Source: a virus
Taxonomy: Duplodnaviria > Caudoviricetes
DNA: 28,230 nt
Reading direction: 5' to 3' (one strand)
IMG/VR virus record: IMGVR_UViG_3300043427_001721
Location: 1-28,230 of that record
A model generated the notes under the pieces. It worked only from the letters and a program-made list of their open reading frames with translations. It was not told where the DNA came from and did not search any database. The translations under genes were made by a program, and so were the position numbers. Of the stretch, positions 1 through 28,230 are shown piece after piece. Every line of letters begins with the position of its first letter. Positions within the stretch are counted from its first letter, which is position 1.

Positions 1-19
1 GGAATCCTTGCCGATTAGC

Positions 20-81
20 ACAAAACAGGCACGCGCTCGGTGTCCAAGCATCGAGCCGTAGAGATTCGACCCTCCCCTCCC
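20..81 (-). other. candidate cos/packaging-initiation region
   Basis: Minus strand GGGAGGGGAGGGTCGAATCTCT...GACACCGAGCGCGTGCC directly after the HNH gene, the usual position and G-rich style of cos regions in HK97-like phages. Inferred from position. Confidence 0.45.
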
Positions 82-423
82 TCATCGCGAAAAATTCCAG
101 GGGTGGCCGGGATCTAGTGGCGAGCCCGAGGTGTCACATCCCCGAAGCGTTCCGGTCTGCTCGAGCTCGGCCTTCGCGCCGTTGTGGCACGGCTCGCAGA
201 GCGGTTGCCAATTCGTCGCGTCCCAGAAGAGCGTCTCGTCGCCTCGATGTGGCGTGATGTGATCGACGACCGATGCCGCCGTCACTCTCTCGAGATTCGC
301 GCAATACACACAGAGCGGATGCGCTGCCAGGTATGCCTGGCGGGCTGCTTTCCACTTTCGACCGTAGAGACGATCGCGCTGCGCTTCCCTCGACCACAGT
401 CGAGGTTTCGATAGTTTCGTCAT
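82..423 (-). CDS. HNH endonuclease (HK97 gp74-like, packaging-associated)
   Basis: CxxC (CVYC), VDHITPHRGD and NWQPLCEPCHN motifs. ATG at 423 chosen as it follows the upstream stop at 437. Confidence 0.9.
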   Translation of the reverse strand: MTKLSKPRLWSREAQRDRLYGRKWKAARQAYLAAHPLCVYCANLERVTAASVVDHITPHRGDETLFWDATNWQPLCEPCHNGAKAELEQTGTLRGCDTSGSPLDPGHPWNFSR

Positions 424-436
424 GCAAATGTGTACA

Positions 437-886
437 TCAAGCGATTTTCTGTGACCAGGTATCCGCGACACAGAGCGCGCCATACATCGCCGTCCGAAAG
501 CGACGCAGGAGCGTCTGGTACTGACCTGGGCTCATTCGCAGGCGCCGTGCTCGAGTTTCGTTCGGTTCGTCCCTCGGCGTGAGGTAGGTGACCTCGACAA
601 GCTGCGCCCAGTTATGACGTCCGCGGCATAGGTCGGTGACGCACCGCTCGACGATGACCACGTCTCGCGGCCATGTCTGGTCCGGCGTGTAGCCGCCTGG
701 TGAGTTGATGCCGAGCACAATCTCTCGCAGGAGCTTGGTGCTGATCGACTCGCGCGGATAGCCCAGCTCGCCCAGGCGATCTCGAGCAAACCTCGCCCAT
801 TGATACATTCGCCAATCGACGAAGGCGGTCACGTCGGTCGCGTTCCTGGGTTTTCTCTCGTATGCGTCGGCTGCGGCGGTGCTCAC
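437..886 (-). CDS. late transcription regulator / Q-like antiterminator
   Basis: Last gene of the early/middle operon, after RusA. N-terminal WRMYQWARF and C-terminal HTH-like ARRLRMSPGQYQTLL. Confidence 0.55.
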   Translation of the reverse strand: MSTAAADAYERKPRNATDVTAFVDWRMYQWARFARDRLGELGYPRESISTKLLREIVLGINSPGGYTPDQTWPRDVVIVERCVTDLCRGRHNWAQLVEVTYLTPRDEPNETRARRLRMSPGQYQTLLRRFRTAMYGALCVADTWSQKIA

Positions 887-1281
887 GGTTCCGATCCCCT
901 GCGTGTCGTGAAGGTGGTCTCCGAGGTGTACGGTCGAATGACGACCTCGACCTTCCCGCCAGGGAAGACCGGACCGCGAATCACGCGGAGGTCGTCGATA
1001 TTGCTGTCGTCCTCGATCACGCCTGCGGCGACGACGGCATCGAGGAGCGCCTTCTGTAGGTTGTCGAGATCACGTCGACGTCGGTCCGGCGGATACGCCA
1101 GGAGCTCGACCTTGAGCGGTCCGCCGATCTGCTCGACCGGGACGCCCTGGTCGCTGATAGCCTCGATCGCGGCCTTCCGATACGCGCGACCTCGAGCACC
1201 GATCACCATGCGCCCGCGGAAGTTGCGCCAGTAGTGATTCACCGAAGGCGGGAAAGGTAGCGTGAACTCCAAGGGGATCAC
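883..1281 (-). CDS. rusA: RusA-family Holliday junction resolvase
   Basis: LPFPPSVNHYWR, PPDRRRRDLDNLQKALLD and DDSNID motifs. GTG at 1281 overlaps the upstream TGA (GTGA), so the 329-aa ORF call is over-extended. Confidence 0.92.
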   Translation of the reverse strand: MIPLEFTLPFPPSVNHYWRNFRGRMVIGARGRAYRKAAIEAISDQGVPVEQIGGPLKVELLAYPPDRRRRDLDNLQKALLDAVVAAGVIEDDSNIDDLRVIRGPVFPGGKVEVVIRPYTSETTFTTRRGSEP

Positions 1282-1865
1282 CTCGTTCCCGTCCTGCGCG
1301 TTAATTGCCGGAATTGCGCGTAGGTTGAAATCTGCACGAACAGCTCCGGCCACGAGCTCGCCGTGCTGTAGAGCTCCGAGTTCGGGATCTCGAAGGTGTC
1401 GGTCTTCATCTCGAACGATGTCCCGTCGTTCCGATGCCTGGTCTGCCCTGCCTGGTAGAGCTGCGCTCGAGCGAGGAACTCGTCCTTCGGTAGCCAGCCG
1501 CAGACGGTGACCCGGTTGGTCGTTCGGTTGAACGAGAGAAAAAGGTAGGCGTCGACCTGGAACGCGACCTGGCTCGCGCTCAAGTTGTTGACGTACTCGA
1601 GCTTCGGATCGACCGCGCGCGTCATTGTCTTGACGTCGAACGTCAGGCCGAAAAGCTCGAAGTCGACTCCGCCGTCGTGTTGGCTGCTCGGTCGCATGAA
1701 CTTCCGACCGATCGCGAAGTTGATCGTGTTTTGACCCAGAATCCCGACGAGCTGCTGCTCGGGTGTTCCGTCGCTTCCGTCTCCGCGGCGCCCGAGGTTC
1801 ACGCTCGACGCTAACGTCTGCGACTCCTCCAGCACACTCGGATGAACGTCGACGGTAAATGCCAT
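1278..1865 (-). CDS. hypothetical protein, PD-(D/E)XK nuclease-like
   Basis: Pattern GILGQ...DGGVDF...FDVKT resembles a restriction-endonuclease-fold active site. Confidence 0.5.
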   Translation of the reverse strand: MAFTVDVHPSVLEESQTLASSVNLGRRGDGSDGTPEQQLVGILGQNTINFAIGRKFMRPSSQHDGGVDFELFGLTFDVKTMTRAVDPKLEYVNNLSASQVAFQVDAYLFLSFNRTTNRVTVCGWLPKDEFLARAQLYQAGQTRHRNDGTSFEMKTDTFEIPNSELYSTASSWPELFVQISTYAQFRQLTRRTGTR

Positions 1866-1868
1866 GCG

Positions 1869-1994
1869 TCAAGTCAGCGCCCGCACGATCCAGGTCGCGA
1901 CGACCGCGATCGTCCCTACACCGACGCCCAAGATCGCGCCGACGATAACGACCGACGAAAGCCCTGCGACGATTGCCGTTGCTGTTTTGCTCAT
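1869..1994 (-). CDS. 41-aa membrane peptide (absent from ORF track)
   Basis: MSKTATAIVAGLSSVVIVGAILGVGVGTIAVVATWIVRALT. ATGA overlap upstream; stop 3 nt before the next ATG. Confidence 0.7.
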   Translation of the reverse strand: MSKTATAIVAGLSSVVIVGAILGVGVGTIAVVATWIVRALT

Positions 1995-2128
1995 GCCGCC
2001 GCTCGTCCTGGTCGCGTCGAGATCAGTCGCGCAAAGCGCTCAAGCTGCTCGATCGTGAAGGTGAACTCGCCGTCGACCTCGAGCGCGCCGACCCATCGAG
2101 CGAGCGCCGCGATCTCCTTCGTTGTCAT
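1991..2128 (-). CDS. 45-aa hypothetical protein (absent from ORF track)
   Basis: MTTKEIAALARWVGALEVDGEFTFTIEQLERFARLISTRPGRAAA, with ATGA overlaps at both ends. Confidence 0.7.
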   Translation of the reverse strand: MTTKEIAALARWVGALEVDGEFTFTIEQLERFARLISTRPGRAAA

Positions 2129-2403
2129 ACTTCGACCTCCGTGCTCTCGTAGCCGGTCAGCGTCACGGATCTCTCGGAGATGAGAACGTCAGCGAGAAGG
2201 CGCGCGGCCTCCTCGGTCCTCTCGAGTCGATACGTTCGCCAGTTCCACCACCACCGCGACTTCCCGGCCGGGAGGTACTCGACGTGCCAGCCGTTGTTTG
2301 TTCGGTTCACTCGATCGAGGTGCTGAACGATCCGAACGCGCGAAATCGGAACGACGGTCGTCGTCACGCGCGAGAACGGCGTCTTTCGGTGTTTAAGGTT
2401 CAT
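2125..2403 (-). CDS. hypothetical protein
   Basis: 92-aa ORF with ATGA overlaps on both sides within the operon. Confidence 0.7.
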   Translation of the reverse strand: MNLKHRKTPFSRVTTTVVPISRVRIVQHLDRVNRTNNGWHVEYLPAGKSRWWWNWRTYRLERTEEAARLLADVLISERSVTLTGYESTEVEV

Positions 2404-2612
2404 GCCTTCTCCGAGCTGTAGTAACGGCGCACAAGCTCGAAGGCCTCGATGTGTCGCTTGATCTCTGCGCGATCCGCTTGTGCGTTGCTGTGAAAGATGC
2501 GATTCCCTTCGCGAAGATCCTGTCGGAGCATCGCGATCATTCGCTTCGCCTCCGTTGCGACGATCTTGTCGACGAGCTCGCCGTCGACGTGCATGACGAG
2601 CGGCGGCGCCAT
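2400..2612 (-). CDS. hypothetical protein
   Basis: ATG 1 nt after the SSB-like gene stop; ATGA overlap with the next gene. Confidence 0.65.
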   Translation of the reverse strand: MAPPLVMHVDGELVDKIVATEAKRMIAMLRQDLREGNRIFHSNAQADRAEIKRHIEAFELVRRYYSSEKA

Positions 2613-2613
2613 A

Positions 2614-2883
2614 TCAAAACGGGATGTCGTCGTTGAACTCATCGCGCGGCGGCGGAGTTGGTGCGGGAGCCGGTGCGCGCTGCTCGTCCTTCGGTCGAAC
2701 GGAGAGCGAGAAGAACTTCTCGCCTGCGAGCTTTGTCCCCTCTTTGCCAGTCTTCAGCCATCCCGAGAGCCAATACTCGACGCCGCCGACGTTGATCGAG
2801 CCGGAGTAGTCCGGGTGCGTGTCCTTCTCCTTGCGTTTGTTTTTCGCGAGGAGTCCGCTGTTCGTGTTGTCGTATTGAGGCAT
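2614..2883 (-). CDS. small ssDNA-binding-like protein (DUF736-like)
   Basis: HPDYSGSINVGGVEYWLSGW core, Pro/Ala linker and acidic SSB-type tail DDIPF. Confidence 0.7.
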   Translation of the reverse strand: MPQYDNTNSGLLAKNKRKEKDTHPDYSGSINVGGVEYWLSGWLKTGKEGTKLAGEKFFSLSVRPKDEQRAPAPAPTPPPRDEFNDDIPF

Positions 2884-2886
2884 CGT

Positions 2887-3123
2887 CTAGGTCTCCGGTT
2901 GGTTTAACGGTGTGCGATACAGACGCTCGAATAGCGCCTGCCAGGTTTCGGCGGGTTTGCCTTTGCGCTTGCCTGCGATCGAGAGCGCGCGCTGCTGCTC
3001 GAGGATCGCGGTGCGAATCTTTTCGCGGCGCTGCTCGGCGGTTGTGACGCCGGAGTCCCAATCGAGCGACATCCCAAGGCGTCGCGCCATCCAGGCTTCG
3101 GTGATCAGATCCGCGAGTCTCAC
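2887..3123 (-). CDS. hypothetical protein
   Basis: GTG start overlapping the upstream TGA; 78 aa. Confidence 0.6.
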   Translation of the reverse strand: MRLADLITEAWMARRLGMSLDWDSGVTTAEQRREKIRTAILEQQRALSIAGKRKGKPAETWQALFERLYRTPLNQPET

Positions 3124-3614
3124 TTGCCGATCGCTTCGATCAGTCCGCGGACCGGGTTGTCCTGCGCGAGCTGCGGGAGTTCCTGGCGCGTCTCCGCGAC
3201 GTCGGCCAGTTGGTCGTAGTGCGAAGCGAACCGCTTCTCCAGGAACGGGAGCGCATCGACGCTCGACCAGGCGATGATCTTCCATCCGCCGAGCGCCTGG
3301 ACGGCGCGCTCGACTTCGGGAACGGCGGGCCCGGCGTGATAGGCGCCCGAGCGAACGTGCTGTAGCGCGATGGCCCACGCCTCGCCTGGTGTCATGCGCT
3401 GCGCTTTGCGGAGCTGCTGAAAATGCCAGGGGTTCGGGAAGTATTCCTCGTGGAGCATCAGGTGTTGCGCTGCCGCGCGAAACTCCTCGATCGACCAGGT
3501 ACTCATCGCTGCGTACCAGAGCTCGAGCGCCTCCGGCGTGATCTTTCCGCCGGGTTTCATTTCGGCAAGCGAGACCAGGATGCGAGCCATTTCGGCGCGA
3601 TCACCCGGCTGCAC
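3120..3614 (-). CDS. replication accessory protein (helicase loader/inhibitor-like)
   Basis: Directly follows the initiator. W...L...YFP and AW...A...VQALGGW patterns are typical of this gene slot. Confidence 0.6.
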   Translation of the reverse strand: MQPGDRAEMARILVSLAEMKPGGKITPEALELWYAAMSTWSIEEFRAAAQHLMLHEEYFPNPWHFQQLRKAQRMTPGEAWAIALQHVRSGAYHAGPAVPEVERAVQALGGWKIIAWSSVDALPFLEKRFASHYDQLADVAETRQELPQLAQDNPVRGLIEAIGK

Positions 3615-4419
3615 TTGCCTTCTCCAGCCACGCCTGCGCTGCTGCGATGTTCGTGTCCTGGGCGCGTTTCGCCTTCGTCGGCGGGATCGGCCAGGGTTGC
3701 GACCAGGGACGATCGGGATCGCCGAAAAATCTTGCCGGGTTCAAGACCATCCGGTTCGTCGCCTGGACGTGAGCGGCGTATCGCTCGACGCCTTCGCGCA
3801 GATTCTCCCAGGACGCGCCGAGCTCGAGGTGCCTGCGGATGTGGTGCTCTGCGCTGATCCAGTCCGTGCGGCCCGCGTGTGGCGGGTATATCGCCTTCAG
3901 CGCCTCAAATTCCCGGCGCTCGTCGCCTTCCGCGCGCGCGAGTTTGGCTACCTCGAGCGAAGAGATTACGCATGAGGAGTTAGATGTCGTTGGAGATATA
4001 GTCTGGAGTCTGGAGTCTGGTGTCTGGATAGGTTGATCGTTCGTTGAACGATTCGTAGCACGAGTCGTGCTCGGCTCGTTGGCCTGTCGGTCCGCTCTTC
4101 GTCGCGCTTCTCGTTGCTCCGCGATCCGTCGATTCGTCTCTCGCTGCTCGTCCGCCTTCGCGATTTCGCGCTGGGCTCTCGAGTTAGTCCACCCACCCTC
4201 GCCCTGCTCCCAGAATTCCTCGAGGACGCGCTTCACGGCGTCTCGGTCGAGCTTCGAGACTGCGCCGACGATGCGGCAGAGCTGCGTCATGTCCGGCGGG
4301 AGCGGACGCTCGGTCGCGTAGTGATGATCGAGGAGCGACCTATATGCGCCGCGCTCGGTCAGCGAGAGGTGCCCGGTGTCACGTTGAAAGTCGCCGATGT
4401 AGTGCTTGTAGAAGTTCAC
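3601..4419 (-). CDS. phage replication initiator (YdaU/DUF1376 family)
   Basis: N-terminus MNFYKHYIGDFQRDTGHLSLTERGAYRSLLDHHY; central iteron-bearing linker; downstream of cro. Confidence 0.8.
   Translation of the reverse strand: MNFYKHYIGDFQRDTGHLSLTERGAYRSLLDHHYATERPLPPDMTQLCRIVGAVSKLDRDAVKRVLEEFWEQGEGGWTNSRAQREIAKADEQRETNRRIAEQREARRRADRQANEPSTTRATNRSTNDQPIQTPDSRLQTISPTTSNSSCVISSLEVAKLARAEGDERREFEALKAIYPPHAGRTDWISAEHHIRRHLELGASWENLREGVERYAAHVQATNRMVLNPARFFGDPDRPWSQPWPIPPTKAKRAQDTNIAAAQAWLEKASAAG
4001..4086. repeat. probable replication origin: 4x GTCTGG(A/T) plus TCGT-N3-ACGA iterons
   Basis: Tandem 7-mers at 4001-4028; TCGTTGAACGA (4041), TCGTAGCACGA (4053) and degenerate copies at 4065 and 4076, all inside the initiator gene. 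Confidence 0.65.
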
Positions 4420-4673
4420 GCCGCCTCCCCGACCTGGTTCACGCGGCGCCTAACTCTCGAGTCGCGGATCACGCGCCAGTCGACATCCGGTCGGAGTTCT
4501 TCGACCGTGACGATCCCGTTGCTCTCCCGCTCGATGTTGATCGCCAGCGATTCCGCGGCCTTTTTGTAGCCGTAGCTCACATTCCGCAGATGGCCTCCCG
4601 TCGTTCCGACGCGCTCTGCGAAACGGTCGCGCTGCCGGAGGGTCATGGTTTGTAGAAACTCTTTGAGTGTCAT
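4416..4673 (-). CDS. cro: Cro-like HTH regulator (YdaS-like)
   Basis: HTH FAERVGTTGGHL and VTVEELRPDVDW motif; divergent from the repressor. Confidence 0.85.
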   Translation of the reverse strand: MTLKEFLQTMTLRQRDRFAERVGTTGGHLRNVSYGYKKAAESLAINIERESNGIVTVEELRPDVDWRVIRDSRVRRRVNQVGEAA

Positions 4674-4682
4674 GGCGGCAGA

Positions 4683-4740
4683 AGTATTACCAAAATGGAA
4701 CTATTGTTCAATACCACACGGTAATTCACCTATAGGTGAA
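4683..4740. promoter_or_regulatory. OR-like switch region: cro promoter and operators
   Basis: Minus strand TTGAAC-17-AATACT. Operators ATACCACACGGTAAT (4711-4725) and the perfect palindrome TTCACCTATAGGTGAA (4725-4740); variant TACCAAAATGGAA at 4688. Confidence 0.7.
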
Positions 4741-4753
4741 GAATGATGAGACA

Positions 4754-5422
4754 ATGCAAACCGTGGACATCCAGGAAATTAGACGAGAACGCCTTCGGCG
4801 CCTTATCAGCGACGAATACGGCGGAAATACTTCGCGTTTTGGGCAGATAGTCGGAAAGAGCCAGAGTCAGCTTTCCGGTACGCTTACATCGAAGAAGGGG
4901 TTCGGAGAAAAGCTCGCCCGGCAGATCGAGGCGGCGGTTGGACTACCTAAAGGATGGCTCGATCGCGCCGACTCCTCTCGAGATATTGCGGAAGAAGCTC
5001 CAGAGGGGTTCGTCGCAGTGAGAAGAGTAAAAATAAAACTGGCCGCGGGCGTCATTGGCTGGGCTGTCGAATGCCACCAGGACGAAGCCCCGCCCCTGTT
5101 TTTCCGCAGGGAATGGTTTGAGTCGCGAGGCTTTCGGCCCGATCATCTTGTCGCCGTAAAAGTCGAGGGCCGCTCGATGGAGCCAGGCCTGTATGACGGC
5201 GACACGATCGTAATTAACAAAGGCGACACCGCCATCGTCGATGGCGAGGTCTTCGCCGTGAACTATGAAGGCGAACTTGTAATCAAGCGCCTCCGCCGAG
5301 ATTCCGGCGAATGGTTTCTCTCTTCCGATAACCCAGACAAGCGCCGCTACGGTGACAAGCGATGCGGCGAAGGCGTCGAGATCATCGGGCGCGTCGTCTA
5401 TAAGAATTCCGAGCGGATCTAG
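4754..5422 (+). CDS. cI: CI-like repressor, HTH plus S24 peptidase
   Basis: N-terminal HTH, Ala-Gly cleavage site (LAAG), catalytic GRSMEP and VIKRL. Start is 4754 or 4736. Confidence 0.92.
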   Translation: MQTVDIQEIRRERLRRLISDEYGGNTSRFGQIVGKSQSQLSGTLTSKKGFGEKLARQIEAAVGLPKGWLDRADSSRDIAEEAPEGFVAVRRVKIKLAAGVIGWAVECHQDEAPPLFFRREWFESRGFRPDHLVAVKVEGRSMEPGLYDGDTIVINKGDTAIVDGEVFAVNYEGELVIKRLRRDSGEWFLSSDNPDKRRYGDKRCGEGVEIIGRVVYKNSERI

Positions 5423-5485
5423 GTCCGCCTGGCCTGGTAGCCGTTATCCCGCAATAACCTTTTAGTCAACCATTACCGTCTGTTG

Positions 5486-5515
5486 TTGACTTAATAAGTA
5501 CCACCCGGTAATACT
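5486..5515 (+). promoter_or_regulatory. PL-like promoter with operator
   Basis: TTGACT-18-AATACT containing GTACCACCCGGTAAT (5498-5512), 13/15 identical to the operator at 4711. Confidence 0.7.
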
Positions 5516-5558
5516 CCCCAGGAAGCCGCAGTTCGCGGCCCCTGACTTGGGAGGTTAC

Positions 5559-5759
5559 ATGGACACAGCAATCGACGGGATCATCGCGTTTTCGGCCGTT
5601 TTGGTCGCTTTCGGCGTCTTCGCCGTGTTTAGCGGGATCGTCGAGTATCTCCTCAATCTGATCGAGACGCGCCGACGTAACCGTCGCCGCCGAGAGCTTC
5701 TGCCTGGCCCGAACGTCCGCTCGCAGCGCCGCGGCCGTCAATGGCAGGTGCCGCTGTGA
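5559..5759 (+). CDS. small membrane protein with Arg-rich tail
   Basis: GGGAGG RBS, hydrophobic N-terminal helix, then RRRNRRRR. Confidence 0.7.
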   Translation: MDTAIDGIIAFSAVLVAFGVFAVFSGIVEYLLNLIETRRRNRRRRELLPGPNVRSQRRGRQWQVPL

Positions 5760-5944
5760 GCTCGGTCGAGTACATCGAGCCACGCGACACGCGAGACGCT
5801 CCGCGGCCTGTTGCCCGCATGGAGCTCGACACGGACATTCCGCTCGGCGAGCTCATTCGCGCATTGAGCGCATCGGGCCTCTCGCTCTCGACGTTACACG
5901 GCGGAAGGCAGCTTATCCATCGAGTGCCGAAGGAGGCCGCATGA
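5756..5944 (+). CDS. hypothetical protein
   Basis: GTGA and ATGA overlaps with its neighbours. Confidence 0.65.
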   Translation: MSSVEYIEPRDTRDAPRPVARMELDTDIPLGELIRALSASGLSLSTLHGGRQLIHRVPKEAA

Positions 5945-6552
5945 TGGAGCAGCGATCGGCGGAATGGTTCGCGGCTCGTCTCGGCTGCGCGACGGCGTCG
6001 AAATTTCGCGCGGTTGTCTCGAAGCTGAAGAGCGGCAAGCCCGCCCAGGCTCGCATCGACTACGCAATCGAGCTCGTGACCGAGCGCTTGAGCGGACAGC
6101 CGACTCCGCATTTCACCACCGCGGCGATGCAGCGCGGTGTGGACCTCGAGCCCGCAGCGCGTATCGAGTACGAATTTAAGAAACGAATCGAGGTGCTCGA
6201 GACAGGGTTCTTGCGTCATCCGTCGTTGATGACTGGTGCATCGCCCGACGGTCTCGTCGGTGCCGATGGTCTCATCGAGATCAAATGCCCCTCGAGCACC
6301 GTTCACGTCGAGACGTGGTTAAACGGAATGCCGGACGACCACATCGCCCAGGTGCAAGGTCAGCTCTGGATCACCGGCCGTGCCTGGTGCGACTTCGTCT
6401 CATTCGATGACCGCCTGCCGAAAGAGCTCCAGCTCTACGTTCAGCGCGTCGAGCGCGACGACGTTTTCATCGCGAACCTGGACCTGGAGGTTCGACAGTT
6501 TCTTGCCGAGGTCGACGACCTCGAGCGCCAATTAAGGGAGAAGGCAGCATGA
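5941..6552 (+). CDS. YqaJ/lambda-exonuclease family recombination nuclease
   Basis: QRSAEWFAARLG-ATAS, GASPDGLV, IEIKCP and QVQGQLW motifs. Confidence 0.93.
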   Translation: MMEQRSAEWFAARLGCATASKFRAVVSKLKSGKPAQARIDYAIELVTERLSGQPTPHFTTAAMQRGVDLEPAARIEYEFKKRIEVLETGFLRHPSLMTGASPDGLVGADGLIEIKCPSSTVHVETWLNGMPDDHIAQVQGQLWITGRAWCDFVSFDDRLPKELQLYVQRVERDDVFIANLDLEVRQFLAEVDDLERQLREKAA

Positions 6553-7262
6553 CGACAGCGATTCAATCCGTCAGCGTGACGGACATCGAGAAGATGGCGA
6601 CGGCGGTCGCAAAGTCCGGGCTCTTCGGAGTCCGTACACCCGACCAGGCGATGTCTCTGATGCTGATTGCCCAGGCGGAAGGCCTGCACCCGGCGATCGC
6701 CGCGCGGGACTATCACATCATCCAGGGTCGGCCTTCGCTGAAAAGCGACGCGCTGCTCGCTAGGTTTCAAGCGAACGGCGGGAAGATCGAGTGGATCGAA
6801 TACACCGACCAGGCGGTCGCCGCCAAGGTGTCGCACCCGCAAGGCGGGACGGTCGAGATTCGCTGGACGTTCCAGATGGCCGAACGCGCCGGGCTCACGA
6901 AAAACGCAACCTGGCGCCAGTACCCGCGACAGATGCTTCGCGCTCGAGTGATCTCCGAAGGCGTTCGCGCCGTGTTCCCTGGGGTCGCGGTTGGCGTCTA
7001 CACCTCCGAGGAGGTCCAGGACATGACGATCTCGAGCTCGAGCGCGACAGTCGTCGCCCAGGAGCCGCAGCTCGCCGATCCGGTTCACCTGGTACGCGAA
7101 GCACCAGACATGGAGACGCTGAAGACTCGATTCCGCGATGCCGTCGTGCTCGCTAGGAAATCGAAGGATCGCGAGCTCGAGGAGTCGCTGAACTTTGCGA
7201 AGGATTCCCGGAAGGCGGAGCTCGAGGCGATCGTCGTCGAGCCGCAGGAGGTCGCAGCATGA
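6549..7262 (+). CDS. RecT/Red-beta-like ssDNA annealing protein
   Basis: Paired with the exonuclease; IIQGRPSL and WRQYPRQMLRAR...GVYTSEE motifs. Confidence 0.8.
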   Translation: MTTAIQSVSVTDIEKMATAVAKSGLFGVRTPDQAMSLMLIAQAEGLHPAIAARDYHIIQGRPSLKSDALLARFQANGGKIEWIEYTDQAVAAKVSHPQGGTVEIRWTFQMAERAGLTKNATWRQYPRQMLRARVISEGVRAVFPGVAVGVYTSEEVQDMTISSSSATVVAQEPQLADPVHLVREAPDMETLKTRFRDAVVLARKSKDRELEESLNFAKDSRKAELEAIVVEPQEVAA

Positions 7263-7441
7263 ACGCCGCCCTCGAGAACCTCGTCAAGATGGCCGACCAG
7301 GCGAGCTCCCGTCAGCTTGTCTGTGAGGTCATTCGCACCGCCTACGCGCTCGGCAAGTTCGACGCGCTCATCGAGACGACACTCGCCGAGGTGAATGCGC
7401 GCCGCCGCGAGCTCGATCGTCGTCGGGAGGTGATGTCGTGA
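7259..7441 (+). CDS. hypothetical protein
   Basis: 60 aa, start and stop overlap both neighbours. Confidence 0.65.
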   Translation: MNAALENLVKMADQASSRQLVCEVIRTAYALGKFDALIETTLAEVNARRRELDRRREVMS

Positions 7442-7668
7442 GCCGCTCCCAGACTGATCAGATCCGCTCCGCTCTGCTCTCCGGGCTCGAGCTGACACCG
7501 ATCGACGCGCTCGAGAGGTTCGGATGCTTCCGGCTCGCCGCTCGAGTCGCCGATCTTCGCGCCGAAGGCCTCGACATCGAGACCGTCACCGAGACCAGGA
7601 ACGGTAAGAAGTTCGCGCGGTATCGCGTCGCACAGCCGGTGCTCCCTGGATTCGAGCTCGTCATGTAG
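7438..7668 (+). CDS. small winged-helix protein
   Basis: SQTDQIRSALLSG..LTPIDAL..FGCFRLAARVADLR, a common phage wHTH pattern. Confidence 0.75.
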   Translation: MSRSQTDQIRSALLSGLELTPIDALERFGCFRLAARVADLRAEGLDIETVTETRNGKKFARYRVAQPVLPGFELVM

Positions 7669-7737
7669 TCATCGACGATGCGCGCGTCACACCGCCAACG
7701 GAGTCCGGCCCCGTCGTGCAAGCCGGAGAGGTTGCAA

Positions 7738-8169
7738 ATGACCATCGAATTCGACGAGTGGGACAAAGAGTGGGATCGGACATCTCACACCGTCAGCGAA
7801 TACCAGAGAGAAATTCGCGAAATGCGCGAGCGGCTGATTTGGTATGTCGCGCGGATCAGCGCGCTTGAGACGGAGATTCAGAGAGATGCGGAAGAGCGAC
7901 GCGCGATGGGTGCAGGAGCCATGACATCAACAGAGAGCTCATTCTACGCACAAATGTCTGACCTTGAGATTGTCGGTCATGTCGTAGTTATTCCAGACGC
8001 GAGCGAATTATCGCAGGCGCTCGCGCTTCGCGTATGTCGTCTTGTTGAAGAGCGCGAGAAAGCGCAAAGGATCGCCGCAGATCTACAGCGAAAGCTGCTC
8101 TCTTTACAGCTTGGGATCGCTGAAGACAAGCTCGACGCCTATGTTGAGATCGTAGAGCGCGCGGCATGA
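7738..8169 (+). CDS. coiled-coil hypothetical; probably two genes (7738-7924, 7921-8169) fused by a 1-nt insertion
   Basis: GGAGAGG RBS before ATG 7738. The +1 frame from 7880 reads REMRKSDARWVQEP* with TGA overlapping ATG 7921. Confidence 0.55.
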   Translation: MTIEFDEWDKEWDRTSHTVSEYQREIREMRERLIWYVARISALETEIQRDAEERRAMGAGAMTSTESSFYAQMSDLEIVGHVVVIPDASELSQALALRVCRLVEEREKAQRIAADLQRKLLSLQLGIAEDKLDAYVEIVERAA

Positions 8170-8288
8170 ATCCGGCCCTCCGAGAGCTTGTCGAGCTGCT
8201 TGCTCGAGCTGCCTACCAGGAGCTCCGGGACGCGCCGCCAGCGCCCCAGGATGGGCAGAAGTTGATCGAGAGCCGCCTGTCATCATAA
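8166..8288 (+). CDS. 40-aa helical protein, candidate recombination directionality factor
   Basis: MNPALRELVELLARAAYQELRDAPPAPQDGQKLIESRLSS. ATGA overlap upstream; ends 9 nt before the integrase ATG. Confidence 0.6.
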   Translation: MNPALRELVELLARAAYQELRDAPPAPQDGQKLIESRLSS

Positions 8289-8297
8289 GGTGACGCC

Positions 8298-9893
8298 ATG
8301 CGCGCCATTATTTACGCCCGATATTCGACCGAACATCAGACTGAATCGACGATCCTCGATCAGCTTCGTCGATGCCGCGACTACGCGAAAAATCACGGAT
8401 TAAAGATCGCCGCCGAGTACACCGACGAGGGTATCTCCGGCGCTGCGATAGGGAATCGACCAGGCGTTCAGAAGGCGCTCGCCGAGCTCGAGCGCGGGGA
8501 TGTTCTCCTGGTCGTCGACACTACGCGCCTTTCGCGTTCCCAGGATCTTGCGCCGTTGCTCACTAGGCTGCGGCATCGAGGCATCCGCGTCGTCGGCGTC
8601 CTGGACGGGTTCGACTCTGACAGTCGCACCGCCAGGATGCAGGCGGGTCTTTCCGGGATCATGTCCGAAGAGTTTCGCGCGCAGATCGCCTCGAGAACTC
8701 ACTCGGCGCTCGATATGAGAGCGCGCCAGGGAAAGGCGACGGGCGGGAAGTGTTACGGGTACTCGAAGGCGGGAGAGATCATCGAGGCGGAGGCCGCGAT
8801 CGTGCGCGAGGTGTTTGAGCGCGCAGCTCGAGGTGAGGCGATGAAGGCGATCGTCTGCGATCTGAATCGACGCGGAGTGCCGTCACCTGGCTCGAGCTGG
8901 GAGCGAAAGGCTCGCCGATCGGACGGGATGTGGCTCGTCTCGGCGATTCACTCGATGCTCGGGAACGATCGCTACATCGGCCGGGTTGTGTGGAATCGCT
9001 CGATCTGGAAGCGAGACCCAGACACCGGCAAGCGTCAGCGCGTCGAGCGACCGGAGTCGGAATGGATCGTGACCGAAGGTCCGGCGATCGTTCAGCTCGA
9101 GACCTGGGAGAAGGTTCGCGCCCTGGCGACGCCGAGAAAGTTCCACAATGGAACGAAAGGTCGCGGTCCGAAGTACATCCTTTCGGGGATTCTGGTTTGC
9201 GGGGAATGTGGCGGGAAGTTGGTCGCGACCGGCGCGAACGGTTCCTGGTACTACTGCGGCACCCGGCACCAGGGAGGCGACTCGGCCTGCTCGATGGCGA
9301 TCGGCGCCAGGCGGGACGTTGCCGAGGAGAAGCTGCTCGAGCCGATTACAAAACAGCTCCTCTCGAGCGACGCGGTCGAGCTGGCGGTCGCAATGATCCG
9401 CCAATGGCGGCGGGATGAACGCACGGAGTCGACGCGCCCGGCAGAGCTCGAGGAGCTTGATCGCCGGATCGCGAAGCTCGAGGCGCAAGTATCCCAAGGG
9501 ATACTCGACCGGGAGGACATCGCGCCCTCGGTAGCCGCGCTCCTGGAGCGCCGTCGAGCCCTGCTGGCGAAGTCCTGGCGGAAGGCGAACTCGAGGTCGA
9601 ACGTCGACCAGGCGGTCGCCGAGGAGGCCTATCGGCAGGCGGTCGCGAATATGCGGGAGGCTTTGCAGGGACCGGCGGCTCGAGCTCGAGCTGCGGTTCA
9701 CGAGCTTCTCGGGGACGTTGTGTGCCGTCCCGAGGCTGGAGTCCTAGTCGCTGCTGTCGCTGTGAATACCGCGCCGCTCATGCGAGCGGCGGGTGTTTCA
9801 CAGAATGGTAGCGGGGGCTCGCTTCCTTATTATGAAATGGTACCACTTGTTCGAGGCGGTCCGCCCTTATTTTCAAAGCTGCTCGCGGCCTAG
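8298..9893 (+). CDS. int: large serine recombinase (integrase)
   Basis: YARYS with catalytic Ser10, TRLSR, recombinase domain, zinc ribbon LSGILVCGECG...YYC...C, coiled coil. Confidence 0.96.
   Translation: MRAIIYARYSTEHQTESTILDQLRRCRDYAKNHGLKIAAEYTDEGISGAAIGNRPGVQKALAELERGDVLLVVDTTRLSRSQDLAPLLTRLRHRGIRVVGVLDGFDSDSRTARMQAGLSGIMSEEFRAQIASRTHSALDMRARQGKATGGKCYGYSKAGEIIEAEAAIVREVFERAARGEAMKAIVCDLNRRGVPSPGSSWERKARRSDGMWLVSAIHSMLGNDRYIGRVVWNRSIWKRDPDTGKRQRVERPESEWIVTEGPAIVQLETWEKVRALATPRKFHNGTKGRGPKYILSGILVCGECGGKLVATGANGSWYYCGTRHQGGDSACSMAIGARRDVAEEKLLEPITKQLLSSDAVELAVAMIRQWRRDERTESTRPAELEELDRRIAKLEAQVSQGILDREDIAPSVAALLERRRALLAKSWRKANSRSNVDQAVAEEAYRQAVANMREALQGPAARARAAVHELLGDVVCRPEAGVLVAAVAVNTAPLMRAAGVSQNGSGGSLPYYEMVPLVRGGPPLFSKLLAA
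9796..9837. other. putative attP inside the integrase 3' end, matching the tRNA-fMet 3' end
   Basis: Imperfect inverted repeat (14 of 20 positions pair) centred on GG 9816-9817. Minus strand of 9806-9818 reads GCCCCCGCTACCA. Confidence 0.75.
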
Positions 9894-10142
9894 CCGACAG
9901 CTCGCCAGGGAGCGCACAGAGCGGAGCTTGATGTTTGCCTCGTTGAGGCATTCGGTCGCGTCGAGGTAAGCCCTGGCGAGGTCTCCGTTTGTCTGGAGCG
10001 ATCGCTCCGGGACGACACACTCTGCCGTCAGGTAGTCAGGGATCGGGGGGCACGTCTCGACGATCACCGAGCGACCAGCGCACCCGGTCAGGGATAGGAT
10101 CGAGAGCCCAATCGCGGCTCTCCGGGTCGGTCGTCGTGGCAT
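9873..10142 (-). CDS. o-spanin (Rz1-like lipoprotein)
   Basis: Lipobox LTGC, Pro/Cys-rich mature part, TNGDL motif; overlaps the Rz-like gene. Confidence 0.85.
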   Translation of the reverse strand: MPRRPTRRAAIGLSILSLTGCAGRSVIVETCPPIPDYLTAECVVPERSLQTNGDLARAYLDATECLNEANIKLRSVRSLASCRLGREQL

Positions 10143-10401
10143 TGGATAGATCCTCGCGTTTCCTATTTGCGGAGCGACGTATCGCTACCAGATCACGCTC
10201 GAGGCTGGTCAGGACGAGCTGCTGCTCGGCGAGTGCCTCGGCGAATCGTTCGCCCGCCTCCGCCGTCGCGGCCTCCCATCGAGCCCGCTCCGCCTCGACG
10301 CCGTTCCCGTAGGCCCATCGGTAAGCCCCGACCAGGAGCGCCAGGGAAGCCAGGACGGCGACCAGGTGCGGGAGGTATCGCAGGAGCCAGGGCGGGATCA
10401 T
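10036..10401 (-). CDS. i-spanin (Rz-like)
   Basis: N-terminal TM helix, coiled coil, C-terminal WALDPIPD; ATG 10401 in an ATGA overlap. Confidence 0.8.
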   Translation of the reverse strand: MIPPWLLRYLPHLVAVLASLALLVGAYRWAYGNGVEAERARWEAATAEAGERFAEALAEQQLVLTSLERDLVAIRRSANRKREDLSNATTTDPESRDWALDPIPDRVRWSLGDRRDVPPDP

Positions 10402-10613
10402 TCGCGCGGGTCGCGGCCGGTGAGCCAGGTGATGTACCAGATCGCCTTCCCGGCCTCCTGCTTCGGCGCGTCCTTCTTTCCCAGGCGCCAGAGGTAAGCC
10501 ATCGCGGAGCCCTTGACGTAGCCCTGGAACTCCTCCGGCGTCAGAGCCGCGCGCAGCGCGTCGATACACTCGATCTCGCCCTGGTAGTGGCTCGGGTTGA
10601 TCGCGTCCTTCAT
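10398..10613 (-). CDS. DUF3310 (SaV / T7 gp1.7-like) protein
   Basis: DAINPSHY...ECIDAL...YLWR.GKK...KAIWY motif. Confidence 0.85.
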   Translation of the reverse strand: MKDAINPSHYQGEIECIDALRAALTPEEFQGYVKGSAMAYLWRLGKKDAPKQEAGKAIWYITWLTGRDPRE

Positions 10614-11806
10614 GCCGCCCTCGGGATGGTGATCCATTCGGTCTTCGATGTGGTCGTGCCGCGTTGCACATAGACCGGCATTCGGAACGTAATGCCGTGT
10701 TGCGGGTGCGTGATCCAGAGCGCCTGCTGCGCCGGTTCGACGTCGAAGTTGTTCGCGTCGGCGTACTCGTCGTAGCCCTTGAGCGTCCCGTTTACGATGA
10801 AGCGATTCATGTGAATGTACTGGTGCCAATGCCCGAGGAGCATGACGTCGAAGCTCTTGTCGGTCTGGACGTTGCGCGCGCGTTTCTTTTTGTCGCCTCG
10901 AGCGATCGGACCGAGCGCGCCGATCATTCCGTCGCCGCCTCGAAACTGATCGCCGTGCGTGAGGAGGTATCGCGTCCCGAAGATCTTGTAGTAGGCGTCC
11001 GGCCCTTCCGGGATCAGGAACGTCACGCGGCGATCGGCCTCGAACACCTTTGCGAGCATCTGGTACAGAAGCCAGTCGAAGTTCGTGTGGTTGCGTCGCT
11101 TCGCTCGAGGCTTGCGACTAGTGCGGCCGTGGTTGCCGGTGACGCAGGGAATGAAGACGGCGCCAAACTCATCCGCTAGGGTGCGAACGCACCAGGACAG
11201 GACACCGACGAGCTCGATCAGAGCTGGCATCGTCGGCATTTCGTTCGTTTCGGATAGCTCCTCGTGAATGTCGCCCGAGAGCATATCGCCGCCCAGGATA
11301 AACACACAGCCGGGATACTTGCCGCCCTGGATGTGCTTTCGCAGGAGCTCGATCGCGACCGTGATGAAGGTGCGCGCTCGATCCTTGGCGATCTCGACGT
11401 TGTACTCGTTCACGCCTCCGATCTCGGCAGGACGGACGACCTCGCCGAAGTGCCAGTCGCTCGCGAACAGCGTCGGGACGCCTGCAAACTCCGACACCGG
11501 CCGCGACGGTTTCGTCAGCCAGGCAGGCGGAGCCACCGATGCGCGCGAGAGCTTGAAGATCTCATCGCGAACGACCGCGTCGTTCAGCATCTTGCTCTCG
11601 AGATCTTTGATGTGAGCTCGAGCGGCGCGAAGCTGCTCCTCGAGGGTGTGCGGACGTTGCTCCGCTTGTTCGATTTTGTCGACGTGCAGACGGATCGTGC
11701 CGGAGTTCACTCCGAGAGCGAGAGCCGTCTGTCGCAAGTTGCGACCGTTTTTCAGCCAGGCTGCGTGAACAGCCACCGAGTCGAGGTTCTTCTTTGCTGT
11801 TGTCAT
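10610..11806 (-). CDS. calcineurin-like metallophosphoesterase with N-terminal HTH
   Basis: SDWH, GGD, GNHG, THGD and GHWH motifs; N-terminal NLRQTALALGVNSGTI. ATG 11806 in an ATGA overlap. Confidence 0.85.
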   Translation of the reverse strand: MTTAKKNLDSVAVHAAWLKNGRNLRQTALALGVNSGTIRLHVDKIEQAEQRPHTLEEQLRAARAHIKDLESKMLNDAVVRDEIFKLSRASVAPPAWLTKPSRPVSEFAGVPTLFASDWHFGEVVRPAEIGGVNEYNVEIAKDRARTFITVAIELLRKHIQGGKYPGCVFILGGDMLSGDIHEELSETNEMPTMPALIELVGVLSWCVRTLADEFGAVFIPCVTGNHGRTSRKPRAKRRNHTNFDWLLYQMLAKVFEADRRVTFLIPEGPDAYYKIFGTRYLLTHGDQFRGGDGMIGALGPIARGDKKKRARNVQTDKSFDVMLLGHWHQYIHMNRFIVNGTLKGYDEYADANNFDVEPAQQALWITHPQHGITFRMPVYVQRGTTTSKTEWITIPRAA

Positions 11807-12099
11807 TCTGTTTTGAAAGTCGTAAGCGCTTGTTGTAAGAGCGCGCCCAGGTTGTCGACGAACGCCTCGTCGTGAGAGAGATCGTGGTTCATCATGTCCA
11901 GGAGTGCGTGACACAGCTCGTGACAGAAGGTCGCCTGGAGCTGCGTCTCGATCGGATCTGCTAGGAGGTCGATGCGGAGCTTGTCGGGTATCCAGATTCC
12001 GACGTTGCCCTTGCCGTGACGCCATTTCGAGCGCGGAATGACGCGGACCTTGATCGTATGACCGAGGAGCTGGAACTCCTTCGGGATGCCGGTCGTCAC
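11803..12099 (-). CDS. small HExxH zinc metallopeptidase-like protein
   Basis: TFCHELCHALL with a downstream E (DEAFV). Confidence 0.7.
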   Translation of the reverse strand: MTTGIPKEFQLLGHTIKVRVIPRSKWRHGKGNVGIWIPDKLRIDLLADPIETQLQATFCHELCHALLDMMNHDLSHDEAFVDNLGALLQQALTTFKTE

Positions 12100-12103
12100 T
12101 AGG

Positions 12104-12331
12104 TCACCGATGCGGGAGCGGTGTCGTCGTAATCGCTCGGAGCGCCAGGTTCACAATCGACCCGACGAGCAAAATCGCAGCGGCTACCTGGGCGCCGAAT
12201 AGCGTCGTCAGGTGAGCGCCGGAGAGCTCGAGGCCTCCCAGGACGGCGAGCGCGACATTGATCCAGACCGTCCGTGAGCGAATCGCCCCGCGGAGCCAGT
12301 CAAGCGACGTGATCTGCGACTCTTCGGTCAT
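12104..12331 (-). CDS. putative holin (2 TM)
   Basis: SRTVWINV, two hydrophobic helices and LRAITTTPL; adjacent to the endolysin. Confidence 0.7.
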   Translation of the reverse strand: MTEESQITSLDWLRGAIRSRTVWINVALAVLGGLELSGAHLTTLFGAQVAAAILLVGSIVNLALRAITTTPLPHR

Positions 12332-12842
12332 TGGCGAATCTCCGTAGTAGGTTGGAAAGACCGACGCAGCACGTCGGACGAAGAGTCCTGATGCGGTCGG
12401 CGTGATAGATGAACTCCGGCTCGAGAATCAGCGACGCGCATCGAGTCGCGCGAAGGAAGTAGAGCGGCCCCTTCGACTTGTCTGCCTGGTAGAACCCAGG
12501 TTTAAGGCCTCGGTCCGGCGCGAAGTGTTTCGCGAGCACCGCCTGGACCTCGCGCCCAAGCAAAAGCCCGCTCGAGCTGCCCGGCATATAAAGCGTCTCG
12601 CTGCCCTGCCCTGCGTTCTTCGGGCTCGCGTTAAAGTGGATCTCGATCGCGAGGTCGCTCGAGGTCGCCCTGGCATTGATCCATCGGACCTTTGCGCCGA
12701 GCTCACCAGGCGGGACGACGATCGCGTCGGGCATAAGCCGAGAGAGCTCCGTCACCCAGGCCTGCGCTTCGGTGTGCTCAACGAAGCCGCGCCAGGCCGC
12801 GCCAGGTGCGCGCGGATGGTGTCCGGCGGATAGGAAAAGCAT
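12300..12842 (-). CDS. endolysin, N-acetylmuramoyl-L-alanine amidase (Amidase_3)
   Basis: LSAGH, E, EIHFNA, GSET and ILEPEFI motifs. Confidence 0.9.
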   Translation of the reverse strand: MLFLSAGHHPRAPGAAWRGFVEHTEAQAWVTELSRLMPDAIVVPPGELGAKVRWINARATSSDLAIEIHFNASPKNAGQGSETLYMPGSSSGLLLGREVQAVLAKHFAPDRGLKPGFYQADKSKGPLYFLRATRCASLILEPEFIYHADRIRTLRPTCCVGLSNLLRRFANDRRVADHVA

Positions 12843-13102
12843 CAGCGACGAACGAGAGCTCGGTCGAGCTTGTCCTCGATCGACTTCAGACGCTCTGTCT
12901 GGTTCGCAAGCTGCGCCTCGATGACGGCAATCCGCCGATCGGCCTCCGGCTGAATCTTTACTTGCTCGACGACGTCGATGCGTTTCGAGATGTTCTCCAG
13001 ACGCTCCGTCATCTGACCGCCCCAGTACACGAGCACGATCACGAGGGAAACATCGACCAGGAGAGATCCCGGCGGGACCTTGAGCTTTGCTGCATCAAAC
13101 AT
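12842..13102 (-). CDS. membrane protein with coiled coil (holin/lysis accessory)
   Basis: Single TM then heptads ending IEDKLDR; GAGGA RBS before ATG 13102. Confidence 0.6.
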   Translation of the reverse strand: MFDAAKLKVPPGSLLVDVSLVIVLVYWGGQMTERLENISKRIDVVEQVKIQPEADRRIAVIEAQLANQTERLKSIEDKLDRALVRR

Positions 13103-13106
13103 TGAA

Positions 13107-16100
13107 CTATTCCTCGACACTCACAATGGACACCCTCTGGCTGTTGTTGCCAGTACCGAAAGCAAGGGAGCGCGCGGTGACCGCGGCGCGATAGGTTCGA
13201 TCCGAGAGGCTCGCGTCGCTGTCGGTGTAACTCGCCGAGCCGCTCATGTTTTGAGTCCAGATTCGCGCGTAGAGATTGTTCGGATACGGCTCCGAATCCG
13301 TCTCGTATGACCAGCTCCCGCTGACGTTAAGAGTTGCGACCTCGGTCTCTGCCCCGCTGCCGATCTTTCGGTAGAGCTTGACCGTGGCCGAGATTGAGCC
13401 GCTGTCAGTACCCGTCGATGAGCCCTGCATTTGCGTCCAGTTCCCGCTGTACGCATAGCTGACCGTGACGACTTTCGGGTCGCCGTTGGTGCCGAACGGA
13501 CCGACGGTGATCTGTGCGGTCGCCGAGAGGTCGCTCGTCTCCCCGCGGTTTGTAAGCGTTCCCGCCGAAAGCGTTCCGCCGAAATAGGCGGAGCCGTTGG
13601 TCTTGAGGTAATAGACCGCGTTCGCCTCGGTGCAGCTCGAGAGGCTTGCGAAGTAAGGCCCGTACCATTCGATGAATTGCGAGGTGCTGCCGAACGGAGC
13701 CCCGGTGACCTTCATGTAGGAGCCGGTCGTCGTAATCGTGCGGCCGTTGGTGACGTCGACGCGAAAGCTGTCCGCCGTGTTTCGGATGGTTCCTGCGGTA
13801 AGCGTGCCGATGTTCGCGGTGATGCTCGAGAGATCGGTGACAGAGATCTTTCCGGCGGTGACCGCTCCCGCGAAGATCTTGTCGGTAGTGACTGCGCCTG
13901 CAAAAATCTTCGCAGTCGTGACCGCCTCGTCGCTGATCTGCGTCGAGATGATCTGTCCGGTGAGATCGTCTGTCGGAACTGCCGTCGTCCAGGCGGTGCC
14001 GGTGTAGCGGTAGAGCTTCGAGTTCGTCGTCAAGAAGACCATCCGACCGGCAAACAAATTGGTCGACGGGAGTGTGGCGACGATCTCGTAGCCGATTTTA
14101 TTCTTCGAGACCGTGAAGACCGCGGTGTAGGTGACGCCGTTGTAGACCGCCGAGAGCGTAAGTGTGCCGACGTCGACCGAGAGAGCCGTGATGCGGTAGT
14201 AGCCCTTCGCCTGTCCCGAGACAGGAGTGTTTGTCGCCGTATTGATTGTGCCGGTGACGCCCGAGCCCGCGGTCGCCGAGAGGGTCGCGGAGGCCGTGAC
14301 GTCTGTCGACCCCTGGTAGACCTTGAGCGTACCGTCTGCGCCCGAGAAGCTGGGGACAGAGCCGTCTGCGTAGGCGAGAATTTGAAAGGCGCTTTTCGAG
14401 ATCTGAATGTTGACCGAGTCCGCGCCGTTGGTGCCGTTTGTTCCGTTCGTGCCGTTGGTGCCGGGCGCGCCGTCCTGCGCGATCAGCGCTGGAGAGCTCC
14501 ATTCCGTGTTTGCGATCGAGTCGGTACTCGAGGTCGCTGCGGCGGTCGCCTGGATAGACCACAAATATGAGCCGCCGGTGCTAGGAACTGCCCGCGTCCA
14601 TCCGCTAGGCTGACCAGAGACCGCACCTGTCGAAAATGTGTAAGTCGTAGAGCCCGCGCTCGCGACACTAGGTGCCGAGTTGCTCGAGGTGCGCTGATAC
14701 AGAAACACCGTCGCCGAGTTGAGGCCGTCTGCGCCGTTTGCCCCGTTTGTACCGTTTGCCCCGTTTGTACCGTTTGCCCCGTTTGCCCCGTTTTGAGCCA
14801 GGAGCACCGGCCCGCCCCATTCGTTCGAGGCAATCGTGTCCGTTGAGGTTGAGGAAACCGCAGAGGCGATGATGACGTATAACGGATCGGTGCCGCCTGG
14901 GATGGTTTTTGACCATCCGTTCGCGAGCGTTGCGGTAGTAATTGTGCCAGCCGTGAAGTCGAAGGTGACGGCGCCGGGATTGTCGCCAGGCGCCGACGCG
15001 GCTCGCTTGTAGGCGTAGACCTGGGCGACGTTGGTGCCGTTGGTGCCGTTGGTGCCGTTGGTGCCGTTCGTTCCGTTCGTTCCGTTCGTTCCCGCGTTGC
15101 CCTGGCGCGCTTTCGTGACAGAAAACACCTTGTCGATCGAGTAGCTCCCGGCGTAAGTCGCGCGAAATGCGACCGAGCCGGTGTCCGCTGACATCGCGGT
15201 CACCGAGTAGGCGCCGCTCGAGGCATTGATTGAGGCGGTGACGTTGGTCTGTCCCAGGATCGAGAACGTGCAGGAGCTCGTGACGTCGGTCGTGCCGACG
15301 AAGACCTTAAAGTCGCCGACCGCAGTCGCGAATGAGCTAACAGTCCCGGCGGAGTCTGCCGGTACGGTGACCGCTTCGTTCGTGAGGTAACCGACCAGGG
15401 TCGGCGGTTTCGCGGCGATCGTCACCGAGCTCGAGGTCGTGTTCGGATACCAGTCCGAGCGAACTCGAGCGCGGCGAGTCCTGATCCAGTAGTAGCGGGC
15501 GGAGGTGTCGTTCGTGACGTGCTGAAAGTCGGACGCGCGACCGTCGAAGATCTTCGTCGCGGTTCCGCGATCGTTTGCGGTTGAGGCGTAGAGCTCGACC
15601 GAGTCATAGGAGGCGGGATCGTTCGGGAGCGTCCAGGCGATCAGCGCGAAGCCGTCCTGGGCGCTTGCGGTGAGCGAGCTGATCGCAGGAGGCTTGCTGT
15701 CCTGGTCGGCCGTTGCGGTCTCCGGCGCCGGGACGAATTGGATGCGAAGGCACGAGCCCGCAAGAGATCGCTCGGAGATAACGGCAGGGTCCGCGTAGCC
15801 CGCCCACGGGTCGTAGTTGTCGTCGTATCTTTTGAGCCCCTCGTTATCGAGGAACGTCAGGAAGCCGAGATAGGGCTGCGCGATCGGGACCGCGCCGGTG
15901 TTTGCGACGAATCGGTTCGTCAGATCCGGCGCAGAAACGGCCGAGCCATCGAGGAGCAGAAGCATCGAACCCGGACCGCCCGCGCCACCGGCGCCGGGAT
16001 AGTATTTGTTCGGGTTGGCGTTGTGCATCGGCGGCATGACCGACGAGTTGCCGGACAAGTTAATCGTCGCCGACGCGCCGGTAGAGAATCCGCGCGAGAC

Positions 16101-18257
16101 TGTGCAAAAGCCAGCCCCTCCTGCTGCGCCGGTTCCACCGGCTGCGCGAAAGTCGACCCTGTTGCCGCTGACAATGCTCCCGCCAGGACCGCCGCCTGTA
16201 CCGCGCAGATCAGTCGGGATTCCGGTCAGAGCGTTTCCCGAGACTTGGAGCTGGAGGTACGGGAAGCTCGCGTGTTTCCCCTGCGTGACGGGAACCGGGA
16301 GCGTGAGGAGCTTCGGGTTGCCTGACTTGTAGGCCGCGTGTGCGTCGATGCCATCCCAGCCGCGCGAGTTGCCGACCCAGCCAGGATTCCCAAGCGTTGA
16401 GGTCTGCGGGTTGGTGTCGTCCGCGACGCCTGGCAATCCGCCGCCGGTGCCGTTGATGGTTCCGTTGATCGTCAGGTAGCCCTTCACGCGGAGCTGCACG
16501 TTGCCGCTGATATTGATTGTGCAACCCTGCGGGATCGTGAGGTCGCCGTTGTGGTACCAGATCGAGGCCGCGGCAGTCATGTCCGCGCCGCCTGCGAGCG
16601 TATAGGTGCCCGTTGCCATGACGCCCGCGGTGATCGTGGCGACGCTCGAGAGCGCCGTTCCGGTTGCGGTGTAGAAGGCATCCGGGAGCGCGGTCGTCGC
16701 CGTCGTCGGCGAGAGCGCGGAGGCCGGAGAGGTCGAGCCGAAGAGCTCGAGCTGCACCTGGCCGGTGCGATGGTTGACGGAGATATTCTGGATCTCGAAC
16801 GCGCGGTCGATGCTCGAGCCGGTCCCGGAGAAGTCGCGGACGCTCGCGTACTTCACGCGGACGACGTCACCGACCTCGAGCTTGTTCAGCGAATGGACGA
16901 CCGTGACGGACATCCGCTCCGGCGGTGAGGCGTAGCGATCACGCAGAGAATCGACAAGCTGAAAGAGCAGCGAGTCGGTCGCCCGTCCGCCGTAGAGTCC
17001 CTTGAACTTGAGATCGAGAGGGTCCGCACGGCCGTGAATAGAAACGGACGTCCCGTCGATCAGCGAGGTCGTGCGGGAGTAGTCGGAGCCGGTCCAGTTC
17101 CAGGAGATGCGGAAGACATTGTGGACGTCTTCCATGTCGTGCGTGAGCTCGCCGACCTGAATCGAGTTCGACTCGTCGAGGGTTGCGACGGTTCCCGCGT
17201 CCGATAGAACGCGCGCGGCTCGCTTGAGACCGAGAGCGCCGTCTGCGTAAACCGGCATGAACATCCCGAGCAGTCGACAGATCTCCTCCTCGAGGAACTT
17301 CTTGCCGTCGGTTTTCTTTAGCCCCTCAAATCGAATGATGACGCCACCGTTTGCGCCGTCCCATACATCCGCGCCGATGCCGGTGAAGTCGGCGAGACGG
17401 ATCAAAGACGAACTGATCCCGAGGTGCCAGGTCGACGGGAGGGTGACGTTGTCACCGTAGAGGGTGCCGGTGAGGATGGCGTAGGCGAGCTTGACGGCCG
17501 GGAGCTCGAGGTAGACGTACTCCGTCACCTTCTCGCGACGCGCGGCGGGTGTTGCAGCGTCGACGTCGTACTTGCTCGCGATCGTTCCCAGGACGCCACG
17601 AGTGCATCCGGTAAAGGTTGTCGCAGTCTTGCCGGTGTAGCGGATGACCTCGTCGCGGATCTTGATGTAGCCGACGGTCGAGTTCGCTGCGTCCGAGTAG
17701 CTCGAGCCGTGATAGACGGTCGAGAAACCGCTCGTCGACGTGACGTAGACGGTCGTGTCCGTCGCGCTCAAAGACTGCGCGAGGTTTGTCTCGGCAAGCG
17801 AAAAGATGTCCTTCTTTGCGGAGCGCTGAACGTCCGCGCAGGAGATCGAGTAGCGCCCGCGGTCGTAGGCCGCCTGGGTAACCTGTTGCGTTCCGACCAT
17901 GACGAAGTCGTTGAACGAGAGCCCGGCGTAGCCCAGGTAGAAGCGCACCTGGCGCTGACGGAGACCGACGTCATCGTTGAGTCGTTCGCGGATCTCTGTT
18001 GTGAACTCCGCGCCGACGTCGACGACGGAGAACGACGCGGAGCCGATCTCGCTGCGGCCCTCGATCGGGTTCAATCGCTGCGAGACGATGGACGGTTCCT
18101 GGAGCGCGCCTTGCAGGACGGTTCCAGGCACGTCGGCAATACCGCTGTGCGAGGTGATGAAGATCGAGTCGACCGGGTACTCAATTTTGACGACGAACCG
18201 CGGCTCTTTAACCGAGGACGTATTGAGTACGTTGAAGACTTCGCCGTCGGTACGCAT
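13107..18257 (-). CDS. large tail tip / central fibre protein (1716 aa)
   Basis: Follows the tape measure and distal gene; Gly-rich region, FN3-like segment, collagen-like repeats, TAKIFAGAV-type repeats. Confidence 0.85.
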   Translation of the reverse strand: MRTDGEVFNVLNTSSVKEPRFVVKIEYPVDSIFITSHSGIADVPGTVLQGALQEPSIVSQRLNPIEGRSEIGSASFSVVDVGAEFTTEIRERLNDDVGLRQRQVRFYLGYAGLSFNDFVMVGTQQVTQAAYDRGRYSISCADVQRSAKKDIFSLAETNLAQSLSATDTTVYVTSTSGFSTVYHGSSYSDAANSTVGYIKIRDEVIRYTGKTATTFTGCTRGVLGTIASKYDVDAATPAARREKVTEYVYLELPAVKLAYAILTGTLYGDNVTLPSTWHLGISSSLIRLADFTGIGADVWDGANGGVIIRFEGLKKTDGKKFLEEEICRLLGMFMPVYADGALGLKRAARVLSDAGTVATLDESNSIQVGELTHDMEDVHNVFRISWNWTGSDYSRTTSLIDGTSVSIHGRADPLDLKFKGLYGGRATDSLLFQLVDSLRDRYASPPERMSVTVVHSLNKLEVGDVVRVKYASVRDFSGTGSSIDRAFEIQNISVNHRTGQVQLELFGSTSPASALSPTTATTALPDAFYTATGTALSSVATITAGVMATGTYTLAGGADMTAAASIWYHNGDLTIPQGCTINISGNVQLRVKGYLTINGTINGTGGGLPGVADDTNPQTSTLGNPGWVGNSRGWDGIDAHAAYKSGNPKLLTLPVPVTQGKHASFPYLQLQVSGNALTGIPTDLRGTGGGPGGSIVSGNRVDFRAAGGTGAAGGAGFCTVSRGFSTGASATINLSGNSSVMPPMHNANPNKYYPGAGGAGGPGSMLLLLDGSAVSAPDLTNRFVANTGAVPIAQPYLGFLTFLDNEGLKRYDDNYDPWAGYADPAVISERSLAGSCLRIQFVPAPETATADQDSKPPAISSLTASAQDGFALIAWTLPNDPASYDSVELYASTANDRGTATKIFDGRASDFQHVTNDTSARYYWIRTRRARVRSDWYPNTTSSSVTIAAKPPTLVGYLTNEAVTVPADSAGTVSSFATAVGDFKVFVGTTDVTSSCTFSILGQTNVTASINASSGAYSVTAMSADTGSVAFRATYAGSYSIDKVFSVTKARQGNAGTNGTNGTNGTNGTNGTNGTNVAQVYAYKRAASAPGDNPGAVTFDFTAGTITTATLANGWSKTIPGGTDPLYVIIASAVSSTSTDTIASNEWGGPVLLAQNGANGANGTNGANGTNGANGADGLNSATVFLYQRTSSNSAPSVASAGSTTYTFSTGAVSGQPSGWTRAVPSTGGSYLWSIQATAAATSSTDSIANTEWSSPALIAQDGAPGTNGTNGTNGTNGADSVNIQISKSAFQILAYADGSVPSFSGADGTLKVYQGSTDVTASATLSATAGSGVTGTINTATNTPVSGQAKGYYRITALSVDVGTLTLSAVYNGVTYTAVFTVSKNKIGYEIVATLPSTNLFAGRMVFLTTNSKLYRYTGTAWTTAVPTDDLTGQIISTQISDEAVTTAKIFAGAVTTDKIFAGAVTAGKISVTDLSSITANIGTLTAGTIRNTADSFRVDVTNGRTITTTGSYMKVTGAPFGSTSQFIEWYGPYFASLSSCTEANAVYYLKTNGSAYFGGTLSAGTLTNRGETSDLSATAQITVGPFGTNGDPKVVTVSYAYSGNWTQMQGSSTGTDSGSISATVKLYRKIGSGAETEVATLNVSGSWSYETDSEPYPNNLYARIWTQNMSGSASYTDSDASLSDRTYRAAVTARSLAFGTGNNSQRVSIVSVEE
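14420..15101 (-). repeat. three collagen-like (G-T/A-N)n tracts
   Basis: 9-bp tandem repeats at about 15030-15101, 14724-14793 and 14420-14474. Confidence 0.9.
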
Positions 18258-18679
18258 CAGGCCTCCTCGAGGTCAAACGTGACGCGCATCGCATCCTCGC
18301 TCGGCGAGCTGCCGGTCCCGTCTAGGCGCTCGAGGGTGTACGTCGGCTGCACCCGGCGCGCGGTGTACGTCGTGCCAAGCGACGCGACCGTCCCATACGG
18401 GGAGAACGTGACGCTCTCCTGGGCCTCGCATGAGTGCAGGAACTCAAGAAGCGCGGCGAGCTCGCTCGAGCCCTTGACCAGGACGGACACCGACCAGGTC
18501 GTCTTTCCGTAGTAGTACAGCGTCTCGGTTTTATCGGAGAGCGTCCGCTGAATCTCGGAGCCGACCTTGCGCCCGATCGTAAGACCGGCCTCGACGACGC
18601 GGAGGTCTAGCGAATACTGATCGCCGGAGCTATGCCCGGCGATGACGGAACGCTTTGCGGTGTAGACGACTGCGGTCAT
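18257..18679 (-). CDS. probable distal tail protein
   Basis: Sits between the tape measure and the tail tip gene; beta-rich, 140 aa. Confidence 0.55.
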   Translation of the reverse strand: MTAVVYTAKRSVIAGHSSGDQYSLDLRVVEAGLTIGRKVGSEIQRTLSDKTETLYYYGKTTWSVSVLVKGSSELAALLEFLHSCEAQESVTFSPYGTVASLGTTYTARRVQPTYTLERLDGTGSSPSEDAMRVTFDLEEA

Positions 18680-20439
18680 TAGGTGCCCCCGATGAGTCCG
18701 GCTTGTCTGCTGTTGCCGTTGATGAAGACGACGTCGCGGTCATTGATCGCCTCGGAGAGCTGACCGATCAGCCAGTCGGCGGTCTCGCGGCTCGAGAAGA
18801 CGCTTCCCTGGATGACGACCTGGGCGATCTTTGCCTGCGGCTCCTGCGCCTGTTGCGCGTTGCCAGCCGGAGCGGTTCGGTTTGCGGTGCTTGCAGTACC
18901 GCCCGAGAGCCCGCCCTGCGTGACGCTTGCAGAGCCGCCAGGATTGGTCGCTTTGATCTTTGCGACCTGGATCGCACCAGCGATCGCGACCTTTGCGGCG
19001 GCGGCGAGGTTAGCGGGAAACGGTAATGAGAGCGCTTTGGTGACGCCCTCTGCCGTGTTGATGACAGCGTTCGCGATTGCGAAAGCCTGCTGAACTTTGA
19101 AAAGCGTCGAATTCTGTGCGGCGAGAGTCGTGAAGAGCTCACCGGCGAGCGAGATGATCGACTGATTTTTTATCTGCTCAAAGTCGAGGAGCTGTAGCCC
19201 GAACGCCTGCGCGACATCCATGCGGAACATCTCGAGGTCGCTTGCGACCTGGATGCGCTGCGCGGCGGACGACATATCCAAATTCAACAAATGGTCGTAG
19301 TGCTGCTGCTGCAACATCTCGACCATTTGGATATGCGACATCTCCTGTTGTAGCTCTCGAGCGCGCGCTTCGTTTGACGCTTTCTCGCGCCGCTCGGCGG
19401 CGGTTAGCTCCGGCTTCTTTGAAAGATCCGGCACCATAGGCTGCGGGATGTCGACCGGCACGTCGACCATGACCGGCTCGAACTGCGACCTCGTCTTGAG
19501 GATGTCGATCTCGCGGCCGACCGCGGCGATCGCTTGCTGAAGCGCGCGCGGCCCCATGATCACGTTGCCGTTCTCGACGTATCCCAGGTTCAAGAAAAAC
19601 GGAAGCATCGAGTCGCGCGACTCGCGCAGGATCTCGAGCTTTCGCTCGAGCTTCTCGAGCTCGCCGCCTCCACCGACCAGGATGCGGAGCGAGCTGATCC
19701 ATTCATTCGTCGCCTGGAGCACCGGACCGAGGACCACCGAGGCGAGCGCTGCGAGCTCGATCGCGGTGTTCTTTCCGGCGGTCTTCAGAATGTCGAGCTG
19801 GTCGCCCAGGGTGTCGACTTTTGCGATCGCCTCTGCGGAGACCGGCCCGCCGATCGCGGAGAGCTGCGCGTTGATCTCTTCGCTGTTCGTCCCGATCGCG
19901 ACCAGCGTCGGCACGAGCTCGGCGCCCGACTTCCCGAACAATGCCATCGCGGCCGTCGTGCGAGCGGCCGGATCTTCGATCGCTGCAATGGCGACAGCGA
20001 TGGCCTCGAACTGCTTATCTGGCGACAGCGCGAGGATCTGATTCGCGGAGAGGCCGAGACGATTAAGCGCCTCGGTTGCTTCTTTGGAGCCCTCGCCTGC
20101 GGTGATCAGCGCCTTCTGCATACGGCCGACGGCGCCGGAGACATTCTCGAGCGAGCCGCCAGAGAGCCCGGCTGCAAACTGAAGCCGCTGTAGCGCGTCG
20201 ATCGAGATCCCGGTCTTGATCGCGGTATCGTTCAGAGCGCTCGCGGCCTGGAGCGCCTGGTTGATCAGCGCGCCGAACGAAATGCCCGCCGCGACGCCAC
20301 CGAGGAGCTTGAAGTTGCTCGTCAGTTGGGAGAGGACGCTGTCCGTCCCTTTGACGTCCTTCTTGACTCGCTCGAGCTCCGAGCGCATTTGCGCGGAGTC
20401 CGCCGCCATTTTGACGACTAGGGTGCCTATATCAGCCAT
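18679..20439 (-). CDS. tape measure protein (586 aa)
   Basis: MADIGTLVVKMAADS N-terminus, Ala/Leu helical composition, LFGKSG motif; follows the chaperones. Confidence 0.9.
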   Translation of the reverse strand: MADIGTLVVKMAADSAQMRSELERVKKDVKGTDSVLSQLTSNFKLLGGVAAGISFGALINQALQAASALNDTAIKTGISIDALQRLQFAAGLSGGSLENVSGAVGRMQKALITAGEGSKEATEALNRLGLSANQILALSPDKQFEAIAVAIAAIEDPAARTTAAMALFGKSGAELVPTLVAIGTNSEEINAQLSAIGGPVSAEAIAKVDTLGDQLDILKTAGKNTAIELAALASVVLGPVLQATNEWISSLRILVGGGGELEKLERKLEILRESRDSMLPFFLNLGYVENGNVIMGPRALQQAIAAVGREIDILKTRSQFEPVMVDVPVDIPQPMVPDLSKKPELTAAERREKASNEARARELQQEMSHIQMVEMLQQQHYDHLLNLDMSSAAQRIQVASDLEMFRMDVAQAFGLQLLDFEQIKNQSIISLAGELFTTLAAQNSTLFKVQQAFAIANAVINTAEGVTKALSLPFPANLAAAAKVAIAGAIQVAKIKATNPGGSASVTQGGLSGGTASTANRTAPAGNAQQAQEPQAKIAQVVIQGSVFSSRETADWLIGQLSEAINDRDVVFINGNSRQAGLIGGT

Positions 20440-20751
20440 GCTTCACCATTGCTTGCAGAATCGCTCGCTGTTCGGCGACCGATTGCGACTTGGGAGTCGT
20501 GTCTTTCTTCGGGATGAAGTCGTCCGGGTTCCAGGCCTTTCCGCCCTTCTTTGGCCCTGCGGCGTTCGCCGTCGTCGATGCGAGCATTCCCATGCGCCAC
20601 ATCTCGACGTCGTAACCGAAAGGCTCGAGCCCGTAGAACGCGATCCAGTAGGTGAACTCCGCGGAGCTCATTCGCTCCTGGAGCTCACCCACCGTTGCGC
20701 CGAGTTGCGCTGCGAGGCGGAACCACATCTGGAGTTCCGGCTCGCCCGCTA
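20432..20751 (-). CDS. tail assembly chaperone, frameshift extension (gpT-like)
   Basis: LAAQLGATVGELQERMSSAEF..W motif; in the -1 frame relative to the upstream chaperone. Confidence 0.85.
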
Positions 20752-21090
20752 TTTTTTTTCAGCGTCTCCGACCGCGTTGTCGGTAAGGAGCGACGCCTCG
20801 AGGATCGCCTTCGACAGTTGCGAGAGGACCGCGCCGTCGAGCTTGGCGACCTCGAGCGGATCGTCGAATAGACGAACGCCCTCGGCATCGCAGAGACCGA
20901 GCGAGACGACCTTGTAGTCTGCGAGCGGCTCGCCCCCTTTGGAGGCCTCCGACGCCCATTGCTGCAAGGTCACGCGCTCCCCGCCCGAGAGCCCGCGGAT
21001 GTAGAGCTTGACGCCCTGCACCTCGAGCTCACGGACGGAGGCCTTCGAGAACGTGCTGCTGATCGTTGCCTTGAGCAGCTCGCGACTCAT
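20749..21090 (-). CDS. tail assembly chaperone (gpG-like)
   Basis: Follows the tail tube gene; ends GAA AAA AAA TAG. Confidence 0.85.
   Translation of the reverse strand: MSRELLKATISSTFSKASVRELEVQGVKLYIRGLSGGERVTLQQWASEASKGGEPLADYKVVSLGLCDAEGVRLFDDPLEVAKLDGAVLSQLSKAILEASLLTDNAVGDAEKK
20752..20760 (-). promoter_or_regulatory. -1 programmed frameshift slippery site
   Basis: GAAAAAAAA before TAG; a -1 slip reads IAGEPELQMWFR in frame with the next ORF. Confidence 0.85.
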
Positions 21091-21512
21091 TACGGGGTCA
21101 CCGTCGGGAGCGCGGTGATCTCGATCGTCACGTTGGCGACGACTTCGGCACCTTCAGCCGTGAAGGCGTCCAGGTCGAACTTCGTCACCAGGCCGGGGAA
21201 CTGCACCTGGAAGGCGCCAGAATCCGAGAGGATGATCTGGTAGTTGCCCGAGGTGCCCGCGACGAGCTTCGTCCGCATTGCTTCGTGAGCAGCGATGCTG
21301 CCGTCGAAGAGCAGCTTGAGCTCGACGTTCATCGGATCGTGCGAGCCGATCATGCGCGTCGGGTAGCTCGAGTCCATCGTGTAGACGTCGACGGTCTTGC
21401 GGTTGTAGCCGCTCCACTTGATCTCCTGCACCTGGGCCAGGGTTGAGAACACCTCCGGGGAGGCGGCGTTGCCGACCTTAAAGAGGGTGCCGGTCGAAAT
21501 ACTTGCAGCCAT
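21090..21512 (-). CDS. major tail tube protein
   Basis: GTLFKVGNAASPEVF N-terminus, GGAG RBS, position between the terminator and chaperone genes. Confidence 0.85.
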   Translation of the reverse strand: MAASISTGTLFKVGNAASPEVFSTLAQVQEIKWSGYNRKTVDVYTMDSSYPTRMIGSHDPMNVELKLLFDGSIAAHEAMRTKLVAGTSGNYQIILSDSGAFQVQFPGLVTKFDLDAFTAEGAEVVANVTIEITALPTVTP

Positions 21513-21524
21513 TGTGATCACTCC

Positions 21525-21583
21525 AAAAAAAAGACCGCCGAGGCGGTCGTTGTTGAAAGAAAAAAAAGGCGCCCGAAGGCGCC
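21525..21583 (-). terminator. two tandem intrinsic-terminator-like hairpins
   Basis: Minus strand GGCGCC-TTCG-GGCGCC-T8, then GACCGCC-TC-GGCGGTC-T8. Confidence 0.8.
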
Positions 21584-21607
21584 GAGGAACATGGAAGCTC
21601 TAACCCA

Positions 21608-21994
21608 TCACCGATAAACGAACTCGAAATCTTGTTGAACGACTCGCATCGTGCGATCGCCCATTGCGTCGGCCTGCTCCTGCTGTTGCGAGAGCCGCGA
21701 CATGAGGACCGTCACTCCGCTCTGCGTTCCCGACCATCCGTCGAGTCCGCCGCGAATCGCCTCGACGACCGGCGCGACCTGGGACATCGTCTCTCCGACC
21801 GTCTCGATGCGGAGCACCGCACGAAAGAGGAGCGGGTTGTTTCCCAGGGTGCGAGCCATGCCTTGTCCGCTCGTGCGACTCACGGCGACCGCCGGGAGCG
21901 TCGGCTCCTGGACGATGATCTCGCGGTAAACCCGAGACCCGGCGCCGGTGTTCAGCGCGGAGACTTTCGCGATGATTGCGTTCTCGATGCTCAC
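21608..21994 (-). CDS. tail terminator/completion protein (DUF3168-like)
   Basis: SIENAI...RVY...LPAV...AIRGGLDGW; GTGA overlap; gene order. Confidence 0.8.
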   Translation of the reverse strand: MSIENAIIAKVSALNTGAGSRVYREIIVQEPTLPAVAVSRTSGQGMARTLGNNPLLFRAVLRIETVGETMSQVAPVVEAIRGGLDGWSGTQSGVTVLMSRLSQQQEQADAMGDRTMRVVQQDFEFVYR

Positions 21995-22512
21995 GGATCG
22001 ACGAGCCCCTCTGTGTCGGCTGCGCGCTCGCGCAGTCTCTTCTCGATGCGGGTGATGCCCTGGCGCAAGATGCGCTGAAACTCTGGAAGGATTCCGCTGC
22101 GCGTTGCGTCCCAAGCAGGACCGAACCACGGTCTCGCGTTCACGCGACGTCCGCTCGGACCGCGGACGCGGTGACCAAACTCGACGAGGTGACCGTAGAA
22201 GATCCCCTTCCGCTTGCGGTTGTAGTAGACGTTTTGCAGCGCGACAGCGCGTCGGTCCTTCTTCTTCGGCCCGACCTGGACGGCGACGGTCTCGCTGCCC
22301 TTCGGTCGCACCGTGACAATCCGCACCGACTCTGCGAGAGCTCCCGATCGAGCGAAGCTCTCCGCGTTCGAGGTCGCCTGGCGCTCAAGCTTGATCAGCG
22401 AGCGACGACTTGCCCGAGTGAGGAGACGCTTCGCCGCTATAGCATCGAGCTCGAGCAGTCGCGCCTCGAGCTCCTTTAGTCCCTCGACCTTGATGTCGGT
22501 GACGATCGGCAC
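21991..22512 (-). CDS. HK97 gp10-like tail component
   Basis: VEGLKEL, SGALAESV, FYGHLVEFG and ARPWFGPAW motifs. Confidence 0.88.
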   Translation of the reverse strand: MPIVTDIKVEGLKELEARLLELDAIAAKRLLTRASRRSLIKLERQATSNAESFARSGALAESVRIVTVRPKGSETVAVQVGPKKKDRRAVALQNVYYNRKRKGIFYGHLVEFGHRVRGPSGRRVNARPWFGPAWDATRSGILPEFQRILRQGITRIEKRLRERAADTEGLVDP

Positions 22513-22838
22513 TAGACGAACCTCTCGACGCAAAGGAGCTGGAGCTCGCGGTTGCGCTCGTCGCGGTTGATCACCGACTGGATGTCGAAGTAACGCGAGC
22601 CGAACTTGACGCGATCCTTCGGCGTGAGCGTCACGCCCGAGATCGGACGGATGACGATGCGCGTCGAGATCTCGCTTTGCATCTGCGCGGCGGCGAAATA
22701 CTCGCGGCCGTTGAGCGGTTCGACGGACGCCCAGACCGTGCCGAGCGCTGTCCAGGTCGGCGTCTGGTCTCCGTACTGGTCGATGGCGTCGGTCGCCCGT
22801 TGGACGGTGACACGATGTCGAAGACGCCCCGCCTGCAT
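22512..22838 (-). CDS. head closure / head-tail adaptor (SPP1 gp16-like)
   Basis: MQAGRLRHRVT, VWASVEPLNGRE motifs. Confidence 0.92.
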   Translation of the reverse strand: MQAGRLRHRVTVQRATDAIDQYGDQTPTWTALGTVWASVEPLNGREYFAAAQMQSEISTRIVIRPISGVTLTPKDRVKFGSRYFDIQSVINRDERNRELQLLCVERFV

Positions 22839-23413
22839 CAGAACACCTTGAAGGGTGACAGGAGCGCGGTGAACCCGAGCGGAAACTCGGTGACGATCGT
22901 CCCGGTGAGCGTCGCTTCGCGGTTCTCGTAAAGGTGCGCGATCATCAGCTTGATCGCCGCCTTGATCGCTGGCGGCACATCCGTCGGCGCACCGTAGCCC
23001 GCGACGTAGCGGATGCGGACGTCGTTGATGTGACCTCGAGAGCTCGGCCAGGTCTGGTTATAGGCCTGGAAGATCTTCCCAGGTTGCGCGAACGGGCCTG
23101 CGTCGTTGACGACCTGGTAGGTGTTCGCTGCGAGCGTCTGCGTGTTGCCCTGGACGTCGATGTAGATGATCGAGGTCACGCTCACGAGCGGCCCCTTCGG
23201 GAGCTCGAAGTAGAGCGGGAACTGATCGACCCGCAGCTCCCAGGTCGTGCTGACGAACGAGCGCCCGGTGTAGGCCTCGGCGTACTCGCGCGCGGCCTTC
23301 GTGAGCGCGAAAAGCATCTCGTCGTCCTGGTTGCCGTCAATGCGGCAATGCGAGCGCGCCTCTTCGACCGTTACCGGCTCGCCCGTCGGAGCCGTGATCA
23401 GGGTGTGGTTCAT
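22838..23413 (-). CDS. head-tail connector (HK97 gp6-like)
   Basis: EPVTVEEARSHCRID, AGYG, HLYENRE motifs. Confidence 0.92.
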   Translation of the reverse strand: MNHTLITAPTGEPVTVEEARSHCRIDGNQDDEMLFALTKAAREYAEAYTGRSFVSTTWELRVDQFPLYFELPKGPLVSVTSIIYIDVQGNTQTLAANTYQVVNDAGPFAQPGKIFQAYNQTWPSSRGHINDVRIRYVAGYGAPTDVPPAIKAAIKLMIAHLYENREATLTGTIVTEFPLGFTALLSPFKVF

Positions 23414-23685
23414 AGCTGTCGCACCTGTACCAGGACCGAGCGGTCCTCGATGCGTCCGCCCGGCGTCGTGACGCGATTCGTGATGAGGTAGTCAGCTCCG
23501 GCCGCTCCGCCGGAGAGGAAGGCGCGCGTCACGTTCGCCGTCACACCTTCCGAGACGATCGAGAGCGCTGCGGGAACTTCCCAGGCCGAGGTCGTGACCG
23601 CGTCCCCGTTCAGCCAGGGATTCCAGTCGACCTCGAAGTCGATCGTCGAGTTTGGATCTTTCGTGAATGCCGCGATGATCGTCAT
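23410..23685 (-). CDS. small Ig-like fibre adaptor protein
   Basis: KDP...DF..DW..WL.GD...S.W and LSGG..G..Y..TN..TT..GR patterns, seen next to fibre genes. Confidence 0.65.
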   Translation of the reverse strand: MTIIAAFTKDPNSTIDFEVDWNPWLNGDAVTTSAWEVPAALSIVSEGVTANVTRAFLSGGAAGADYLITNRVTTPGGRIEDRSVLVQVRQL

Positions 23686-25223
23686 GCAGCGATTCTCCTG
23701 TTATTGCGTGAGACCTTGATCGTGCGGCCTTCCGCTTCGACCTCGATCGAACTGTCAGCGCCGACCTTGAGCGTCGAGCGCTGCGGAATAATTTCGCGGC
23801 GATCCTGGAACGGAACCTTCAGCTCTCGAGAGTCCGGCGTGAAGGTGCGATTCCGTAGCCGTCCGCTGACGGTCGCATCGCCCTCCGCATCGCCGTCGAC
23901 GGAGCCGCGCCCTCGCGCCTGTGCGCTGATCTCGGCGGTGCCGAAGACCAGGCCCAGGATCGGGCCGCGCCCGTAGATCGTGACGATAGAGCTCGCCGAG
24001 CCCGCCGCGTCGCCGACCTGGCGACCGTAGGCCAGGATCGAAGCGCTCGCGCTCGAGGTGCCGCTCTCGTTGCCGTCGACCGCGCCGCGCCCGTAGGCCG
24101 GAACATCCTCGACGGTGCTCTCGCCCGAGATCGCGCCCTGGACGATTGAGCGCCCGTCGATCGAGGCCTCGACCGTAGCGTCGCCCGCGATCGAGCCGGA
24201 GCCCATCGCGAAGGCGCGCGCCTCGGCGCTGACTGTTGCGTCGCCTGCAATCGAGCCATCCGCCGGAGCGAATGCCAGGATGACCGCGCTCGAGCTCGAG
24301 GAGCCGATCGCCGCGCCAGGTGCGGAGATCTTCCGCTGCCCGGAGCCCTCGACCGTCGCCAGGCCTTCGGCGGAGCCGGAGCCCTGGGCGGTTGCCAGGA
24401 TGTCGCCGGACACCGAGCTCGAGGAGCTCGAAGCACCCTCGGCCGTAGCGGTCGCCAGGATGTCGCCGCTCGCCGCCGCAGAGCCCGCAGAGGCGGCATC
24501 TGCCAGACCGTAGGCGAGGACATCCCCCGCGATCGTGCTCGCCCCCTGCGCCGCCCCATTAGCCGGGAAGACGCCCTGGATTGAGCCGTCGACCGTCGAG
24601 GTGCCGGACGTTTCGCCGCGGCTCGAGAACCTCGCGGTCCCCGAGGCGGTTGCAGTCGCCGAGCCCTCGGCCTGGCCGGATGCCTGGCCGGTTGCGAACG
24701 CATCGCCCGAGACGGACGCGCTGCCCGAGCTCGAGGCGTCGAGTCCGGTGCGCGCCTGGACATCGGCCGCGGCCGTAGCCGTCCCCGCAGCAGCGCCCTC
24801 GCCTTCGATACGCCCGGAGCCGTCGGCGGTTGCCGTCGAGCTCGAGCTCGAGGAGGCGGAGATCGGCCCCGACGCAATGACCGCGCCCGCGACCGTTGCA
24901 GATCCCGAGGAGATGCCGCTCCCGGCGCCCGCCGCAATGATCGCGCCAGAGACCGCCCCGGTCCCGGCTGCGGAGCCGGTCGCCGAGGCGATTGCCCGAG
25001 AGGTTGCCGACGTCGTCGACGAACCCGCGGAGCTTGCAATCGGACGGCCGATCGCGTCGATGTCACCCGTGACCGTTGCCGAGCCAACACTCGCGCCAGG
25101 CGAGGAGATCTTCGGAACGAGCGCGCCGGTGACGGTCGCTGACCCTGCGGCGGTGCCGTACAGCGTATCGCCGACGGCATAGCCGAAAAGCCAGTAGTCG
25201 CTCTGGACGTATAGGCCGCTCAT
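23682..25223 (-). CDS. Ala/Gly/Ser-rich repetitive virion protein (513 aa)
   Basis: About 21-aa quasi-repeats of the type G.A.GS..G.ATV.G.I.A; aromatic N-terminus YVQSDYWLFGYAVGD. Confidence 0.75.
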   Translation of the reverse strand: MSGLYVQSDYWLFGYAVGDTLYGTAAGSATVTGALVPKISSPGASVGSATVTGDIDAIGRPIASSAGSSTTSATSRAIASATGSAAGTGAVSGAIIAAGAGSGISSGSATVAGAVIASGPISASSSSSSTATADGSGRIEGEGAAAGTATAAADVQARTGLDASSSGSASVSGDAFATGQASGQAEGSATATASGTARFSSRGETSGTSTVDGSIQGVFPANGAAQGASTIAGDVLAYGLADAASAGSAAASGDILATATAEGASSSSSSVSGDILATAQGSGSAEGLATVEGSGQRKISAPGAAIGSSSSSAVILAFAPADGSIAGDATVSAEARAFAMGSGSIAGDATVEASIDGRSIVQGAISGESTVEDVPAYGRGAVDGNESGTSSASASILAYGRQVGDAAGSASSIVTIYGRGPILGLVFGTAEISAQARGRGSVDGDAEGDATVSGRLRNRTFTPDSRELKVPFQDRREIIPQRSTLKVGADSSIEVEAEGRTIKVSRNNRRIAA

Positions 25224-25266
25224 CTAACCTCCGAGCCGGTCTCGAAGTCGGACGCGGCCTGTTTCA

Positions 25267-25434
25267 TCAAGGAGCCGGATCAGCTCCTTCTGCCTTCGGT
25301 GCGAGCTGCGGTTGCGCCTGGCGTTGCAGCTTGTCGATGAGTCCGGCGACGACCTCGAAGGGTTGCTTCGCGAGCGATGCCAGGACGACGTTCGCCTCTT
25401 CGGCGGTGAGTTCAAACTTCAAGACGTTGTTCAC
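25267..25434 (-). CDS. small helical protein (fibre-associated)
   Basis: AGGAG RBS before GTG 25434; ELTAEEANVVLASLAKQPFEVVAGLIDKL. Confidence 0.7.
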   Translation of the reverse strand: MNNVLKFELTAEEANVVLASLAKQPFEVVAGLIDKLQRQAQPQLAPKAEGADPAP

Positions 25435-25456
25435 GTTGTCTCCTACTTCTTCCAAA

Positions 25457-26020
25457 CTACGGTGCGCTGTCTACTGAAAATTCGATGGTCGCCGTGTCGA
25501 GTACCGCCCCGCTCGAGGCGAGGCGGATTTCGATCGCTAGGTTTCGCGTCTGGTAGTTATTGGTCGCGGATAACGTCCACTCGCGAGTCGTCGCAAGGTT
25601 GAGCCACGAACCCGTCGTCCCGCCCACCGTTCCGCCGGAGCCCGACCAGGTCGCATACACATCGAACAGCGACGCGGCCCCGCTCGTCAGCCACTCGCCG
25701 CTGATCGAGACAAGAGTCCCGCCGACGTTCGTGCGGGACGCTGCGCCGGTACTGGCGAGCCGATATGTGGCAGTCGCCGTGCCGCCGATGCCTGCCTTCG
25801 AGTTGTTTATCGCCGACTGGTTGCTAATCGCGACGCTCGCGTTCGCCTTACCGTAAAAGCTCGAGAGCGAGATCGCGCCGCTCGAGACTCCGGCCAGCGT
25901 TCGCAGCGCCGACTCGTCGAGACTGCTCGTCGCGGTCGCGGACCGCCCGAGCTCGAGGTTAATCGAGCGATCGGTTGTCGATCCGCCGATCGAGATCTCG
26001 CCGGAGGAAACGAGAGGCAT
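25457..26020 (-). CDS. Ser/Gly/Thr-rich virion accessory protein
   Basis: MPLVSSGEISIGG...INLELG...GAISLSSFYGK, an N-terminus typical of genes that follow fibre genes. Confidence 0.75.
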   Translation of the reverse strand: MPLVSSGEISIGGSTTDRSINLELGRSATATSSLDESALRTLAGVSSGAISLSSFYGKANASVAISNQSAINNSKAGIGGTATATYRLASTGAASRTNVGGTLVSISGEWLTSGAASLFDVYATWSGSGGTVGGTTGSWLNLATTREWTLSATNNYQTRNLAIEIRLASSGAVLDTATIEFSVDSAP

Positions 26021-26382
26021 TAGGCCGCGACGTCAGCCGGTGCTGCGGGAGCTTCTGGAGCCGGAGCCCAGGGAAGAGGCTTCTGCTCGAGCGCGGCCTT
26101 CTCGACCTCCTTCGCGACGACGTAGGCGATGTGCGCCTGGTACGGTGCGAGCTGATCTTCCTGCGACCACACCCAGGCCTCGACCTCTGCGGGAGTGAGC
26201 TGCGAGAAGTCGACGAAATTCTCGGGAGCCGGATCGCCGACGTTGACCGAGATCGGAAGCTCGAAGCTGCACCCGCTGTCGGTGCCCTTGAGCGTGACGT
26301 CGACCTCCTTCACTACGTTTTGCAATTCGCCGACGTTGTGAACGCGGACCGCGTTGATCTTTAGCGTGTATTCGATAGCCAT
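26020..26382 (-). CDS. fibre-associated protein (chaperone-like)
   Basis: LQNVVKEV...FVDFSQLT..EV.AW...LPW pattern; follows the fibre gene. Confidence 0.7.
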   Translation of the reverse strand: MAIEYTLKINAVRVHNVGELQNVVKEVDVTLKGTDSGCSFELPISVNVGDPAPENFVDFSQLTPAEVEAWVWSQEDQLAPYQAHIAYVVAKEVEKAALEQKPLPWAPAPEAPAAPADVAA

Positions 26383-26393
26383 TTAGAATGCTC

Positions 26394-28230
26394 CTAGTGA
26401 ATCCGAGCCTCGAGCTCGGTGACCTTATGCTTTAGCGCGACGAGCTCCTTCGCGAGCTCAACGGCAGACGCCATAGCGGCGTTACCGTACGAGACAGACA
26501 GGGTGCCCATTTCATCGGCGGCTGTTGTGATCGCTTCGGGCAGAACAGCTTGCAGTGACTGCGCGGAAACTCCGACCTGTGTGATCTGCTCGCCGTCCGT
26601 GCGGTCATAAATACCAACCCTCACCGCAGCCAGCCTCTCAACGAAGCTTTCAGGCATAGGGCGCCAGTTGGTCTTGAGTCGCTCGTCCGAGTAGGCAGTC
26701 ACGTTGCCGGACGCTTTGATCGAGTAGGACATACACGATCCGAAGCCGCCGTTGATCAGCACCAACATACCGTGACTGTCAAGGTTGCCAGCGACGCCGC
26801 CAGCAGACGGGTAAGACCAGGCTATTCCGTAGAGATTTCCGGCGCTCGTTCCGTCTGCCGGCAGCTTGTAGCTGTCACCCATAGCAAACACGCCTTGATA
26901 GCGAGTCGAGGCGTAAGCGCCAACAATGCCGCAGCCGTAGTTGTCGTCGATGTAGAAGTTGCCGTTTGCGCGCGTGGCGCGGGCTGCCGTGATGCTCCAG
27001 CTACCGCTCGCTCCGGAGCCGGTAAGCGAGGGGGAGTACGAGGTGTAGTTGGAGCTGTCGAGAATGGTTGCTTGTGTGCCGCCGCCGGGATTGCCTTTGT
27101 GTACATACCCGGTTCCAGCAGACCACCACATCTGCCAACCATATCCAGCACGATGAAACCCGACCTCATTTGAGTTCATCATCAGGTTCGCCCCGGAATC
27201 GAAATAGATTCCGTGCCACCCCGCTCTCGATCCAGCAATGCGCCAAGACCCGTACTCTGTGTTGTTCGGGTAAAAGTGCGCGCCATTTAGAGAAGAGAAA
27301 AGTCCGGTATGGTTCGGCAATTCGATCCACTCGTTCGAGTAACAGCGAGCAGATGAAGTCCACGGCCCATTCATACGGCTGCAATCTTGGATTGAATTGC
27401 CGTTCATATTGATAGTGCCGTACAGCCAGTTCGTTCCCACGCTGTAGATACCAGCAGGGTGATAACTCGCTTGACCAGTTCCGGCTACGTTCGAGTGACC
27501 TCGATATCCGTACGCATAGCAGTCGTTGACGATATTGACGCTGCCGCCAAGAGCATATCCGCCAACAGTCATCAGTAATGCTTCGCCCTGATCGCCGTTG
27601 CCGTCGTTGTTGGCATCGGTAGTTGGCGAATTGGCGTAGAAACGAATGCCGCTATACGCCGCGCCAAGACGGATGCCGGTGTGATAGCCAATAATCAGAT
27701 CGGAGTAGTGCGGGTGGCTCCATGAGCCATTCGCAATGTCCTTGCCCATGCTGTAGTGGTTAGCGCCAAATGTCGCGCCACCGCCGCCGCTCAATATTGT
27801 AATAGCTCCGTTTAAGCTGCTGACCGTGCTAGCGTTGCCAGTGATGTTGATTCCCCATGTGCCGCTCGCGCCGCTGCCGGTTAAAGAAGGGGAGTAGGAG
27901 GTGTAGTTACCGGCGTGTAGGATGAGATGGTTTGACGCTGTCGCGTAGTTATTTGCGCTTTGCAAATAAGTCCCGCTGTAATTTTCGCCGATTTGAAGCT
28001 GTACGCCGTTCGTGCTGCCTTCCATCGCACGATAGCCGCTGAAATAGATACGGTTGTTCCCGCCGGTAAAGTACAAACCATAGCCGTTGCCGGAGATTGT
28101 TGCGCTACCAGTCAACGTACCGCCGCTTAACGGGAGAGCGTAGCTGCTGTAGTTGCCCAAGTGAAGGATTGTGTTGCCGGCAACTTGAGCACCGCTTGTC
28201 GCGTTCAGCAAGCCGACCCAAGTGCCAGAC
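26394..28230 (-). CDS. fibre protein with C-terminal intramolecular chaperone (Peptidase S74-like); 5' end outside window
   Basis: GNVTAYSDERLK cleavage motif, VGVSAQ..Q.VLPEA, LSVSYG and terminal coiled coil; frame open to the window edge. Confidence 0.88.
   Translation of the reverse strand, partial: SGTWVGLLNATSGAQVAGNTILHLGNYSSYALPLSGGTLTGSATISGNGYGLYFTGGNNRIYFSGYRAMEGSTNGVQLQIGENYSGTYLQSANNYATASNHLILHAGNYTSYSPSLTGSGASGTWGINITGNASTVSSLNGAITILSGGGGATFGANHYSMGKDIANGSWSHPHYSDLIIGYHTGIRLGAAYSGIRFYANSPTTDANNDGNGDQGEALLMTVGGYALGGSVNIVNDCYAYGYRGHSNVAGTGQASYHPAGIYSVGTNWLYGTINMNGNSIQDCSRMNGPWTSSARCYSNEWIELPNHTGLFSSLNGAHFYPNNTEYGSWRIAGSRAGWHGIYFDSGANLMMNSNEVGFHRAGYGWQMWWSAGTGYVHKGNPGGGTQATILDSSNYTSYSPSLTGSGASGSWSITAARATRANGNFYIDDNYGCGIVGAYASTRYQGVFAMGDSYKLPADGTSAGNLYGIAWSYPSAGGVAGNLDSHGMLVLINGGFGSCMSYSIKASGNVTAYSDERLKTNWRPMPESFVERLAAVRVGIYDRTDGEQITQVGVSAQSLQAVLPEAITTAADEMGTLSVSYGNAAMASAVELAKELVALKHKVTELEARIH

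Follow-up and report, generated by a model that had tools for sequence, protein, structure and literature searches.

A large serine integrase gene with a predicted attP inside its 3' end: integration into tRNA-fMet would exchange a protein tail that ends in a candidate degron

The gene of a large serine integrase in an uncultured lambdoid phage almost certainly contains the phage attachment site attP, and relatives of the protein swap their C-terminal tails at this point, an arrangement that is known in kind. Since attP sits in the end of the gene, insertion into tRNA-fMet would exchange the last 24 residues of the integrase. The site, the target, the fork point and both protein ends can be taken as established by the comparison of sequences among relatives; a short-lived form in the free phage and a stable form serving excision are what we infer from them. 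On balance, we lean to the reading that integration swaps a degron-bearing tail, such that a stable integrase would exist only in the prophage, with a logic like that of lambda sib but at the protein level.

The window (the whole stretch of DNA analysed, 28,230 nucleotides) comes from a lambdoid phage with recombination, lysis and tail genes; as a virus record it is linear and 64% complete, and lake and freshwater metagenomes contain DNA near-identical to it. The integrase and its lambda-like context, the latter assigned by domain and PHROG matches, are as follows.

4416-4673, minus strand: cro-like gene
4736-5422, plus strand: repressor gene
5941-6552, plus strand: exonuclease gene
6549-7262, plus strand: RecT gene
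8298-9893, plus strand: large serine integrase of 531 aa, long free-phage form (Pfam Resolvase/Recombinase/Zn_ribbon_recom, phrog_95, AlphaFold2 fold)

From RecT to int the genes form a chain, mostly ATGA-coupled, which points to int as the last gene of a lambda-like recombination operon; the region 4400-10300 holds one promoter-like site, against 1.1 expected, and no int-specific promoter was found in it. The domain search and the AlphaFold2 model gave the Resolvase, Recombinase and zinc-ribbon domains and the coiled coil of a large serine integrase, and the catalytic motif Y6-R8-S10, near the N-terminus, is invariant in 38 aligned sequences. The fold matches of the model were the integrases of SPbeta, Bxb1 and phiC31, and the comparison with 9y66_A gave VIA Z 17.1, rmsd 14.2 and 455 aligned residues. 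Close relatives are absent from the collections of cultured phages and plasmids, where the best phage match was about 32% over 75% of the query, and 401 genomes from the family of genome G004 yielded no close prophage but 11 matches at a distance of 32-40% identity, one of which (G387, unpublished) supports none of our claims. Because a genome with a 49% relative of the integrase (G003) falls in the Povalibacter family, a Steroidobacteraceae-like host is our guess. As a side observation, a gene resembling exonucleases or phosphoesterases (phrog_284; 10610-12025, minus strand) lies between the endolysin and spanin genes.

Concerning the attachment site, the features of the integrase 3' end are:

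9796-9837: attP, imperfect inverted repeat with 14/20 pairs and a 2-bp centre (dyad scan, 57 non-redundant relatives)
9816-9817: predicted crossover dinucleotide GG, bases 1-2 of codon 507 (Gly), assigned by symmetry
9806-9818, minus strand: 13-bp block identical to the tRNA-fMet 3' end with its CCA; integration would restore the tRNA
9819-9893, plus strand: swappable tail, residues 508-531 plus stop, with RI and a stop in its place in integrated relatives

The original prediction had placed attP within the integrase gene, as a dyad of 14/20 pairs centred on the first two bases of codon 507. The dyad was recomputed exactly, the paired arms being 9796-9815 and 9818-9837, and its peak and the fork point of relatives agree on the GG centre. 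A dyad score of at least 14 is reached at only 4 of the 28,188 possible centres in the window (mean 5.3). The crossover was assigned by symmetry because GG sits within a run of five G. In free forms (n=31), the mean dyad score is 11.8/20 at the GG offset, versus 3.5-6.6 at 16 other offsets; a second set of free forms (n=26) gave 10.1/20 at GG, and the tRNA forms scored 5.6 and 5.8. The outer arms covary across the 57 relatives, with 6.86 pairs versus 3.88 +/- 0.28 in shuffles, none of 2000 shuffles reaching 6.86. Contigs cross the site unbroken in 8/8 public runs, two of which may be the window's own source, so the junction at 9816 is not an artefact of assembly. A second dyad, at 9781, was rejected as the att centre: relatives fork at 9816-9818, and the sequence at 9781 folds as a hairpin.

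The two forms of the protein end were compared in loci found by scanning collections of viruses, genomes and metagenomes. Among the matches listed, all 150 loci fork at the same base, 68 being tRNA forms and 82 carrying free tails; this set is redundant (the window counts twice), comprises loci in which the integrase end is complete and contains the motif GGTNGCGGGGG, loci lacking the motif being left out, and comes from word-index searches biased toward near relatives, some of which list the best 80 matches. The 68 tRNA-form loci run into reverse tRNA-Met(cat), 25 of them ending in RI and a stop (GSGG frame) and 43 in a shifted frame (VAG-) with ends like AGFEPATFGL. A tRNA-Met target, prophage copies diverging at GSGG and a prophage end of about NGSGGRI had all been predicted, and this is what the integrated relatives contain. 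A tRNA-Met(cat) gene was found at the junction in five loci (L018, L019, L020, L022 and L192). Positions 1 and 72 of this tRNA are mismatched and three G-C pairs precede its anticodon loop, which are features of an initiator tRNA. The same integrase body occurs with both ends: in two 90% protein clusters (P0110/P0115 and P0133/P0129) the bodies are identical over 300/300 residues, and in a third pair over 277/300. At the far junction the dyad is restored in 12/12 genomes examined, with 10-14/20 pairs versus 5-7 at the int junction; this junction supplies an open tail and lies 11 to 70 kb off on the same contig, or, in one case, on a separate contig.

The closest integrated relatives (L192/L193, P0094 and P0138) are 63-65% identical to the window. 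Because 0/69 sequences at 66% body identity or more are in the integrated form, integration of the window's own lineage into tRNA-fMet is presumed from these relatives. No attL or loose end at 9816 was seen in the contig sets of the 8 runs, an absence that does not mean real absence because contigs lose rare variants.

Several loci have a more complex layout. In L345 (G405:C72:116) and L028 the far site stands with the phage's own left arm and is therefore a whole attP, from either a tandem lysogen or the assembly of an excised circle. Some genomes contain multiple displaced tRNA-fMet ends (L163/L164 in G001, L167 in G002, L169-L171 in G005, L351 in G414), which suggests tandem arrays of islands in which an integrase takes its tail from the neighbouring element; the "free" tails with a low dyad score in L196, L253 and L257 may be hybrids from such arrays. 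P0072, from the cluster of P0004, has two additional in-frame copies of the att region ahead of a normal tail, that is, stacked att-like sites. Distant serine integrases run likewise into tRNA-Phe, tmRNA or tRNA-Leu (L048, L053, L079; L051; L074, L082, L092, L095), so the layout covers other targets.

Turning to the tail itself, two features were distinguished in it.

9834-9845, plus strand: predicted beta-strand, residues 513-516 (AlphaFold2; block 511-520, pLDDT 76)
9879-9890, plus strand: terminal LLAA, candidate ClpXP degron, in a low-confidence stretch

The 24 residues past codon 507 are as the original prediction gave them, ending in LLAA. Its contention that this end is not a by-product of an ATGA overlap holds, the stop being TAG with no such overlap. 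AA C-termini occur in 9/41 window genes (codon-usage caller), most of them at ATGA/GTGA overlaps; the eight besides int (5741-8169, 4416-4673, 10610-12025, 23682-25223, 26020-26382) are nearly all at start-stop overlaps. In the window's cluster, 8/8 distinct tails end in LLAA or RLAA, and LAA is invariant together with 7/21 other columns. The proposal of an ssrA-like -LAA degron is partly supported, in that LLAA fits 4/5 positions (2-5) of the consensus [LFYW][LAR]LAA from the covered part of an E. coli degron screen (PMC10862746); it departs from it at position -5, which is K, R or N in the cluster, the screen preferring Leu or an aromatic residue. We read this residue as lowering the expected tag strength, not as breaching a strict requirement. 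In the same part of the screen, FKLVA was degraded, 39% of AA-ending tags were weak, polar residues at -5 were depleted and upstream Gly/Ser was inhibitory, and for the last reason the short end GSGGRI should be a poor tag. The model has pLDDT below 50 over about residues 521-531 (522-525, 527-531), yet DSSP assigns a helix to 523-530. The ssrA tag is ALAA in 3 of 4 genomes with relatives, the fourth being without a call. Taken as a reading of the sequence, a functional degron in the window's tail is rather probable.

It had also been predicted that phage copies would conserve the terminal AA. For this comparison, 333 integrase ends were clustered by body identity, and at the 80% level those with free tails of at least 6 aa gave 102 clusters. 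With near clusters defined as at least 45% identical to the window (n=58) and distant ones as below it (n=44), a line set after seeing the data, 35/58 near clusters end in Ala and 17/58 in AA, versus 8/44 and 2/44 of the distant ones. The background was drawn from the same loci and consisted of 376 called genes for which divergent homologues exist; of these, 95 (25%) end in Ala and 49 (13%) in AA; the corresponding figures are 24 (15%) and 9 (5.5%) for the 165 genes without a start-stop overlap, and 34% and 19% for the 211 with one. Near clusters exceed the whole background (Ala p 2e-7, AA p 0.002) and the non-overlapping genes (Ala p 8e-11, AA p 7e-6), and their AA excess over overlapped genes is marginal (p 0.066), all these p values being too small because the clusters are related by descent. 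The distant clusters are without enrichment of Ala or AA (p 0.35-0.98), and so is AA over all 102 clusters against all genes (19/102, p 0.1). The Ala enrichment in the near clade holds at cut-offs of 40-70%; in the tree, a 55-row clade (support 98) contains 35 Ala ends, and the end-type label changes 19 times versus 33 when shuffled. Of the 58 near clusters, 44 are known as protein only; among the 14 with DNA, Ala closes 5, and in no case does this end fall at an overlap. Inside the tails, away from the end, Ala amounts to 9.7%; Ala-ending tails come in 14 lengths, and three near or adjacent members with the att site in another frame still end in RRAA. The usual near end is h-x-R-[RL]-[AV]-A (RAA 12, [LR]VA 7, LAA 3/58). 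The prediction thus stands for Ala in the near clade and fails for the distant one, and LAA as such is rare. The nearest sister group (L013/P0004) ends in IAKR, and none of the 12 prophage far-junction tails, all distant, ends in Ala. It seems reasonable to regard the tag as plausible but clade-limited because of the 44 clusters lacking DNA, the IAKR sister, the far-junction tails and two SRAA ends derived from the spanin gene (below). At the sequence level, it would be limited to one clade and laid over a tail swap that is family-wide.

The first alternative is that the tail acts structurally: its strand would join the sheet of the zinc ribbon (DBD2) and set the direction or activity of the enzyme, for instance by blocking the site of the directionality factor, the terminal Ala being incidental. 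Solved integrases align with the model only up to about residue 496-510, starting from residue 1; the short form should therefore retain the whole canonical fold, with the tail as an addition. Both clades and both reading frames have a predicted strand, the one of the distant L121 spanning 517-522 (pLDDT 82); a hydrophobic h-x-h motif, a loose pattern, occurs in 50/58 near and 29/44 distant tails, and a strand like YLTEP[LV]R[IV] in most of the 12 prophage-derived tails. According to the covered part of Shin 2025 (PMC12286644), the DBD2 sheet gains a strand from most directionality factors; the same work suggests that C-terminal strands could block this site, and leaves open the effect of C-terminal extensions on directionality; a partly covered preprint states that excision by the SPbeta integrase needs its extreme C-terminus (bioRxiv 2025.01.03.631226). 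A structural role suits the distant clade, which is without Ala enrichment, but it leaves unexplained both why 60% of near clusters have Ala at -1 and why the strand of the window is followed by 11 low-confidence residues ending in LLAA. That the strand pairs with DBD2 is moreover a conjecture. The structural role is compatible with the degron rather than exclusive of it. As a sole account drawn from the model, we consider it unlikely, though the best of the alternatives.

A neutral read-through was also considered, in which the att site lies in the gene end for compactness, AA comes from GC content, inheritance or the spanin overlap, and both forms behave alike. Two features bear on it.

9873-10142, minus strand: o-spanin gene (Rz1-like, LysC), antisense over the last 21 nt of int, codon for codon
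9760-9803, minus strand: strong hairpin inside int, just past the restored tRNA 3' end (z -6.4)

The spanin overlap, which an earlier reading had missed, covers the LAA codons of int, and in L184/L186 the SRAA end is what spanin KLR codons give when read in antisense. A neutral origin would also agree with the wide variation of free tails (8-46 aa), with the frequency of AA ends in these phages (13%) and with the canonical fold that the model leaves intact in the short form, and a trivial explanation is listed for DsiB, a related case treated below, in the portion of McMurdie 2011 covered (PMC3146451). Against it, two substitutions under LAA are silent in int and alter the spanin, and in the L186 spanin the residues opposite LAA are not conserved. 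Ala is enriched over both the background genes and the inner part of the tails, and the predicted strand is conserved. RNA structure was rejected as the cause of the AA codons at the int stop, folding there being no stronger than in shuffles (mean z 0.25, n=16). A neutral tail is thus improbable. The hairpin is a separate matter: it is conserved (mean z -4.4 for 14 near loci and -2.7 for 107 distant ones, against about 0 for controls), encoded by PLxxAAG codons, and likely serves to terminate or process the transcript of the tRNA.

The gene preceding int was also considered.

8166-8288, plus strand: unannotated 40-aa gene in the position of xis, this copy ending in LSS (profile, conservation)

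It stops 9 nt upstream of int. Because its position matches that of lambda xis and it is conserved, its product is a candidate directionality factor of the integrase. The family has an N-terminal amphipathic helix, a variable linker and frequently an AA end; a profile of the helix alone, built from 51 hand-picked copies, matches the region upstream of 99/221 integrase loci, and 74 database proteins match the family profile. PHROGs and the ESM Atlas gave no match to the 40-aa protein. AA closes 38/79 distinct ends, none at ATGA/GTGA, versus 1/224 control frames; among 29 family copies outside the profile set, 6 end in AA, as do the copies of L007 and L008. These ends use 12 different pairs of Ala codons, and RNA structure was discarded as their cause, folding being at the level of shuffles (mean z 0.02, n=33). 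A complex prediction of integrase residues 150-531 (long form) with the 40-aa protein gave a median score of 0.23, below the mark of 0.32, which counts neither for nor against binding. In L001 and L003, relatives 98-99% identical, an unrelated gene replaces the 40-aa gene, with the same end position before int.

Returning to the favoured reading, a degron exchanged by integration, the course of events would be the following. On insertion into tRNA-fMet, the integrase would exchange its 24-residue tail for Arg-Ile-stop, and the loss of the tail would remove the predicted extra strand and the likely ClpXP tag LLAA. In the free genome, a tagged, short-lived integrase would give less integration or re-integration in lytic growth; in the prophage, on induction, an untagged and stable integrase would carry out excision, with the 40-aa protein as the likely directionality factor. 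The logic of lambda sib retroregulation would thereby be shifted from mRNA to protein. An alternative use of the same tag is as a sensor of protease load, the level of integrase gating lysis and lysogeny as in phage BPs. The window's integrase has a tag-like end, and in the covered part of the BPs work Int is C-terminally tagged and acts as a sensor (PMC3694055), but here a separate lambda-like pair of repressor and cro lies 3.5 kb away, so immunity need not hang on integration; together with the lack of an int promoter in 4400-10300, this makes such a gate less needed, and we give it little credence. A role like that of lambda sib would agree with the order of the genes no less well.

The integrases SprA of SPbeta, Bxb1, phiC31 and LI/A118 have the same domain order and fold as the window's integrase and a short inverted-repeat attP with a 2-bp centre, with attP outside the coding sequence; mapped on the model, their structures stop at about residue 496-510, and the window's tail extends beyond. 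The integrase of BPs is of the tyrosine type, and Mx8 IntP, from a Myxococcus phage, is reportedly a tyrosine recombinase with the att site in int whose integration alters the integrase. In lambda, RNase III acts at sib, and integration separates sib from int. The proposed signal of the window would differ from sib by residing in the protein instead of the mRNA. The likeness is that in lambda, too, int ends the recombination operon behind a small gene, and that sib, which lies distal to int, reduces the amount of Int in lytic growth (covered part of PMC2951348). The SSV-type archaeal integrases, split by their own att site, are tyrosine enzymes (PMC5861418, in part), unlike the serine recombinase described here; in SSV and, reportedly, in Mx8, the change lowers or abolishes activity, whereas here a tag would be removed. 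In BPs, attP also lies inside a gene, whose product loses a C-terminal degradation tag upon integration (Broussard and Hatfull 2013, PMC3694055, in part), but it is the repressor that loses the tag while Int keeps its own; here the integrase would lose it, and the repressor (4736-5422) is separate.

A further close precedent is DsiB of the Dehalococcoides ssrA islands, a large serine recombinase with a variable C-terminus and with attP/attL always overlapping the 3' end of its gene; it differs in its target, ssrA, and in being part of an island with a DsiA partner, against tRNA-fMet and a lambdoid phage here (McMurdie 2011, PMC3146451, in part). In the passages of that paper bearing on DsiB, regulation is proposed, a degron is not, and no test is reported. 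The original prediction could not confirm that the system is undescribed. The architecture is already in print; an integrase removing its own degron was not found among the matches listed by full-text searches of freely accessible papers, nor was the tail swap of the tRNA-fMet integrase family. Searches for terms within PMC12884075, PMC11476347 and PMC10083194 gave nothing further on the topic, and the words "tRNA" and "C-termin" are absent from the covered main text of Durrant 2022.

A wider reading joins both roles of the tail: in a clade of proteobacterial phages, one crossover would strip a ClpXP tag and a site-blocking strand together, so that an enzyme which is unstable and limited to integration would become stable and able to excise, with new AA-tagged directionality factors of 40-55 aa. 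We put this forward as a doubtful possibility. If the tag works, the recombinase would set its own half-life by rewriting its own gene, without an extra regulator, as a protein-level counterpart to lambda retroregulation. Whoever mines bacterial genomes for tRNA-fMet integrases as engineering tools will obtain the short form of the prophage and would miss the tail that the integrating form carries. The natural pairs of long and short forms with identical bodies make the effect of C-terminal extensions on directionality directly testable, and the small upstream gene is a candidate for a new class of directionality factor.

Follow-up and report, generated by a model that had tools for sequence, protein, structure and literature searches.

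A clade of serine integrases with the attachment site inside the integrase gene inserts at initiator tRNA genes: a possible switch of integrase stability

The large serine integrase of the phage described here very probably recombines an inverted-repeat attP, situated within its own gene (int), with the 3' end of the host initiator tRNA (tRNA-fMet) gene, which would rebuild the tRNA antisense to int and replace the tail of the enzyme with Arg-Ile, as in its relatives. Insertion at the tRNA gene, antisense orientation and exchange of the integrase tail were all observed in relatives; in this phage insertion is likely to do the same, rebuilding the tRNA and trading a tail of 24 residues for Arg-Ile. 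The C-terminal exchange, which the initial annotation of the sequence had missed, is a more concrete and better-supported consequence of integration than the antisense damping it had proposed.

The stretch of DNA analysed (28,230 nt, hereafter the window) is the whole record of a 28-kb virus of lambdoid type, with cro, cI, exo and recT on one side and genes for tail and lysis functions on the other (Table 1). No tRNA genes were found in the 28-kb window, so the record represents the free, attP form. The int gene closes the rightward early block and faces a convergent Rz1-like gene, whose 3' end overlaps the last 21 nt of int (9873-9893); the terminal codons are there doubly constrained. The profile of the int product matched PDB chains of the SPbeta, Bxb1-size, TP901-1 and A118 integrases, the catalytic serine, S10, is invariant and the domains are those of the large serine integrases. 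DNA nearly identical to the phage is present in lake metagenomes; the record may itself derive from two of the runs concerned.

Table 1. Features of the integrase region and of the early genes, in window coordinates.
Feature	Position	Strand	Remarks
Lambdoid switch and early operon (cro, cI, exo, recT), continuing towards int	4416-7262		Gene calls; co-transcription presumed from gene order
Conserved 40-aa microprotein, candidate recombination directionality factor	8166-8288	+	Directly upstream of int
Large serine integrase (int), free (attP) form	8298-9893	+	531 aa; Resolvase, Recombinase, Zn_ribbon_recom (Pfam), PHROG 95
Conserved hairpin, candidate weak terminator or trailer stem	9760-9803	.	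2 nt after the rebuilt CCA (minus strand); encodes PLxxAAG
attP, imperfect inverted repeat	9796-9837 (arms 9796-9815 and 9818-9837)	.	14/20 matches; axis common to relatives
Copy of tRNA-fMet nt 64-76	9806-9818	-	nt 67-76 (9806-9815) would be donated, rebuilding acceptor stem and CCA
Predicted crossover dinucleotide	9816-9817	.	tRNA C65-C66, where T stem and acceptor stem meet; bases 1 and 2 of codon G507; symmetry axis
Swappable 24-aa tail ending ...LLAA, P' arm	9819-9893	+	Arg-Ile-stop in integrated relatives
AA-ending genes besides Int	4416-4673, 5941-6552, 6549-7262, 7678-8169, 10610-12025, 23682-25223, 26020-26382

The minus strand from 9818 to 9806 reads GCCCCCGCTACCA, the tRNA-like 13-mer that the initial annotation had correctly located inside the 3' end of int, where it is in frame and encodes G504-S-G-G507. 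This 13-mer has no other match in the window when up to two mismatches are allowed. With the E. coli tRNA end as query and up to one mismatch, 9806-9818 was again the sole match in the window (0.03 expected; 3/100 shuffles), the mismatch falling on tRNA position 72 (window 9810). The 12/13 agreement annotated earlier proved to be an artefact of the E. coli reference. In the family around a Steroidobacter metagenome-assembled genome (MAG), 51/61 genomes carried a match (50 of them in single copy) and 52/52 matches had U72, so that the match to the likely host tRNA is 13/13. The 13-mer was identical in all 14 viral relatives whose 3' ends were examined (of 16 fetched; 76-100% identity, many being near-copies), in which the flanking sequences vary.

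When 26 axes were scanned in 20 distinct non-tRNA loci, a single peak of inverted-repeat symmetry was obtained at 9816-9817, with a mean of 12.7/22 matches against 4.0-7.4 for the 25 other axes; the same axis gave 12.4/22 in 27 metagenome loci. Large serine integrases typically use a short attP of two imperfectly matching inverted arms that flank a 2-bp centre: excerpts of PMC3783163 describe an inverted repeat of about 45 bp around a central dinucleotide for phiC31, Bxb1, A118/LI and SPbeta. Because the precise cut is masked by a run of G common to both sites, the crossover is placed by symmetry. On the tRNA it falls at C65-C66, and the phage would accordingly contribute the last ten nucleotides; as the annotation held, the identity is almost all on one side, with 10/13 bases to the left of the crossover, two in the central dinucleotide and one to the right.

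Analysis of 36 genome loci of related integrases showed, in 23, a tRNA-Met(CAT) gene lying antisense to int with its 3' end at the 3' end of int. At 8/36 loci the core was followed by non-tRNA sequence and 5/36 were unassignable; several of the 36 integrase genes were frameshifted. Without the unpublished genome G011, one locus of which (L027) is also among the 41 loci of the hairpin scan described below, the tRNA-Met(CAT) count is 22/34. The 61 metagenome loci that include the 3' end (out of 80 fetched) comprised 20 tRNA junctions, 27 free or hybrid forms, 8 duplicates and 6 loci without the motif. Among the named hosts of the tRNA-Met loci, Steroidobacteraceae and unclassified proteobacteria predominated; a further host was Oceanicaulis, at 33% identity, in which the core differs (TGGGTGCGGGGG) and follows the host tRNA end in prophage L048 and in the free virus L082. 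Where flanking sequence sufficed, a related integrase was found to occupy 4/27 tRNA loci, two of the four coming from genomes already in the set.

In the host tRNA, which is usually encoded by a single gene, U1xU72 is unpaired and the anticodon stem is rich in G-C pairs. Initiator tRNAs are marked by a CAU anticodon, an unpaired 1:72 position and an anticodon stem with three G-C pairs, and the target tRNA carries these features. The integrated relatives thus support the annotated target, the 3' end of tRNA-fMet, and the restoration of acceptor stem and CCA by the phage arm; elements carrying a tRNA 3' fragment that restores the gene were found at 33-65% identity. They also display the predicted antisense orientation, and bear out the threefold use of the 13 bases as protein code, attP arm and tRNA end.

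Junctions with tRNA-Met genes, which the annotation had proposed to look for, were thus obtained for relatives and not for the phage itself: pattern scans of metagenome and viral contigs gave 0 matches to a junction of the phage with a tRNA. Neither a joint nor a loose tRNA end at 9816 was seen in the assembled contigs of eight runs (those with small word shares, X18-X20, being excluded from the evidence); such contigs are strandless and drop rare forms, so that missing joints are no proof that lysogens are absent and carry no information on antisense RNA. The closest integrated forms share 63-65% identity with the phage. We infer a Steroidobacter-like gammaproteobacterium as its host, which is not fixed, since the bin that contains the closest genome match, the free-form contig L017 (86%), belongs to the Beijerinckiaceae.

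The same data bear on whether the 13-mer is a chance match, or a sequence kept merely as a GSGG linker. At two mismatches 0.79 matches would be expected in the window by chance, but all 47 metagenome cores are identical over 12 nt and use the same codons, and in relatives the core directly links the element to the tRNA. In some relatives the same DNA is read in another frame as VAGAG, preserving the nucleotides while losing the peptide, which places the constraint on the DNA and makes GSGG unneeded as protein. We therefore rejected a chance or linker origin on the junction data of the relatives; its probability is negligible.

Several observations concern the range of this arrangement. The core was missing in L054 (51% identity) and L266 (44%), although both extend past the end of the gene; these may represent a target switch. 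Among distant integrases (25-27% identity), L090 ends at a tRNA-Leu and others of the group of L090, L094 and L096 end in GCGGRI, so the arrangement reaches far and can switch tRNA. At L213:2585-2640 the core appears inverted relative to the integrase gene, possibly by site-specific inversion. In G002 (C3:29431-84622) ten same-strand cores extend over 55 kb and end at tRNA-fMet, with one related integrase found; smaller arrays occur in G001, G004, G008 and G009. Cassettes lacking an integrase seem to pile up at this site.

The consequence of insertion for the protein was visible among 120 homologues, of which 34 have tRNA-derived ends (RI or GFEPATFGL), 74 free-type tails and 12 other ends. 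Some free-type tails belong to tandem hybrids rather than to a true attP. Ten proteins were looked up, six of which had multi-member clusters, and in 5/6 of these both tails occurred on the same integrase; the free and integrated forms thus differ at the C-terminus, with att inside int, as in the Mx8 and DsiB systems discussed below. Two-tail pairs were identical or nearly so before GSGG (551/551 residues for P0022/P0131, 506/507 for P0031/P0146). The DNA pairs L221/L222 and L251/L227 are identical over the 300 nt left of the core and divergent to its right, and L201/L209, at 63-64% identity to the window, agree at 268/300 positions left of the core. For one 8.7-kb element (L040) the two junctions rejoin into a 17/22 inverted repeat. 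In the predicted model of the phage integrase the last confident helix spans residues 492-497, a short strand is predicted at 513-516 of the free tail, and residues 503-511 and 522-531 have pLDDT below 50. As the exchange falls past that helix, integration would keep every domain of the enzyme.

In the lysogen the rebuilt tRNA would be followed on the minus strand by a hairpin (Table 1) with a folding z of -4.5. It reaches a strength of at least -19.5 kcal/mol in 15/15 close loci, is also present in the integrated L209, and shows four pairs with two-sided change in a nine-sequence alignment, the structure being drawn from the same sequences. Family-wide, the hairpin ranked in the top 10% of gene windows at 13/41 loci; we rejected it as a feature of the whole family and regard it as a clade feature. 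It folds equally well on both strands, and assignment to a strand by G-U asymmetry failed (11 against 10). A consensus terminator scan of 8100-10200 detected no minus-strand terminators. The CCA of a host tRNA-fMet in L181 is immediately followed by a 50-nt hairpin with perfect pairing (-42.5 kcal/mol).

The initial annotation had suggested that the restored tRNA promoter fires into int. Meaningful damping of int in the lysogen by the resulting antisense RNA appears unlikely to us. The tRNA always faces into int, sigma-70-like boxes are visible by eye upstream of host tRNA genes, and integration displaces the host terminator (a hairpin with at least 5 U at 8/23 sites that lack this integrase), while the U-tract of the phage hairpin is weak, reaching at least 5 U in only 2/15 close loci; some read-through is plausible. 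Against this stand the strength of the hairpin after the CCA in every close locus and its covariation. We infer that the hairpin takes over at least part of the role of the host terminator moved away by integration, and it probably limits read-through past the rebuilt CCA. Moreover, judging by gene order, int would be the last gene of an early operon under CI repression, which should leave little sense RNA in the lysogen.

Integrases with att inside their own gene are already known, and the systems compared here are cited from excerpts of the respective papers unless stated otherwise. The phiC31, Bxb1, A118 and SPbeta integrases share with the present enzyme the domain order, the catalytic Ser10 and an inverted-repeat attP (PMC3783163); unlike in those systems, attP is here part of int, and the integrase is directed at the 3' end of a tRNA. 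IntP/IntX of Mx8 also has attP in int and a long C-terminus that becomes short on integration, but is a tyrosine recombinase exchanging 112 residues for 13, against 24 for 2 in the serine integrase, and the reported effect concerns activity and not stability (PMC6070905, PMC4701971). The DsiB ssrA islands of Dehalococcoides (PMC3146451) and the streptococcal rumA ICEs (PMC4701971) are closer: att overlaps the 3' end of the gene for a large serine recombinase, the C-terminus of which varies, and DsiB likewise targets the 3' end of a stable RNA and forms tandem islands (PMC3146451). Their targets are tmRNA and rumA, as opposed to tRNA-fMet, neither is a lambdoid phage, and the excerpts contain no degron proposal for either (PMC3146451, PMC4701971). 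Archaeal suicidal integrases of the SSV type have att inside the integrase gene but are tyrosine recombinases that are split in two (PMC8371274); the present integrase is not such a fragmented enzyme, as all domains stay intact and only the last 24 aa change. In mycobacteriophage BPs, a C-terminal degradation tag whose coding sequence spans attP is lost on integration; lysogeny is set by the stability of Int, and stabilised Int causes loss of integrated DNA, so that Int stability can matter (PMC3694055). The attP of BPs is located within the repressor gene, with the tag on Int retained, whereas here the candidate tag is on the integrase itself (PMC3694055); the cI gene of the phage (4736-5422) is intact and 4.4 kb from attP.

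As regards tRNA targets, tRNA genes were not known as targets of serine integrases in the excerpted text of Islander (PMC4383910), and a supplement of Durrant et al. (PMC10083194, row 958) lists one cluster of large serine recombinases with a tRNA-fMet attB, tRNA being absent from the main text. In a corpus lying mostly outside subscription journals, our literature search found neither a serine integrase with an own-gene attP at tRNA-fMet, although the TIGER database or bioRxiv supplements may list such islands, nor the loss of an integrase degron on integration. Nothing specific to the arrangement appeared in PMC12424338, nor in the excerpts of PMC12429752, PMC5883640, PMC12884075, PMC13626063 and the tycheposon preprint.

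The free-form tail ends in ...LLAA, and the ends of such tails resemble C-terminal signals for ClpXP. After de-duplication, 28/42 free-type tails ended in Ala against 63/485 background ORFs, 12/42 against 31/485 ended in AA, and 40/42 against 262/485 had a basic residue just upstream of the end. The Ala-ending tails cluster on the tree and are hence not independent. They made up 21/28 at identities of at least 60% (spanning nine tail lengths), 8/20 below 52%, 8/27 in the metagenome loci and 0/5 among free tails matched to RI forms. On the last two counts we rejected a degron universal to the clade. In the phage itself 8/38 genes end in AA, mostly early ones, including those of Cro, Exo, RecT and Int but not CI. 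The integrases of RR1-A and Mae-JY30 (31-32% identity) have tRNA-end-like cores and end in ...FVA and ...IAA. Both are isolated phages, and thus cultured systems, in which the cores at the int 3' end (L274:3059 and the end of L277, respectively) read VVA.

That the free-form tail is a ClpXP-type tag removed by integration is, in our view, possible, with slightly less than an even chance. To the same degree it could be that the exchange is a neutral by-product of an att site overlapping a dispensable C-terminus, with both forms of the enzyme alike. The exchange does fall beyond the last confident helix, the tails differ in length (5 to 40 aa) and in frame, many have no terminal Ala, and the DsiB authors, in the text excerpted, raised this trivial explanation too; yet terminal Ala and basic residues recur over many tail lengths far above the background, and terminal Ala is also above the 8% Ala inside the tails. 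Doubtful, by comparison with the tag, is an effect of the tail on catalytic directionality or activity instead of stability. The predicted strand in the free tail, a hydrophobic and basic pattern common to free tails and the precedent of Mx8, as excerpted, would suit it, but the tail sequences are poorly conserved and a separate candidate directionality factor is encoded upstream.

This candidate is a 40-aa protein with no Pfam match. A screen of 50 loci gave 23 rows with a homologue immediately preceding int, in phages as well as in islands; 20 were aligned, and several homologues end in AA. A complex with Int residues 155-500 was predicted with a score of 0.55 against 0.00 for the best control, the runs agreeing on at least 96% of contacts and the partner having a pLDDT of at least 63; the mark for this score was reached by 116/157 solved and 2/215 mismatched pairs, with only 18 of the solved but both mismatched pairs lying at or below 0.60. 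The model weakly suggests that this candidate directionality factor may bind Int.

Should the tail be a ClpXP tag, the enzyme expressed from the free phage would be short-lived, and the enzyme expressed from an induced prophage, lacking the tag, would be stable and would excise the phage together with the 40-aa protein as likely directionality factor. With a stable integrase in the prophage and an unstable one in the free phage, excision would be favoured once the prophage is induced, and renewed integration would be kept in check. This degron switch, a novelty open to testing, is one that we advance tentatively; it is perhaps somewhat less probable than not that initiator-tRNA integration serves a broad clade of serine integrases as a stability switch, with excision aided by the new 40-aa factor.

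These results describe a widespread clade of serine integrases that targets an essential, usually single-copy tRNA. Serine-integrase tRNA targets are a class excluded by a standard island-finding method, and a core of 12 bp falls below the length that most att finders can detect; a C-terminal GSGGRI provides a simple marker of the integrated state, and environmental proteobacteria could be engineered with the highly conserved attB as a natural landing pad. In phage lambda, sib limits re-integration and favours excision after induction. If the tail is a degron, the lifetime of the integrase would be tied to the state of integration with no extra regulator, and the switch would be a protein-level counterpart of sib retroregulation, contained in 13 bases that serve as codons, att arm and tRNA end.
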